NCBI RefSeq assembly: GCF_017348835.2 | Contig: NZ_CP071375.1 | Length of the DNA stretch: 64,000 nt | Source of the DNA: Escherichia coli | Lineage (GTDB): Bacteria > Pseudomonadota > Gammaproteobacteria > Enterobacterales > Enterobacteriaceae | Strand: one strand, 5' to 3' | Shown here: piece by piece, positions 1 through 64,000 of the stretch | Layout: every line of letters begins with the position of its first letter | Position numbering within the stretch: position 1 is the first letter of the stretch | Made by a program: the position numbers and the translations under genes | Notes under the pieces: model-generated | Told to the model about the DNA's origin: nothing | Databases searched by the model: none | The model's input: the letters and a program-made list of their open reading frames with translations, nothing else

Positions 1-1
1 T

Positions 2-400
2 GATGACCAGGATATCACTATCGATAACTATGAATTCACTACTGACTATCTGGAGAATGCCACCAGTGGTGAAAAAGTAGTGGAAGAGACGCTTGTCAGC
101 CACCTGCTGAAATCAAACTGCCTGATCACCCATCAACCAGATTGGGGGTCGATCCAAATTCAGTATCGTGGACGCCAAATTGACAGAGAAAAACTGCTGC
201 GTTACCTGGTCTCTTTCCGCCATCACAACGAGTTCCACGAACAGTGCGTGGAACGCATCTTTAATGACCTGTTACGCTTCTGCCAGCCAGAGAAATTGAG
301 CGTTTACGCACGTTATACCCGTCGTGGCGGTCTGGACATTAACCCGTGGCGCAGTAATAGCGATTTTGTCCCATCGACCACAAGACTGGTTCGGCAATAA
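2..400 (+). CDS. queF: NADPH-dependent 7-cyano-7-deazaguanine reductase QueF, C-terminal part (5' end lies outside the window)
   Basis: Open frame runs from the window edge to the stop at 398-400; translation (…[44 protein letters not shown]…) matches my recollection of E. coli QueF C-terminus. The track's Met at 80 is internal. Confidence 0.8.
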
Positions 401-511
401 ATTTTTTCTCAATTTTGCGTGCTGGATTCACGCAGAAGGTTGTGAAAGGTCATCAGGCAGGGCTATTGTAATCAAAGGGAATGACGATATTCGTCCCATA
501 AGGAGTTTTTC

Positions 512-1876
512 TTGATTACACATATTAGCCCGCTTGGCTCCATGGATATGTTGTCGCAGCTGGAAGTGGATATGCTTAAACGCACCGCCAGCAGCGACCT
601 CTATCAACTGTTTCGCAACTGTTCACTTGCCGTACTGAACTCCGGTAGTTTGACCGATAACAGCAAAGAATTGCTGTCTCGTTTTGAAAATTTCGATATT
701 AACGTCCTGCGCCGTGAACGCGGCGTAAAGCTGGAACTGATTAATCCCCCGGAAGAGGCTTTTGTCGATGGGCGAATTATTCGCGCTTTGCAGGCCAACT
801 TGTTCGCGGTTCTGCGAGACATTCTCTTCGTTTACGGGCAAATCCATAATACCGTTCGTTTTCCCAACCTGAATCTCGACAACTCCGTCCACATCACTAA
901 CCTGGTCTTTTCCATCTTGCGTAACGCTCGCGCGCTGCATGTGGGTGAAGCGCCAAATATGGTGGTCTGCTGGGGCGGTCACTCAATTAACGAAAATGAG
1001 TATTTGTATGCCCGTCGCGTTGGAAACCAGCTGGGCCTGCGTGAGCTGAATATCTGCACCGGCTGTGGTCCGGGAGCGATGGAAGCGCCGATGAAAGGTG
1101 CTGCCGTCGGACACGCGCAGCAGCGTTACAAAGACAGTCGTTTTATTGGTATGACAGAGCCGTCGATTATCGCCGCTGAACCGCCTAACCCGCTGGTCAA
1201 CGAATTGATCATCATGCCGGATATCGAAAAACGTCTGGAAGCGTTTGTCCGTATCGCTCACGGCATCATTATCTTCCCTGGCGGTGTGGGTACGGCAGAA
1301 GAGTTGCTGTATTTGCTGGGAATTTTAATGAACCCGGCCAACAAAGATCAGGTTTTACCATTGATCCTCACCGGCCCGAAAGAGAGCGCCGACTACTTCC
1401 GCGTACTGGACGAGTTTGTCGTACATACGCTGGGCGAAAACGCGCGCCGCCATTACCGCATCATCATTGATGACGCCGCTGAAGTCGCTCGTCAGATGAA
1501 AAAATCGATGCCGCTGGTGAAAGAAAATCGCCGCGACACTGGTGACGCTTACAGCTTTAACTGGTCAATGCGCATTGCACCAGATTTGCAAATGCCGTTT
1601 GAGCCGTCTCACGAGAATATGGCTAATCTGAAGCTTTACCCGGATCAACCTGTTGAAGTGCTGGCTGCCGACCTGCGCCGTGCGTTCTCCGGTATTGTGG
1701 CGGGTAACGTAAAAGAAGTCGGTATTCGCGCCATTGAAGAGTTTGGTCCTTACAAAATCAACGGCGATAAAGAGATTATGCGTCGTATGGACGACCTGCT
1801 ACAGGGTTTTGTTGCCCAGCATCGTATGAAGTTGCCAGGCTCAGCCTACATCCCTTGCTACGAAATCTGCACGTAA
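512..1876 (+). CDS. ppnN: Pyrimidine/purine nucleotide 5'-monophosphate nucleosidase PpnN (YgdH), 454 aa
   Basis: 454-aa ORF with TTG start preceded by AGGAG (501-505); N-terminus [16 protein letters not shown] and length match E. coli PpnN/YgdH as I recall it. Confidence 0.9.
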
Positions 1877-2432
1877 TCTCCCCTCCCCCGGTGACGTTTG
1901 TTGCCGGGTTTTCTCGTTTTTGGTCACTTACTCATCAACTCATTTCATTTGTTATATGAATGTTTCTTACCACCCTCACGCGACAAATATCATCACAGTT
2001 AATATGTCATACAATTTATATTGCAACGCAAACGTTTCCCTATTTTCATAAACCGTATTTTATCGCTATGAAAAAGAAATTATCGCCATGATTAACTAAA
2101 AGTATTGATTTTTTCAGTTCAACCTACATATATTGCGCGCCCCGGAAGAAGTCAGATGTCGTTTAATGGGCAAATATTGCCTTTAAATTCTCTTTTACTT
2201 TTGATTTACAGAGTAAAGCGTTGGGATAATCTATCTTCCAAGTAGATTATTGTATTTGGGATCAAGATCACTGATAGATACATAACTTGTGTGTATCTTT
2301 CCGCCCTCAAATTATTACGGCGGTAAATGATTAAGCCATCGCCGATAGACAGATTTCATTTTTACGGTCAGGCACCTTCCCGGGCTGAACTGGCTAAAAG
2401 CTGAATTATTTGCATTCCTCCAGGAGAAATAG

Positions 2433-3722
2433 ATGGAAACGACTCAAACCAGCACGATTGCGTCGAAAGACTCTCGTAGTGCCTGGCGCAAGACAGACAC
2501 CATGTGGATGCTGGGCCTTTACGGCACGGCAATCGGCGCGGGCGTGCTGTTCCTGCCAATCAACGCCGGTGTTGGCGGTATGATCCCGCTGATCATCATG
2601 GCTATCCTTGCGTTCCCGATGACGTTTTTTGCTCACCGCGGCCTGACTCGCTTCGTACTGTCTGGTAAAAACCCGGGCGAAGACATCACCGAGGTTGTAG
2701 AAGAACACTTTGGTATTGGCGCAGGTAAACTGATTACCCTGCTCTACTTCTTCGCTATCTACCCGATCCTGCTGGTTTATAGCGTGGCAATCACCAATAC
2801 CGTTGAAAGCTTCATGTCTCACCAGCTGGGTATGACGCCACCGCCGCGTGCGATTCTGTCGCTGATCCTGATCGTGGGTATGATGACCATCGTTCGCTTC
2901 GGTGAGCAGATGATCGTTAAAGCGATGAGTATTCTGGTATTCCCGTTTGTTGGCGTACTGATGCTGCTGGCTCTGTACCTGATCCCGCAGTGGAACGGCG
3001 CAGCACTGGAAACGCTGTCTCTGGACACTGCATCTGCAACCGGAAACGGTCTGTGGATGACCCTGTGGCTGGCAATTCCGGTAATGGTGTTCTCGTTCAA
3101 CCACTCTCCGATCATCTCTTCTTTCGCCGTTGCGAAGCGTGAAGAGTACGGCGATATGGCAGAACAGAAATGCTCGAAGATCCTGGCATTCGCACACATC
3201 ATGATGGTGCTGACCGTAATGTTCTTCGTCTTCAGCTGTGTACTGAGCCTGACTCCGGCAGACCTGGCTGCGGCTAAAGAGCAGAACATCTCGATTCTGT
3301 CTTACCTGGCTAACCACTTTAACGCACCGGTTATCGCGTGGATGGCTCCGATTATCGCGATTATCGCTATCACCAAATCCTTCCTCGGCCACTACCTGGG
3401 CGCACGTGAAGGCTTCAACGGTATGGTGATTAAATCTCTGCGTGGTAAAGGTAAGTCTATCGAAATCAACAAGCTGAACCGTATCACTGCGCTGTTCATG
3501 CTGGTAACGACCTGGATTGTTGCCACCCTGAACCCGAGCATCCTGGGTATGATTGAAACCCTGGGCGGCCCAATCATCGCGATGATCCTGTTCCTGATGC
3601 CGATGTACGCAATTCAGAAAGTACCGGCAATGCGTAAGTACAGCGGTCACATCAGCAACGTATTCGTTGTCGTGATGGGTCTGATTGCAATCTCCGCAAT
3701 CTTCTACTCTCTGTTCAGCTAA
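2433..3722 (+). CDS. sdaC: Serine:H+ symporter SdaC (HAAAP family), 429 aa
   Basis: 429-aa polytopic membrane ORF; sequence and length match E. coli SdaC; followed by sdaB as in the sdaCB operon. Confidence 0.95.
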
Positions 3723-3779
3723 GTCCTTTCGCGCCGCTTTCGGGCGGCGCTTCCTCCGTTTTAACGCGATGTATTTCCT

Positions 3780-5147
3780 ATGATTAGCGTATTCGATATT
3801 TTCAAAATCGGCATTGGCCCTTCCAGTTCTCATACCGTTGGACCAATGAAAGCGGGTAAACAATTTACCGACGATCTGATTGCCCGTAACCTGCTTAAAG
3901 ACGTGACCCGCGTGGTGGTTGACGTGTACGGCTCGCTCTCTCTGACTGGTAAAGGCCACCACACTGATATCGCCATTATTATGGGCCTGGCGGGTAACCT
4001 GCCGGATACCGTGGATATCGATTCCATCCCTGGTTTTATTCAGGATGTGAATACTCATGGTCGCCTGATGCTGGCAAACGGTCAGCATGAAGTGGAGTTC
4101 CCGGTTGATCAGTGCATGAACTTCCATGCCGACAACCTTTCTCTGCATGAAAACGGTATGCGCATTACCGCGCTGGCGGGTGATAAAGTCGTTTACAGTC
4201 AGACTTACTACTCTATTGGCGGTGGCTTTATCGTTGATGAAGAGCATTTTGGCCAGCAGGATAGCGCACCGGTTGAAGTTCCTTATCCGTACAGTTCAGC
4301 AGCCGATCTGCAAAAACATTGTCAGGAAACCGGGCTGTCACTCTCTGGCCTGATGATGAAAAACGAGCTGGCGCTGCACAGCAAAGAAGAGCTGGAACAG
4401 CACCTGGCGAACGTCTGGGAAGTCATGCGCGGCGGTATTGAGCGCGGTATTTCCACCGAAGGCGTGTTGCCTGGCAAACTGCGCGTTCCACGCCGTGCTG
4501 CGGCACTACGCCGGATGCTGGTCAGCCAGGATAAAACCACCACTGACCCGATGGCGGTTGTTGACTGGATCAACATGTTTGCACTGGCAGTGAACGAAGA
4601 GAACGCCGCTGGCGGTCGCGTGGTGACTGCGCCGACTAACGGTGCGTGCGGGATTATCCCGGCTGTGCTGGCGTACTACGATAAGTTTATCCGCGAAGTG
4701 AACGCTAACTCACTGGCTCGTTACCTGCTGGTAGCCAGCGCCATTGGTTCTCTTTATAAGATGAACGCGTCGATTTCTGGTGCTGAAGTGGGTTGCCAGG
4801 GTGAAGTTGGCGTGGCGTGCTCAATGGCGGCGGCTGGTCTGGCAGAACTATTAGGCGCAAGCCCGGCGCAGGTGTGCATCGCGGCGGAAATCGCCATGGA
4901 GCACAACCTCGGTCTGACGTGTGACCCGGTCGCCGGACAGGTACAGGTGCCATGCATCGAGCGTAACGCCATTGCGGCAGTAAAAGCGGTGAACGCCGCA
5001 CGTATGGCGCTGCGCCGTACCAGCGAGCCGCGCGTCTGCCTCGATAAAGTTATCGAAACCATGTACGAAACAGGTAAAGATATGAACGCCAAGTACCGCG
5101 AAACCTCTCGCGGCGGCCTGGCAATGAAGATCGTTGCCTGCGATTAA
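3780..5147 (+). CDS. sdaB: L-serine dehydratase 2 (Fe-S), 455 aa
   Basis: 455-aa ORF; N-terminus MISVFDIFKIGIGPSSSHTVGPM is typical of L-serine dehydratases; synteny with sdaC. Confidence 0.95.
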   Translation: MISVFDIFKIGIGPSSSHTVGPMKAGKQFTDDLIARNLLKDVTRVVVDVYGSLSLTGKGHHTDIAIIMGLAGNLPDTVDIDSIPGFIQDVNTHGRLMLANGQHEVEFPVDQCMNFHADNLSLHENGMRITALAGDKVVYSQTYYSIGGGFIVDEEHFGQQDSAPVEVPYPYSSAADLQKHCQETGLSLSGLMMKNELALHSKEELEQHLANVWEVMRGGIERGISTEGVLPGKLRVPRRAAALRRMLVSQDKTTTDPMAVVDWINMFALAVNEENAAGGRVVTAPTNGACGIIPAVLAYYDKFIREVNANSLARYLLVASAIGSLYKMNASISGAEVGCQGEVGVACSMAAAGLAELLGASPAQVCIAAEIAMEHNLGLTCDPVAGQVQVPCIERNAIAAVKAVNAARMALRRTSEPRVCLDKVIETMYETGKDMNAKYRETSRGGLAMKIVACD

Positions 5148-6014
<867 letters not shown>

Positions 6015-6068
6015 CGGCGAGCCGGATACGCCGCAAACGTCGTATCCGGCATTATCACATCAGCGCAT

Positions 6069-7217
6069 TTACCAGGCGGTATGGTAAAGCTCTACAATAT
6101 CCTCAAGCGTTGCTTCACGCGGGTTGCCACCGGTACAAACATCATCCAGTGCCGCCTGAGCCAGTGCCGGAATGTCTTCCTTGCGTACACCAACATCACG
6201 CAAATGTGGCGGAATACCGACATCACGGTTGAGAGCAAACACCGCTTCAACAGCGGCATTACGCGCCTCTTCCAGGCTCATACCTTCCACTTTCACGCCC
6301 ATAACGCGCGCGATATCGCGGTACTTCTCACCGGTAAAGTCAGCGTTATAGCGCATGACATGCGGTAACAGGATGGCGTTCGCAACACCGTGTGGAGTGT
6401 TGTAAAACGCGCCCAGTGGATGCGCCATACCATGCACCAACCCTAACCCAACATTCGAGAAGCCCATACCCGCAACATACTGCCCGAGCGCCATTTCTTC
6501 TCCGGCATCCTTATCACCAGCAACCGATCCTCGCAGCGCCCCAGCAATGATTTCAATCGCTTTAATGTGCAGCGCATCAGTTAGCGCCCACGCGCCACGG
6601 GTAATATACCCCTCAATAGCATGAGTGAGCGCATCGACACCCGTCGCAGCTTTCAGCGCTGGAGGCATACCATCCATCATGTCAGCGTCAATAAACGCCA
6701 CCTGCGGGATATCATGCGGATCAACGCAAACAAACTTGCGCCGTTTTTCTTCGTCAGTGATCACGTAGTTAATGGTCACTTCTGCCGCAGTGCCTGCTGT
6801 GGTGGGGATTGCCAGAATCGGTACACTGGGTTTATTGGTCGGGGAAAGTCCTTCCAGGCTACGCACATCGGCAAACTCCGGGTTGTTGCTGATAATGCCA
6901 ATCGCTTTACAAGTATCCTGTGGAGAACCACCACCAATAGCGATCAGATAATCCGCGCCGCTATTCTGGAATACACCGAGCCCTTCTTTGACGACAGTAA
7001 TTGTTGGGTTGGGTACTACGCCGTCATAAATCGCCCATGCCAGCCCTGCAGCATCCATCTTATCGGTCACTTTCGCCACCACGCCGCATTGCACCAGCGT
7101 TTTATCGGTGACGATCAGCGCCTTCTGATAACCACGGCGTTTCACCTCATCGGTTAAAGCCCCAACAGCACCCCGACCAAACCATGCCGTTTCGTTCAGA
7201 ATCATTCTGTTAGCCAT
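6069..7217 (-). CDS. fucO: L-1,2-propanediol oxidoreductase (lactaldehyde reductase) FucO, 382 aa
   Basis: Iron-containing alcohol dehydrogenase-family ORF; sequence matches FucO; second ATG (7215-7217) gives the 382-aa product; co-transcribed with fucA. Confidence 0.95.
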   Translation of the reverse strand: MANRMILNETAWFGRGAVGALTDEVKRRGYQKALIVTDKTLVQCGVVAKVTDKMDAAGLAWAIYDGVVPNPTITVVKEGLGVFQNSGADYLIAIGGGSPQDTCKAIGIISNNPEFADVRSLEGLSPTNKPSVPILAIPTTAGTAAEVTINYVITDEEKRRKFVCVDPHDIPQVAFIDADMMDGMPPALKAATGVDALTHAIEGYITRGAWALTDALHIKAIEIIAGALRGSVAGDKDAGEEMALGQYVAGMGFSNVGLGLVHGMAHPLGAFYNTPHGVANAILLPHVMRYNADFTGEKYRDIARVMGVKVEGMSLEEARNAAVEAVFALNRDVGIPPHLRDVGVRKEDIPALAQAALDDVCTGGNPREATLEDIVELYHTAW

Positions 7218-7244
7218 CATCCTACTCCTTGTTGCTTTACGAAA

Positions 7245-7892
7245 TTACTCTTCAATCCGTAACCCATAGGTTTTGAATTTCTCCAGCACTACGGCAATTT
7301 CTTCATCGCTCAGCACTGGCACCGGGTCCGTAATCGCCAGGGTCGTCAGGTAAAGTTGCGCCAGCACTTCAACTTCATGCGCCAGCCATAACGCTTTTTC
7401 CAGATTCACCTCACAAGCGATAAGCCCATGATGTTGTAACAAAGTTGCCTTACGATTTTTGAGAGCCAGCGCAACATGTTCAGAAAGTTCGCGTGTTCCA
7501 AAGGTCGCATAAGGCGCGCAAGGAATAGAATTACCGCCAGCCGCCGCAATCATGTAGTGAATAGCGGGGATCGGTCGGTTAAGAATGGAAACTGCTGTGC
7601 AATGAACGGCATGATTGTGAACAACCGCGTTGGCATCCGGTCTGCTTTGATAGGCCGCCATATGGAAACGCCATTCGCTTGAGGGGAGCTTTCCTTCCTC
7701 ATGTTTACCGTTGCCATCAATAAAGACAATATGCGACTCCGTCAGTTTTTCATATGGAATGCCTGTAGGCGTAATCAGCATCCCATCCTGATAACGTACA
7801 CTGACGTTCCCCGCGGTCCCCTGGTTCAGTCCCAGGCGGGTCATTTCCAGGCATGTGTCAATAATCTGACGAGCAAGTTTATTTCGTTCCAT
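7245..7892 (-). CDS. fucA: L-fuculose-1-phosphate aldolase, 215 aa
   Basis: 215-aa class II aldolase ORF; sequence and length match FucA; divergent from fucP. Confidence 0.95.
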   Translation of the reverse strand: MERNKLARQIIDTCLEMTRLGLNQGTAGNVSVRYQDGMLITPTGIPYEKLTESHIVFIDGNGKHEEGKLPSSEWRFHMAAYQSRPDANAVVHNHAVHCTAVSILNRPIPAIHYMIAAAGGNSIPCAPYATFGTRELSEHVALALKNRKATLLQHHGLIACEVNLEKALWLAHEVEVLAQLYLTTLAITDPVPVLSDEEIAVVLEKFKTYGLRIEE

Positions 7893-8077
7893 TAGCTACC
7901 TCTCTCTGATTCAAAACAGGGCAATAATGTTGTTCCTTTCACACTATTGAATTAGCCGTTTAATTACCCAACATCTTCTTCCTGATTAACCAGAAAGAAA
8001 TTCACAAGCTTATATTTTGTGACCTGGTTCAACTAATCACAGTAAATAACTGCAAGTTCTCTTTTTATAACCCCATT

Positions 8078-8180
8078 AAAAATGACCGCTCTTAAAAATA
8101 TTTATCAAAACGGTCATTTTTCTATTCACCTAAGCCAGGAATGACCGTTTTCGGCATAAACAATTAATACGGTCATCTGT
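8078..8180. promoter_or_regulatory. Candidate operator array in the fucAO/fucPIKUR divergent control region: four ATGACCG/CGGTCAT heptamers in alternating orientation
   Basis: Seen in sequence: ATGACCG at 8082-8088 and 8141-8147, CGGTCAT at 8111-8117 and 8170-8176 (about 30-bp periodicity, forming two inverted pairs) inside the 546-bp fucA-fucP intergenic region. Assigning them to FucR (DeoR family) or CRP is inference. Confidence 0.4.
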
Positions 8181-8438
8181 TTTGTGTTTTTTATGATTTA
8201 TTTTCTGAAACGGGCATGAAATTTCGATTATTAAAGTGATGGTAGTCACATAAAGTCACCTTCCAGCTAATAAGTGTGACCGCCGTCATATTACAGAGCG
8301 TTTTTTATTTGAAAATGAATCCATGAGTTCATTTCAGACAGGCAAATATTCACTGATATGAAGCCCGAACTCGCTGGTTTTGCACTTTTGAAAACATAAC
8401 CGATTACGTGCTTAAGCTTCTGAACCTAAGAGGATGCT

Positions 8439-9755
8439 ATGGGAAACACATCAATACAAACGCAGAGTTACCGTGCGGTAGATAAAGATGCAGGGCAAAG
8501 CAGAAGTTACATTATTCCATTCGCGCTGCTGTGCTCACTGTTTTTTCTTTGGGCGGTAGCCAATAACCTTAACGATATTTTATTACCTCAATTCCAGCAG
8601 GCTTTTACGCTGACAAATTTCCAGGCTGGCCTGATCCAATCGGCCTTTTACTTTGGTTATTTCATTATCCCAATCCCTGCTGGGATATTGATGAAAAAAC
8701 TCAGTTATAAAGCAGGGATTATTACCGGATTATTTTTATATGCCTTGGGCGCTGCATTATTCTGGCCCGCTGCAGAAATAATGAACTACACCTTATTTTT
8801 AGTTGGCCTATTTATTATTGCAGCCGGATTAGGTTGTCTGGAAACTGCCGCAAACCCTTTTGTTACGGTATTAGGGCCGGAAAGCAGTGGTCACTTCCGC
8901 TTAAATCTTGCGCAAACATTTAACTCATTTGGCGCAATTATCGCGGTTGTCTTTGGGCAAAGTCTTATTTTGTCTAACGTGCCACATCAATCGCAAGACG
9001 TTCTCGATAAAATGTCTCCAGAGCAATTGAGTGCGTATAAACACAGCCTGGTATTATCGGTACAGACACCTTATATGATCATCGTGGCTATCGTGTTACT
9101 GGTCGCCCTGCTGATCATGCTGACGAAATTCCCGGCATTGCAGAGTGATAACCACAGTGACGCCAAACAAGGATCGTTCTCCGCATCGCTTTCTCGCCTG
9201 GCGCGTATTCGCCACTGGCGCTGGGCAGTATTAGCGCAATTCTGCTATGTCGGCGCACAAACGGCCTGCTGGAGCTATTTGATTCGCTACGCTGTAGAAG
9301 AAATTCCAGGTATGACTGCAGGCTTTGCCGCTAACTATTTAACCGGAACCATGGTGTGCTTCTTTATTGGTCGTTTCACCGGTACCTGGCTCATCAGTCG
9401 CTTCGCACCACACAAAGTCCTGGCCGCCTACGCATTAATCGCTATGGCACTGTGCCTGATCTCAGCCTTCGCTGGCGGTCATGTGGGCTTAATAGCCCTG
9501 ACTTTATGCAGCGCCTTTATGTCGATTCAGTACCCAACAATCTTCTCGCTGGGCATTAAGAATCTCGGCCAGGACACCAAATACGGTTCGTCCTTCATCG
9601 TTATGACCATTATTGGCGGCGGTATTGTCACTCCGGTCATGGGTTTTGTCAGTGACGCGGCGGGCAACATCCCCACTGCTGAACTGATCCCCGTACTCTG
9701 CTTCGCGGTCATCTTTATCTTTGCCCGTTTCCGTTCTCAAACGGCAACTAACTGA
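8439..9755 (+). CDS. fucP: L-fucose:H+ symporter (MFS), 438 aa
   Basis: 438-aa membrane ORF; sequence matches FucP; first gene of fucPIKUR. Confidence 0.95.
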   Translation: MGNTSIQTQSYRAVDKDAGQSRSYIIPFALLCSLFFLWAVANNLNDILLPQFQQAFTLTNFQAGLIQSAFYFGYFIIPIPAGILMKKLSYKAGIITGLFLYALGAALFWPAAEIMNYTLFLVGLFIIAAGLGCLETAANPFVTVLGPESSGHFRLNLAQTFNSFGAIIAVVFGQSLILSNVPHQSQDVLDKMSPEQLSAYKHSLVLSVQTPYMIIVAIVLLVALLIMLTKFPALQSDNHSDAKQGSFSASLSRLARIRHWRWAVLAQFCYVGAQTACWSYLIRYAVEEIPGMTAGFAANYLTGTMVCFFIGRFTGTWLISRFAPHKVLAAYALIAMALCLISAFAGGHVGLIALTLCSAFMSIQYPTIFSLGIKNLGQDTKYGSSFIVMTIIGGGIVTPVMGFVSDAAGNIPTAELIPVLCFAVIFIFARFRSQTATN

Positions 9756-9787
9756 ACATATTTTCCGAATAAAGTGAGGAATCTGTA

Positions 9788-11563
9788 ATGAAAAAAATCA
9801 GCTTACCGAAAATTGGTATCCGCCCGGTTATTGACGGTCGTCGCATGGGTGTTCGTGAGTCGCTTGAAGAACAAACAATGAATATGGCGAAAGCCACGGC
9901 CACACTGCTGACCGAGAAACTGCGCCATGCCTGCGGAGCTGCCGTCGAGTGTGTCATTTCCGATACCTGTATCGCGGGTATGGCTGAAGCCGCTGCTTGC
10001 GAAGAAAAATTCAGCAGTCAGAATGTAGGCCTCACCATTACGGTAACGCCTTGCTGGTGCTATGGCAGTGAAACCATCGACATGGATCCAACCCGCCCGA
10101 AGGCCATTTGGGGCTTTAACGGCACTGAACGCCCCGGCGCTGTTTACCTGGCTGCGGCTCTGGCAGCTCACAGCCAGAAAGGCATCCCGGCATTCTCCAT
10201 TTACGGTCATGACGTTCAGGATGCCGATGACACATCGATTCCTGCTGATGTTGAAGAAAAACTGCTGCGCTTTGCCCGCGCCGGTTTGGCCGTCGCCAGC
10301 ATGAAAGGTAAAAGCTATCTGTCGCTGGGCGGCGTTTCGATGGGTATCGCCGGTTCTATTGTTGATCACAACTTCTTTGAATCCTGGCTGGGAATGAAAG
10401 TCCAGGCGGTGGATATGACCGAACTGCGTCGCCGTATCGATCAGAAGATTTACGACGAAGCCGAACTGGAAATGGCACTGGCCTGGGCTGATAAAAACTT
10501 CCGCTATGGCGAAGATGAAAATAACAAACAGTATCAACGTAATGCCGAGCAAAGCCGCGCAGTTCTGCGCGAAAGTTTACTGATGGCGATGTGTATCCGC
10601 GACATGATGCAAGGCAACAGCAAACTGGCCGATATTGGTCGCGTGGAAGAATCACTTGGCTACAACGCCATCGCTGCGGGCTTCCAGGGGCAACGTCACT
10701 GGACCGATCAATATCCCAATGGTGACACCGCCGAAGCGATCCTCAACAGTTCATTTGACTGGAATGGCGTGCGCGAACCCTTTGTCGTGGCGACCGAAAA
10801 CGACAGTCTTAACGGCGTGGCAATGCTAATGGGTCACCAGCTCACCGGCACCGCTCAGGTATTTGCCGATGTGCGTACCTACTGGTCACCAGAAGCAATT
10901 GAGCGTGTAACGGGGCATAAACTGGATGGACTGGCAGAACACGGCATCATCCATTTGATCAACTCCGGTTCTGCTGCGCTGGACGGTTCCTGTAAACAAC
11001 GCGACAGCGAAGGTAACCCGACGATGAAGCCGCACTGGGAAATCTCTCAGCAAGAGGCTGACGCTTGCCTCGCCGCTACCGAATGGTGCCCGGCGATCCA
11101 CGAATACTTCCGTGGCGGCGGTTACTCTTCCCGCTTCCTTACCGAAGGCGGCGTCCCGTTCACCATGACTCGTGTCAACATCATCAAAGGCCTGGGACCG
11201 GTACTGCAAATCGCGGAAGGCTGGAGCGTGGAATTGCCGAAGGATGTGCATGACATCCTCAACAAACGCACCAACTCAACCTGGCCAACCACCTGGTTTG
11301 CACCGCGCCTCACCGGTAAAGGGCCGTTTACGGATGTGTACTCGGTAATGGCGAACTGGGGCGCTAACCATGGGGTTCTGACCATCGGCCACGTTGGCGC
11401 AGACTTTATCACTCTCGCCTCCATGCTGCGTATCCCGGTATGTATGCACAACGTTGAAGAGACCAAAGTGTATCGTCCTTCTGCCTGGGCTGCGCACGGC
11501 ATGGATATTGAAGGCCAGGATTACCGCGCTTGCCAGAACTACGGTCCGTTGTACAAGCGTTAA
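9788..11563 (+). CDS. fucI: L-fucose isomerase, 591 aa
   Basis: 591-aa ORF; sequence and length match FucI. Confidence 0.95.
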
Positions 11564-11584
11564 TACATTACTCCCTGATGTGAT

Positions 11585-11653
11585 GCCCGGTCGCTCCGGC
11601 TGCCGGGCCTGAACAAGCAAGAGTGGTTAGCCGGATAAGCAATGTTATCCGGC
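11585..11653 (+). repeat. Two intra-operon GC-rich stem-loops between fucI and fucK (REP-like palindromes)
   Basis: Seen in sequence: GCCCGG…CCGGGC (11585-11608) and GCCGGATAAGCAATGTTATCCGGC (11630-11653), immediately before the fucK RBS. Confidence 0.4.
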
Positions 11654-11671
11654 TATATTGCAGGAGCGATC

Positions 11672-13090
11672 ATGAAACAAGAAGTTATCCTGGTACTCGA
11701 CTGTGGCGCGACCAATGTCAGGGCCATCGCGGTTAATCGGCAGGGAAAAATTGTTGCCCGCGCCTCAACGCCTAATGCCAGCGATATCGCGATGGAAAAC
11801 AACACCTGGCACCAGTGGTCTTTAGACGCCATTTTGCAACGCTTTGCTGATTGCTGTCGGCAAATCAATAGTGAACTGACTGAATGCCACATCCGCGGTA
11901 TCGCCGTCACCACCTTTGGTGTGGATGGCGCTCTGGTAGATAAGCAAGGCAATCTGCTCTATCCGATCATTAGCTGGAAATGTCCGCGAACAGCAGCGGT
12001 TATGGACAATATTGAACGGTTAATCTCCGCACAGCGGTTGCAGGCTATTTCTGGCGTCGGAGCCTTTAGTTTCAATACGTTATATAAGTTGGTGTGGTTG
12101 AAAGAAAATCATCCACAACTGCTGGAACGCGCGCACGCCTGGCTCTTTATTTCGTCGCTGATTAACCACCGTTTAACCGGCGAATTCACTACTGATATCA
12201 CGATGGCCGGAACCAGCCAGATGCTGGATATCCAGCAACGCGATTTCAGTCCGCAAATTTTACAAGCCACCGGTATTCCACGCCGACTCTTCCCTCGTCT
12301 GGTGGAAGCAGGTGAACAGATTGGTACGCTACAGAACAGCGCCGCAGCAATGCTCGGCTTACCCGTTGGCATACCGGTGATTTCCGCAGGTCACGATACC
12401 CAGTTCGCCCTTTTTGGCGCTGGTGCTGAACAAAATGAACCCGTGCTCTCTTCCGGTACATGGGAAATTTTAATGGTTCGCAGCGCCCAGGTTGATACTT
12501 CGCTGTTAAGTCAGTACGCCGGTTCCACCTGCGAACTGGATAGCCAGGCAGGGTTGTATAACCCAGGTATGCAATGGCTGGCATCCGGCGTGCTGGAATG
12601 GGTGAGAAAACTGTTCTGGACGGCTGAAACACCCTGGCAAATGTTGATTGAAGAGGCTCGTCTGATCGCGCCTGGCGCGGATGGCGTAAAAATGCAGTGT
12701 GATTTATTGTCGTGTCAGAACGCTGGCTGGCAAGGAGTGACGCTTAATACCACGCGGGGGCATTTCTATCGCGCGGCGCTGGAAGGGTTAACCGCGCAAT
12801 TACAGCGCAATCTACAGATGCTGGAAAAAATCGGGCACTTTAAAGCCTCTGAATTATTGTTAGTCGGTGGAGGAAGTCGCAACACATTGTGGAATCAGAT
12901 TAAAGCCAATATGCTTGATATTCCGGTAAAAGTTCTCGACGATGCCGAAACGACCGTCGCAGGAGCTGCGCTGTTCGGTTGGTATGGCGTAGGGGAATTT
13001 AACAGCCCGGAAGAAGCCCGTGCACAGATTCATTATCAGTACCGTTATTTCTACCCGCAAACTGAACCTGAATTTATAGAGGAAGTGTGA
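11672..13090 (+). CDS. fucK: L-fuculokinase, 472 aa (a start at 11642 would give 482 aa)
   Basis: FGGY-family kinase ORF; ATG at 11672 is preceded by CAGGAG (11661-11666) and gives the 472-aa form beginning [17 protein letters not shown]. Confidence 0.9.
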
Positions 13091-13091
13091 A

Positions 13092-13514
13092 ATGCTGAAA
13101 ACAATTTCGCCGTTAATTTCTCCCGAACTATTGAAAGTGCTGGCAGAGATGGGACATGGAGATGAAATTATTTTTTCCGATGCTCACTTTCCCGCCCATT
13201 CGATGGGACCGCAGGTGATCCGCGCTGATGGCCTGTTGGTGAGCGACTTGCTCCAGGCGATTATCCCGTTATTTGAGCTGGACAGTTATGCACCGCCGCT
13301 GGTGATGATGGCGGCGGTAGAAGGTGACACTCTCGATCCTGAAGTAGAACGACGTTACCGTAATGCGCTTTCACTACAAGCCCCGTGTCCTGACATCATC
13401 CGCATCAATCGTTTTGCGTTTTATGAACGGGCGCAAAAAGCCTTTGCGATCGTTATCACAGGCGAACGAGCGAAGTACGGGAATATTCTTTTAAAAAAAG
13501 GGGTAACACCGTAA
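13092..13514 (+). CDS. fucU: L-fucose mutarotase, 140 aa
   Basis: 140-aa ORF; sequence matches FucU (RbsD/FucU family); 1-bp gap after fucK. Confidence 0.95.
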
Positions 13515-13571
13515 TCTCATACCGGTACGCCCGCATGACGCGGGCGGTTATCGAATGATGGGGTGAAAAAT

Positions 13572-14303
13572 ATGAAAGCGGCACGCCAGCAAGCGATAGT
13601 CGACCTGCTGCTGAACCATACCAGCCTGACCACGGAAGCTCTCTCTGAACAGCTAAAGGTCAGTAAAGAAACCATTCGTCGCGATCTCAATGAATTACAG
13701 ACGCAGGGTAAAATTCTGCGCAATCATGGGCGCGCTAAATATATCCACCGTCAAAATCAAGACAGTGGCGATCCCTTTCACATCCGGCTGAAAAGCCATT
13801 ATGCGCATAAAGCAGATATCGCGCGCGAGGCGCTCGCGTGGATTGAAGAAGGGATGGTGATAACCTTAGACGCCAGTTCAACTTGCTGGTATCTGGCACG
13901 CCAGTTGCCTGACATCAACATTCAGGTCTTCACCAATAGCCATCCGATTTGCCATGAACTCGGTAAACGCGAACGCATTCAACTGATCAGTTCCGGCGGC
14001 ACACTTGAGCGCAAATATGGCTGTTACGTCAATCCCTCGCTGATTTCCCAACTTAAATCGCTGGAAATCGATCTGTTTATTTTTTCTTGTGAAGGGATCG
14101 ATAGCAGCGGCGCACTGTGGGACTCCAATGCCATCAACGCTGATTACAAATCGATGCTATTAAAACGTGCCGCGCAATCGTTGTTATTGATTGATAAAAG
14201 TAAATTTAATCGTTCAGGGGAAGCCCGCATCGGGCATCTGGATGAGGTAACGCACATTATTTCTGATGAGCGCCAGGTTGCAACTTCTTTGGTAACAGCC
14301 TGA
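13572..14303 (+). CDS. fucR: DeoR-family transcriptional activator of the fuc regulon, 243 aa
   Basis: ORF begins MKAARQQAIVDLLLNHTSLTTEALSEQLKVSKETIRRDL (HTH) from ATG 13572; length and sequence match FucR. Confidence 0.9.
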   Translation: MKAARQQAIVDLLLNHTSLTTEALSEQLKVSKETIRRDLNELQTQGKILRNHGRAKYIHRQNQDSGDPFHIRLKSHYAHKADIAREALAWIEEGMVITLDASSTCWYLARQLPDINIQVFTNSHPICHELGKRERIQLISSGGTLERKYGCYVNPSLISQLKSLEIDLFIFSCEGIDSSGALWDSNAINADYKSMLLKRAAQSLLLIDKSKFNRSGEARIGHLDEVTHIISDERQVATSLVTA

Positions 14304-14346
14304 CGGAAAGGGTAGCAGGCCGGAGACGACGCCCCGGCCTTGCCTG

Positions 14347-15447
14347 TTATCGCTCGTCGCGACGACCACCCACCGCAGCCCAGATGCGGCGGACGTGCAC
14401 CGTCACTTCTTCGCGATCGTGATACAACTGCCGCGCCTGAATCTGAGCATTTATGCCATGTTCATCAAGCTGTGCCTGAATATACGCCAGATTGTGTGAT
14501 ACTTCTTCGTAGCGTTTTTTCATCGGCAGTTTGAGGTTGAAAATGGTTTCACGGCACCAGCCATTAACCAGCCACTGCGCCATCAATGCCGCAACTTTCG
14601 CCGGTTTTTCAACCATATCGCATACCATCCAGGAGATATTGCTGCGTGTCGGACGGAATTTGAACCCGTCTTCCCGTAGCCACGTCACCTGCCCGGTATC
14701 CATCAGACTTTGCGCCATCGGGCCGTTGTCGACGGAATAAACCCACATGTTGCGCTTCACCAGTTGGTAGGTCCAGCCGCCTGGGCAAGCGCCCAAATCC
14801 ACCGCCCACATCCCGTTCGCCAGGCGTTCATCCCACTCATCCGCAGGAATAAACACATGAAATGCCTCTTCCAGTTTGAGCGTGGAACGACTCGGCGCAT
14901 CTGCCGGAAATTTCAGGCGCGGAATGCCCATATAGAACGGCGAATTATTGTTGCTGTATGAGTAACCGGTATAGCAGCAGCCTGGTGCAATGAAGAATAC
15001 ATGCACTACCGGACGCTTCGGCGTTTCATAGTTCGCCAGCACCCCAGCATCGCGCAAGGCAGCGCGTAGCGGCACGGTGAATTTACGGCAGAATTTCAGC
15101 AACTCTTTGCTTTCGTTGGTATCGGCAACTTCAACACGCAGTTCACCGCCCTTCTCTACTACACCCTGTAACATGCCGACAATGGGGGTAATACGATCTT
15201 CTGGCGGCAAATGCTGCAAGAGTTCCCCCACCACAAACCACTGGCGGGCAAAAATTAATGAACTGAACGGCAGCTCACGGATTAACTTATCGCCATCATC
15301 AGGTTGATAACATTCATAAATGACATAACCCGCATTCTCTTTCACGCGGGCAAAACCGAAAATTTCCCGCTGGCCGGCTTTATCGGTAATTTCTGCGGCG
15401 CACTCTTTTTCAAAGCCCGGACGGCACAGCAATACAACCTTATTCAT
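14347..15447 (-). CDS. rlmM: 23S rRNA 2'-O-ribose C2498 methyltransferase RlmM (YgdE), 366 aa
   Basis: 366-aa ORF matching RlmM; its stop overlaps the start of ygdD by 8 bp. Confidence 0.9.
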
Positions 15448-15835
15448 GACTTACGCCCTTGCGCTTTAAACGGATAGCACCAACTAACATTAACGCCCAG
15501 CCCGCAAGGAAGCTCACGCCGCCAACCGGAGTGACAAACGCCCACAAACGCAGATGGGACAGTGCCAGGCAATAAAGGCTGCCGCTGAACAGCACCGTGC
15601 CTAACGCGAGGAAAACGCTACTCCAGTAAAACCAGATACTGATGCGACGCTGCATTGCCACCGCCAGACCTAAGATCGCCAGCGTATGAAACGCCTGGTA
15701 TTCGAGACCGGTCTGGATCCAGCCCATCTCAACGGCCCCCATGGTTTTACTTAACACATGCGCGCCAAAAGCGCCCAGTGCCACAAAAATGAAGCCGCTA
15801 ATGGCGGCGAAAATCAGCATAAAACGGCTGGTCAT
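15440..15835 (-). CDS. ygdD: DUF423 inner-membrane protein YgdD, 131 aa
   Basis: 131-aa hydrophobic ORF (four predicted TM segments); matches YgdD; overlaps rlmM. Confidence 0.85.
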
Positions 15836-15853
15836 GGTCGTACCCTACGTAAA

Positions 15854-16771
15854 TTATTGTTCATAACGAAAGCGGAATTTTTCTTGTTCAGCAGCGGCTT
15901 TCGCCAGGATCCATTGGCGAAAGGCGGCTATTTTACCCAGTTCTGCCTGGCTGTCATGACAAACCAGATAAAAAGCGTTTTTACTGACCAGAACATCATT
16001 AAACGGGCAAACAAGACGTCCAGCTTCAATTTCAGATTGCGCCATCACGTTATTTGCCAGCGCCACTCCCTGCCCGTGGATAGCCGCTTGCAGCACCATG
16101 GCGCTATGGCTAAAAATTGGCCCTTGCTGAACGTTGATATGATTTAACCCCAACTGTCGGGTATATGTCTGCCAGTCACGGCGCGAAGCATCATGTAATA
16201 ACGTATGTTTAGCCAGATCTTCCGGGGTCTTCAAGGGTTTTTCGCCAGTCAGCAGTAGCGGCGAACACACCGGCAATAAATATTCGGCGTACAGTTTTTC
16301 CACCCGTAGCCCCGGCCAGTTGCCCCGACCATAAAATATCGCCACATCAACATCATCCGCCAGCTTATCTTCCTGACGATCAACCGCCTGGATTCGAACG
16401 TCAATTCCCGGATAAGCTGAATTAAAGCTGGAAAGTCGCGGAACCAACCAATGAATGGCGAAACTGGGGAGTAAACTGACCGTCAACGCCCCCTTGGCGC
16501 TACGGGCCTGGAGTTTACGCGTCGCTTCGGTTAATTGCGAAAATATCTCTTTGATATCGAGGAAATAGCTTTGCCCTTCCTCGGTCAGCAGGAGTGAACG
16601 ATTACGGCGGCGGAACAGTTTTAGCCCCAAAAAATCCTCAAGAGACTTGATTTGATGACTTACTGCGGCCTGGGTCACAAAAAGCTCTTCTGCTGCGCGA
16701 GTGAAACTTAAATGGCGTGCTGCGGCATCAAAAACTCGTAAGGCATTTAGCGGTGGTAATCGTTTAGACAT
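15854..16771 (-). CDS. gcvA: LysR-family regulator of the glycine cleavage system, 305 aa
   Basis: 305-aa ORF with N-terminal LTTR HTH (LPPLNALRVFDAAARHLSFTRAAEELFVTQAAVSHQIKSLE); matches GcvA. Confidence 0.95.
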   Translation of the reverse strand: MSKRLPPLNALRVFDAAARHLSFTRAAEELFVTQAAVSHQIKSLEDFLGLKLFRRRNRSLLLTEEGQSYFLDIKEIFSQLTEATRKLQARSAKGALTVSLLPSFAIHWLVPRLSSFNSAYPGIDVRIQAVDRQEDKLADDVDVAIFYGRGNWPGLRVEKLYAEYLLPVCSPLLLTGEKPLKTPEDLAKHTLLHDASRRDWQTYTRQLGLNHINVQQGPIFSHSAMVLQAAIHGQGVALANNVMAQSEIEAGRLVCPFNDVLVSKNAFYLVCHDSQAELGKIAAFRQWILAKAAAEQEKFRFRYEQ

Positions 16772-16899
16772 GGCTTTTAAACTTTGATGTTAAATGAATT
16801 TAACAATTAGATCACACTGTGTAACCTATTAGTTTTTTTAATCTGAGCCATTATAAATTGTCCGTTGAGCTTCTACCAGCAAATACCTATAGTGGCGGC

Positions 16900-17105
16900 A
16901 CTTCCTGAGCCGGAACGAAAAGTTTTATCGGAATGCGTGTTCTGGTGAACTTTTGGCTTACGGTTGTGATGTTGTGTTGTTGTGTTTGCAATTGGTCTGC
17001 GATTCAGACCATGGTAGCAAAGCTACCTTTTTTCACTTCCTGTACATTTACCCTGTCTGTCCATAGTGATTAATGTAGCACCGCCTAATTGCGGTGCTTT
17101 TTTTT
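16900..17105 (+). ncRNA. gcvB: GcvB small regulatory RNA (Hfq-dependent), divergent from gcvA
   Basis: Sequence from ACTTCCTGAGCCGGAACGAAAAG through the GT-rich region (GTTGTGATGTTGTGTTGTTGTGTTTG) to the terminator GCACCGCCTAATTGCGGTGC+T8 (17079-17105) matches my recollection of GcvB; position divergent from gcvA is as expected. Confidence 0.85.
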
Positions 17106-17121
17106 ACCTTGCGATCGCGAA

Positions 17122-17349
17122 TTACTGATCCAGTTCGACCATCTCTTTCACGTCGGTACGGTTGATCTGCTGTTTGTTGCCATTAGCGTCTTTATACGAA
17201 ATCATACCGGTATCGTTATCAGTCTGTGGTTTGCCGTCAGAGACGATGGTACGTCCGTCATTGGTGTGCATCACATAGTTCGAACCGGAACAGGCGCTCA
17301 GGGCAAAAGTCAGCATACAGGCAGAAATAATTGCGGCAGTCTTTTTCAT
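17122..17349 (-). CDS. ygdI: DUF903 family lipoprotein YgdI, 75 aa
   Basis: Small ORF with lipoprotein signal (…LSAC lipobox); matches YgdI; paralogous to ygdR at 45477. Confidence 0.85.
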
Positions 17350-17540
17350 CATCTTCTCCTTAAAGCGATTAATAAATCTTAATAGTATTGATTAACAGGC
17401 TAAAATTAACGCCTAACACTATTCAGCATATGTTACTGACGCGGCTTCGCCAGGATATCCAGATAATTCTGATGGTTAGCACTCTCCTTGTATCAAAGTG
17501 AATTTTGCGTCACGATCGGTGCATCAAGCCGAGGAGTACC

Positions 17541-18746
17541 ATGAACGTTTTTAATCCCGCGCAGTTTCGCGCCCAGTTTCCCGCACTACAGGATGCGGGC
17601 GTCTATCTCGACAGCGCCGCGACCGCGCTTAAACCTGAAGCCGTGGTTGAAGCCACTCGGCAGTTTTACAGCCTGAGCGCCGGAAACGTCCATCGCAGCC
17701 AGTTTGCCGAAGCCCAACGCCTGACCGCGCGTTATGAAGCTGCGCGGGAAAAAGTGGCACAATTACTGAATGCATCGGATGACAAAAATATCGTCTGGAC
17801 GCGCGGCACCACTGAATCCATCAACATGGTGGCACAATGCTATGCGCGTCCGCGTCTGCAACCGGGCGATGAGATTATTGTCAGCGTGGCAGAACACCAC
17901 GCCAACCTCGTCCCCTGGCTGATGGTCGCCCAACAAACTGGAGCCAAAGTGGTGAAATTGCCGCTTAATGCGCAACGACTGCCGGATGTCGATTTGTTGC
18001 CGGAACTGATTACTCCCCGTAGTCGGATTCTGGCGTTGGGTCAGATGTCGAACGTTACTGGCGGTTGCCCGGATCTGGCGCGAGCGATTACCTTTGCTCA
18101 TTCAGCCGGGATGGTGGTGATGGTTGATGGTGCTCAGGGGGCGGTGCATTTCCCCGCAGATGTTCAACAACTGGATATCGATTTCTATGCTTTCTCTGGT
18201 CACAAACTGTATGGCCCGACGGGTATCGGCGTGCTGTATGGCAAATCAGAACTGCTGGAAGCGATGTCGCCCTGGCTGGGCGGCGGCAAAATGGTTCACG
18301 AAGTGAGTTTTGACGGCTTCACGACTCAATCTGCGCCGTGGAAACTGGAAGCAGGAACGCCAAATGTGGCTGGTGTCATAGGATTAAGCGCGGCGCTGGA
18401 ATGGCTGGCAGATTACGATATCAACCAGGCCGAAAGCTGGAGCCGTAGTTTAGCAACACTGGCGGAAGATGCGCTGGCGAAACGTCCAGGCTTCCGTTCA
18501 TTCCGCTGCCAGGATTCCAGCCTGCTGGCCTTTGATTTTGCTGGCGTTCATCACAGCGATATGGTGACGCTGCTGGCGGAGTATGGTATTGCCTTGCGGG
18601 CCGGGCAACATTGCGCTCAGCCGCTACTGGCAGAATTAGGCGTAACCGGCACACTGCGCGCCTCTTTTGCGCCATATAATACAAAGAGTGATGTGGATGC
18701 GCTGGTGAATGCCGTTGACCGCGCGCTGGAATTATTGGTGGATTAA
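17541..18746 (+). CDS. csdA: Cysteine desulfurase (sulfinate desulfinase) CsdA, 401 aa
   Basis: ATG 17541 preceded by GAGGAG; class V aminotransferase with the SGHK motif (pyridoxal-phosphate Lys); sequence matches CsdA. Confidence 0.9.
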
Positions 18747-19189
18747 TGACGAACCCGCAATTCGCCGGACATCCGTTCGGCACAACCGTAACCGCAGAAA
18801 CGTTACGCAATACCTTCGCACCGTTGACGCAATGGGAAGATAAATATCGCCAGTTGATCATGCTGGGGAAACAGCTTCCGGCTTTGCCAGACGAGTTAAA
18901 AGCGCAGGCTAAAGAGATTGCCGGATGCGAAAACCGCGTCTGGCTGGGATATACCGTGGCTGAAAACGGTAAAATGCACTTCTTTGGCGACAGCGAAGGA
19001 CGTATAGTACGCGGCCTGCTGGCGGTGCTGTTGACTGCCGTTGAGGGGAAAACCGCCGCCGAATTGCAGGCACAGTCGCCGCTGGCATTGTTTGATGAGC
19101 TGGGATTGCGTGCGCAACTTAGCGCCTCACGCAGCCAGGGGTTAAATGCGTTAAGCGAGGCGATTATCGCTGCGACGAAGCAGGTTTAA
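18746..19189 (+). CDS. csdE: Sulfur acceptor protein CsdE (YgdK), 147 aa
   Basis: 147-aa SufE-like ORF; start overlaps the csdA stop (ATGA), implying translational coupling. Confidence 0.9.
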
Positions 19190-19239
19190 GCACAGAACCG
19201 GGTCGGATAAGACGTTCGCGTCTCATCCGACCTGATTGT

Positions 19240-20046
19240 TTACCCCTGACGCGCCGCTTTCGCCATCATCTTCTTCAGCGCATGAGAAACCGCAACAAAC
19301 CCAAAGGTGGCGGTCACCATCGTTGCCGCGCCAAATCCAGATGCACAATCCATCCGCTTTGGTCCTTCCGCCGTGGCTTTCATCGCACACACCGTGCCGT
19401 CTGACTGCGGGTACACCAATGCTTCGGTAGAGAACACGCAATCCACGCCGAGCTTACCTTTACTGTTTTTCACTACGCCAAAATCGCTTTTCAGGCGCTC
19501 ACGCAACTTCGCCGCCAGCGGGTCCTGAATCGTTTTCGCCAGATCGGTAACCTGAATCTGCGTTGGGTCAATCTGCCCACCCGCGCCACCGGTCGTGACC
19601 AGCGGGATTTTATTGCGCCGACAATAAGCAATCAGCGCCGCTTTGGGTCGTACACTATCAATGGCATCAATCACGTACGAATAACCGGCACTCATATATT
19701 GCGCTACGTTATCCGGCGTCACGAAATCATCCACCACCGTTACACGGCACTCCGGGTTAATCTGGCGAATACGCTCCGCCATTACTTCCGCTTTTGCCTG
19801 CCCGACGTTATCGCGCAGAGCGTGAATTTGCCGATTGGTATTGGTGACGCACACATCATCCATATCGATAAGCGTGATTGCGCCAATCCCCGTGCGCGCC
19901 AGCGCTTCCGCCGCCCAGGAACCGACACCGCCAATACCGACCACACAAATATGCGCGTCAGCAAACAGTTGCAGCGCTTTTTCACCATACAGACGCGCTG
20001 TGCCACCAAAACGCTGACGCCATGCATCACTAATTACCACAGACAT
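19240..20046 (-). CDS. tcdA: tRNA threonylcarbamoyladenosine dehydratase TcdA (CsdL/YgdL), 268 aa
   Basis: 268-aa ThiF/MoeB-like E1 fold ORF (GIGGVGSWAAEALARTG nucleotide-binding motif); matches TcdA. Confidence 0.9.
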   Translation of the reverse strand: MSVVISDAWRQRFGGTARLYGEKALQLFADAHICVVGIGGVGSWAAEALARTGIGAITLIDMDDVCVTNTNRQIHALRDNVGQAKAEVMAERIRQINPECRVTVVDDFVTPDNVAQYMSAGYSYVIDAIDSVRPKAALIAYCRRNKIPLVTTGGAGGQIDPTQIQVTDLAKTIQDPLAAKLRERLKSDFGVVKNSKGKLGVDCVFSTEALVYPQSDGTVCAMKATAEGPKRMDCASGFGAATMVTATFGFVAVSHALKKMMAKAARQG

Positions 20047-20068
20047 AGCACCTCAGAATAAAAAGGGC

Positions 20069-20248
20069 GAGGTTATCCCTCACCCTAAACGCATAAATGC
20101 CTGATGCGCTACGCTTATCAGGCCTACATAACTCCTGCAATATTTTGGATTTGCATGATTTGTAGGCCGGATAAGGCGTTCACGCCGCATCCGGCATGAA
20201 CAACGCGCACTTAGTCAATAATCAGGATGTGAGGTTACCCCTCACCCT
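20069..20248. repeat. REP/BIME cluster (two REP palindromes) bracketed by an 18-bp direct repeat
   Basis: Seen in sequence: REP-like GCCTGATGCGCTACGCTTATCAGGCCTAC (20099-20127) and GTAGGCCGGATAAGGCGTTCACGCCGCATCCGGCA (20162-20196); flanking direct repeats GAGGTTATCCCTCACCCT (20069-20086) and GAGGTTACCCCTCACCCT (20231-20248). Confidence 0.7.
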
Positions 20249-20283
20249 GTCATATCCGTAAAAACGGCATACAGAATATCACA

Positions 20284-21381
20284 TCAGCCACTAAAGACGT
20301 TACCTGCGCCCGGAGCCGTTTTCAGCACCCAAACCCGTCCATAGTGGTTGTACCAACCTGCGCGGTGTCCGGCTTCCGGCCCGATCCCTTGATAGATATC
20401 GAAGTGTTGGCCTTTGATTGCGCCACCGACATCCAGCGCCACCATCAGACGCAATTCGTACTGACCATTAAATTTGCCGTTATTATCCAGCAGCGGCACT
20501 TCTGCCAGCAAGGTTGTACCTGGCGGAATAATGGAACGATCAGAGGCAACAGAAGCACGGCCAACCAGCGGCACCGCACTTGCCCCTTTCACCGGTGCAA
20601 AAGATTGAGGTTTAAAGAAGACGAAAGACGGGTTCTGTTCCAGCAGCTCGCGAACCTCGGCTTCACTGTGTGTTTCGCCCCAGTGACGAATCGCCTGCAT
20701 CGACATGTCTTCTTTTTTCACTTCGCCACGGTCGATCAGCACCTTACCAATGCTGCGATAGGCATGACCGTTTTTCCCTGCATAGCTGAAAAAGTTAAGC
20801 GGACTGCCATCACCAAAGTCGATATACCCACTACCCTGCACATCCATAATGAAGTTATCCATCAGAGAGTTGCTGTAAGCGAGGATGTATTTATCGCCCA
20901 ATGCCCCTGCGTAGATCTCCGCACGAGACGGCAGACGACCACGTTTTGGCGGCATACGGTAAATAGGATACTGGAACTCGCCCTGGCGGGTATGGCGCGC
21001 CTGAATTACCGGCGTGTAATAGCCTGTAAACTGCACGTTACCATAGTTGTCGGCACCTTCCATCTGCCAGGCATCAATGCCGAACTGGCGCATATTGCGG
21101 GTATCACCGCCTGCGCGCAGCCACTCTTGCACCGCGTTATAAACATTACTCTGGTTGCCATACAGACGCGGTGACGAATTACGGATATGGTTAATTTGCT
21201 CGGCAAAATCACCGGCGTTAATCGGCGCGCCAACGGCATCTGGCTGGTTCACCAGAGAGAAAGGCTGGGTAAATTTCCCGTCTTTATATTGCTGTCCGCG
21301 ATCGGTTGGTTTGGAAGAGCAGGCGGCAAGCATTGCCACAACCGTGCCCATAAGAAGGTACTTTACCCAACGTCCTTTCAT
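20284..21381 (-). CDS. mltA: Membrane-bound lytic murein transglycosylase A (lipoprotein), 365 aa
   Basis: Start at ATG 21379-21381 gives MKGRWVKYLLMGTVVAMLAACSSK (lipoprotein signal) and the 365-aa MltA; the track's longer 398-aa form is an upstream in-frame extension. Confidence 0.9.
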   Translation of the reverse strand: MKGRWVKYLLMGTVVAMLAACSSKPTDRGQQYKDGKFTQPFSLVNQPDAVGAPINAGDFAEQINHIRNSSPRLYGNQSNVYNAVQEWLRAGGDTRNMRQFGIDAWQMEGADNYGNVQFTGYYTPVIQARHTRQGEFQYPIYRMPPKRGRLPSRAEIYAGALGDKYILAYSNSLMDNFIMDVQGSGYIDFGDGSPLNFFSYAGKNGHAYRSIGKVLIDRGEVKKEDMSMQAIRHWGETHSEAEVRELLEQNPSFVFFKPQSFAPVKGASAVPLVGRASVASDRSIIPPGTTLLAEVPLLDNNGKFNGQYELRLMVALDVGGAIKGQHFDIYQGIGPEAGHRAGWYNHYGRVWVLKTAPGAGNVFSG

Positions 21382-21548
21382 TGTTCTCTTCTTCAGGTTA
21401 AAAAATAAGGCGCAACGAAGATAACAAACCGCCGCGTTTAATGAAATGAGCAGCCTCTCCCTGACGCAAATTTTGCACAAAAAATAGCCTTTAGTGATTT
21501 GTTTTTGTTCAAAATCATGCTAAATCCGTGATCGGGGTAAAAAAAAGG

Positions 21549-21576
21549 TTGCATGAAAACGCGAGCGGAGTATAGT
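21549..21576 (+). promoter_or_regulatory. Sigma70 promoter of the tRNA-fMet operon (TTGCAT -35, 16-bp spacer, TATAGT -10, GC-rich discriminator)
   Basis: Seen in sequence: TTGCAT (21549-21554), TATAGT (21571-21576), then GCGC discriminator, with an A-rich UP-like tract upstream (21541-21546); lies 14 bp upstream of the first tRNA. Confidence 0.6.
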
Positions 21577-21589
21577 GCGCTTCCACGGA

Positions 21590-21666
<77 letters not shown>

Positions 21667-21699
21667 ATTAAAATTTGATGAAGTAAAGCAGTACGGTGA

Positions 21700-21776
<77 letters not shown>

Positions 21777-21809
21777 ATCAAATTTGATGAAGTAAAAGCA
21801 GTACGGTGA

Positions 21810-21886
<77 letters not shown>

Positions 21887-21894
21887 ATTATTGA

Positions 21895-21917
21895 ACGCCC
21901 TAACGGGTGTTTTTTTG
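21895..21917 (+). terminator. Rho-independent terminator after the tRNA-fMet operon
   Basis: Seen in sequence: hairpin ACGCCC-TAA-CGGGTG (one G·U pair) followed by T7 (21911-21917). Confidence 0.5.
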
Positions 21918-21961
21918 TTTCTGGTCTCCCATAAAAAAAAGCGCCATTCAGCGCCTTTTTA

Positions 21962-23215
21962 TCATCCCCTTCTCGCCAGCGTCGCCCCATCGGCAAAATA
22001 CGCTTTAATCCCCGCAAGAATAGACTCCGCAACTTCCTGCTGGAAAGTCGCCGTTTTCAGTTTACGCTCTTCCTCAACGTTACTGATAAACGCCGTTTCG
22101 ACCAGAATGGAGGGAATATCTGGTGCCTTTAGTACGGCAAACCCGGCCTGTTCAACTTGATTTTTATGCAGCTTGTTGATTTTACCGAGCTTATTCAGTA
22201 CCGCTTTACCAAACTTCAGGCTGTCGGCAATGGTCAGCGACTGCACCATATCGAACATGGTGTGGTCGACATAGCGGTCACCGCTTTTGCTCACGCCACC
22301 AATCAAGTCCGAGGCGTTCTGGGTTTGTGCCAGATATTTTGCCGCAGTACTGGTTGCGCCTTTGGTTGAGAGCGCAAACACCGAGGAACCGCTCGGCTGG
22401 CGACTGGTAAAGGCGTCGGCATGGATAGAGACAAACAGGTCAGCACGCTGTTTCTGGGCTTTTGCTACGCGCACTTGCAACGGAATGAAGATGTCTTCAT
22501 TGCGCGTCATGTACACCTTCATATTGCCCTCTTTCTCGATCAGAGAGCGCAAACGGCGAGCTATTTGCAATACCACATCTTTTTCGCGCGTTTTGTATTT
22601 CCCCACCGCACCGGAGTCTTCGCCACCGTGGCCAGGGTCAAGCATAATGACAATCGGACGATCGCGCCCTGCTTTACCCGGTTGTGGACCACTTTGCGCT
22701 GGCGGCACCTGCTTTTCGAGGTCGCCTTTGTTGTAATCCTCCAGCAGCGCCAGCAGCGGATCCTGCATATCCTGTGCATTGGCCGGATAGAGGTCCATCA
22801 CCAGACGCTCTTTAAACCCGGCGACCGGCGCAAGGGCAAACAGCTGCGGTTTTACGTTTTGCTTTAATTCAAAAACCATCCGTACGGTTTGCGGGTCAAA
22901 TTGCCCGACGCGCGCCGACTTGATGAACGGGTCGTCTGCACGAATTTGTGCCGCCATCCCCTTGAGTACCGAGTTCAGGTTTACATCTTCGATATCCACC
23001 ACCACGCGTTCAGGGTTACTCAACGCGAACTGCTTATATTTCAGCTGACGATTTGATTCTACCGTCACGCGGGTGTAGCTGGACGCAGGCCAGACGCGCA
23101 CCGCCACGACCTGGCTGACCGCAGCCAGGCTGACCTGACTTACGCTCAATAGCCACATGGCGCCCGCGCCTTGCAGTAAACGACGACGGCTGATTGCAGT
23201 GTTGGATCCTGACAT
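21962..23215 (-). CDS. amiC: N-acetylmuramoyl-L-alanine amidase AmiC (Tat-exported), 417 aa
   Basis: Start at 23215 gives [23 protein letters not shown] (twin-arginine signal) and a 417-aa product matching AmiC; the track's 447-aa form is an upstream extension. Confidence 0.9.
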
Positions 23216-23446
23216 GCCTCTCCCGAGCAAAAGAAATCTAAGCTGTGTAACAAGTAAACGACTAATTTGACCGGAAACTTTAGCGAAAGACGCATAATCT
23301 GTCATCTAATAAACGGTAAACATTCTTTTTATATTCACGGCATTACTGATAAAAAAGTCGCTCTCGCATAAAATTTGCACTTGCGCACGGCGAAAAAACA
23401 GAATAAAAATACAATAATTTCGAATAATCATGCAAAGAGGTGTGCC

Positions 23447-24778
23447 GTGGTAAAGGAACGTAAAACCGAGCTGGTCGAGGGATTCCGCCATTCGGTTCCC
23501 TATATCAATACCCACCGGGGAAAAACGTTTGTCATCATGCTCGGCGGTGAAGCCATTGAGCATGAGAATTTCTCCAGTATCGTTAATGATATCGGGTTGT
23601 TGCACAGCCTCGGCATCCGTCTGGTGGTGGTCTATGGCGCACGTCCGCAGATCGACGCAAATCTGGCTGCGCATCACCACGAACCGCTGTATCACAAGAA
23701 TATACGTGTGACCGACGCCAAAACACTGGAACTGGTGAAGCAGGCTGCGGGAACATTGCAACTGGATATTACTGCTCGCCTGTCGATGAGTCTCAATAAC
23801 ACGCCGCTGCAGGGCGCGCATATCAACGTCGTCAGTGGCAATTTTATTATTGCCCAGCCGCTGGGCGTCGATGACGGCGTGGATTACTGCCATAGCGGGC
23901 GTATCCGGCGGATTGATGAAGACGCGATCCATCGTCAACTGGACAGCGGTGCAATAGTGCTAATGGGGCCGGTCGCTGTTTCAGTCACTGGCGAGAGCTT
24001 TAATCTGACCTCGGAAGAGATTGCCACTCAACTGGCCATCAAACTGAAAGCTGAAAAGATGATTGGTTTTTGCTCTTCCCAGGGCGTCACTAATGACGAC
24101 GGTGATATTGTCTCAGAACTTTTCCCTAACGAAGCGCAAGCGCGGGTAGAAGCCCAGGAAGAGAAAGGTGATTACAACTCCGGTACGGTGCGCTTTTTGC
24201 GTGGCGCAGTGAAAGCCTGCCGCAGCGGCGTGCGTCGCTGTCATTTAATCAGTTATCAGGAAGATGGCGCGCTGTTGCAAGAGTTGTTCTCACGCGACGG
24301 TATCGGTACGCAGATTGTGATGGAAAGCGCCGAGCAGATTCGTCGCGCAACAATCAACGATATTGGCGGTATTCTGGAGTTGATTCGCCCGCTGGAGCAG
24401 CAAGGTATTCTGGTACGCCGTTCTCGCGAGCAGCTGGAGATGGAAATCGATAAATTCACCATTATTCAGCGCGATAACACGACTATTGCCTGCGCCGCGC
24501 TCTATCCGTTCCCGGAAGAAAAGATTGGGGAAATGGCCTGTGTGGCAGTTCACCCGGATTACCGCAGTTCATCACGGGGCGAGGTTCTGCTGGAACGCAT
24601 TGCCGCTCAGGCGAAGCAGAGCGGCTTAAGCAAATTGTTTGTGCTGACCACGCGCAGTATTCACTGGTTCCAGGAACGTGGATTTACCCCAGTGGATATT
24701 GATTTACTGCCCGAGAGCAAAAAGCAGTTGTACAACTACCAGCGTAAATCCAAAGTGTTGATGGCGGATTTAGGGTAA
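23447..24778 (+). CDS. argA: N-acetylglutamate synthase, 443 aa, GTG start
   Basis: GTG at 23447 preceded by AAGAGG (23435-23440); product (M)[27 protein letters not shown] matches ArgA with an amino-acid kinase N-domain and GNAT C-domain. Confidence 0.9.
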
Positions 24779-24790
24779 GCGATGAAAATC

Positions 24791-24831
24791 GCCGGATGCG
24801 GCAGGCGTAACACTCGTGCGTCGCATCCGGC
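24791..24831. repeat. REP palindrome downstream of argA and recD (convergent gene ends)
   Basis: Seen in sequence: GCCGGATGCG…CGCATCCGGC inverted repeat. Confidence 0.6.
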
Positions 24832-24839
24832 AATTACGT

Positions 24840-26666
24840 TTATTCCCGCGAACTAAACAACGCCGCCAGACCACTGCGCCGCTCAGTACGAGTGGCGATT
24901 GCCGCACTTAATATACGCTCATCGGCATACAGCGACAGACGGCGACGCGCGCGGGTCACCGCGGTGTATACCAGCTCTCGCGTTACTACCGGCGTGCGTT
25001 GGCTCGGTAAAATCAACGCCGCATGGTCGAACTCCGATCCCTGCGATTTATGTACCGTCATCGCCCACGTAGTTTCGTGCTCTGGCAAGCGACTCGGTTG
25101 CACAGACTTAATATTGCCGTCCGGCATCGCAAACCAGACGCGCGTCCCCTGCCCGCGATCCAGCGCAATACCGATATCGCCATTAAACAACCCAAGCGCG
25201 CTGTCATTACGGGCAATCATCACCGGTCGGCCTTCGTACCAACGAGAGTGCAGATGACGATGAATTTTGCGCTTCTGTTGCATAAACTGCTCAATTCGTT
25301 CATTCAGTCCAGCTACGCCAAACGGCCCTTCCCGCAGGGCGCACAAAAGCTGGTACTCATTGAACGCCTGAATGATTAAATCCGGCTCGGCACGCGCTTG
25401 CAGCAGATCCAGATAACGTCCGTAACCCGCAAGAGCTTCCTCAAGCATCGCAATATAATCTTCGCCGCTCTGTAAAAGTCGTTTTTCGATATCAGTAAAA
25501 TCCTGCTGAAAAACGGTTTTCACTGCCGTTTTATCACCACGGTTGATCGCCGCAGCTAACTGACCAATGCCAGAATCGTTGCCGAAACGATAGCTTTTTT
25601 GCAGCAGGCAGAGACTGTCGCGCAAAGATGCCGCTTCTGTGCCAGTTCCTGCCGGAACGTGAGTCCCCGTCAGGCGGCTTAGCTGCCTGGCACGCTCGGC
25701 GGTAAAGCCCGCGTTGGCATAAGCGCAGATATCGCCCAGCACAGCCCCAGCCTCAACCGAGGCCAGTTGATCACGATCGCCGAGAAAGATCACTCGCGCA
25801 TGATCTGGCAAGGCGTCGATCAGTCTCGACATCATAGGCAGATCGATCATTGACGCTTCATCTACCACCAGCACATCAAGATGCAGCGGGTTACCGGCAT
25901 GATGACGTAAACGCTGGCTACCCGGCTGCGCGCCCAGCAATCGGTGCAAAGTGCTGGCATCTTCCGGAATGCGTTTCTTTTGTTCATCGGTCAGCGGTAA
26001 CTGTCGCAAAGCCTTGCCGAGAGATTCGGTTAAGCGCGCGGCAGCTTTACCCGTTGGTGCAGCCAGACGGATACGGCAGCGTTCGCCGTCGGCCATTTGA
26101 ATTAACGCTGCCAGCAACTTCGCCACGGTGGTCGTTTTACCGGTGCCTGGGCCGCCGGAAATCACCGAGATCCGCCGCGTCAGCGCCACTGCCGCTGCAA
26201 CTTTTTGCCAGTTAATTTCATCGCTTACTGGAAAAAGTTTGTCCAGGGTTTGCGCCAGTAGAGCTTCATCAACCTCGATGGCATGATTCACCTCATTGAA
26301 GAAGCGCGCTACCGTCCGCTCGTTACACCACATGCGATTCAAATAAAGACGATCGCCACAGAGGATCATCGGCGTGGGTTCATCTCCCCTGCTGACCGCT
26401 TGAGAAGCCAACAAGCATTCTTCCCAATTTTGTAGCTCACCGATTTCACTGACACAGGTCGCCAACAGCGGATGCGACGCCTCGTTATTTTCCAGTCGTG
26501 AAAGCGGCAAACAAACGTGTCCCTCTCCGGCATCATGACTTAACAGTGCCGCCGCGAGGGTGACGGCAGGATGTTCATCTCCCGCCACGGTCAGGGCAAA
26601 TTGCACATCCAGCGGGCGTAGCTGTTTGTGCTCCACAGCTTCCAGTAATTGCTTTTGCAATTTCAT
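24840..26666 (-). CDS. recD: RecBCD enzyme subunit RecD (5'-3' helicase), 608 aa
   Basis: 608-aa ORF with Walker A (GGPGTGKTT); matches RecD; start overlaps the recB stop. Confidence 0.95.
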
Positions 26667-29600
26667 TACGCCTCCTCCAGGGTCATACCGGCAAACATCT
26701 CATCCATCAAGGCAATCAACCCGGCGTTGGGTCGGGTTGTGTAAATCCCCTGTTGCGGATGTTCTTTATCAACGCCACGCAGGAACAGATAAATAACGCC
26801 GCCAAAGTGGTGCTCATAGTCGTAATCAGCAATGCGATGGCGCAGATAACGATGCAGCGCCAGGGTATAAAGCTGATATTGCAGATCATAGCGGTGTGCC
26901 TGCATTGCCGCTGCCATAGCCTGTTGGGTGTAAGCCGAACTGTCTTCACCCAACCAGTTGGATTTATAGTCGAGCAGGTAATAACGCCCTTCGTGGCGGA
27001 ACACCAGGTCGATAAAGCCTTTTAACATGCCACGTACCTGCATGAACTCCAGCGGCGGGCAGCCTGCGGATAGCGGGTCAAACTGGCGGATTAACGTATC
27101 AAGCTGACTGGCGATAAGCGGTTCACTAATCGGCAGATAAAACTCCATCTCCACCTGTTTATTGCGGGCGGAAAGTTGACTCAGGCTTACGCCGGTTTCA
27201 TTGAGAGGTGCCTGGAGGACAGCCGTGATCCACTCGGTCAATACCGGTTCCCACTGCGATTCAAAGCCGCCGAGTTCCAGTTTTTCCCGCACCCAGTTCG
27301 GGTCAACCGGCTGGGTAAAATCCAGGTCTTCAAACAAACTGTGCAAGAACGTCCCCGGTGACGCACCGCGCGGAAACTGATGTGGTGTTAACGTCGGTTC
27401 TTCAACGACGCTGGCAACGCCTGCAGCATCGACATCCAGCCGAGGCATCAAATCCTGGGCGATACCGTGACCACGCTGTTGCAAACCAGAGTAGCTGGTG
27501 ACGCGCCAGTTATCGCCGGGCAATCGTTGTAACGTCTTCGCATTCAGCTCTGCTGTAGAAACATCATTAACCTGCCAGGGTTGGTTATCACCAGTTTGTG
27601 CCGTTTGCCAGGCAATATCATCATCGCATAACGCTTCAATACAGGTGCGAAGCCCTGCCGCATCTTGCGGTTCCCCTTTTTGCAGCAAACGCCCGAGCGC
27701 ACTTTGGTGGACGTCGGTGTCACCTTTTTTATCGCCACGACGGCGCACCAGCGGTGCAACGCCGAGACTACAATGCCAAACCGAACGCGTCAGCGCCACG
27801 TAAAGCAAACGCAGATCTTCCGCCAGACGTTCGGCCTCCGCGAGATCGACACTTTCTGGCGCAGCGTTAAGATCCAGAACAGCCTCAAACGAGTGGCGAT
27901 CGTGATAAAACGCCTGTTCCTGGACGCGGAAATTGGTAATAAATGGCAACCAGACAAGCGAATATTCCAGCCCTTTTGATTTATGGATCGTGACAATCTG
28001 CACCAGATGTTTATCACTTTCGAGGCGCATTTGTTGGCTGGAGGCATTACTGTCTGGCTCGAGGATATGTTGCGATAACCAGCGTACCAGCGCATGTTCA
28101 CTTTCCAGCTGCGTTCCGGCTTCTTGTAGCAGTTCGCTGATATGCAAGATATCGGTAAGACGCCGCTCACCGCCTGCCGTTGCCAGCAAGTTTTCTGCAA
28201 TGTTACGCGCCGACATCAGCGCCCGCAGCATCGGCATAACGCCACGTTTGCGCCAGATTTGCCGATAACCATCGAACTCTTCGACCACCGCGTCCCACGC
28301 ATGTTCGTCATTATTCAGCGTTTCGATATCCAGCGCGTTCAGCCCCATCATTGACGTTGCCAGCGCACTACGCAGGGTGTTCTCACGTTCGGGCGTCATC
28401 ACCGCCTGCAACAACCAAAGCATTTCCTGCGCTTCCAGAGTTTCAAAAACACTGTCGCGGTTCGAAAGGTAAACGGAAGGGATTTCCAGCAACGTTAAGG
28501 CATCGCGCACCTGGGCAGCCTCCTGGCGGCTGCGCACCAGCACACTGATGTCCGAAGCACGCACCGGACGCGCTTCGTCGCCGTTCATCAGCAACGCTTC
28601 GCCCCGCTGTCCGGCTTGTAGCCAGTCGCGGATTTGCGCAGCACATACCTGCGCCATGGTACTTTGATAGTCGCCAACGCCGCAGCTTTCGCCTTCCATC
28701 AGCCACATTTTCATCGCAGGCTGCGTTTCACCTTTAAATACAAAACGTAACGCCTGATTTTTCCCGGCTGATTTCACTGGAATAAACGGTATTTCGCGAA
28801 ACATGAACGCGTCATCAGTCTGGCTGAAAAGCTTGTTCACGCTGTTCACCATTCCTGGTGCGGAACGCCAGTTGGTGTCTAAAGTGTAGTGGGCGTGAAC
28901 TTCGCTACGCGCCTTCATATAAGTGAAGATATCCGCACCCCGGAATGCATATATGGCCTGCTTCGGGTCGCCAATTAGCAACAATGCGGTTTCCGGCTGA
29001 TGGTGCCAGATACGGCGAAAAATTCGGTACTGCTGGGGGTCGGTATCCTGAAATTCATCGATCATTGCCACCGGGAATCGCGTACGGATCGCCGCTGCCA
29101 ACACCTCACCGCTTTCGCTACGCAGCGCGGAATCGAGCCGACTTAACATGTCATCAAAACCCAATTCGCCACGGCGGCGTTTTTCACGCGCTACTGTTTC
29201 GCGGATCTCAGCCAATGCGCGGGTGATCACCAGATCGCGGATCGACAATGGTTCTGCAAGCAGTTGATCGATCGCCTCAAACAGTGGATGTCGCGGGGTT
29301 TCCCCCCCGGCCTTCGTGCGATCTTCTAAGAAACGCTGGGAGAATTTTTCCAGCGACTCCGGCAACTGATAACTGTTTGTCTCTTCTTCTGCCCAGGCGC
29401 TGATCTTGTCGATCCATTTAGCCTGATTGCTACGGTTAAACTTGCGTCGATCAATACCAGAAGATTCGATCAGCGCATCCAGTTCACCCACTGCGTCGCG
29501 CCACTGCTGTTTTACCGTATCAATACGCGCCACAATTTGCGCGTGACGGGAAGCCAGCGTTTCATCATCGGGCGGCGGTGCTTTGATAACCGGCGCTTCG

Positions 29601-30208
29601 CCTTGCAGATAACGATTAATATCGCGCAGCAACGCCTGCGGCCCTTTCCAGGTTTCAAAGACGACCTGGGCTATTTCACGCGGCAGCGGGTAGCAGTGGC
29701 GACGCCAGAAATCGGCGCAGGCCTGGTAGCGTAGCAGAGACTCATCTTCAATCAGCTGCTGCTCAAACAGCATGCCGGATTCAAAGGCATTCAGGTTGAG
29801 CATGCGCTGGCAAAAGCCGTGAATAGTAAAGACTGCCGCTTCATCCATCTGCCGTTCGGCTAACAACAACCACTGCGCGGCTTGCGCTTTATCGTCGATC
29901 TCTTCCAGCAGGCGTTCGTACAGTGGATTGTCGGTGGTTTCACGCAGACAGGCGATGCGCAACTCGTGGATATTGCTACGGATACGACCGCGCAATTCTG
30001 CCGTGGCAGCCTCGGTAAAGGTGACCACCAGCAGTTCTTCAACGGTCAGCGGGCGGGGAAAGGCGGCGGAACCGCCTAGTCCAAGTAACAGGCGCAAATA
30101 GAGCGCCGCAATCGTAAAGGTTTTGCCTGTGCCGGCAGAGGCTTCAATCAGGCGCTCGCCCTGTAAGGGCAAGCGCAAAGGATCTAGTGTCTCGGCGACA
30201 TCACTCAT
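26666..30208 (-). CDS. recB: RecBCD enzyme subunit RecB (helicase/nuclease), 1180 aa
   Basis: Start at 30208 gives [30 protein letters not shown] (UvrD-like helicase motif I); length 1180 aa; C-terminal nuclease domain present. Confidence 0.95.
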
Positions 30209-33089
30209 TCTTTTCACTCATCAGGGGCATTGTTTGCTGCAACGCGCTGACGTTCTCCCACACTTTCCAGCCTTCAGGATGCACATATTCGGCTTTCCCG
30301 TTCTGGCTGCCGGAAATCTGCGACAGAATAGCCATGCCTTGCGGCTCGACCACCGCCTGATGGAAGAAATCAGCAAGTTTTTGCGGCGTCAGCAGTTTTA
30401 TCTGGGCCACGATTTTATCACGCGAATCGAAGCGCATATTGCCGCGATCGAAATCTTTACTTAACTTCGATGCTTCTTCGCCGAGCGTTTGCGGTGCCTG
30501 CAGCATCTGGGTAATTACCGCCTGCTGGATTTGCGCAAACTCATCTGGCTTCATCGCCCGCAATTTTGCCTCTGCGGTTGGGAAAAACGCCTTGTAACGC
30601 TCCCACAAGAATGAAGGCTGTTTATCATTGCTTTGCAAAAGGAAGCCCATGCCCCACTGACGCCCCACGCTCATTGGAAACGCAAACACGGCATAGCCCA
30701 ATTGTTCTTCGGTACGCAACTGATTGTAGAACCACGGCTGTACGATCTGCCCCAACAGAGAGCTATAGGCTGAGCTGGTGTATTCATCGTAGCCAGTCGG
30801 TACAAATACCGCTGCCAGTGCGGAGTCGGTGCTGTTACCGGCTTTTTCAAAGATGACGGATTGTTTTTTATCGACCACTACATCTTTGTTTCGACACCAC
30901 TCTGAACCATCAGCGCCCAACTGTTTTTGCACATCGCGTGCCAGCGTTGTTGCCTGGGCCTCGGTCATGTTGCCGATAACCATAAACTCTGGTCGAGCCC
31001 CTGATTTTAAGGCGTCGCGATAGGCCAGCACCTCTTTCAACGTAATGGAGGGCAAAATTTTACGCCGTTCATCTCGCGAGAAGTACGGCACTTGCGAGAG
31101 CATCTGCGCGGGCATAATCGCCTGCTCAAACGCTTTACCCTTTTCTGCGGAATCCATCATCTGGTTATACCAGGACTTCGCCTGCTCAAGCTGATCTTCC
31201 GTAGCGGTATAGCTAAAGTACCCCTCGAGCAATGCCTGGAACAGCTGCGGCAGACGCTGGGTGTAACCATTAGCATTAACCATAAGGCCGTTGTTAGCGT
31301 TGGTGGAAAAACTTATGCCACCAACCGACGCCTGGTTGCTTAACTGACCAAGCGCCAGCCCTGCGAGATAATCATTGAGCGCAAACATCACCTGATTGCG
31401 GGCGCTGTCCATGGCTTTCGGATTACGCAAAATCAGGCTGACATCAGCTTTGGGTTCGCTGGAAAAATAACGGCTTGGCGCATACACCACGCGCAGATTC
31501 GACTCATCAACAATCAGCTCTGGATGGTCATATTTCTTCTCTGACTTAATCAGCGAGAAATCGTCAGGAATATAGGGGTTAAGCTCCGGTAAGGAGAGCG
31601 CAATATTGGCAGCTTTTTGCTGCCAGTCAGCGAAAGTTTGTGCGCTAATTTTATCGACCTGATACGGCGCATCGACAAAATAAGCCGTTTTATTGTGCGG
31701 CTCTTTCGGGCTGATATACCAGATACGCGCATTCTGCGGCGTCATCATCGCCAGACGTTCCTTTACTGCTTTAGCATCGTACCGATCGGCAATATTGACT
31801 GCATCCAGCGTATGCTCAACAGGAACGCGAATCATAGTATCTGCCAGCCATTCGACGTAATCCATATCACGGGTGATTGACGGATAACGGAAGTCGATAT
31901 CCAGCACATTCGCCAGTTCATCGAAGTATTGTTTATCGATCCCTTTTTCACGCAACAGATTGAGGTAGCTAAAAATGGCCGCCACAACCTGATCACGATT
32001 CGCCAGACCTTTATCGGTTAAAGACGCAGAGATCGCTAATACGCCGCTGTTGCCGTTGACGATAGGATCGGAGTTGGCGCTAATGCCCTCAACTAATCCC
32101 TGCTTTTGCAGCCAGTCAGAAAGTGTACCTGGGCTGCGATTGCCAATCAGATAGGTAATCAATTCATCGGTTTTACTACGGAACTTCGCTGAGTTGTTAT
32201 CGATGCGAAACTCAACGCGCAACACTTTACGCGGCAGCGCAGGGACGTAATGAATGATAATGCCCTTTTGCGCGTCGGTGACTACCGGCACGGTGATTTC
32301 CGGTTTTTTGCTCTCTTTGTTCGGCACGCGACCAAAGGTGTCCGCCGCCATTTTTGCCAACTCCGGCAGCGGTTTATTACTGTAAATAACCGCCTTCATC
32401 AAATTGGCGGAATAGTACTTCTCGTGGAAATCTTTCAGCGCCTGCTGCACCGGATTACCAGGTTTGTCGCTTAAAGTTTCGAGGTTACCACCAGAAAACT
32501 TTGAACCGGGGTGTGCCGGGTTAATGGTTTCTGCGCTGACCTGTGCCATGCGCATCCCGTCACGCGTACGCGCCATGGTTAATTCAGCGTTCACTGCATT
32601 ACGCTCACGTTCGGCGTATTTCTTGTCGAGCAAGGGTTCTGCAATAGCATCGGCCAGGCGGTCTACCGCACCGGGCAAGGCGTCGTTCTCAACTTCCAGA
32701 TAGAAAGCCGTGCGATACGGCGCAGTGCTGGCATTGTGACTACCGCCGTGCATTTTGAGATATTCGGCCAGACTGTCAGCCTGCGGGTACTTTTTCGACC
32801 CCATCAGACTCATATGTTCAAGGTAATGTGCCAGCCCCTGGTACGCCTCGGGATCTTCCAGCGACCCAACGGGCACCACCAGCGCCGATAGCGATTTAAC
32901 TGCCTGCGGATCAGAAACCAGCAAGACCACCATACCGTTATCCAGACGTATAGCCTGATACTGGCGGTTATCTTTATCACTTTTACGGATGGTTTCCTGA
33001 ATCGGCTGCCATCCCGTTTCTGCCTGACTTAAGGGTGCCCAAAGGGCAACTAACAACAATAATGCTTTGAACCAGGTGCTGCGGGGCAT
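30201..33089 (-). CDS. ptrA: Protease III (pitrilysin), periplasmic M16 zinc metalloprotease, 962 aa
   Basis: 962-aa ORF with signal peptide and inverted zinc motif HYLEH; matches PtrA; sits between recC and recB. Confidence 0.95.
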   Translation of the reverse strand: MPRSTWFKALLLLVALWAPLSQAETGWQPIQETIRKSDKDNRQYQAIRLDNGMVVLLVSDPQAVKSLSALVVPVGSLEDPEAYQGLAHYLEHMSLMGSKKYPQADSLAEYLKMHGGSHNASTAPYRTAFYLEVENDALPGAVDRLADAIAEPLLDKKYAERERNAVNAELTMARTRDGMRMAQVSAETINPAHPGSKFSGGNLETLSDKPGNPVQQALKDFHEKYYSANLMKAVIYSNKPLPELAKMAADTFGRVPNKESKKPEITVPVVTDAQKGIIIHYVPALPRKVLRVEFRIDNNSAKFRSKTDELITYLIGNRSPGTLSDWLQKQGLVEGISANSDPIVNGNSGVLAISASLTDKGLANRDQVVAAIFSYLNLLREKGIDKQYFDELANVLDIDFRYPSITRDMDYVEWLADTMIRVPVEHTLDAVNIADRYDAKAVKERLAMMTPQNARIWYISPKEPHNKTAYFVDAPYQVDKISAQTFADWQQKAANIALSLPELNPYIPDDFSLIKSEKKYDHPELIVDESNLRVVYAPSRYFSSEPKADVSLILRNPKAMDSARNQVMFALNDYLAGLALGQLSNQASVGGISFSTNANNGLMVNANGYTQRLPQLFQALLEGYFSYTATEDQLEQAKSWYNQMMDSAEKGKAFEQAIMPAQMLSQVPYFSRDERRKILPSITLKEVLAYRDALKSGARPEFMVIGNMTEAQATTLARDVQKQLGADGSEWCRNKDVVVDKKQSVIFEKAGNSTDSALAAVFVPTGYDEYTSSAYSSLLGQIVQPWFYNQLRTEEQLGYAVFAFPMSVGRQWGMGFLLQSNDKQPSFLWERYKAFFPTAEAKLRAMKPDEFAQIQQAVITQMLQAPQTLGEEASKLSKDFDRGNMRFDSRDKIVAQIKLLTPQKLADFFHQAVVEPQGMAILSQISGSQNGKAEYVHPEGWKVWENVSALQQTMPLMSEKNE

Positions 33090-33264
33090 TCACGGACCTC
33101 ATAATCAACTTTATTTTCTGGCCAGATTCAACAGGTTAACGCAAATCATCTGCCAGAATTTAATCTTGTGCTGCACGAGTCAGCCTATGTTTATATAACC
33201 ATCAGTCCGTGACTGGTGCGCATCATAAAGTAAGCGGATAGATTGCGCAATTTTTATACAGCGC

Positions 33265-36200
33265 TCATGACTGATTAAAGCGAAACAGCGGTAACAGGAA
33301 ACGTTGCGACTGTTCAACGATTGCCTCCATTGTCTCTGGTGTTAATTGCCGCCAGAGCCTTTGATACCAGATATCATCACCTTCGCCACGCACCATCATG
33401 TTGCCTTCGTAAGCCTGAAGGAATTTCGTACGGGCTTTTTGCAACGTGGAATCGTCATCCAGCATGGCATCGTTTTGCGCGTCATAACAGGTTTTTAGCC
33501 ACGCGCCGCCACTTTCAGGTAACACCAGCAATGGCGCGGACATCCCTTCACGATACCCCTCAATCAGTTGTGAGAGGTATTGCAAAGCCTGTTCGGCTGC
33601 AAGCGGCGGAAAACGCCACTCGCCGTCTTTGCGTAGAAAAAGGCGACTTTCACCATTACCACCGCTGGCACAGTAGACAAGGTGTTCCAGCCAAAGTTGC
33701 ATTCCCTGCGCCACACTTAATAAAGAGGGACGCCAGCGCAACAAGCCATCCGGCTGCACCTGCGGCAACCAGCCAGTTATCTGCACACCGTTGCAAGCGA
33801 GATCAATTTCCATACTCTGCCCCGGCTGGCGACAGGCAATGACTCTGTCGGCAAGCTGCTGCATCTCCTGGCACTGTGTTTCCCAGAAAATTTCACCAAA
33901 AGCGCCATACGGTAAATCCCCTGCCGCCCGGAAGCGGCGGAACAAGCGTTCGGCATCATCCTGCTCAACCAGTGCATTCAATAACTGCTGATTGATTTGA
34001 TAACGGCTAAGTCCTTCCAGAATAAATGGCTCGGTGTCGGGGATTTCGCTGTCTTCAGTACGGAAGTTCACCTGCAAACGCATCTGGAAGAACGCCCGCA
34101 CCGGATGTGCCCAGAATCGTTGTAGCGTTTCCAGCGGCACGGTTTCCGGTAAGGTAAACGGCAGCGGCTGAACAAATTCAGAATGTGCTTTACCAGCCTG
34201 GCTGGCCGCAGGTAGCCATTCACGAGCATAGCTTTGTCGTTCGCCTGGCTGGTAGTTTTGCGGATCAAACGGCATCCGGGTATGGAGGCAAGTAAGATGC
34301 GCTTTTACCCTTGCCTCGCTTTCATCACAGTTGAGCGCTTCATCGCCCGGTAGATAATGACTTTGCCCGATGTAGTCGATCAGTTCCTGCACCAGTACCG
34401 ACGGGAAACGTTCACTGTTATCCTGAATGGAACGCCCGATATAGCTGATATAGAGTTTTTGCTGCGCGGAAATTAACGCTTCCAGGAACAGGTAGCGGTC
34501 GTCATCGCGACGGCTACGGTCGCCACGCTTCGGTTTCTGGCTCATCAGGTCAAAGCCCAATGGCGCAAGCTGACGTGGATAAACGCCGTCGTTCATTCCC
34601 AGCAGGCAAACCACTTTGAACGGAATTGAACGCATTGGCATCAGAGTACAAATGTTAACCGGCCCGGCGAGAAAACGCTGGCTGATACGTTCTTGATCCA
34701 GGCGCTGTGCCAGTTCATCACGCAATAGTGACAGCGGCACCGCATCGCCATACTGCGCGCCTAAACCTTCGGCGATAATCGCCTGCCATTGTTGTTCGAT
34801 CAGCGTCATCGCCGCTTCGGTTTCCGCATCCGGCAGGAAGAAGGCGTTGAGCATATCGCGACAAACCGGCAACCACTCTTCCAGCGGACGCTCCTGTGCC
34901 AGCCCGCGACGCCAGATGTTTAGCTGCATTAGCAGTGAAGCCAGATGCCCCACCAGTTCTGCAATTAAGCCGCTCGATTCATCATAAGGTAGAACCGATT
35001 GCCACTCGCCCTGCGCGCTCTCCATCGCGTAGCCCAACAACATACGCGTCAGGCCAAATCGCCAGGTGTGTTGTCCGGTGGCGGGGAGTTCCAGCTCGCG
35101 AACGTTGTCGTCATCTATCCCCCAACGAATGCCGGATTCGTTGACCCACTGGCGTAAATAACGCAGCCCTTCTTCGGTGATGTCAAACCGCGCCGCCAGC
35201 ACCGGCACATCCAGCAGCGCCAGCACATCCTCTGACACAAAGCGGCTGTCTGGCAACGATAACAGGCTGATAAACGCTTCCAGTACCGGATGTGACTGCC
35301 GCGCCCGACGGTCGGAAATGGCGTAAGGCAGGTAACGATCCGCAGGTGCGCTACCAAACACTGCCTGAATAAACGGACTGTAGCTGTCGATATCGGCCAC
35401 CATCACGATGATGTCGCGCGGAGTAAGTGTCGGGTCTTCCTCCAGCATCGCCAGCAGGCGATCGTGCAAAACTTCAACTTCACGCTGCGGGCTATGGCAA
35501 ACGTGGAAGGTGATACTGCTATCCAGTGGATCAAGCGGGCGTTTGTTATCGCTACGGGAAAACTCTTCGATGTTCACACCAGCAACGGCGCGGTTTTCCA
35601 GTTCCAGAATGTCAGACTGAATGTTATGCAGCAGGTTATCTGGCGTGACATCGACAAAGGCGTCCAGCTCCTGGCTGCTCTCTAGGTCAGAAAGGAGATA
35701 AATGTAGTCGCGCCCAAGCTTACCCCATGAAGCCAGCAGCGGGTTGCCGACATCCTGTTCACCATCGCTGTTAAAGAGCTGCCCGGCATTTTCGCTATCG
35801 CGAAATAGCGGCAATTCGCGATCTTCAAAACTGTGTCGACGCTGACGGGTCAGCAGTTTCGCCAGATAAGCAGGATCTTTAATATCGCCCCAGTAATAAC
35901 GACAGGGGTTGGTAAACAGGAGATGGATTTCAATATGTTTACCCAGCGCCTGGAGCGCCTGGAGATAAACAGGCGGTAACGCGGAAATACCGCATATAAA
36001 GACGCGCGAAGGTAACCCCGGCGGGCAGGTCGTCGCGGACTCCAGCGTTTCGATAAAGCGCTGATAGAGATTGGCGCGGTGCCAACGCGGTTGTCCGAGT
36101 TCATGTGTATATTCCACCAGCGCCTTCCACAACGGCGCTTGCCAGGCCTGTGCCTCTCCCAGCCCTTCAACCAAATGTCCTGTTTCCCACTGTGCCAGCC

Positions 36201-45802: not shown

Positions 45803-46843
45803 ATGCAATATCACCGTATACCCCACAGTTCGCTGGAAGTCAGCACGCTGGGGCTTGGCACGATGACGTTTGGTGAACAGAACAGCGAAGCCGACGCCCA
45901 CGCACAACTCGACTATGCCGTCGCTCAGGGCATTAACCTTATCGACGTTGCCGAAATGTACCCAGTACCTCCGCGCCCCGAAACGCAAGGGTTAACCGAA
46001 ACCTACGTCGGCAACTGGCTGGCGAAACATGGCAGCCGCGAAAAGTTAATTATCGCCTCCAAAGTGAGCGGACCGTCGCGCAATAATGACAAGGGCATCC
46101 GCCCGGATCAGGCGCTGGATCGGAAGAATATCCGCGAAGCGTTGCATGACAGCCTCAAGCGTCTGCAGACTGATTACCTCGATCTTTATCAGGTGCACTG
46201 GCCGCAGCGCCCAACCAACTGCTTCGGCAAACTCGGTTATAGCTGGACAGATTCTGCGCCTGCGGTTTCGCTGCTGGATACGCTGGACGCACTGGCAGAG
46301 TACCAACGAGCGGGAAAAATTCGTTATATCGGCGTGTCGAACGAAACTGCATTTGGCGTAATGCGCTACCTGCATCTGGCGGACAAACACGATCTGCCGC
46401 GTATTGTCACCATTCAGAACCCTTACAGTCTGTTAAACCGCAGTTTTGAAGTAGGTCTGGCAGAAGTCAGCCAGTATGAAGGGGTCGAACTGCTGGCCTA
46501 TTCGTGCCTGGGTTTCGGCACGCTGACCGGGAAATATCTCAACGGTGCAAAACCCGCTGGCGCACGTAATACGCTCTTTAGTCGGTTCACCCGCTATAGC
46601 GGTGAGCAAACGCAAAAAGCCGTCGCGGCGTATGTTGATATCGCCAGACGTCATGGCCTGGATCCTGCTCAGATGGCGCTCGCTTTTGTACGTCGTCAAC
46701 CGTTTGTTGCCAGCACTCTGCTGGGCGCAACCACGATGGAGCAGCTGAAAACTAACGTCGAAAGTTTGCATCTGGAGTTGAGCGAAGACGTATTAGCTGA
46801 AATTGAAGCGGTGCATCAGGTTTATACGTATCCTGCACCATAA
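45803..46843 (+). CDS. tas: NADP(H)-dependent aldo-keto reductase Tas (YgdS), 346 aa
   Basis: 346-aa aldo-keto reductase ORF; matches Tas. Confidence 0.9.
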   Translation: MQYHRIPHSSLEVSTLGLGTMTFGEQNSEADAHAQLDYAVAQGINLIDVAEMYPVPPRPETQGLTETYVGNWLAKHGSREKLIIASKVSGPSRNNDKGIRPDQALDRKNIREALHDSLKRLQTDYLDLYQVHWPQRPTNCFGKLGYSWTDSAPAVSLLDTLDALAEYQRAGKIRYIGVSNETAFGVMRYLHLADKHDLPRIVTIQNPYSLLNRSFEVGLAEVSQYEGVELLAYSCLGFGTLTGKYLNGAKPAGARNTLFSRFTRYSGEQTQKAVAAYVDIARRHGLDPAQMALAFVRRQPFVASTLLGATTMEQLKTNVESLHLELSEDVLAEIEAVHQVYTYPAP

Positions 46844-46846
46844 GAT

Positions 46847-46870
46847 TAACGCCGGTTAAAACCGGCGTTA
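46847..46870. terminator. Bidirectional hairpin terminator between convergent tas and lplT
   Basis: Seen in sequence: perfect inverted repeat AACGCCGGTT-AAA-AACCGGCGTT, flanked by A/T. Confidence 0.6.
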
Positions 46871-46874
46871 AATA

Positions 46875-50241
<3,367 letters not shown>

Positions 50242-50307
50242 TCAGTAAAAGCGAATGGAGGGAGATTACACGAGATAAAGAACGCGAGCGACAGTAAATT
50301 AGGTGCG

Positions 50308-50389
50308 AAAAAAAACCTGCGCATCTGCGCAGGCTGGTGTAATTCATGTGCTCAACCCGAAGTTGACTTCACCTATCAATACCTCTGGG
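50308..50389 (-). ncRNA. omrB: Omr-family small RNA, OmrB-like (OmpR-regulated, Hfq-dependent); single copy
   Basis: Minus-strand sequence CCCAGAGGTATTGATAGGTGAAGTCAACTTCGGGTTGAGCACATGAATTACACCAGCCTGCGCAGATGCGCAGGTTTTTTTT (hairpin + T8) matches my recollection of OmrB; located between aas and galR. Confidence 0.8.
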
Positions 50390-50603
50390 ATCACCACTTT
50401 AGCAACCTGAAGCCAAACGCCACCAGCGGTCAATCGCAACAGCGTTTCGCAAAGTGTAACCAAAGGTTTGCAATCTCTTTTTTTGTCTTACTTATTTGCG
50501 TTTGGCTCACATTCCCACTGATGAAAACACACCGCCCCTTGAACCAACGGGCGTTTTCCGTAACACTGAAAGAATGTAAGCGTTTACCCACTAAGGTATT
50601 TTC

Positions 50604-51635
50604 ATGGCGACCATAAAGGATGTAGCCCGACTGGCAGGCGTTTCAGTCGCCACCGTTTCCCGCGTCATTAATAATTCACCCAAAGCCAGCGAAGCTTCCC
50701 GGCTGGCTGTGCATAGTGCAATGGAGTCTCTTAGCTATCACCCGAACGCCAACGCCCGTGCGCTGGCACAGCAGACCACTGAAACGGTCGGTCTGGTCGT
50801 TGGTGATGTTTCCGATCCGTTTTTCGGTGCAATGGTGAAAGCGGTCGAACAGGTGGCTTATCACACCGGTAATTTTTTATTGATTGGCAACGGTTACCAC
50901 AACGAACAAAAAGAGCGTCAGGCTATTGAGCAACTGATCCGCCATCGCTGTGCTGCGTTGGTCGTCCATGCAAAAATGATACCGGATGCCGATTTAGCCT
51001 CATTAATGAAACAAATGCCCGGTATGGTGCTGATCAACCGTATCCTGCCTGGCTTTGAAAACCGTTGTATTGCTCTGGACGATCGTTACGGTGCCTGGCT
51101 GGCTACGCGTCATTTAATTCAGCAAGGTCATACCCGCATTGGTTATCTGTGCTCTAACCACTCTATTTCTGACGCCGAAGATCGTCTGCAAGGGTATTAC
51201 GATGCCCTTGCTGAAAGTGGTATTGCGGCCAATGACCGGCTGGTGACATTTGGCGAACCAGACGAAAGCGGCGGCGAACAGGCAATGACCGAGCTTTTGG
51301 GACGAGGAAGAAATTTCACTGCGGTAGCCTGTTATAACGATTCAATGGCGGCGGGTGCGATGGGCGTTCTCAATGATAATGGTATTGATGTACCGGGCGA
51401 AATTTCGTTAATTGGCTTTGATGATGTGCTGGTGTCACGCTATGTGCGCCCGCGCCTGACCACCGTGCGTTATCCAATCGTGACGATGGCGACCCAGGCT
51501 GCCGAACTGGCTTTGGCGCTGGCGGATAATCGCCCTCTCCCGGAAATCACTAATGTCTTTAGTCCGACGCTGGTACGTCGCCATTCAGTGTCAACTCCGT
51601 CGCTGGAGGCAAGTCATCATGCAACCAGCGACTAA
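50604..51635 (+). CDS. galR: Galactose repressor GalR (LacI family), 343 aa
   Basis: 343-aa ORF with N-terminal LacI-type HTH (MATIKDVARLAGVSVATVSRVIN); matches GalR. Confidence 0.95.
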   Translation: MATIKDVARLAGVSVATVSRVINNSPKASEASRLAVHSAMESLSYHPNANARALAQQTTETVGLVVGDVSDPFFGAMVKAVEQVAYHTGNFLLIGNGYHNEQKERQAIEQLIRHRCAALVVHAKMIPDADLASLMKQMPGMVLINRILPGFENRCIALDDRYGAWLATRHLIQQGHTRIGYLCSNHSISDAEDRLQGYYDALAESGIAANDRLVTFGEPDESGGEQAMTELLGRGRNFTAVACYNDSMAAGAMGVLNDNGIDVPGEISLIGFDDVLVSRYVRPRLTTVRYPIVTMATQAAELALALADNRPLPEITNVFSPTLVRRHSVSTPSLEASHHATSD

Positions 51636-51641
51636 CCGCAG

Positions 51642-52904
51642 TTAAAGCAATTCCAGCGCCAGTAATTCTTCGATGGTCTGGCGACGGCGAATCAACCGCG
51701 CCTGACCATTATCAAACAGAACTTCTGGTAACAGCGGACGGCTGTTGTAGTTGGATGACATTGATGCGCCATATGCCCCTGTATCATGCAGTACCAGATA
51801 ATCACCCGCCTTCACTTCCGGCAAGGCGCGGGTTTCGACATTTCCCCCTTCCTGCTGGGTAAAGACATCGCCCGATTCACATAACGGCCCGGCGACGACG
51901 GTTTCCACCGTTGGCGCGTGTTCCAGAGAACGACCATCAGCGGCCAGGGCACTGATATGGTGGTAACTACCGTACATTGCCGGGCGCATCAGATCGTTGA
52001 ACCCGGCATCAACCAGCACAAAGTGGCGGCTACCCATTTGTTTGACGCTCCGCACCTGAGTAATTAATACGCCAGACTGCGCTACCAGGAAGCGACCCGG
52101 TTCAATTTCCAGTTTCACAGGGTGGCCCAAATGGCGAGCGATTTGCTCACGCGCGGCATTCCACAGACCATAATAATGTTCGGTATCAACCGCCTCTTCA
52201 CCCTGTTGATAAGGAACAGAAAGCCCACCGCCCGCAGAAATAGCCTGTAAATCCTGACCGAATTCGAGGACCTGACGCACCATCGCACCACACACCTGCT
52301 CCAGATGGGCATAATCAACGCCAGAACCAATGTGCATGTGAATGCCGACCAGCTGCAGATGATGACGTTGTATCACGTCCAGTGCGGCGGGCAGATCGGT
52401 GTACCAGATACCGTGCTTGCTATTTTCGCCACCGGTATTGGTTTTTTGGCTATGTCCGTGACCAAACCCCGGGTTAACGCGCAGCCATACCCGATGCCCT
52501 GGCGAAACCTGGCCCAGTTGGTCGAGCATATCAACAGAACCCGCATTCACCGGAATTTGCAATTCACTGACGCGTTCAAGCGTCGCCTGATCGATAACAT
52601 CTGCCGTAAAAACAATATCATCGGGGTGTGTTTGCGGATTGTAACCCGCCGCCAACGCACGCTCTATTTCGCCTAACGAGACGGAATCCACTTTCACGCC
52701 CTGCTCACGCATTAAGCGCAAAATATGAATATTGGAACAGGCTTTCTGAGCAAAGCGCACCACATCAAACTGTTTCAGCGCTGCAATCTGCCGACGAATA
52801 ATTTGCGCATCGTAGACCCACACCGGGCAGCCAAATTCAGCGGGCAAACGCAGCAGATTTTCGGCGGTGAGAGCGGTATCGGTGCTGAACAGTGAATGTG
52901 GCAT
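51642..52904 (-). CDS. lysA: Diaminopimelate decarboxylase, 420 aa
   Basis: 420-aa ORF; matches LysA; divergent from lysR. Confidence 0.95.
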   Translation of the reverse strand: MPHSLFSTDTALTAENLLRLPAEFGCPVWVYDAQIIRRQIAALKQFDVVRFAQKACSNIHILRLMREQGVKVDSVSLGEIERALAAGYNPQTHPDDIVFTADVIDQATLERVSELQIPVNAGSVDMLDQLGQVSPGHRVWLRVNPGFGHGHSQKTNTGGENSKHGIWYTDLPAALDVIQRHHLQLVGIHMHIGSGVDYAHLEQVCGAMVRQVLEFGQDLQAISAGGGLSVPYQQGEEAVDTEHYYGLWNAAREQIARHLGHPVKLEIEPGRFLVAQSGVLITQVRSVKQMGSRHFVLVDAGFNDLMRPAMYGSYHHISALAADGRSLEHAPTVETVVAGPLCESGDVFTQQEGGNVETRALPEVKAGDYLVLHDTGAYGASMSSNYNSRPLLPEVLFDNGQARLIRRRQTIEELLALELL

Positions 52905-52924
52905 AGCAAACTCCAGATAAGTGC

Positions 52925-52954
52925 TTTTTTATGATTACGCCACATCATAAAAAG
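52925..52954. promoter_or_regulatory. Candidate LysR operator in the lysA-lysR divergent promoter region (9-bp perfect inverted repeat)
   Basis: Seen in sequence: TTTTATGAT-tacgccac-ATCATAAAA between the two divergent start codons. Assignment to LysR is inference. Confidence 0.4.
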
Positions 52955-53025
52955 AATAAAAAATATCGATTTATGTCGAGTCTATGCAAAAATGATATGG
53001 ATTACCGGATTGCGAGAGAGCGCTA

Positions 53026-53961
53026 ATGGCCGCCGTTAACTTACGTCATATTGAAATTTTTCATGCGGTAATGACCGCCGGAAGCCTGACTGAGGCAGCA
53101 CACCTGCTACACACCTCACAGCCAACCGTCAGCCGCGAACTGGCGCGCTTTGAGAAGGTGATCGGGCTGAAATTGTTTGAGCGCGTACGTGGACGATTAC
53201 ATCCTACCGTGCAAGGACTGCGTCTGTTTGAAGAAGTGCAACGATCCTGGTACGGACTGGATCGCATTGTCAGCGCCGCAGAAAGTCTGCGCGAGTTTCG
53301 CCAGGGAGAACTGTCTATTGCCTGCCTGCCGGTCTTTTCGCAATCTTTTTTACCGCAGCTCCTGCAACCCTTTCTGGCACGTTATCCCGATGTCAGCTTA
53401 AATATCGTGCCCCAGGAATCACCGCTACTTGAAGAGTGGCTCTCGGCCCAGCGTCATGATTTAGGACTCACTGAGACACTCCATACGCCTGCGGGAACAG
53501 AACGTACCGAATTACTCTCTTTAGATGAAGTGTGTGTGTTACCTCGGGGTCATCCGCTGGCGGTAAAAAAGGTATTAACGCCGGATGATTTTCAGGGTGA
53601 GAACTACATCAGCCTTTCCCGTACTGACAGCTATCGCCAGTTGCTGGATCAGCTATTTACTGAACATCAGGTTAAACGACGCATGATCGTAGAAACCCAC
53701 AGCGCCGCGTCAGTCTGCGCAATGGTACGGGCGGGGGTAGGTGTTTCGGTGGTTAACCCGCTCACCGCACTGGATTATGCGGCAAGCGGTTTAGTGGTGC
53801 GGAGGTTCAGTATTGCGGTTCCGTTCACCGTCAGCCTAATCCGCCCCCTGCACCGCCCGTCATCAGCACTGGTGCAGGCGTTTAGTGAGCATTTACAAGC
53901 GGGGTTACCGAAACTGGTCACTTCTCTTGACGCGATTTTGTCGTCAGCTACGACAGCATAA
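53026..53961 (+). CDS. lysR: LysR, transcriptional activator of lysA (LTTR), 311 aa
   Basis: 311-aa LTTR ORF; matches LysR. Confidence 0.95.
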
Positions 53962-54640
53962 AAGCGACAGCATCCTCGGCATGGATCGCCGCGGTATCAA
54001 ACACAGGCAAAACACTGCGCTCTTCTGGCACCAGTAAACCAATTTCTGTGCAGCCAAAAATGACGCCCTGTGCGCCCTGTTCTGCCAGGCGAGCAATCAC
54101 TTGCGCATAATAAGCGCGTGACGCTTCGGTAAATTGCCCCAGACACAGTTCTTCAAAAATAATCTGATTAATTTTCGCCCGTTCATCCGCTTCAGGAATA
54201 AGACAATTGATGGAAAATTGTTCCGTCAGCCGCCCGCGATAAAAATCCTGTTCCATGGTGTAACGCGTACCCAGCAGCGCCACACGAGTCATTCCGGCCC
54301 CGGTAATTGCACGTCCGGTGGCATCCGCAATGTGTAAGAAAGGCAGAGAGCAACGAGACTCTATAGCATCCGCCACTTTGTGCATCGTATTGGTACATAA
54401 CACAATGCCTTCTGCGCCCGCCCGCTGTAAGCCAAGCGCCGCCTCAGCCAGAATATCCCCGGTTTTGTCCCACTCACCGCGACGCTGGCACTCTTCTATT
54501 TCATGAAAATCGACGCTATGTAGCAGCACTTGCGCAGAGTGAAGCCCACCAAGCCGCTGTTTAATGCCTTCATTTATCAAACGATAGTAAGGAATAGTGG
54601 ATTCCCAGCTCATTCCTCCCAGCAAACCAATTGTTTTCAT
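53948..54640 (-). CDS. ygeA: Asp/Glu racemase-family protein YgeA, 230 aa
   Basis: Start at 54640 gives [24 protein letters not shown]; matches YgeA; the track's 355-aa form is an upstream extension. Confidence 0.85.
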
Positions 54641-54768
54641 TCCTCTCTCCTGATGTGTGTTACCGCAACAAGGCTGAATAAGGAACGAGACAAACGCCTC
54701 AACGGCCAGGTGCCCAATCTCTATTAACGAAAAAAGGGCCGGATGTACAGCACATCCGGCCCGTGAAA

Positions 54769-56187
54769 TCAGACGCCGATATTTCTCAACTTCTCGCCTG
54801 CCATCAGTTTGCGTTCGATATGTTCCAGGGTGACATTTTTGGTTTCCGGAATGAGCCAGAAAGTGATGCCCACAAACGCAATGTTCAGCGCAGTGTAGAG
54901 CCAGAACGTACCGGCAGCGCCAATGCTGTCGAGCAGCGTCAGGAAGGTCGCGCCGATAATCATATTCGACACCCAGTTCGTGGTGGTCGAACAGGTAATA
55001 CCGAAATCGCGGCATTTCAGCGGCTGAATTTCAGAGCACAGGATCCACACCACTGGCGCGGCGCTCATCGCATAACCGGCAATACACATCATCGTCATGC
55101 CAACAGAGAGCCAGGACAAGCCACTGGAAGCCGTACCGTTATCAAACTGCATCAGGCAATAGCCCAGCACCAGAGTGCCTAACGCCATCACGCTGAAACC
55201 AATTTTCAGAGCCGGTTTACGACCTGCTTTATCTACCGTAAACACCGCAATGAAGGTCGCGAACATAAAGGTCAGCCCCACGACCAGAGTCGCAATCATC
55301 TGTTGTTCTGTGGTCGTAAAGCCCGCCATTTTGAAGATACGCGGCGCGTAGTACATGATGATGTTCATACCGGTAAACTGCTGCATCGCCTGCAACAACA
55401 TACCGAGAAACACAGCACGACGGACGTTACGGTTGATCTTAAACAGTGCCCAACCGCCCTGTTTTAACTTCAGGCTTTCACGAATTTCGTTGAGTTCTTC
55501 TCGCGCTTTTTCCGACGTATCGCGCAGCATACGCAACACTTCTTCCGCCTCAATATGACGCCCCTTTTCCGCCAGCCAGCGCGGGCTATTTGGCAGGAAG
55601 ACCACCAGAATAATCAGCAGGACTGCTGGTAAAGCAAGAACCCCCAACATTGCGCGCCAGTTACCGCTATAACTGAACGCTGTATCGGATAAAAACGCCA
55701 GCACAATGCCGAGTGTGACCATCAACTGGTACATGCTGATCATCTTACCGCGAACGTTTTCACTTGCCATTTCAGAAAGATACAGAGGAGCGGTGTAAGA
55801 CGCGATCCCGACAGCAATGCCCAGCACCACACGAGCGGCGATTAACATCTCTACGCTGGTCGCAAAAGCGGACCCTATCGAACCGAGTACAAACAGGATG
55901 GCCCCCGCCATCAGGCTGTATTTGCGCCCCAGGCGGAACGACAGCCAACCATTAAACAGCGCACCAATTGCTGCACCGAGCATCATGCTACTGACCACCC
56001 ATTCCTGCAAACGACTGGTCAGCACAAAGTGATCGGTAATGAACGGCAACGCTCCGGCGATTACGCCGATATCAAGACCAAATAACAATCCTGCGACCGC
56101 AGCAGCTACCGAAACAAACATATTCATACGCCGCGTATCCCGCAAAGAACGTGGCGTTAAAGCAGATTCCGTATTGATAGTAACCAT
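54769..56187 (-). CDS. araE: Arabinose:H+ symporter (MFS sugar porter), 472 aa
   Basis: Start at 56187 gives [30 protein letters not shown]; 472-aa product matches AraE. Confidence 0.95.
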
Positions 56188-56246
56188 TTTTTCCTGCCAG
56201 CAGAGAGTAAGACATAGTGAAAAAATACGTGAACAACTCACACAGG

Positions 56247-56285
56247 TGTCAGGTCGGAAACAGCATAAATATGGATTAAATTGCT
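56247..56285 (-). promoter_or_regulatory. AraC binding site (araI1/I2-like direct half-sites) of the araE promoter
   Basis: Minus-strand AGCAATTTAATCCATAT-TTAT-GCTGTTTCCGACCTGAC closely resembles araBAD I1 (TAGCATTTTTATCCATA) and I2 (…CCTACCTGAC); lies about 60-100 bp upstream of the araE ATG. Confidence 0.55.
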
Positions 56286-56455
56286 GCGACATGTCGTTAT
56301 GTGATGGATATTCCAATTTTCAAATTAAGTTGAATTATTGAGATTATTATTAACTACCTAATTTTACAGCAGATAAAATTCATAAAGTTCATTAATTGAT
56401 AATTGATATGGATTACTTCATAACCATGATATGGATTATGATGATCTACAGATAT

Positions 56456-56479
56456 AAAAAACCCTGCCATGCGGCAGGG
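56456..56479 (-). terminator. Rho-independent terminator downstream of kduD
   Basis: Seen in sequence: CCCTGCC-ATGC-GGCAGGG hairpin with a T6 run on the minus strand (plus-strand A6 at 56456-56461). Confidence 0.6.
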
Positions 56480-56501
56480 TCATAAAAGTAAGAAGAATGA
56501 A

Positions 56502-57263
56502 TTAACGCGCCAGCCAACCGCCATCCACGGCAATGGTATAACCATTCACATAATCTGAAGCGCTGGAGGCAAGGAACACTACCGGCCCCATCAGATCACT
56601 CGGCAGTCCCCAACGGCCAGCTGGAATGCGGTCGAGAATTTCCGCGCTACGTTGTTCATCTGCCCGTAGTTGTTGAGTATTGTTGGTCGCCATGTAACCC
56701 GGAGCTATCGCATTAACATTAATGTTGTGTTTAGCCCATTCGTTCGCCATCAAACGCGTCACGCCCATCACACCGCTTTTTGATGCGGTATAAGAAGGCA
56801 CACGGATCCCGCCCTGGAAGGAGAGCATTGACGCGATATTGATAATCTTGCCGCCATTGCCTTGCGCGATAAAGTGTTTCGCCGCTGCCTGAGACATGAA
56901 GAATACGCTCTTGATATTCAGGTTCATGACATCGTCCCAGTCTTTTTCGCTGAACTCGAGAGCATCTTCGCGGCGAATCAATCCGGCGTTATTCACCAGG
57001 ATATCAATATGACCAAACTCAGCTACCGCGCGATCCAGCAGTGCTGGAATGCCATCAATCTTTCGCAGATCGGCGGTCAGGCTTAAAAAACGACGCCCCA
57101 GCACCGTGACCTGCTTGATGGTTTCAGTCGGTTCAACGATGTTAATGCCAACAATGTCACAGCCCGCTTGCGCCAGCCCCAACGCCATCCCCTGGCCCAG
57201 TCCAGTATCACAACCAGTGACGACCGCAACTTTACCTTCGAGAGAAAATGCACTTAAAATCAT
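56502..57263 (-). CDS. kduD: 2-dehydro-3-deoxy-D-gluconate 5-dehydrogenase (SDR), 253 aa
   Basis: 253-aa short-chain dehydrogenase ORF (GxxxGxG, YxxxK); matches KduD. Confidence 0.95.
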   Translation of the reverse strand: MILSAFSLEGKVAVVTGCDTGLGQGMALGLAQAGCDIVGINIVEPTETIKQVTVLGRRFLSLTADLRKIDGIPALLDRAVAEFGHIDILVNNAGLIRREDALEFSEKDWDDVMNLNIKSVFFMSQAAAKHFIAQGNGGKIINIASMLSFQGGIRVPSYTASKSGVMGVTRLMANEWAKHNINVNAIAPGYMATNNTQQLRADEQRSAEILDRIPAGRWGLPSDLMGPVVFLASSASDYVNGYTIAVDGGWLAR

Positions 57264-57292
57264 AACAATACCTTATTCGTTTATGCCCACAA

Positions 57293-58129
57293 CTAGCGCA
57301 AATCTTTAACGGCCACATGGTCCATATCATCAAAGACCTGGTTTTCACCGACCATGCCCCAGATAAAGGTATAAGCTTTGGTTCCGACGCCGGAATGGAT
57401 CGACCAGCTCGGGGAGATCACCGCCTGCTCGTTATGCATTACAATATGACGCGTTTCTTGCGGCTGCCCCATCATGTGGAAAACGCAGGCGTCATCATCC
57501 ATATTGAAATAGAAATAAACTTCCATCCGGCGCTCGTGAGTGTGACACGGCATGGTGTTCCACAAGTTACCTGGAGCCAGCTCCGTCAGCCCCATACTCA
57601 ATTGGCAGGTTTCCAGCACATCCGGGACAAAATATTTGTTAATTGTGCGACGGTTACTGGTGAGGTTATCGCCTAACGTGACTGGAGATACTTCGTCCGG
57701 TGTGACTTTTTTGGTGGGATACGTCGTATGCGCAGGTGCGCAATTGTAATAAAACTTTGCCGGAGTGGCGGTATCAATACTGGCAAAGACAACTTCTTTT
57801 GCACCTTTACCAACATACAGGGCGTCGCGGTGACCGATTTCATAGCATTGACCATCGACAGTAATCGTACCGGCACCGCCAATATTGATAACACCTAACT
57901 CGCGACGTTCAAGGAAATAGCTTACGCCGAGTTGTTTACCAACTTCCCCGCCAACGGAAACCGTTTTAGTTACCGGCATAATGCCGCCAACAATAATTCG
58001 GTCAATGTGGCTGTAAACCATGGTGTACTCATCGGCGACAAATACCTTTTCAACCAAAAATTCATTGCGCAGCCCTTGGGTATCCAGTGTTTTTGCGTGC
58101 GCACTGTGGATGCTCTGTCTTACGTCCAC
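57293..58129 (-). CDS. kduI: 5-dehydro-4-deoxy-D-glucuronate isomerase, 278 aa
   Basis: 278-aa ORF; matches KduI; 29 bp upstream of kduD. Confidence 0.95.
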
Positions 58130-58238
58130 ATCAACCTCCGATAATCAGTGAAGCGTGAAAATAGAAAACGATAGTGAAACACTGTTTCGTTTTCTCTATA
58201 AGGGGATGATATGCCCATGGGATAGGGTTTTCAATTAA

Positions 58239-58257
58239 AAATAAAACAATGTTTCAT
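58239..58257. promoter_or_regulatory. KdgR-type operator upstream of kduI
   Basis: Seen in sequence: AATAAAACAATGTTTCATT, a near-perfect palindrome about 110 bp upstream of the kduI start, fitting the KdgR box consensus AATRAAAYRNYRTTTYATT as I recall it. Confidence 0.55.
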
Positions 58258-58415
58258 TTTTAAGTTAAGGATTAAAAAAAGTGCAGTGTCGATCACGAAT
58301 ATGTCATGAGAATGGAAAAATCAGGGAGTCCTGAAAAGGTATGTCGACTCACCAGCCATCATTATTCAACAGATTAATGACGGCAGATATTTATCGGTAA
58401 AGAGGAAATGCAGAG

Positions 58416-59597
58416 CTACTCGTCACGTTCAATGGTCAATGCTACGCCCTGGCCCCCGCCGATACAAAGCGTTGCCAGTCCTTTGCGGGCATTACGTTTC
58501 ACCATTTCATGAACCAGAGAAACCAGGATTCGGCAACCGGAAGCGCCTATCGGGTGACCGAGTGCGATCGCGCCACCATTGACATTGACCCGACGCTCAT
58601 CCCATTCAAGCATCTTGCCAACCGAAAGCGCCTGTGCAGCAAACGCTTCATTCGCCTCGATAAGATCGACATCAGCCAACTGCCAGCCTACACGCTCCAG
58701 GCAACGGCGGGTCGCATACACCGGCGCAATTCCCATCAATGCCGGATCTACACCAACGCTGGCAAATGCGCGGATGCGGGCCAGCACGGGTAAATTCAAC
58801 GCTCGTGCTTTGGCTTCGCTCATCATCATTACCGCAGCTGCGCCATCGTTTATGGATGATGCATTACCCGCTGTCACAGAACCGAGACTATCAAATGAAG
58901 GATTTAAACGGGCTAAACCTTCTGCACTGGCGTCAGTGCGTGGCTGTTCATCGGTATCAACAACCAACGTCTGACCGTTACTTTGGGTCATTACCGGGAC
59001 GATCTCATCTTTAAATCGTCCGGCGTCAATCGCTGCACGCGCTTTTTGTTGCGAGCTAAGTGCATAAGCATCCTGCAACTGACGGCTGATGCCATATTCG
59101 CGAGCCAGATTTTCGGCGGTGACACCAATATGATAATCATTGAAGGCATCCCACAACCCATCGTGCACAAGACTATCAACCAACTGGCTATTGCCAAGCT
59201 GTGCACCGGTGCGGCTATCAGTCAGAACATGTGGTGCGCGGCTCATGTTTTCCTGGCCACCGGCGATGACAATATCAGCCTCGCCACACTGTATCGCCTG
59301 AGTAGCCAGATGCAGTGCTTTAAGCCCGGAACCGCAAACGTCATTAATAGTGATTGCAGAAACGCTATTAGGCAGACCACCTTTAATAGCCGATTGCCTT
59401 GCAGGATTCTGCCCTGCCCCTGCAGTCAACACCTGACCAAGAATCACTTCATCCACCGCATATGCAGGAACGCCGGTACGTTCTATTAACGCTTTCACGA
59501 CCAGGCTGCCAAGTTCCACGGCGGAATGACCCGCTAACGCACCACGAAAGCAGCCGATAGGTGTCCGTAACGCCCCGACAATCACAACGTCTTTCAT
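58416..59597 (-). CDS. yqeF: Thiolase-family acetyl-CoA C-acetyltransferase YqeF, 393 aa
   Basis: 393-aa thiolase ORF with catalytic Cys (NDVCGSGLKA) and C-terminal CIGGGQGVA motif; matches YqeF. Confidence 0.9.
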   Translation of the reverse strand: MKDVVIVGALRTPIGCFRGALAGHSAVELGSLVVKALIERTGVPAYAVDEVILGQVLTAGAGQNPARQSAIKGGLPNSVSAITINDVCGSGLKALHLATQAIQCGEADIVIAGGQENMSRAPHVLTDSRTGAQLGNSQLVDSLVHDGLWDAFNDYHIGVTAENLAREYGISRQLQDAYALSSQQKARAAIDAGRFKDEIVPVMTQSNGQTLVVDTDEQPRTDASAEGLARLNPSFDSLGSVTAGNASSINDGAAAVMMMSEAKARALNLPVLARIRAFASVGVDPALMGIAPVYATRRCLERVGWQLADVDLIEANEAFAAQALSVGKMLEWDERRVNVNGGAIALGHPIGASGCRILVSLVHEMVKRNARKGLATLCIGGGQGVALTIERDE

Positions 59598-59851
59598 CAC
59601 AACCTCGCACCAATTAACAGTGCAATAGTAAATGATTGTTAATTACAGTTATCTTAATTGTTTAAAAAAAGTGATTTTTATCACAAAGGAAATACGCCTG
59701 ACCAGCAGTCAGAGACATAACTGGCACGTAACGTTTGCAACCACTAACCCACCAATAGAGGGGTAGATAGGGCGTTAATCTCCCATACTTAACCTGGTTT
59801 ATGGTAAATTGCCCTCTATTTTGTTTAATTTGTAGATGATACGTTCAGATA

Positions 59852-64000: not shown

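What the first reader, a model, noticed from the sequence alone, without database searches (positions are those of the whole stretch)
8078..8180. Four alternating ATGACCG / CGGTCAT heptamers with about 30-bp periodicity in the fuc divergent control region
Between fucA (minus) and fucP (plus) the heptamer ATGACCG and its reverse complement alternate at 8082, 8111, 8141 and 8170, forming two large inverted-repeat units (AAAAATGACCG…CGGTCATTTTT and GGAATGACCG…ACGGTCATCTG). This regular architecture looks like an operator array for a multimeric regulator, most plausibly FucR (a DeoR-family activator encoded at the end of the operon), and sits between the divergent fucAO and fucPIKUR promoters. I cannot confirm from memory that these are the mapped FucR sites.
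Basis: seen in the sequence. Interest (0 to 1): 0.4.

Follow-up and report, generated by a model that had tools for sequence, protein, structure and literature searches.

The report
Known FucR operator boxes, fuc divergon
The four repeated heptamers are real and are the cores of binding sites for FucR, the fucose-operon activator of E. coli; two of them have already been proven by published mutagenesis, so the finding is correct but mostly already known.

Summary
ATGACCG/CGGTCAT sits at 8082, 8111, 8141 and 8170 with alternating orientation and 29/30/29-bp spacing. ATGACCG-N22-CGGTCAT occurs twice here and in none of 100 shuffles. The window is the E. coli fucAO/fucPIKUR divergent control region.

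Boxes 8082 and 8141 are OFucR3 and OFucR2 of Zhang et al. 2024. Mutating them cut fucose induction of PfucAO more than 50-fold and about 30%. The heptamer matches the FucR DAP-seq consensus quoted there.

Comparing 46 enterobacterial fucA-fucP regions adds detail:
- The real core is CGG[T/G]CA, 97.7% conserved against 55% for neighbouring bases.
- There is a fifth box at 8211-8217 (CGGGCAT).
- The conserved unit is an inverted pair, ATGNCCG-N22-CGGNCAT.
- Pair spacing, the 41-bp step to box five and distances to the CRP sites hold within 1 bp, whereas the gap between boxes 2 and 3 varies from 19 to 52 bp. The uniform 30-bp period is therefore an E. coli coincidence.
- A degenerate sixth half-site (8182-8188) is an exact ATGACCG in most Photorhabdus species examined.

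Verdict: already known, low interest, with a modest architectural refinement.

The parts
8082..8088 (-). It is the core of published OFucR3, whose 15-mer is 8081-8095. It forms the left half of dyad A/B.
   Evidence: Exact match to the mutated OFucR3 sequence. Its mutation lowered induced PfucAO more than 50-fold. PWM score 15.9. Conserved across genera.
8111..8117 (+). Box B (heptamer 2). It forms the right half of dyad A/B and is the best consensus match in the region (AAAACGGTCATTT).
   Evidence: PWM score 20.5 of a maximum 21.1. It lies 29 or 30 bp from box A in 32 of 32 loci. It has not been mutated individually. Truncation V6, which removes B and C, costs only about 30% of PfucAO activity.
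8141..8147 (-). Box C (heptamer 3). It is the core of published OFucR2, whose 15-mer is 8140-8154. It forms the left half of dyad C/D.
   Evidence: Exact match to OFucR2. Its mutation lowered induced PfucAO by about 30%. PWM score 19.3.
8170..8176 (+). Box D (heptamer 4). It forms the right half of dyad C/D.
   Evidence: PWM score 15.4. It lies 29 bp from box C in 31 of 32 loci. It lies outside construct V5 (-270 = 8162), which keeps full PfucAO activity, so it is dispensable for PfucAO.
8211..8217 (+).
   Evidence: It reads AAACGG[G/T]CAT in 22 of 24 aligned genomes, and is CGGTCAT in most genera other than Escherichia. It lies 41 or 42 bp from box D and 28.5 bp from the centre of OCrp1 in 32 of 32 loci.
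8182..8188 (-). E', a candidate degenerate sixth half-site (TTGTGTT here, CTGTGGG in most genera), exactly 29 bp left of box E.
   Evidence: The TGTG and the following T-run are conserved. In 5 of the 7 Photorhabdus loci examined this position holds an exact ATGACCG, N22 upstream of box E. Binding in E. coli is unknown.
8078..8121 (.). Dyad operator A/B, a 44-bp palindrome with its axis at 8099/8100. It belongs to the fucAO-side module.
   Evidence: Arms are 82% complementary. Paired-operator score 36.5, against 15.3 for the best hit outside the array. The dyad centre is 74 bp from the OCrp2 centre.
8141..8176 (.). Dyad operator C/D, with its axis at 8158/8159. It belongs to the fucP-side module.
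   Evidence: Paired-operator score 34.7. Its distances to box E and to OCrp1/OCrp0 are fixed in 32 loci.
8015..8036 (.). CRP site OCrp2, essential for PfucAO.
   Evidence: It matches the published sequence ttagtTGAaccaggTCACAaaa read as its reverse complement. Its centre at 8025.5 lies 58.5 or 59.5 bp from box A in 31 of 32 loci.
8232..8253 (.). CRP site OCrp1, which serves PfucPIK.
   Evidence: AGTGA-N6-TCACA centred at 8242.5. The literature assigns it to fucPIK.
8272..8293 (.). CRP site OCrp0, which serves PfucPIK.
   Evidence: It matches the published sequence taaTaTGAcggcggTCACActt read as its reverse complement. Centre at 8282.5.
7955..7955 (-). PfucAO transcription start, at -63 from the fucA ATG.
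   Evidence: 5'RACE result in PMC11011485. The base at this position agrees with the window sequence.
13572..14303 (+). fucR, the DeoR-family activator presumed to bind the boxes.
   Evidence: Annotated as the L-fucose operon activator in K-12. HTH_DeoR E = 7e-23 and DeoRC E = 2e-45.

Best explanation
The four heptamers are the cores of FucR recognition boxes, with consensus AAA(A/T)CGG(T/G)CAT(T). They belong to an array of five good boxes and one degenerate box between the divergent, CRP-dependent promoters PfucAO and PfucPIKUR.

Shown by others: boxes A and C are required for fucose induction of PfucAO, and that induction also needs CRP bound at OCrp2.

Inferred here:
- The boxes form three dyad operators of the type ATGNCCG-N22-CGGNCAT: A/B, C/D and E'/E. 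Each is probably read by two HTH domains of a FucR dimer or higher oligomer once fuculose-1-phosphate is bound.
- The dyads fall into two rigid modules joined by a spacer of free length between B and C. One module is OCrp2-A/B, serving fucAO. The other is C/D-E'/E-OCrp1-OCrp0, serving fucPIKUR.
- Within each module the dyad centres lie about an integral number of helical turns from the CRP sites (74, 84, 43, 41 and 40 bp). FucR and CRP would then sit on one face of the DNA, and FucR would help CRP and RNA polymerase occupy the promoter.
- One good half-site with a poor partner appears to be enough for partial function.
For: Identity with published sites:
- Boxes A and C are identical to the mutated sites OFucR3 and OFucR2. 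The effects were more than 50-fold and about 30%.
- Truncation to -166, which leaves no box, abolishes induction.
- The FucR DAP-seq consensus has CGG and CA as its most conserved bases. The same pattern emerges from 118 aligned boxes.

Conservation and specificity:
- The CGG.CA positions are 97.7% identical across 21 sequences from about 12 genera, against 55% for neighbouring positions.
- There are 189 PWM hits in 46 fucP-fucA regions. In 34 control upstream regions there are 16, and 13 of those lie in Edwardsiella and Serratia DD3 loci that again show (-)29(+) pairs.
- Only two paired operators occur in the 64 kb, scoring 36.5 and 34.7 against 15.3 for the next best.

Spacing over 32 loci:
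- A-B is 29 or 30 bp and C-D is 29 bp in 31 of 32.
- D-E is 41 or 42 bp and E to OCrp1 is 28.5 bp in 32 of 32.
- A to OCrp2 is 58.5 or 59.5 bp.
- B-C varies from 24 to 48 bp, and from 19 to 52 bp when the variant loci are included.
- Boxes below threshold in the variant loci still sit at the expected distances.

Other support:
- In most Photorhabdus species examined, E' is an exact ATGACCG placed N22 before box E.
- FucR has HTH_DeoR and DeoRC domains.
Against: - I have no direct binding data for any box. For B, D, E and E' there is no functional test either.
- The Zhang 2024 truncation V6 (-206) leaves only box A and still keeps about 70% of induced PfucAO activity. The loss equals that from the point mutation in box C alone, so box B is not needed for PfucAO in that lac-locus reporter. 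This argues against obligatory pairwise binding.
- V5 lacks D and E and keeps full PfucAO activity.
- Box C, which I place in the fucP module, does contribute about 30% to PfucAO.
- The oligomeric state of FucR is unknown to me.
- The fucPIK start site was not available. The helical-phase argument assumes 10.5 bp per turn.
Confidence: 0.88

Rival explanations
1. The boxes are FucR sites but act as independent single 15-mer sites, as they are treated in the published work. The inverted pairing and fixed spacings then have no mechanistic meaning, and boxes facing fucA serve PfucAO while boxes facing fucP serve PfucPIK.
For: Box A alone supports about 70% of PfucAO induction, and removing B adds nothing beyond the loss of C. 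The two validated PfucAO sites, A and C, both read toward fucA. The 2025 paper assigns two putative sites to PfucPIKR and two to PfucAO.
Against: The A-B and C-D distances are fixed to within 1 bp in 32 of 32 loci, although the spacer sequence diverges and the adjacent B-C spacer changes length freely. The same (-)29(+) pair recurs in different contexts in Edwardsiella, Serratia DD3 and Photorhabdus E'/E. Independent sites would not need fixed mutual distances.
Confidence: 0.25
2. The heptamer repeats are chance or compositional repeats in an AT-rich intergenic region and have no function.
For: ATGACCG is somewhat frequent elsewhere in the window. Thirteen copies lie outside the array, against 8.1 expected for the whole window. 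Single high-scoring boxes occur inside ORFs at 20764, 41814 and 62225.
Against: None of 100 shuffles gives even one paired pattern. The core is 97.7% conserved across genera. Published mutagenesis shows function.
Confidence: 0.01
3. The inverted repeats work through nucleic-acid structure, as a cruciform, an RNA hairpin or a small RNA, rather than as protein-binding sites.
For: The A/B unit is a 44-bp palindrome and several arms pair perfectly. There is a weak Rfam hit to tsr25 at 26.5 bits.
Against: The variable position inside paired boxes does not covary: 13 same against 11 different for A/B, and 14 against 10 for C/D. The spacers diverge. The region lies upstream of the PfucAO start at 7955 and of the CRP sites of PfucPIK, so it is not normally transcribed. 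The Rfam hit is far below its gathering score of 63 and belongs to a Staphylococcus family. No terminator-like hairpin was found.
Confidence: 0.02
4. The boxes are bound mainly by a regulator other than FucR, such as a nucleoid protein or SrsR, and the mutagenesis effects are indirect.
For: No footprint or EMSA with purified FucR on these boxes is available in what I could read. The locus is described as transcriptionally repressed.
Against: The mutations affect activity only with fucose, when FucR is active, and not with glycerol. The motif came from an in-vitro FucR DNA-binding assay. SrsR had no effect on fucAO, and its reported site lies in the fucP 5'UTR. The boxes do not fit the CRP consensus, and the CRP sites lie elsewhere.
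Confidence: 0.04

Closest known systems
Published E. coli FucR operators OFucR2 and OFucR3 (Zhang et al., Int J Mol Sci 2024, PMC11011485), the FucR DAP-seq motif (Baumgart et al., Nat Methods 2021, quoted there), and 'OR0-OR3' in Zhang et al., NAR 2025 (PMC11894529)
   Same: The sequences are the same. Boxes C and A are OFucR2 and OFucR3. All five boxes fit the quoted consensus ...AAAACGG(T/G)CAT(T).
   Different: The papers treat the sites as separate 15-mers and never mention dyads, pairing or oligomers; the terms 'palindrom', 'dimer' and 'tetramer' are absent. They count four sites, two of them only putative and not given as sequence in the text. I count five conserved boxes plus a degenerate sixth. 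Box B lies between OFucR2 and OFucR3 and may not be among the four. My spacing analysis places box C with the fucP-side module.
Operator arrays of other DeoR-family regulators: DeoR at deoO1/O2/OE, GlpR tandem operators, UlaR and AgaR (from my own knowledge, not checked here)
   Same: The regulator has an HTH_DeoR N-terminal domain and a sugar-phosphate-sensing DeoRC domain. There are several operators per control region. It cooperates with CRP at catabolic promoters (for DeoR and GlpR).
   Different: FucR activates, whereas most family members repress. Its sites lie about 130-260 bp upstream of the PfucAO start rather than over the -10/-35 region. The half-sites are 29 bp apart, centre to centre, rather than forming a compact palindrome of about 16 bp.
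Co-dependent CRP + specific-activator nucleoprotein complexes at divergent sugar promoters, such as MalT/CRP at malEp-malKp, and AraC/CRP or MelR/CRP promoters (from my own knowledge)
   Same: Several sites for a sugar-specific activator are interleaved or phased with CRP sites in a divergent intergenic region, and activation needs both proteins.
   Different: The activator family is different. The order is also different: the FucR sites all lie between the two sets of CRP sites, distal to both promoters.

Membership tests
FucR binding site (operator of the E. coli fuc regulon) | Matches the FucR consensus, with CGG and CA invariant and an A-rich 5' flank | tested here: met
   All four heptamers and box E fit the consensus. 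PWM scores are 12.8 to 20.5 of a maximum 21.1.
FucR binding site (operator of the E. coli fuc regulon) | Lies in the control region of FucR-dependent promoters | tested here: met
   The boxes lie between fucA (-) and fucP (+), upstream of the PfucAO start at 7955 and on the fucA side of OCrp1 and OCrp0.
FucR binding site (operator of the E. coli fuc regulon) | Mutation removes FucR- and fucose-dependent activation | not testable with these tools
   The literature covers boxes A and C only, with effects of more than 50-fold and about 30% on PfucAO. B, D and E have not been mutated individually, and truncations show they are dispensable for PfucAO. No PfucPIK data were found.
FucR binding site (operator of the E. 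coli fuc regulon) | Directly bound by purified FucR with fuculose-1-phosphate (footprint or EMSA) | not testable with these tools
   I have only second-hand knowledge that DAP-seq proposed site C. The Baumgart paper is not held.
FucR binding site (operator of the E. coli fuc regulon) | Conserved in other genomes with a fucA-fucP divergon | tested here: met
   Thirty-two of 46 loci show the full -+-++ pattern. Most of the other 14 keep boxes below threshold at the same distances. The core is 97.7% identical.
DeoR-family transcription factor (the presumed ligand, FucR) | An N-terminal HTH_DeoR domain plus a C-terminal DeoRC sensor domain | tested here: met
   PF08220 E = 6.8e-23 and PF00455 E = 1.9e-45.
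Structured RNA or DNA hairpin element | Covariation that preserves pairing, or a match to a known RNA family | tested here: not met
   The variable position does not covary within pairs. No Rfam match approaches its gathering score.
CRP binding site | TGTGA-N6-TCACA dyad | tested here: not met
   CRP-like dyads lie at 8025.5, 8242.5 and 8282.5, not at the boxes.
Repetitive extragenic or mobile-element repeat | Many copies per genome | tested here: not met
   The intergenic region occurs at a median of one place per genome in 5,024 E. coli genomes.

The most novel reading that the evidence does not exclude
FucR may not read isolated 15-mers. It may instead read three long-spaced dyad operators (ATGNCCG-N22-CGGNCAT, half-sites 29 bp apart), arranged as two rigid, helically phased FucR-CRP modules, one per promoter, joined by a hinge of free length. 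On this reading box B and box E/E' are unrecognised parts of the system, and box C (published as a fucAO site) belongs primarily to the fucPIKUR module. This would be an unusual operator geometry for a DeoR-family protein and a defined model for how this atypical activator cooperates with CRP.
Probability: 0.5. Interest if true: 0.35.

Novelty: already known. Interest (0 to 1): 0.22.

Why it matters
FucR is the odd member of the DeoR family, an activator among mostly repressors, and how it activates is still open. The published model says only that it 'facilitates CRP binding'.

The comparative map gives that model concrete geometry to test:
- which boxes pair with each other;
- which distances are constrained;
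- which box (B) and which partner site (E') have not been examined;
- that PfucPIKUR probably has its own rigid FucR-CRP module.

Beyond that, this is ordinary, well-studied operon control, and the core claim is already in the literature.

Tried and rejected
- Extra coding-region copies. ATGACCG occurs at 9476, 9634, 9706, 10204 and 10415 in fucP and fucI, which looked like a possible internal site cluster. They lack the A/T flanks (PWM below 9.5). Site 9476 is explained by Gly-His codons (xxC GGN CAY), and 9634 and 9706 are not conserved outside Escherichia. I rejected them as coding coincidence. A first crude offset-based test was confounded by indels and was redone with an alignment.
- Single strong boxes at 12832, 20764, 41814 and 62225. 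They are unpaired. The two I checked (20764 and 41814) lie inside long ORFs. I treat them as chance.
- A search for fucR homologues inside the fetched loci, to test co-occurrence of regulator and operator. It found none because the flanks are too short, so it is uninformative.
- A PDB sequence search with FucR gave no hit at 1e-5, so I have no structural handle on the HTH spacing.
- Baumgart 2021 and Podolny 1999 are not held. The supplements of the NAR 2025 paper contain no FucR site sequences. I therefore could not establish what 'OR0' and 'OR1' are, or the mapped fucPIK start.
- The consensus promoter and terminator scan found nothing in the intergenic region. That is expected for weak, activator-dependent promoters.
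- Literature searches for DeoR-family operator geometry gave nothing usable.
- The GTGACCGCCGTCAT sequence at 8276-8289 briefly looked like another pair of boxes. It is the published CRP site OCrp0.

Full report
**What is there.** The window carries the E. coli fucose locus. fucO is at 6069-7220 (-), fucA at 7245-7892 (-) and fucP at 8439-9755 (+), followed by fucI, fucK, fucU and fucR. The 546-bp fucA-fucP intergenic region occurs once per genome in 5,024 of 5,426 complete E. coli genomes. It differs from K-12 at nine positions and has no indels.

The heptamer ATGACCG is at 8082 and 8141 on the + strand. Its complement CGGTCAT is at 8111 and 8170. The composite ATGACCG-N22-CGGTCAT occurs twice, only here, and in none of 100 dinucleotide-preserving shuffles. 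The first pair extends to a 44-bp palindrome at 8078-8121.

**What is already published.** Zhang et al. 2024 (PMC11011485) took a FucR consensus from the DAP-seq study of Baumgart et al. 2021. In it CGG and CA are the most conserved bases. They named two sites, OFucR2 (CCGAAAACGGTCATT) and OFucR3 (TTAAGAGCGGTCATT).
- Mutating OFucR3 lowered fucose-induced PfucAO activity more than 50-fold.
- Mutating OFucR2 lowered it by about 30%.
- Neither mutation mattered in glycerol, when FucR is inactive.
- The PfucAO start lies at -63 from the fucA ATG, which is window 7955. The essential CRP site OCrp2 is at 8015-8036.

A 2025 paper from the same group (PMC11894529) speaks of 'all four known' FucR sites. 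It calls OR0 and OR1 'putative' operators for PfucPIKR and assigns OR2 and OR3 to PfucAO. The text gives no sequences for OR0 and OR1, and the supplements hold none. FucR has HTH_DeoR and DeoRC domains.

**Independent evidence from comparative genomics.** A scan of one genome per species with FucA returned 80 loci. Forty-six of them have a divergent E. coli-type fucP.
- In an alignment of 24 intergenic regions from about 12 genera, each of the four heptamers is conserved as CGG[T/G]CA with an A-rich 5' flank.
- The five constrained core positions are 97.7% identical across 21 non-redundant sequences. The rest of 8078-8225 is 55% identical, and the CRP cores are 91% identical.
- The fourth base of the heptamer is free. 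It is T or G about equally, and sometimes A. This matches the published consensus. Four identical heptamers in this strain and in K-12 is therefore partly luck, and other Escherichia lineages have ATGCCCG at box C.
It is CGGGCAT at 8211-8217, which reads CGGTCAT in most other genera and is among the best conserved of all.

**Specificity.** A PWM built from the 118 aligned boxes gives 189 hits at score 12 or more in the 46 fucP-fucA regions. The upstream regions of 34 fucA homologues without an E. coli-type fucP give 16 hits. Thirteen of those 16 lie in three Edwardsiella loci and one Serratia locus, which again show box pairs 29 bp apart. In the 64-kb window only two paired operators exist. 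They score 36.5 and 34.7, against 15.3 for the next best.

**Architecture.** I call the boxes A (8082, -), B (8111, +), C (8141, -), D (8170, +) and E (8211, +). Distances over the 32 loci with the full -+-++ pattern are as follows.

| Interval | Distance (bp) | Loci |
|---|---|---|
| A to B | 29 / 30 | 24 / 8 |
| C to D | 29 / 30 | 31 / 1 |
| D to E | 41 / 42 | 26 / 6 |
| E centre to OCrp1 centre | 28.5 | 32 |
| OCrp1 to OCrp0 | 40 / 39 | 24 / 8 |
| A centre to OCrp2 centre | 58.5 / 59.5 | 22 / 9 |
| B to C | 24 to 48 | variable |

- B to C ranges from 19 to 52 bp once the variant loci are included.
- The distances from the array to the two start codons also vary by tens of bp, so indels do accumulate where length is unconstrained.
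- In most of the 14 loci without the full pattern, the 'missing' boxes are present below threshold at the expected distances.

The conserved unit is therefore the inverted pair ATGNCCG-N22-CGGNCAT, not a 30-bp periodic array. The even 29/30/29 spacing in E. coli is a coincidence of its B-C spacer length.

The array splits into two rigid modules joined by a hinge between B and C. One is OCrp2-A/B on the fucAO side. The other is C/D-E-OCrp1-OCrp0 on the fucP side.

The dyad centres are as follows.
- A/B is at 8099.5.
- C/D is at 8158.5.
- E'/E is at 8199.5.

They lie 74 bp from OCrp2, 84 bp from OCrp1 and 43 bp from OCrp1 respectively. C/D to E'/E is 41 bp and OCrp1 to OCrp0 is 40 bp. All are close to whole numbers of helical turns. 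This last point is my inference and assumes 10.5 bp per turn.

**A sixth, degenerate half-site.** Exactly 29 bp left of box E, where its inverted partner would lie, there is a conserved (C/T)TGTGG(G/T)TTTT. In E. coli it reads TTGTGTTTTTT at 8182-8192. Read on the other strand, it keeps every conserved box position except that GG has become CC. In 5 of the 7 Photorhabdus loci examined this position holds an exact ATGACCG, followed by N22 and box E. In those genomes it is box A that has decayed, to TATTCCG. The ancestral layout was probably three full dyads, and different lineages tolerate one weak half.

**How it most likely works.**
- Shown by others: FucR with its effector, acting through boxes A and C, is needed to induce PfucAO, and this depends on CRP at OCrp2.
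- Inferred: each dyad is read by two HTH domains of a FucR dimer or oligomer. The complexes sit in phase with CRP and help CRP and RNA polymerase occupy each promoter. A/B serves fucAO, and C/D with E serves fucPIKUR.

**The main evidence against obligatory pairing.** The published truncations give the following.

| Construct | Upstream end | Boxes left | Induced PfucAO activity |
|---|---|---|---|
| V5 | -270 = 8162 | A, B, C | full |
| V6 | -206 = 8098 | A only | about 70% |
| V7 | -166 = 8058 | none | most activity lost |

- The V6 loss equals that from the point mutation in box C alone.
- Box B is the best consensus match in the region, yet it is not required for PfucAO in that lac-locus reporter under full induction.
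- This fits the natural examples of one strong and one weak half-site. It leaves the role of box B open.

**Rivals.**
- Chance is excluded.
- A nucleic-acid structure is unlikely. The free position does not covary within pairs, the spacers diverge, and no Rfam family matches near threshold. The region also lies upstream of both promoters.
- A different binding protein is unlikely. The mutational effects depend on fucose, and the motif came from an in-vitro FucR assay.
- The 'independent single sites' reading remains a serious alternative for the mechanism, though not for the identity of the sites.

**Limits.** I could not see the figures that define OR0 and OR1. I could not read Baumgart 2021 or Podolny 1999. 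I could not scan a whole genome with the paired model. The fucPIK start site is inferred only. If OCrp0 is a class II site at -41.5, the start is near 8324.

**Verdict.** The thing itself is already known, and the comparative architecture is a modest, testable refinement.

Noticed in passing
window 8263-8266: The IS5 target CTAG of K-12 lies at -374 to -371 from the fucA ATG. IS5 insertion there gives propanediol-positive mutants. In this strain the site reads CCAG. The three other Escherichia lineages examined also lack CTAG.
   Followed up: partly
window 9476-10421 (fucP 3' end and fucI 5' part): Five further exact ATGACCG/CGGTCAT heptamers lie within about 1 kb of coding sequence. The window total is 17 against about 8 expected. 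They lack the A/T flanks. Site 9476 coincides with Gly-His codons, and sites 9634 and 9706 are not conserved outside Escherichia. They look like coding coincidence.
   Followed up: yes
window 8182-8192: A conserved (C/T)TGTGG(G/T)TTTT element lies between boxes D and E, exactly at the partner position of box E. It is box-like except that GG has become CC. In most Photorhabdus loci examined it is a true ATGACCG. Its function in E. coli is unknown.
   Followed up: partly
window 7960-8007: The published PfucAO -35 element 'TTGtgA' is stated to lie at -96 to -91 from the fucA ATG. In the sequence TTGTGA lies at -115 to -110 (8002-8007), and -96 to -91 reads TAATCA. With the stated -10 at 7960-7965, a -35 at 8002-8007 would give a 36-bp spacer. 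The published core-promoter assignment is therefore internally inconsistent.
   Followed up: no
window 8300-8335: A nearly invariant block lies downstream of OCrp0. It includes a GAAAAT -10-like hexamer and the small palindrome ATGAGTTCAT, around the inferred fucPIK start. It is more conserved than a promoter alone would need.
   Followed up: no
window 8122-8140: Five of the nine differences between this strain and K-12 in the 546-bp intergenic region lie between boxes (four in the B-C hinge at 8128-8137 and one at 8157 in the C-D spacer), and a sixth (8180) lies just past box D. None touches a box.
   Followed up: partly
L042, L048, L054 (Edwardsiella) and L059 (Serratia sp. DD3), upstream of the fucA homologue: The same box pairs, (-) then (+) 28-29 bp apart, occur in fuc loci with a different gene arrangement. 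The neighbouring permease is only about 40% identical to FucP, or is absent. This suggests the FucR dyad operator is older than the E. coli-type divergon.
   Followed up: partly
window 12832, 20764, 41814, 62225: These are isolated strong matches to the FucR box (PWM 15.5 to 18.4). They have no partner at 29 bp. The two checked (20764 and 41814) lie inside long ORFs. They are probably chance.
   Followed up: partly

What the first reader, a model, noticed from the sequence alone, without database searches (positions are those of the whole stretch)
20069..20248. REP/BIME element bracketed by an 18-bp direct repeat between tcdA and mltA
Two REP palindromes lie between tcdA and mltA, and the whole unit is flanked by GAGGTTATCCCTCACCCT (20069) and GAGGTTACCCCTCACCCT (20231), each of which can itself form a short hairpin. 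Direct repeats flanking a REP cluster could be a composite BIME architecture or a footprint of REP-associated transposase (RAYT) mobilisation.
Basis: seen in the sequence. Interest (0 to 1): 0.3.

Follow-up and report, generated by a model that had tools for sequence, protein, structure and literature searches.

The report
BIME-1 repeat flanked by duplicated terminator hairpin
The two 18-base repeats are two copies of a conserved terminator hairpin lying on either side of a known E. coli repeat element (BIME-1); half of E. coli strains lack the element and one hairpin copy, and the same pattern recurs at other BIME-1 sites, so it looks like an insertion footprint.

Summary
GAGGTTAYCCCTCACCCT occurs at 20069 and 20231 and nowhere else in the window.

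Each 18-mer is part of a stem-loop on the gene strand (minus): a 23-nt stem-loop at 20064-20086 and a 27-nt copy with a 2-nt bulge at 20223-20249. The copy next to tcdA keeps the T-run and sits 14 nt before the tcdA start codon. Between the copies lies an ordinary BIME-1 (RIP) element at 20087-20222: Y REP, L linker and Z1 REP.

The hairpin is specific to this locus and is not a BIME motif. Twenty non-Escherichia Enterobacteriaceae carry one copy and no BIME-1. E. albertii and two divergent Escherichia lineages carry the element with two copies.

Of 5,425 E. coli genomes, 2,756 carry the element and 2,669 are exactly 162 bp shorter, with one hairpin. The commonest short allele carries markers of the mltA-side copy, which indicates deletion between the repeats.

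The pattern is general. At four of four loci where both alleles were read, the empty allele has one local hairpin and the filled allele has hairpin, BIME-1, hairpin. Nine of 19 BIME-1 loci have significant flanking repeats.

The element is already known. The hairpin-sized target duplication was not found in the literature I could reach. A role for RAYT is untested.

The parts
19240..20046 (-). tcdA coding sequence (downstream gene in the direction of transcription). ATG at 20046-20044, Shine-Dalgarno GAGG at 20054-20051.
   Evidence: ORF list. RefSeq annotation of identical or near-identical genomes. Coordinates checked.
20056..20063 (-). T-rich tail (TTTTATTC on the minus strand) directly after the tcdA-side hairpin.
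   Evidence: Terminator scan. Conserved as TTTTTA in 23 species representatives.
20064..20086 (-). Hairpin copy H2, next to tcdA: AGGGTGAGG-GATAA-CCTCGCCCT. It corresponds to the ancestral single hairpin.
   Evidence: Terminator scan: 9 pairs, 6 of them G-C, followed by a T-run. RNA fold -17.2 kcal/mol, z = -5.25. Single-copy orthologue in 20 non-Escherichia species.
20087..20097 (-). Truncated right-end motif of the BIME-1 (TTTATGCGTTT on the minus strand). The family consensus is GTTTTGCGTTTGTCATCAGTCTC.
   Evidence: Comparison with paralogous BIME-1 copies. The same truncation is present in E. albertii and Escherichia sp. E1V33.
20098..20127 (-). Y-type REP palindrome (minus strand: GTAGGCCTGATAAGCGTAGCGCATCAGGCA).
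   Evidence: Pattern scan. Inverted-repeat finder, pairs I2 and I6. BIME-1 profile match. Coordinates checked.
20128..20161 (-). L linker of the BIME-1, the region that carries the IHF site in the family. This copy reads GCAAATCCAAAATATTGCAGG, two substitutions away from the consensus GCAAATTCAATATATTGCAGG.
   Evidence: Rfam RF02751 (ES036/CssrF) match at 20120-20162, minus strand, 46.5 bits against a gathering score of 37.6. Alignment with paralogues.
20162..20196 (-). Z1-type REP palindrome (minus strand: TGCCGGATGCGGCGTGAACGCCTTATCCGGCCTAC).
   Evidence: Pattern scan. Inverted repeat I3. BIME-1 profile match.
20197..20222 (-). Left-end motif of the BIME-1 (minus strand: ATTATTGACTAAGTGCGCGTTGTTCA). 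The family consensus is CAGATTGTTGGCAAAGTGCGCGTTGTTCA. In complete elements it is the inverted counterpart of the right end.
   Evidence: Paralogue comparison. Terminal inverted repeat AGAYTGNTGRCAAA seen in complete copies.
20223..20249 (-). Hairpin copy H1, next to mltA: CAGGGTGAGG-GGTAA-CCTCAC(AT)CCTG.
   Evidence: RNA fold -14.7 kcal/mol, z = -2.9. Absent from empty alleles and from outgroups.
20087..20248 (.). The 162-bp segment (BIME-1 plus one hairpin copy) that is missing from 2,669 of 5,425 E. coli genomes. Because of the repeat, 20069-20230 is an equivalent description.
20284..21381 (-). mltA coding sequence (upstream gene). Stop codon at 20286-20284.

Best explanation
The feature is a BIME-1 (RIP/RIB-type) repeat element of about 136 bp: a Z1 REP, an L linker and a Y REP, with terminal motifs. 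It lies between two direct copies of a 23-nt host stem-loop.

That stem-loop is the old, conserved mltA-tcdA intergenic terminator, which also forms the leader just upstream of tcdA. It is a hairpin followed by a T-run, 14 nt before the tcdA start codon. In other Enterobacteriaceae it is single-copy.

Step 1 (inferred). In an Escherichia ancestor, the BIME-1 integrated at the foot of this hairpin and the whole stem-loop was duplicated. This is a target duplication whose length is set by the hairpin, not by a fixed number of bases. The simplest geometry is one nick at the 3' foot of the hairpin on each strand, joining of the element, and fill-in.

Consequence (shown). mltA is still followed by a hairpin. 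tcdA keeps an intact hairpin, T-run and Shine-Dalgarno leader.

Step 2 (supported). The two 23-bp repeats flank a strongly palindromic insert. They are therefore a substrate for precise deletion, by slippage or recombination. That deletion removes exactly 162 bp and regenerates a single hairpin, which gives the roughly 50:50 dimorphism in E. coli.

The enzyme for step 1 is unknown. The REP-associated transposase (RAYT, also called TnpA-REP) is a candidate only.

Any present-day function is the ordinary one proposed for BIME/REP elements: structured RNA between genes that affects mRNA 3'-end stability or read-through. This was not tested here.
For: Identity as BIME-1. A profile built from 9 paralogous BIME-1 copies matches the K-12 orthologue over its full length, E = 4e-30. 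Rfam ES036 matches the L linker above its gathering score.

The repeat is local sequence. The hairpin occurs at one place per genome. The 18-mer occurs only at this locus among 184 loci totalling 1.4 Mb, which include about 90 loci that carry a BIME-1.

Ancestral state. Twenty non-Escherichia species representatives have a single hairpin, most of them in an intergenic region of about 70-110 nt. The genera include Citrobacter, Phytobacter, Salmonella, Enterobacter, Leclercia and Lelliottia. All share the layout AGGGTGAGG-loop-CCTCACCC-TTTTTA..TCTGAGGT-NNN-ATG.

Age of the insertion. E. albertii, Escherichia sp. E1V33 and a divergent 'E. coli' lineage all have hairpin, BIME-1, hairpin. All three share the same truncated right junction, TTTATGCGTTT|AGGGTGAGG.

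Dimorphism. 2,756 genomes are filled and 2,669 are empty, together accounting for all 5,425 genomes with a match. The difference is exactly 162 bp.

Deletion origin of empty alleles. The commonest empty haplotype carries the loop GGTAA and the linked flank base T. Both are markers of copy H1 in filled alleles. Copy H2 and the nearest outgroups have the loop GATAA. All three empty variants read can be derived from existing filled alleles by a single crossover.

Generality. At tcdA-mltA, metE-ysgA, mog-satP and yjeJ-epmB, the empty allele has one local stem-loop and the filled allele has stem-loop, BIME-1, stem-loop. Nine of 19 independent BIME-1 loci have a flank-to-flank direct repeat above the 99th percentile of mismatched-flank controls, where 0.2 would be expected. 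At loci where both element ends are complete, the repeats start at the same offsets from the REP core.

MITE-like ends. Complete elements have 14-nt terminal inverted repeats, AGAYTGNTGRCAAA.

A second case at the same hairpin. Kosakonia sp. S29 has a different REP-bearing insert with the same end motifs at this hairpin, again between two hairpin copies.
Against: About half of the BIME-1 loci surveyed show no clear flanking repeat. Two of these, fepA-entD and gcd-cueO, have complete element ends. Duplication is therefore not obligatory, or it decays.

The window's element has a truncated right end, so its right junction is not a pristine insertion junction.

No enzyme is known that makes hairpin-length target duplications. 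The single-strand mechanism of the IS200/IS605 relatives of RAYT predicts none (PMC2817692).

No de novo insertion event was observed. Duplication at the moment of insertion is inferred only from comparing alleles.

Flanking haplotypes of filled and empty alleles are intermixed. Recombination, rather than repeated deletion, could explain part of the distribution, and some empty alleles could be retained ancestral alleles.

E. fergusonii and other Escherichia species were not sampled.
Confidence: 0.7

Rival explanations
1. The 18-mer is a standard building block of BIMEs, an outer motif of a composite BIME. On this reading the flanking repeat is simply part of the repeat family's architecture.
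For: BIMEs do have conserved outer motifs. In this element, 20087-20097 and 20197-20222 are such motifs.
Against: The hairpin and the 18-mer occur only at the tcdA-mltA locus: one place per genome in 4,322 genomes. None was found in about 90 BIME-1-bearing loci or in 250 kb of K-12. The hairpin exists as a single copy, without any BIME-1, in 20 other species. Other BIME-1 copies are flanked by different, locus-specific hairpins.
Confidence: 0.02
2. The E. coli polymorphism is an insertion polymorphism. Empty alleles are the retained ancestral state, and the filled allele arose or entered later and is spreading by recombination.
For: All non-Escherichia outgroups are empty. One empty type (E26, MRSN352231) has a hairpin identical to copy H2 and to the C. 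sedlakii hairpin. Flanking haplotypes are intermixed, as frequent recombination would produce.
Against: E. albertii and two divergent Escherichia lineages are filled and share the same junctions, so the insertion predates E. coli. The commonest empty haplotype, about 1,000 genomes, carries the derived loop base of H1 and its linked flank base. That combination is expected from deletion and not from an allele that was never occupied.
Confidence: 0.15
3. The hairpin duplication was not made by the insertion event. Either a tandem duplication existed first and the BIME-1 landed between the copies, or a unit of hairpin plus BIME-1 was amplified in tandem and then partly lost. The amplification could use the rolling-circle-like, 3'-OH-primed route proposed for TnpA-REP.
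For: A tandem array of hairpin, BIME-1, hairpin, BIME-1, hairpin exists at locus L162. Tandem units of REPIN plus flanking sequence are described in Pseudomonas (PMC3116915). Ton-Hoang et al. propose primed amplification and report TnpA-REP cleavage hundreds of bases away from a BIME (PMC3333891).
Against: No allele with two hairpins and no BIME-1 was seen at any of the four loci where both alleles were read. The repeat abuts the element ends at the same offsets in independent loci with complete ends. This fits a single coupled event better than two separate ones.
Confidence: 0.12
4. The two hairpins are similar by chance or by convergence: two independent GC-rich stem-loops in one intergenic region.
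For: Intergenic regions often contain several stem-loops.
Against: The expected number of chance matches is 0.01 per window. The loops have the same orientation and 21 of 23 bases are shared. The indel between alleles equals the repeat spacing exactly, at 162 bp.
Confidence: 0.01

Closest known systems
BIME-1, also called RIP or RIB (one Y and one Z1 REP separated by the long L linker with an IHF site; Gilson, Bachellier, Boccard, Oppenheim)
   Same: The composition and order are the same: Z1 REP, 34-nt L linker, Y REP, outer end motifs, extragenic, single copy, at the 3' end of a gene. It matches a BIME-1 profile over its full length. Presence/absence of whole BIME-1 elements among E. coli isolates is already reported (Bachellier 1997, as summarised in PMC1187871).
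   Different: This copy has a truncated right-end motif and two substitutions in the consensus IHF-site region. The feature under study, a duplicated locus-specific terminator stem-loop on both sides, is not part of the published definition in any text I could read.
MITEs (miniature inverted-repeat transposable elements with terminal inverted repeats and target-site duplications)
   Same: It is short and non-coding and folds into a long hairpin. Complete BIME-1 copies have 14-nt terminal inverted repeats. They are flanked by direct repeats of target DNA, and empty sites hold one copy.
   Different: The duplication is 19-27 bp (about 37-45 bp at one locus), varies between loci and coincides with a whole stem-loop, instead of a fixed 2-10 bp. 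No DDE transposase with matching ends is known. A review states that REPs lack MITE signatures (PMC3184786).
REPIN/RAYT system (paired inverted REPs thought to be mobilised by the REP-associated Y1/HUH transposase)
   Same: There are two inverted GTAG-tagged REPs with a spacer. E. coli K-12 encodes rayT, which is itself flanked by REP/BIME sequences. TnpA-REP cleaves and rejoins single-stranded BIME DNA in vitro (PMC3333891).
   Different: The related IS200/IS605 transposition makes no target duplication. The mobile unit implied here extends beyond the REPs to the outer end motifs. RAYT involvement is not shown.
Precise excision of transposons by recombination between their target duplications, stimulated by inverted repeats (Tn10/Tn5 literature; cited from my own knowledge)
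   Same: Direct repeats flank a palindromic insert, and deletion restores the original single-copy target. This matches the 162-bp loss and the chimeric hairpin in the commonest empty allele.
   Different: The repeats here are 23 bp rather than 9 bp and are themselves hairpins. The rate and genetic requirements were not measured.
Rfam RF02751, ES036 (CssrF) sRNA
   Same: The L linker at 20120-20162 on the minus strand matches above the family's gathering score. The matched strand is the strand on which mltA and tcdA are transcribed.
   Different: The family model covers only 43 nt of the linker. It says nothing about the flanking hairpins, and expression at this locus was not examined.

Membership tests
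BIME-1 / RIP | One Y-type and one Z1-type REP in inverted orientation | tested here: met
   Y REP at 20098-20127 and Z1 REP at 20162-20196. A profile built from 9 paralogues matches the orthologous K-12 copy over model positions 1-100, E = 4e-30.
BIME-1 / RIP | Long conserved L linker between the REPs | tested here: met
   The 34-nt linker aligns with paralogues. Rfam ES036 scores 46.5 bits against a gathering score of 37.6.
BIME-1 / RIP | Functional IHF binding site in L | tested here: inconclusive
   This copy reads GCAAATCCAAAATATTGCAGG, two substitutions from the family consensus GCAAATTCAATATATTGCAGG. IHF binding cannot be tested with these tools.
BIME-1 / RIP | Extragenic, single (not tandem) copy at the 3' end of a transcription unit | tested here: met
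   It lies between the mltA stop codon (20284-20286) and the tcdA start codon (20044-20046), as one copy.
MITE | Terminal inverted repeats | tested here: inconclusive
   Complete family members have the 14-nt ends AGAYTGNTGRCAAA. In the window copy only the left end survives, and the right end is truncated to 11 nt.
MITE | Target-site duplication of fixed, short length | tested here: not met
   The duplication is present, but it is 19-27 bp (up to about 45 bp), differs between loci and equals the local stem-loop.
MITE | Cognate transposase whose element has the same ends | not tested
   No search for an autonomous element with these ends was made.
REPIN mobilised by RAYT | Two inverted GTAG-tagged REPs and a RAYT gene in the genome | tested here: met
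   GTAGGCC begins both REPs, on opposite strands. K-12 rayT (b0228) is annotated and is flanked by REP/BIME matches.
REPIN mobilised by RAYT | Insertion by IS200/IS605-like single-strand transposition, which leaves no target duplication | tested here: not met
   A 23-bp duplication flanks the element here, and comparable ones flank it at 8 or more other loci. The expectation of no duplication is taken from PMC2817692.
Intrinsic (Rho-independent) terminator | G+C-rich stem-loop immediately followed by a T-run | tested here: met
   This holds for H2 only: 9-pair stem followed by TTTTATTC. H1 lacks the T-run. Termination in vivo cannot be tested here.

The most novel reading that the evidence does not exclude
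BIME-1 elements behave like miniature transposons whose integration duplicates an entire target stem-loop, usually a terminator. The target duplication is therefore defined by DNA structure and not by a fixed length. This implies staggered cuts at the two 3' feet of a hairpin or cruciform, possibly made by the REP-associated transposase. It would be the first sequence footprint of how REP/BIME elements spread. It would also explain why they sit harmlessly at the 3' ends of genes: both neighbouring genes keep a hairpin.
Probability: 0.35. Interest if true: 0.7.

Novelty: already known. Interest (0 to 1): 0.4.

Why it matters
How REP/BIME elements spread is still described as unknown. [quoted passage not shown]

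This locus, together with at least eight others, shows a reproducible footprint. The footprint has three parts: terminal inverted repeats, a duplicated target stem-loop, and empty alleles that hold exactly one stem-loop.

If this footprint has not been described before, it turns the open question into concrete tests. One is whether TnpA-REP, or another nuclease, cuts at the feet of terminator hairpins. Another is whether new insertions duplicate the hairpin.

For annotation, it explains a common 162-bp indel between mltA and tcdA that splits E. coli roughly in half. It also shows that the conserved tcdA leader hairpin is preserved in both alleles.

The element itself is ordinary.

Tried and rejected
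1. I first suspected that the stretch after H1 (GATTATTGACTAAGTGCG) was a diverged copy of the T-run and ribosome-binding region, which would have made the duplication about 40 bp. This is rejected: paralogues show the stretch is the BIME-1 left-end motif.

2. A model in which a cruciform is resolved into hairpin-capped ends. This is rejected because it predicts one copy with an inverted loop, whereas both copies have loops in the same orientation, GGTAA and GATAA.

3. A sequence consensus at the inferred cut sites, such as C|T. None is consistent across loci (my reading).

4. A viral-contig scan for more BIME-1 copies gave 0 hits.

5. The NC_000913.3 annotation lists no REP or RIP features, so the catalogue name of this element could not be confirmed.

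6. Bachellier et al. 1997 (PMC1207841) and Boccard & Prentki 1993 (PMC413762) are not held in the library. I therefore cannot exclude that they already describe the flanking hairpin repeats.

7. At the katE-chbG locus (L117), empty alleles could not be identified, because paralogous BIME matches outranked the flank matches.

8. Flanking-haplotype comparison of 10 alleles did not separate recurrent deletion from recombination.

9. One fold used the wrong E. albertii coordinates and was ignored.

Full report
**The observation**

They are the only matches in the window even with 3 mismatches allowed, and chance would give 0.01. They lie between tcdA (19240-20046) and mltA (20284-21381), both on the minus strand.

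Read on the gene strand, each 18-mer is part of a larger stem-loop.
- H2, next to tcdA, is AGGGTGAGG-GATAA-CCTCGCCCT at 20064-20086. It is followed by TTTTATTC, then the Shine-Dalgarno sequence and the ATG. The terminator scan picks it up, and it folds at -17.2 kcal/mol (z = -5.3).
- H1, next to mltA, is the same stem-loop with a 2-nt bulge at 20223-20249. It has no T-run and folds at -14.7 kcal/mol.

**What lies between the repeats**

The interval 20087-20222 is a BIME-1 (RIP) element. It consists of a truncated right-end motif, a Y REP, a 34-nt L linker, a Z1 REP and a left-end motif.

A profile built from nine paralogous BIME-1 copies matches the orthologous K-12 copy over its full length, E = 4e-30. 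The Rfam family ES036/CssrF matches the linker above its gathering score, on the minus strand.

**The repeat is local sequence, not a BIME part**

A 42-nt probe over the hairpin finds one place per genome in 4,322 E. coli genomes. The exact 18-mer occurs only at tcdA-mltA orthologues among 184 fetched loci. Those loci total 1.4 Mb and include about 90 BIME-1-bearing loci and 250 kb of K-12.

**Polymorphism**

Of 5,425 complete E. coli genomes with a match, 2,756 carry the filled allele. The other 2,669 carry an allele exactly 162 bp shorter, with one hairpin and no BIME-1.

**Polarity**

I fetched the tcdA neighbourhood from species representatives across Enterobacteriaceae. Twenty non-Escherichia species have a single hairpin, most of them in an intergenic region of about 70-110 nt. 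They include Citrobacter amalonaticus and C. sedlakii, Phytobacter massiliensis, Salmonella enterica arizonae, several Enterobacter species, Leclercia and Lelliottia.

All share a nearly invariant layout: AGGGTGAGG-loop-CCTCACCC-TTTTTA..TCTGAGGT-NNN-ATG. The single hairpin is therefore ancestral. It also forms the conserved leader directly upstream of tcdA.

E. albertii, Escherichia sp. E1V33 and a divergent lineage labelled E. coli all have hairpin, BIME-1, hairpin. All three share the same truncated right junction. This places the insertion before E. coli diverged.

In E. albertii, H1 differs from H2 at six positions. Two of these are paired changes that preserve the stem. That hints that H1 is kept as a hairpin, though the evidence is one genome.

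**Origin of the empty E. coli alleles**

Empty alleles come in several hairpin variants.

The commonest accounts for about 8 of the 20 evenly spaced rows that showed empty alleles, roughly 1,000 genomes. It has the loop GGTAA and the flank base T. Both are found in H1 of filled alleles. H2 and the nearest outgroups have the loop GATAA.

A hairpin with the 5' part of H1 and the 3' context of H2 is what deletion between the repeats would produce. The other two variants read can also be derived from existing filled alleles by one crossover.

Flanking haplotypes of filled and empty alleles are intermixed. This fits recurrent deletion, recombination, or both, and I could not separate the two.

**Generalisation**

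A metagenome scan for the L motif gave 78 usable matches, from about 14 distinct BIME-1 loci. I added loci from 250 kb of K-12 and from paralogous matches in E. coli genomes.

The family consensus, from left to right:
- left end: CAGATTGTTGGCAAAGTGCGCGTTGTTCA
- Z1 REP, L linker, Y REP
- right end: GTTTTGCGTTTGTCATCAGTCTC

The 14-nt termini are inverted repeats of each other.

Just outside these ends, most loci carry a locus-specific stem-loop on both sides, in direct orientation. I scored this by local alignment of the left flank against the right flank, with mismatched flank pairs as the control. Nine of 19 loci exceed the 99th percentile of the control, where 0.2 would be expected. Two more show visibly decayed copies at the same position. 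Where both element ends are complete, the repeats start at the same offsets from the REP core.

At four of four loci where I could read both alleles, the empty allele has one stem-loop and the filled allele has stem-loop, BIME-1, stem-loop. The loci are tcdA-mltA, metE-ysgA, mog-satP (467 genomes filled) and yjeJ-epmB (3,250 filled; the rest 160 bp shorter).

The repeat equals the stem-loop to within 1-2 nt at nearly all positive loci. At L089 it extends to about 37-45 nt.

The pattern is not universal. fepA-entD and gcd-cueO have complete ends but no flanking repeat.

Kosakonia sp. S29 has a different REP-bearing insert with the same end motifs at this same hairpin, again between two hairpin copies.

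**Mechanism**

What is shown: BIME-1 presence and hairpin duplication go together, and loss removes the element plus one copy.

What is inferred: the duplication arises at integration, as a target duplication whose length is set by the hairpin. Nicks at the 3' foot of the hairpin on each strand, followed by joining and fill-in, would produce it. A cruciform-resolution model is excluded because both loops keep the same orientation.

On the enzyme, TnpA-REP cleaves single-stranded BIME DNA with low sequence specificity, can cut hundreds of bases away from a BIME, and performs strand transfer (PMC3333891). However, the related IS200/IS605 pathway makes no duplication (PMC2817692). RAYT is therefore a candidate and no more.

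Precise deletion between direct repeats that flank a palindromic insert is classical behaviour (my own knowledge of transposon precise excision). It explains the dimorphism.

**Function**

The duplication leaves mltA followed by a hairpin. It leaves tcdA with its intact hairpin, T-run and Shine-Dalgarno leader, which may be why the insertion is tolerated.

No promoter-like site was found in the region. The hairpin sits 14 nt from the tcdA ATG, so tcdA is probably expressed by read-through from upstream. This is an inference.

Any effect of the BIME-1 on mRNA stability or attenuation is the general one proposed for BIMEs. It was not tested here.

**Comparison with what is known, and novelty**

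The element is a known kind in the best-studied genome. Presence/absence of whole BIME-1 elements among isolates is already reported (Bachellier 1997, as summarised in PMC1187871).

None of the papers I could read mentions duplicated target hairpins flanking BIME-1. One review states that REPs lack MITE signatures. The two most relevant older papers are not held in the library, so priority is uncertain.

I rate the feature as already known, with moderate interest because of the footprint.

Noticed in passing
window 24789-24832: A single REP-like palindrome (GCCGGATGCGGCAGGCGTAACACTCGTGCGTCGCATCCGGC) lies between the convergent genes argA and recD. It is the only other REP in the window.
   Followed up: partly
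window 20044-20086, and L012-L064 just upstream of tcdA: The hairpin, T-run, Shine-Dalgarno and ATG arrangement upstream of tcdA is nearly invariant in stem sequence and spacing across 23 species representatives of at least 9 genera. Only the loop varies. That is unusually strong conservation for a terminator, and it suggests a role as a tcdA leader or attenuator.
   Followed up: partly
L027 (Kosakonia sp. S29) about 1770-2000; L021 (Phytobacter diazotrophicus) about 1840-2000: A different REP-bearing insert with the same terminal motifs (GCAGATTTTTGACAAAG ... GGTTGTCAGCAATATCAG) sits at the same mltA-tcdA hairpin. Kosakonia has two hairpin copies. In Phytobacter the left copy has decayed.
   Followed up: partly
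L056 and L061 (Pseudocitrobacter), L026 (UBA5654), upstream of tcdA: Another palindromic repeat family (CCCTCTCCCTGAGGGAGAGGG ... GGGAGAGGGTTAGGGTGAGGG) abuts or overlaps the hairpin's 5' arm. The GGGTGAGGG arm may be shared with that repeat family.
   Followed up: no
L162 2650-3220: A tandem array of hairpin, BIME-1, hairpin, BIME-1, hairpin with identical 22-nt hairpins (AAGGGCCGCGAAAGCGGCCCTT). Only the last copy is followed by a T-run. This looks like unequal crossing-over between the flanking repeats.
   Followed up: partly
L190 (hypothetical gene-glpD intergenic region, E. coli O157:H7): The target hairpin arm AGGCCAGATTG resembles the BIME-1 end CAGATTG, and the left junction reads AGGT|CAGATTG. 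This may be microhomology between the element end and the target.
   Followed up: no
window 20120-20162 (minus strand): Rfam ES036/CssrF sRNA matches the BIME-1 L linker above its gathering score. naRNA4 matches the Z1 REP below threshold.
   Followed up: partly
L181 47450-48335 (K-12 rayT region): The K-12 REP-associated transposase gene rayT (b0228) is flanked by several partial BIME/REP matches, the arrangement called a REPtron in the literature.
   Followed up: no
L167: A metagenome contig whose left flank belongs to one BIME-1 locus and whose right flank is that of the L089 locus. It is probably an assembly chimera formed across the repeat.
   Followed up: no
window 20256-20270 (minus strand): A small 4-bp hairpin, CCGTTTTTACGG, lies about 15 nt after the mltA stop codon. 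It is present in both filled and empty alleles.
   Followed up: no
L011 (E. albertii), about 140-165 nt upstream of the tcdA ATG: The mltA-side hairpin copy AGAGTGAGA-AATAA-TCTCGCTCT differs from the tcdA-side copy by two compensatory base-pair changes, and 13 nt of the BIME-1 left end are missing. This suggests selection to keep H1 folded, though it rests on a single genome.
   Followed up: partly

Follow-up and report, generated by a model that had tools for sequence, protein, structure and literature searches.

Two conserved TCCATA elements upstream of araE in the Enterobacteriaceae as candidate araO2-type half-sites for AraC

The araE gene of Escherichia coli, whose promoter has long been regarded as simply activated by AraC and CRP, was analyzed here within a stretch of genomic DNA of 64,000 nucleotides (RefSeq assembly GCF_017348835.2, contig NZ_CP071375.1), referred to below as the window. 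With the K-12 annotation mapped onto it, araE occupies positions 54769-56187 of the minus strand, with its ATG at 56187, kduD lies at 56502-57263 on the same strand, and lysA, lysR and ygeA are found to the left of araE. The 314-bp spacer between kduD and araE constitutes the regulatory region of araE. On the strand of araE, it comprises the kduD terminator, two distal elements designated D1 and D2 (D1 starts approximately 14-25 nt downstream of the terminator), an AT-rich stretch of about 100 bp, a CRP-type site, the AraC half-site I1, the half-site I2 overlapping the -35 region, a -10-like TATTTT and the ATG (Table 1). The segment 56100-56600 is 100% identical in strain PE164, and of the other 5,423 genomes that match it, nearly all are 95-99% identical; in 27 of the 5,423, no single match spans at least 80% of the 501-bp query. 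In E. coli EC6 (NZ_CP182398.1), a frameshifted IS5-family transposase interrupts the interval from the distal repeats to the core promoter of araE (positions 2822-3627 of that locus, with the break at approximately 56361 of the window), a natural variant that parts the repeats from the promoter.

Table 1. Features of the araE regulatory region, in window coordinates
Feature	Sequence	Coordinates	Strand	Remarks
kduD intrinsic terminator		56460-56481	-	nine-pair hairpin and subsequent T run; boundary of the araE regulatory region
D1, outer distal half-site candidate	GATCATCATAATCCATA	56430-56446	-	core TCCATAT at 56429-56435
D2, inner distal half-site candidate	TTATGAAGTAATCCATA	56407-56423	-	core TCCATA at 56407-56412
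IHF-like motif, tentative	AATTAGGTAGTTA	56351-56363	-	one mismatch to the consensus WATCARNNNNTTR
CRP-type site	TGGAATATCCATCACA	56300-56315	-	conserved as AAAnTGnAATnTCCATCACA
AraC half-site I1	CAGCAATTTAATCCATA	56270-56286	-	AGC-N7-TCCATA invariant across loci
AraC half-site I2, overlapping the -35 region	..TTTCCGACCTGACA	56247-56265	-	CTGACA at 56247-56252; CCTGAC conserved
-10 region, inferred	GTATTTT	56222-56228	-	conserved TA.TTTCA block; spacing copied from pBAD

The original prediction, made from the letters of the window, drew attention to an 11-mer, GATATGGATTA, repeated in direct orientation upstream of araE. Both copies are indeed found at 56405-56415 and 56428-56438, and the repeat is exact over one further base (TGATATGGATTA, at 56404-56415 and 56427-56438, 23 bp apart). 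Its 10-nt core, ATATGGATTA, recurs at 56269-56278 within I1, as had been noted, and the further copy reported between lysA and lysR is present as well, with the core at 52995-53004 and not one base earlier at 52994-53003; this copy is in fact the full 11-mer (52994-53004). A fifth copy of GATATGGATTA, absent from that account, lies at 31858-31868 on the minus strand, inside an open reading frame of 962 amino acids (30201-33089, minus strand), and was set aside as a coincidence within coding sequence. The core occurs five times in the window against 0.16 matches expected, a count reached in none of 100 shuffles. When the segment 56190-56500 was shuffled 5000 times with dinucleotides preserved, a 10-mer was found three times in 3 shuffles and a 12-mer twice in 40. 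The bare hexamer TCCATA, on the other hand, is common in the window (32 matches versus 22.6 expected), so that conservation, rather than the statistics of a single genome, has to be the main argument. Nor is the long repeat itself the element: identity over 11-12 nt is specific to Escherichia, and in K-12 the bases flanking the promoter-proximal copy already differ (AATAATCCATATT), which reduces the repeat there to ATAATCCATAT; the constrained part is only TCCATA(T). An origin of D1 and D2 by tandem duplication was rejected, as the likeness stops after the 12-mer and other genera share the hexamer only.

The copy between lysA and lysR was likewise rejected as a related site, since it belongs to a different conserved block, GTCTATGCAAAAATGATATGG, with a coincidental likeness to the araE repeats that is specific to E. 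coli. The block (52975-53004) closely precedes lysR in Escherichia, Salmonella, Citrobacter and Superficieibacter; its hexamer reads TATGGG in Salmonella and one Citrobacter, and its ATTA part is unconserved. From its sequence, it is probably the lysR promoter, with an extended -10-like TGnTATGGn.

A scan anchored on AraE yielded 80 loci, and the arrangement of four motifs was assessed in 59 sequences that represent 17 named genera (Escherichia, Salmonella, Citrobacter, Pseudocitrobacter, Klebsiella, Raoultella, Kluyvera, Enterobacter, Huaxiibacter, Kosakonia, Superficieibacter, Lelliottia, Leclercia, Siccibacter, Pseudescherichia, Pseudenterobacter and Phytobacter). Throughout the 59 loci, TCCAT is present on the same strand at four fixed places relative to the araE ATG, namely at -248 (D1), -225 (D2), -121 (internal to the CRP-type site) and -88 (I1), and D1 and D2 thus share the orientation of I1. 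At D1, TCCATA is found in 57 of 57 unique contexts, with T as the next base in 55 of them and A at position 2 of the half-site in 47; at D2, TCCAT is present in all 54 unique contexts, with a sixth base that is A in 47 and G in seven. The cores of D1 and D2 show mean pairwise identities of 0.99 and 0.96, respectively; the CRP site reaches 0.89 and the 17-mer of I1 0.77. Outside the cores, identity falls to 0.38 in the interval between D1 and D2, to 0.41 in the spacer from D2 to the CRP site and, upstream of D1, to 0.47. D1 and D2 therefore stand out as two short elements, of 6-7 bp each, in a clean phylogenetic footprint. Judged by this pattern of conservation, the distal sites are under strong purifying selection tied to araE and appear to be functional cis-elements.

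The frequency of TCCATA in the window and the location of the sites just past the kduD terminator could be taken to indicate a chance or structural feature of AT-rich DNA, or a part of kduD, be it the terminator or the 3' end of the gene. We consider this very improbable, given cores that are invariant across 17 genera in unconserved flanks and whose place is fixed with respect to araE and not to kduD. The order kduD-araE is maintained across the core Enterobacteriaceae, with a spacer that is mostly about 312 bp long, and two departures from it separate the two genes as possible anchors. In Salmonella enterica subsp. arizonae, some 150 bp of extra sequence is present beside kduD and D1 and D2 keep their place relative to araE; in Phytobacter, where a different gene lies upstream and kduD is missing, their place relative to araE is again unchanged. 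Because their position is fixed in these two cases, the sites are assigned to araE and not to kduD. The insert in S. arizonae, between kduD and D1, contains palindromic, REP-like segments. Searches of the locus against Rfam returned two matches only, both far below threshold, and promoter-like matches were no commoner than in shuffled sequence; a non-coding RNA and a role as an upstream promoter or terminator are thus unsupported.

Outside this core group, Cedecea, Mangrovibacter and Buttiauxella, none of which has kduD upstream of araE, have a single distal TCCATA, 150-154 bp upstream of that of I1, and in Franconibacter the hexamer, at 151 bp, is the variant TCCATG; a distal site is also present at 132 bp in one metagenome-assembled genome and at 187 bp in Tatumella. 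No distal TCCATA was found upstream of I1 in Mixta, Erwinia, Rosenbergiella, Rahnella and one metagenome-assembled genome of Pluralibacter. As a given hexamer is expected on one strand of a 60-bp window in only about 1.5% of cases, the recurrence in distant lineages is not attributable to chance. It suggests that D1 is the older element of the two.

The proximal part of the region conforms to what is known from pBAD. The pair of direct half-sites next to araE that had been likened to I1-I2 of araBAD can be identified as I1 and I2 of araE: I1 is the top match of an AraC matrix among 127,968 positions, I2 follows I1 at a distance of 21 bp, the same as at pBAD, and the distance from I1 to CTGAC, and with it the geometry of the -35 region, is identical in the two promoters. 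If the pBAD geometry applies throughout, transcription of araE would start near 56215-56218, which would place D2 near -196, D1 near -219 and the center of the CRP site near -91.5. The proposed CRP half-site pair, TGTGA-N6-TTCCA at 56300-56315, is also present and is conserved, on the araE strand, as TGnAA-N6-TCACA; when compared with TGTGA-N6-TCACA, the window has TGGAA-N6-TCACA, the right half being invariant among loci and the left half following TGnAA. The site invariably lies 33 bp before the TCCATA of I1, and its placement beside I1 is that seen at pBAD. Its spacer contains TCCATC (56303-56308, GATGGA on the plus strand), which is invariant in the 59 loci, always at 33 bp from I1, and which could be a further AraC-type box or could reflect plain conservation of the CRP site, the spacer of the pBAD CRP site being likewise conserved.

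TCCATA is the A-box, the high-affinity part of the AraC half-site. At araI1, the half-site has been described as xAGC-N7-TCCATA, and the pattern common to araI1 and araO2 as xA-N9-TCCATA (PMC11983282). In the window, the hexamer is exact in both D1 and D2, and across loci it is invariant at D1 and retained in 47 of 54 contexts at D2. The wider contexts on the araE strand are GATCATCATAATCCATAT for D1 and TTATGAAGTAATCCATAT for D2: D1 fits the xA-N9-TCCATA pattern, and D2, which has T at position 2 in E. coli, does not. The AGC B-box expected 7 bp upstream of TCCATA is absent from both, its place being taken by GATC at D1 and TTAT at D2; no conserved AGC was found in the 57 unique contexts of D1 and the 54 of D2, whereas the AGC of I1 is invariant. 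The B-box position of D1 carries a moderately conserved AAT; nothing is conserved there at D2, which lacks a B-box and has an A-rich run just upstream of its core. By these features, D1 is of the O2-type pattern and D2 is a candidate with the A-box only. Under an AraC matrix built from six half-sites (I1, I2, O1a, O1b and O2 of araBAD and one of araFGH, with the araE sites excluded), a small training set, D1 ranks eighth (10.0 bits), D2 236th (4.8 bits) and the lysR copy 340th among the 127,968 positions. The suggestion that the distal repeats are extra AraC half-sites is consequently borne out as regards the TCCATA footprint in the orientation of I1 and the xA-N9-TCCATA pattern of D1, but not as regards the AGC box or the 21-bp spacing of AraC pairs, and in the matrix scan that had been proposed as a check D1 ranks high and D2 scores weakly, again within the limits of a small training set.

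With only 6-7 bp constrained per site, no AraC B-box and a non-canonical spacing, D1 and D2 might instead be direct repeats of TCCATAT recognized by a regulator other than AraC, which would provide a second input to araE. This appears distinctly unlikely, because TCCATA is exactly the high-affinity box of AraC, lies in the orientation of I1, and does so upstream of a gene that is AraC-dependent; moreover, a search of the 64-kb window for TCCATA-N10-40-TCCATA retrieved the D1-D2 pair only. Of the sites of other regulators that were compared (the DnaA box, the NarL heptamer and the TorR box), none fits the invariant TCCATA. A DnaA box, the consensus of which is TTATCCACA, was specifically rejected, as the core is always TCCATA and never TCCACA.

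The spacing of the sites bears on how AraC would use them. D1 and D2 are 23 bp apart in 58 of the 59 loci and 33 bp apart in the remaining one, a metagenome-assembled genome of Raoultella, the difference of 10 bp being about one helical turn. Such fixed direct repeats, with two cores that are equally well conserved, would be compatible with the binding of a second AraC dimer to D1 and D2 as a separate upstream operator, comparable to araO1 or to the upstream site of araFGH and not engaged in a loop, which could raise the local concentration of AraC, buffer AraC, or aid activation in the presence of arabinose. We regard this as rather unlikely: the 23-bp register differs from the 21-bp one of the adjacent pairs already known (I1-I2 and O1), the AGC boxes are absent, and distant lineages keep one distal site only. 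The constancy of the spacing is itself weak evidence for one spanning dimer, since only about one insertion or deletion would be expected in a 17-bp spacer anyway.

Relative to I1, D2 is at 137 bp and D1 at 160 bp in E. coli. Across loci, the distance from D2 to I1 falls into two classes, 127-129 bp (13 loci) and 137-139 bp (46 loci), and takes no intermediate value; that from D1 to I1 is 150-152 or 160-162 bp. A shift by about one turn might be read as a sign of looping, but the bimodal distribution probably reflects few insertion or deletion events, perhaps one or two; the short class is essentially one clade, formed by Klebsiella, Raoultella and Kluyvera. A helical repeat of 10.5 bp gives D2 and O2 a similar phase relative to I1 and D1 a different one; with a repeat of 11.1 bp, neither is in phase. 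D1 and D2 could not be in phase with I1 at the same time. Near the center of the interval that separates D1 from I1, at 79 bp from the former and 82 bp from the TCCAT of the latter, a semi-conserved A.AT.A.....TTA block fits the IHF consensus WATCARNNNNTTR. At the same place, six Citrobacter loci and one locus each of Kosakonia and Leclercia have a perfect match, many others deviate from it by one base, and the Klebsiella/Kluyvera clade lacks the motif; in DNA this rich in AT no match in a single sequence is significant, and the motif is tentatively regarded as a candidate IHF site only.

The explanation that we favor, with moderate confidence, sees in D1 and D2 auxiliary, araO2-type half-sites for AraC, through which apo-AraC would loop to I1, the binding, the looping and the repression all being deduced from sequence. 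The TCCATA cores are kept in 59 loci amid flanks that are nearly saturated with substitutions, their positions are fixed with respect to araE, and a single distal TCCATA is found in distant lineages. This explanation is also favored by the strand shared with I1, by the fit of D1 to xA-N9-TCCATA and its high rank in the matrix scan, by the similar footprint of the araO2 orthologues, and by the CRP site lying between the distal sites and I1. Classical work reportedly recognized one AraC site at araE, no looping, and no AraC-dependent repression of the transport promoters. This single-site view counts against the explanation, as do the ambiguous phase, distances of 137 and 160 bp in place of the 211-212 bp that separate O2 from I1, the missing AGC box, the low rank of D2 and the 23-bp spacing. 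In its favor, an AraC ChIP-qPCR signal has been obtained at araE in the absence of arabinose, with an amplicon that runs from I1 to the transcription start, so that the distal sites are beyond its resolution (PMC3738151). The signal is consistent with a helper contact.

According to the looping model, in the absence of arabinose one DNA-binding domain of the AraC dimer would occupy the strong I1 and the other D2 or D1, a contact reaching 137-160 bp back from I1 that would close a small loop around the CRP site. The loop would keep AraC off I2, so that basal transcription would be low and AraC would stay pre-bound at the promoter. Arabinose would free the distal contact, the released domain would take I2, and AraC together with CRP would activate araE. 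The AT-rich spacer, with the IHF-like motif at its midpoint in many genera, might provide the bending required for so short a loop. More tentatively, and as a possibility in which we place less than moderate confidence, araE would be controlled by an AraC loop formed via an operator of two TCCATA-only sites spaced by 23 bp, across a spacer of about 100 bp and possibly with the assistance of IHF; looping would then be a property of the regulon as a whole, and AraC would be able to use a 23-bp register of A-boxes alone.

No description of distal AraC sites or of looping at araE, and no deletion analysis of such sites, was found in the full-text literature searched; key primary papers lie outside that literature, so the distal boxes may have been noticed before. 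If an O2-like operator does exist at araE, looping would be extended to a transporter promoter, which could account for the occupancy of araE by AraC without arabinose and would bear on all-or-none induction, a behavior that depends on the control of araE. D1 and D2 would, in addition, be natural half-sites that rely on the TCCATA box alone.

AraC is a textbook case of DNA looping, documented at araBAD/araC, and the sites at araE can be compared with several elements of that regulon. An AraC site additional to the activating one, and upstream of it, would have a counterpart at another arabinose transporter promoter, that of araFGH, for which an upstream AraC site (araFG2) was reportedly described by Hendrickson et al. 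in 1990. The sequence organization there differs, the full half-site AGCAGATTAATCCATA upstream of araF being on the opposite strand. In the K-12 sequence upstream of araFGH, AGCAGATTAATCCATA is found at approximately positions 480-500 of the locus, with a second TCCATA about 120 bp closer to araF. With araO1 (O1L-O1R) and araI (I1-I2), the D1-D2 pair has in common that it is a direct repeat close enough for one dimer. The half-sites of those pairs, however, are 21 bp apart in K-12 and have AGC-like boxes, whereas D1 and D2 are 23 bp apart and have none, and the divergent promoter that an O1-like role would call for is absent at araE.

The comparison with araO2, where looping and repression are proven and araE offers a proposal based on sequence, is the one that the favored reading invokes. 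In the araBAD region of K-12, O2 (GAAACCAATTGTCCATATT) and I1 (TAGCATTTTTATCCATA) are on the same strand and 211 bp apart, and the araO2 orthologues of Klebsiella, Enterobacter, Cronobacter, Buttiauxella and Mangrovibacter read AAACCAWTTGTCCATAT, at 211-212 bp from I1. Across genera, araO2 leaves a short footprint, TTGTCCATAT, of the same kind as those at D1 and D2, and in many genera D1 contains ATTGTCCATAT, which is very similar to the footprint of the araO2 orthologues. While araO2 is a single half-site within the araC leader (211-212 bp from I1 in six genera), araE has two, at 137 and 160 bp from I1, in a spacer that is not transcribed. The sites at both promoters combine a perfect TCCATA(T) on the strand of I1 with a weak B-box, AGC being absent at araO2 too, and both are located upstream of a CRP site that adjoins I1-I2, so that at araE, as at pBAD, CRP would lie inside the loop.

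Follow-up and report, generated by a model that had tools for sequence, protein, structure and literature searches.

Known KdgR-type operators and the kduI promoter

The KdgR boxes described in Dickeya dadantii and other gamma-proteobacteria are 21-bp AT-rich palindromes with a TGAAAC/GTTTCA core, located at promoters of the 2-keto-3-deoxygluconate (KDG) pathway, and the consensus of Rodionov 2000/2004, as quoted in PMC5559549, is AAATGAAACAnTGTTTCATTT. The kduI-kduD pair behaves as a member of this KDG/pectin regulon, being derepressed in kdgR mutants. Control of kduID by KdgR is already known from comparative-genomic prediction and from this derepression: kduD mRNA is increased in a kdgR mutant on Northern blots (PMC6958661), kduI and kduD are both overexpressed on kdgR deletion in an RNA-seq i-modulon decomposition (PMC6892915), and a link between loss of kdgR and derepression of kduI/kduD has also been reported in K. 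pneumoniae (PMC8612250). The kduI promoter is induced 7- to 54-fold by galacturonate or glucuronate (PMC3578941). One further paper (PMC2936295) deals with KdgR and edd only. Full-text searches found no paper in which the sequence of the operator described below (site A) is printed, and no direct KdgR-DNA binding data for its bases were found in the searchable literature.

The kduI promoter has also been reported as a target of PlaR (YiaJ), a paralogous IclR-family repressor, on the basis of a gSELEX peak and an in vitro gel shift. The PlaR box printed in that study is ATnTGAAACnnnGTTCAnTT, and kduD mRNA was raised in the plaR (yiaJ) mutant as well (PMC6958661). In addition, the promoter is listed as CRP-activated and is EMSA-positive for CRP (PMC8085971).

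Boxes of the same motif class lie upstream of the KDG transport and kinase genes of E. coli, kdgT and kdgK, which are classical KdgR targets. When the 21-bp pattern of the consensus was applied to the K-12 sequences, the kdgT box AAATAAAACAGCGTTTCAATT showed 3 mismatches and the kdgK box TAATGGAACACTGTTTTAATA showed 5; no box was found in the vicinity of eda at ≤5 mismatches. One half-site of the kdgT box is weakened to TAAAAC, and the kdgK box combines GGAAC with GTTTTA.

Genetic context of kduI and kduD

The 64-kb window, i.e. the whole stretch of DNA analysed, is derived from an E. coli chromosome. A 2.5 kb segment that includes the finding matches E. coli strain PE164 with 100% identity; the annotation, and with it the gene coordinates, was transferred from the record of that strain, and the segment is present in 5418 of the 5426 complete E. 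coli genomes. The kduI gene (57293-58129, minus strand), which encodes a 5-dehydro-4-deoxy-D-glucuronate isomerase, starts with GTG at 58129 and is followed after 29 bp by kduD (56502-57263, minus strand). Upstream of kduI is yqeF (58416-59597, minus strand), with its stop at 58416, and beyond it yqeG (59852-61081, plus strand). Positions 58130-58415 correspond exactly to the spacer between the kduI start and the yqeF stop, and its GC content of 36%, compared with 51% for the window, agrees with its earlier description as AT-rich. A Shine-Dalgarno sequence for kduI, GGAGG, was read from the sequence at 58135-58139 (minus strand) and is invariant in the alignment described below. The kdgR gene is not within the 64-kb window; it is found in 5424 of the 5426 complete E. 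coli genomes and is almost certainly present in the strain studied.

A KdgR-type palindrome in the yqeF-kduI spacer

A 21-bp KdgR-type operator, designated site A, was predicted at 58239-58259. It reads AAATAAAACAATGTTTCATTT on the plus strand and AAATGAAACATTGTTTTATTT on the kduI sense strand, and its centre (58249) is at -120 from the kduI start codon. The first-pass annotation had drawn attention to a near-perfect 19-bp palindrome at this position. The quoted string, AATAAAACAATGTTTCATT, is present but is located at 58240-58258, one base from the 58239-58257 originally given. Eight of its 9 arm pairs are complementary, and extension to the 21 bp of site A gives 9 of 10. The proposed fit to the KdgR consensus was also borne out, as 19 of the 20 specified positions of AAATGAAACAnTGTTTCATTT agree, and site A with its single mismatch is the best match among the kduI, kdgT and kdgK boxes (1 versus 3 and 5 mismatches). 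A motif scan for KdgR, the check suggested with the original observation, returned two matches at ≤3 mismatches in the 64-kb window where 0.01 would be expected, and both are in the yqeF-kduI spacer. No KdgR box was detected at this threshold in the kduI-kduD intergenic gap.

A palindrome in AT-rich DNA could arise by chance, or its only role could be that of non-specific AT-rich sequence, for example in an UP element or in the nucleation of H-NS. The low GC content of the spacer is compatible with this, as is an H-NS flag on the kduI/yqeF spacer (PMC3946193), and when the spacer alone was subjected to 5000 dinucleotide-preserving shuffles, palindromes of 21 bp in which 9 or more of the 10 pairs are complementary occurred in 62 of them (1.2%). 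However, the consensus match is not reproduced in this way: none of the 5000 shuffles contained a 21-bp sequence with ≤1 mismatch to the consensus, and only one contained a sequence with ≤3. Moreover, conservation is specific to particular bases, with those of TGAAAC...GTTTTA invariant in 78-79 of the 80 sequences compared below and those at the three central positions and in the flanks variable. Together, the shuffles and the base-specific conservation effectively refute this explanation, which we regard as extremely improbable, and the KdgR-type palindrome is real and not a product of chance.

The palindrome can be extended to 39 bp (58230-58268), but the outer arms are not conserved outside Escherichia and the extension was attributed to chance in AT-rich DNA. 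The short core TGAAAC-N3-GTTTCA, taken alone, has 3 matches in comparison with 3.1 expected. A sequence with one mismatch to this core, TGAAACCAATTTTCA, is found within araE (55194-55208) and is consistent with chance.

Promoter architecture

Only one sigma-70-like site was identified in the spacer by a promoter scan. It consists of a -35 hexamer, TTGAAA (58229-58234, minus strand), and a -10 hexamer, TATCAT (58206-58211, minus strand), separated by 17 bp, and matches the sigma-70 promoter at 10 of 12 positions. The same arrangement, TTGAAA-17-TATCAT, is listed for kduI in the RpoD holoenzyme genomic SELEX study of Shimada et al. (PMC3946193). From the promoter geometry we infer that transcription starts at 58199 (minus strand), a conserved A located 7 nt past the -10 hexamer.

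Relative to this +1, site A is centred at -50 and spans -60 to -40, which leaves 4 bp between it and the -35 hexamer. The second consensus match, designated site B and described below, spans +8 to +28. The two boxes therefore bracket the promoter, an arrangement that differs from Dickeya-type KdgR boxes. For simple promoter occlusion, a site centred at -50 is not in the classic position. The centres of the two sites are 67 bp apart, or approximately 6.4 helical turns, and this distance does not suggest in-phase looping.

Conservation of site A and the promoter

A KduI scan using one genome per species recovered 80 loci, in all of which KduI is at least 91% identical. One of these, in a metagenome-assembled genome labelled 'Deltaproteobacteria bacterium' (locus L009, JACZXR010000090.1), was the sole locus with a near-identical KduI that lacked the box. 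It was found to be a chimeric contig, as positions 541-1476 are kduI sequence of E. coli (99% identity to window positions 58149-57214) and positions 1-560 are unrelated DNA, joined to the E. coli part only 20 bp ahead of the start codon. MAG contamination or mis-assembly is the probable cause. L009 was excluded, leaving 79 usable loci, which together with the window make up the 80 sequences referred to throughout.

Every one of the 79 usable species loci has a TGAAAC-N3-GTTTTA box, located 102-127 bp before the start codon of kduI. The distance from the centre of this box (site A) to TTGAAA is exactly 15 bp in 80 of 80 sequences; TTGAAA is itself invariant and is followed after a 17-bp spacer by TAnnnT. 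A phylogenetic footprint constructed from a MAFFT alignment (-300 to +12) revealed a series of conserved islands, namely CGTGATC (58297-58291), site A, ATTGAAAAC (which includes the -35 hexamer), TAnnAT (the -10 hexamer), the A at 58199, the site B sequence AAAACGnAAC...GTTTC, and the Shine-Dalgarno sequence. Between these islands the spacer is otherwise diverged. The column containing the A at 58199 is approximately 90% or more conserved in this 78-species footprint.

The promoter-side half of site A is GTTTTA rather than GTTTCA in 78 of 80 sequences, a further difference from Dickeya-type boxes that is maintained across Enterobacteriaceae. Judged from the sequence comparison, this asymmetry is a conserved feature and not decay, and the apparent imperfection of the palindrome should be left as it is in motif work. 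The 80-sequence comparison could be used to seed a better KdgR matrix for Enterobacteriaceae.

Within E. coli, site A and the -35 and -10 hexamers are identical in 8 diverse strains. An exact-word megablast search found the 31 bp that include site A (58231-58261) to be identical in 5210 of 5426 E. coli genomes (96%). An A/G polymorphism at 58261, flanking site A, is seen in B2-type strains. The complete spacer of the strain studied is at least 99% identical to that of only 50 E. coli genomes and 95-99% identical to that of 5367. In the alignment of the 8 strains, the differences are located outside site A and the -35 and -10 hexamers and are clustered in site B and in the yqeF-proximal part of the spacer.

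A third KdgR-like box, TATCAAAACnnTGTTTCATTT, is found 240-370 bp upstream of kduI in loci L022, L023, L025, L043, L047, L063, L046 and L069. In Citrobacter werkmanii (L022) it is located at 1139-1159, past the terminator of a yqeF-like thiolase gene. This box is absent from E. coli.

A second box downstream of the predicted transcription start

The first-pass annotation treated a single palindrome as the operator. This stands for site A, but the second box had been overlooked. Site B (58172-58192; plus strand TAGTGAAACACTGTTTCGTTT) is a KdgR-like box with 3 mismatches to the consensus and is the sole other match in the window. It is centred at 58182, which is +18 from the predicted transcription start and -53 from the kduI start codon, and in the strain studied it has a perfect 13-bp core, TGAAACAnTGTTTC. 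At the level of the family, the consensus of site B is AAAaCGGAACnnnGTTTcg, found at the same place, and the half-sites are distinct, being CGGAAC...GTTTCG and not TGAAAC...GTTTCA.

The location of site B, downstream of +1 and inside the RNA polymerase footprint, is a classic one for a repressor, and it could be argued that site B is the main repressing operator and site A is auxiliary. The perfect core in this strain and the retention of a box at this place in most genera would fit such an arrangement. However, site B is the weaker match to the consensus (3 mismatches as opposed to 1) and in many genera differs from the Dickeya-type consensus at 5 or more positions. It is also variable within E. 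coli, with six polymorphic positions, some of them in the core, among the 8 diverse strains. The B2 strains carry GTTTTATTA in its place, and the 31 bp that include site B (58167-58197) are identical in only 3793 of 5426 genomes (70%) by exact-word megablast, compared with 96% for site A. A principal role for site B is consequently considered unlikely.

Site B is enclosed by a perfect 9-bp inverted repeat, AGAAAACGA/TCGTTTTCT (58163-58171 and 58187-58195). A further inverted partner of the left half of site B, GTTCCGTT or TCCGTT, occurs in several genera approximately 10 bp beyond the first, and could be a third half-site as an alternative to an RNA hairpin. An RNA element in the 5′ UTR over site B was considered and rejected. 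Though the E. coli hairpin has a z-score of -1.7, RNAalifold predicts no pairs in the 5′ UTR across 65 species, and the sole Rfam match in this region (E = 0.44) is a chance match.

Possible binding of KdgR and PlaR at the kduI boxes

The PlaR box ATnTGAAACnnnGTTCAnTT has a core that is near-identical to that of site A, but its second half is shorter (GTTCA), and the KdgR consensus is the better fit for site A. The two boxes might be mainly or jointly operators of PlaR, one version being that sites A and B have divided roles. Apart from the similarity of the box, the gSELEX peak and gel shift obtained with PlaR at the kduI promoter and the increase of kduD mRNA in the plaR mutant point in this direction, as do the distinct family-level half-sites of site B. 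On the other hand, kduD is derepressed in kdgR mutants too, and site A has one mismatch to the KdgR consensus but, by inspection, about 3 to the printed PlaR box in either orientation. The CGGAAC half-site is also within the range of KdgR-type variation, as the E. coli kdgK box likewise contains GGAAC; indeed, the weakened half-sites of the kduI region, TAAAAC and GGAAC, recur at the accepted targets kdgT and kdgK. We regard a main or joint role of PlaR at these boxes as possible but less probable, and tentatively assign them to KdgR.

The earlier conclusion that KdgR controls kduI-kduD in this strain agrees with the published derepression and with the fixed distance between site A and the promoter. 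It does not follow that the site is exclusive to KdgR: PlaR binds the kduI promoter region, has a similar box and on its loss derepresses kduD, so that KdgR may not be the only occupant. This overlap of KdgR and PlaR, which share a motif, is the one biological question touched by the analysis.

The upstream CGTGATC box

An additional conserved element, CGTGATC-N7-CA, is found at 58282-58297 (minus strand), with CGTGATC at 58291-58297. It resembles a CRP half-site and is centred at approximately -90.5. The CGTGATC sequence is nearly invariant across the family (78 Enterobacteriaceae species), and in 78 of 80 sequences the box has its centre upstream of that of site A by 40.5 or 41.5 bp. The distance is 40.5 bp in E. 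coli and 41.5 bp in most genera, corresponding to positions of about -90.5 or -91.5. The E. coli box, CGTGATCGACACTGCA, has mismatches at 4 of 10 positions of the CRP consensus TGTGA-N6-TCACA and so was not recovered in a scan that allowed ≤3. At that threshold the CRP scan is in any case uninformative, with 192 matches in the 64-kb window compared with 223 expected. From its sequence and position, the CGTGATC box may be the CRP site responsible for the reported EMSA result. Another sequence, AGTGATTTTTATCACA (59670-59685), in the divergent yqeF-yqeG spacer, has a single mismatch to TGTGA-N6-TCACA and is among the best CRP-like matches in the window.

The operators of ExuR and UxuR have a palindromic consensus of the AATTGGTATACCAATT type. 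No match to this consensus was found anywhere in the window at ≤3 mismatches.

Predicted mode of regulation

Site A is very probably the KdgR-type operator of the kduI-kduD sigma-70 promoter, which together with site B brackets the core promoter and represses kduID until KDG is available. The sequence match, its significance, the geometry and the conservation were obtained in this study. The promoter hexamers, the derepression in kdgR mutants, the induction by hexuronates and the binding of PlaR and CRP to the promoter region are taken from the papers cited above, and we infer the exact +1, the assignment of a protein to each box and the steric mechanism. KdgR is an IclR-family repressor of the KDG regulon, and site A is its predicted operator. 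A repressor dimer bound at site A would abut the -35 hexamer and occupy DNA needed by the C-terminal domains of the RNA polymerase alpha subunits or by an upstream activator. A second dimer, on the weaker site B inside the polymerase footprint, would block the path of the polymerase. KDG formed from galacturonate, glucuronate or pectin fragments would then release the repressor and allow kduID to be expressed.

CytR/CRP-type anti-activation promoters provide an analogy to the layout at kduI, though only to the layout. As in those promoters, the kduI repressor site is between a CRP-like box (at about -90.5) and the -35 region. However, kduI lacks a second CRP site at -41, and the CGTGATC box is only CRP-like, with 4 mismatches in E. 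coli. A more speculative proposal, to which we attach little weight, is that a rigid three-part module has been kept across Enterobacteriaceae, made up of CGTGATC at about -91, the asymmetric KdgR box at -50 and the second box at +18. Binding at -50 would in that case act mainly by CytR-like anti-activation, blocking the path between the alpha C-terminal domains and CRP; KdgR and PlaR would read the boxes differently, and GTTTTA would tune affinity or the choice of paralogue.

The strain thus carries a standard KdgR-controlled kduID promoter, and this in itself has little import beyond bookkeeping. What has been added here is the two-box layout with exact coordinates, the conserved CGTGATC box, the conserved asymmetry of site A and the conserved promoter layout.

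Other features of the spacer

A 13-bp imperfect inverted repeat is located at 58355-58384, 31 nt past the yqeF stop, and is not accompanied by a T-run. It is followed by a weak terminator-like hairpin with a T5 tail (58321-58334). This hairpin is polymorphic in E. coli, and read-through from yqeF into kduI is therefore possible. The spacer also includes a 23-codon ORF with an ATG start at 58306-58377, on the plus strand and antisense to kduI, which predicts the product MRMEKSGSPEKVCRLTSHHYSTD. A 23-aa intergenic microprotein encoded beside kduI in UPEC 536 has been predicted to interact with KduI (preprint PMC11188072).
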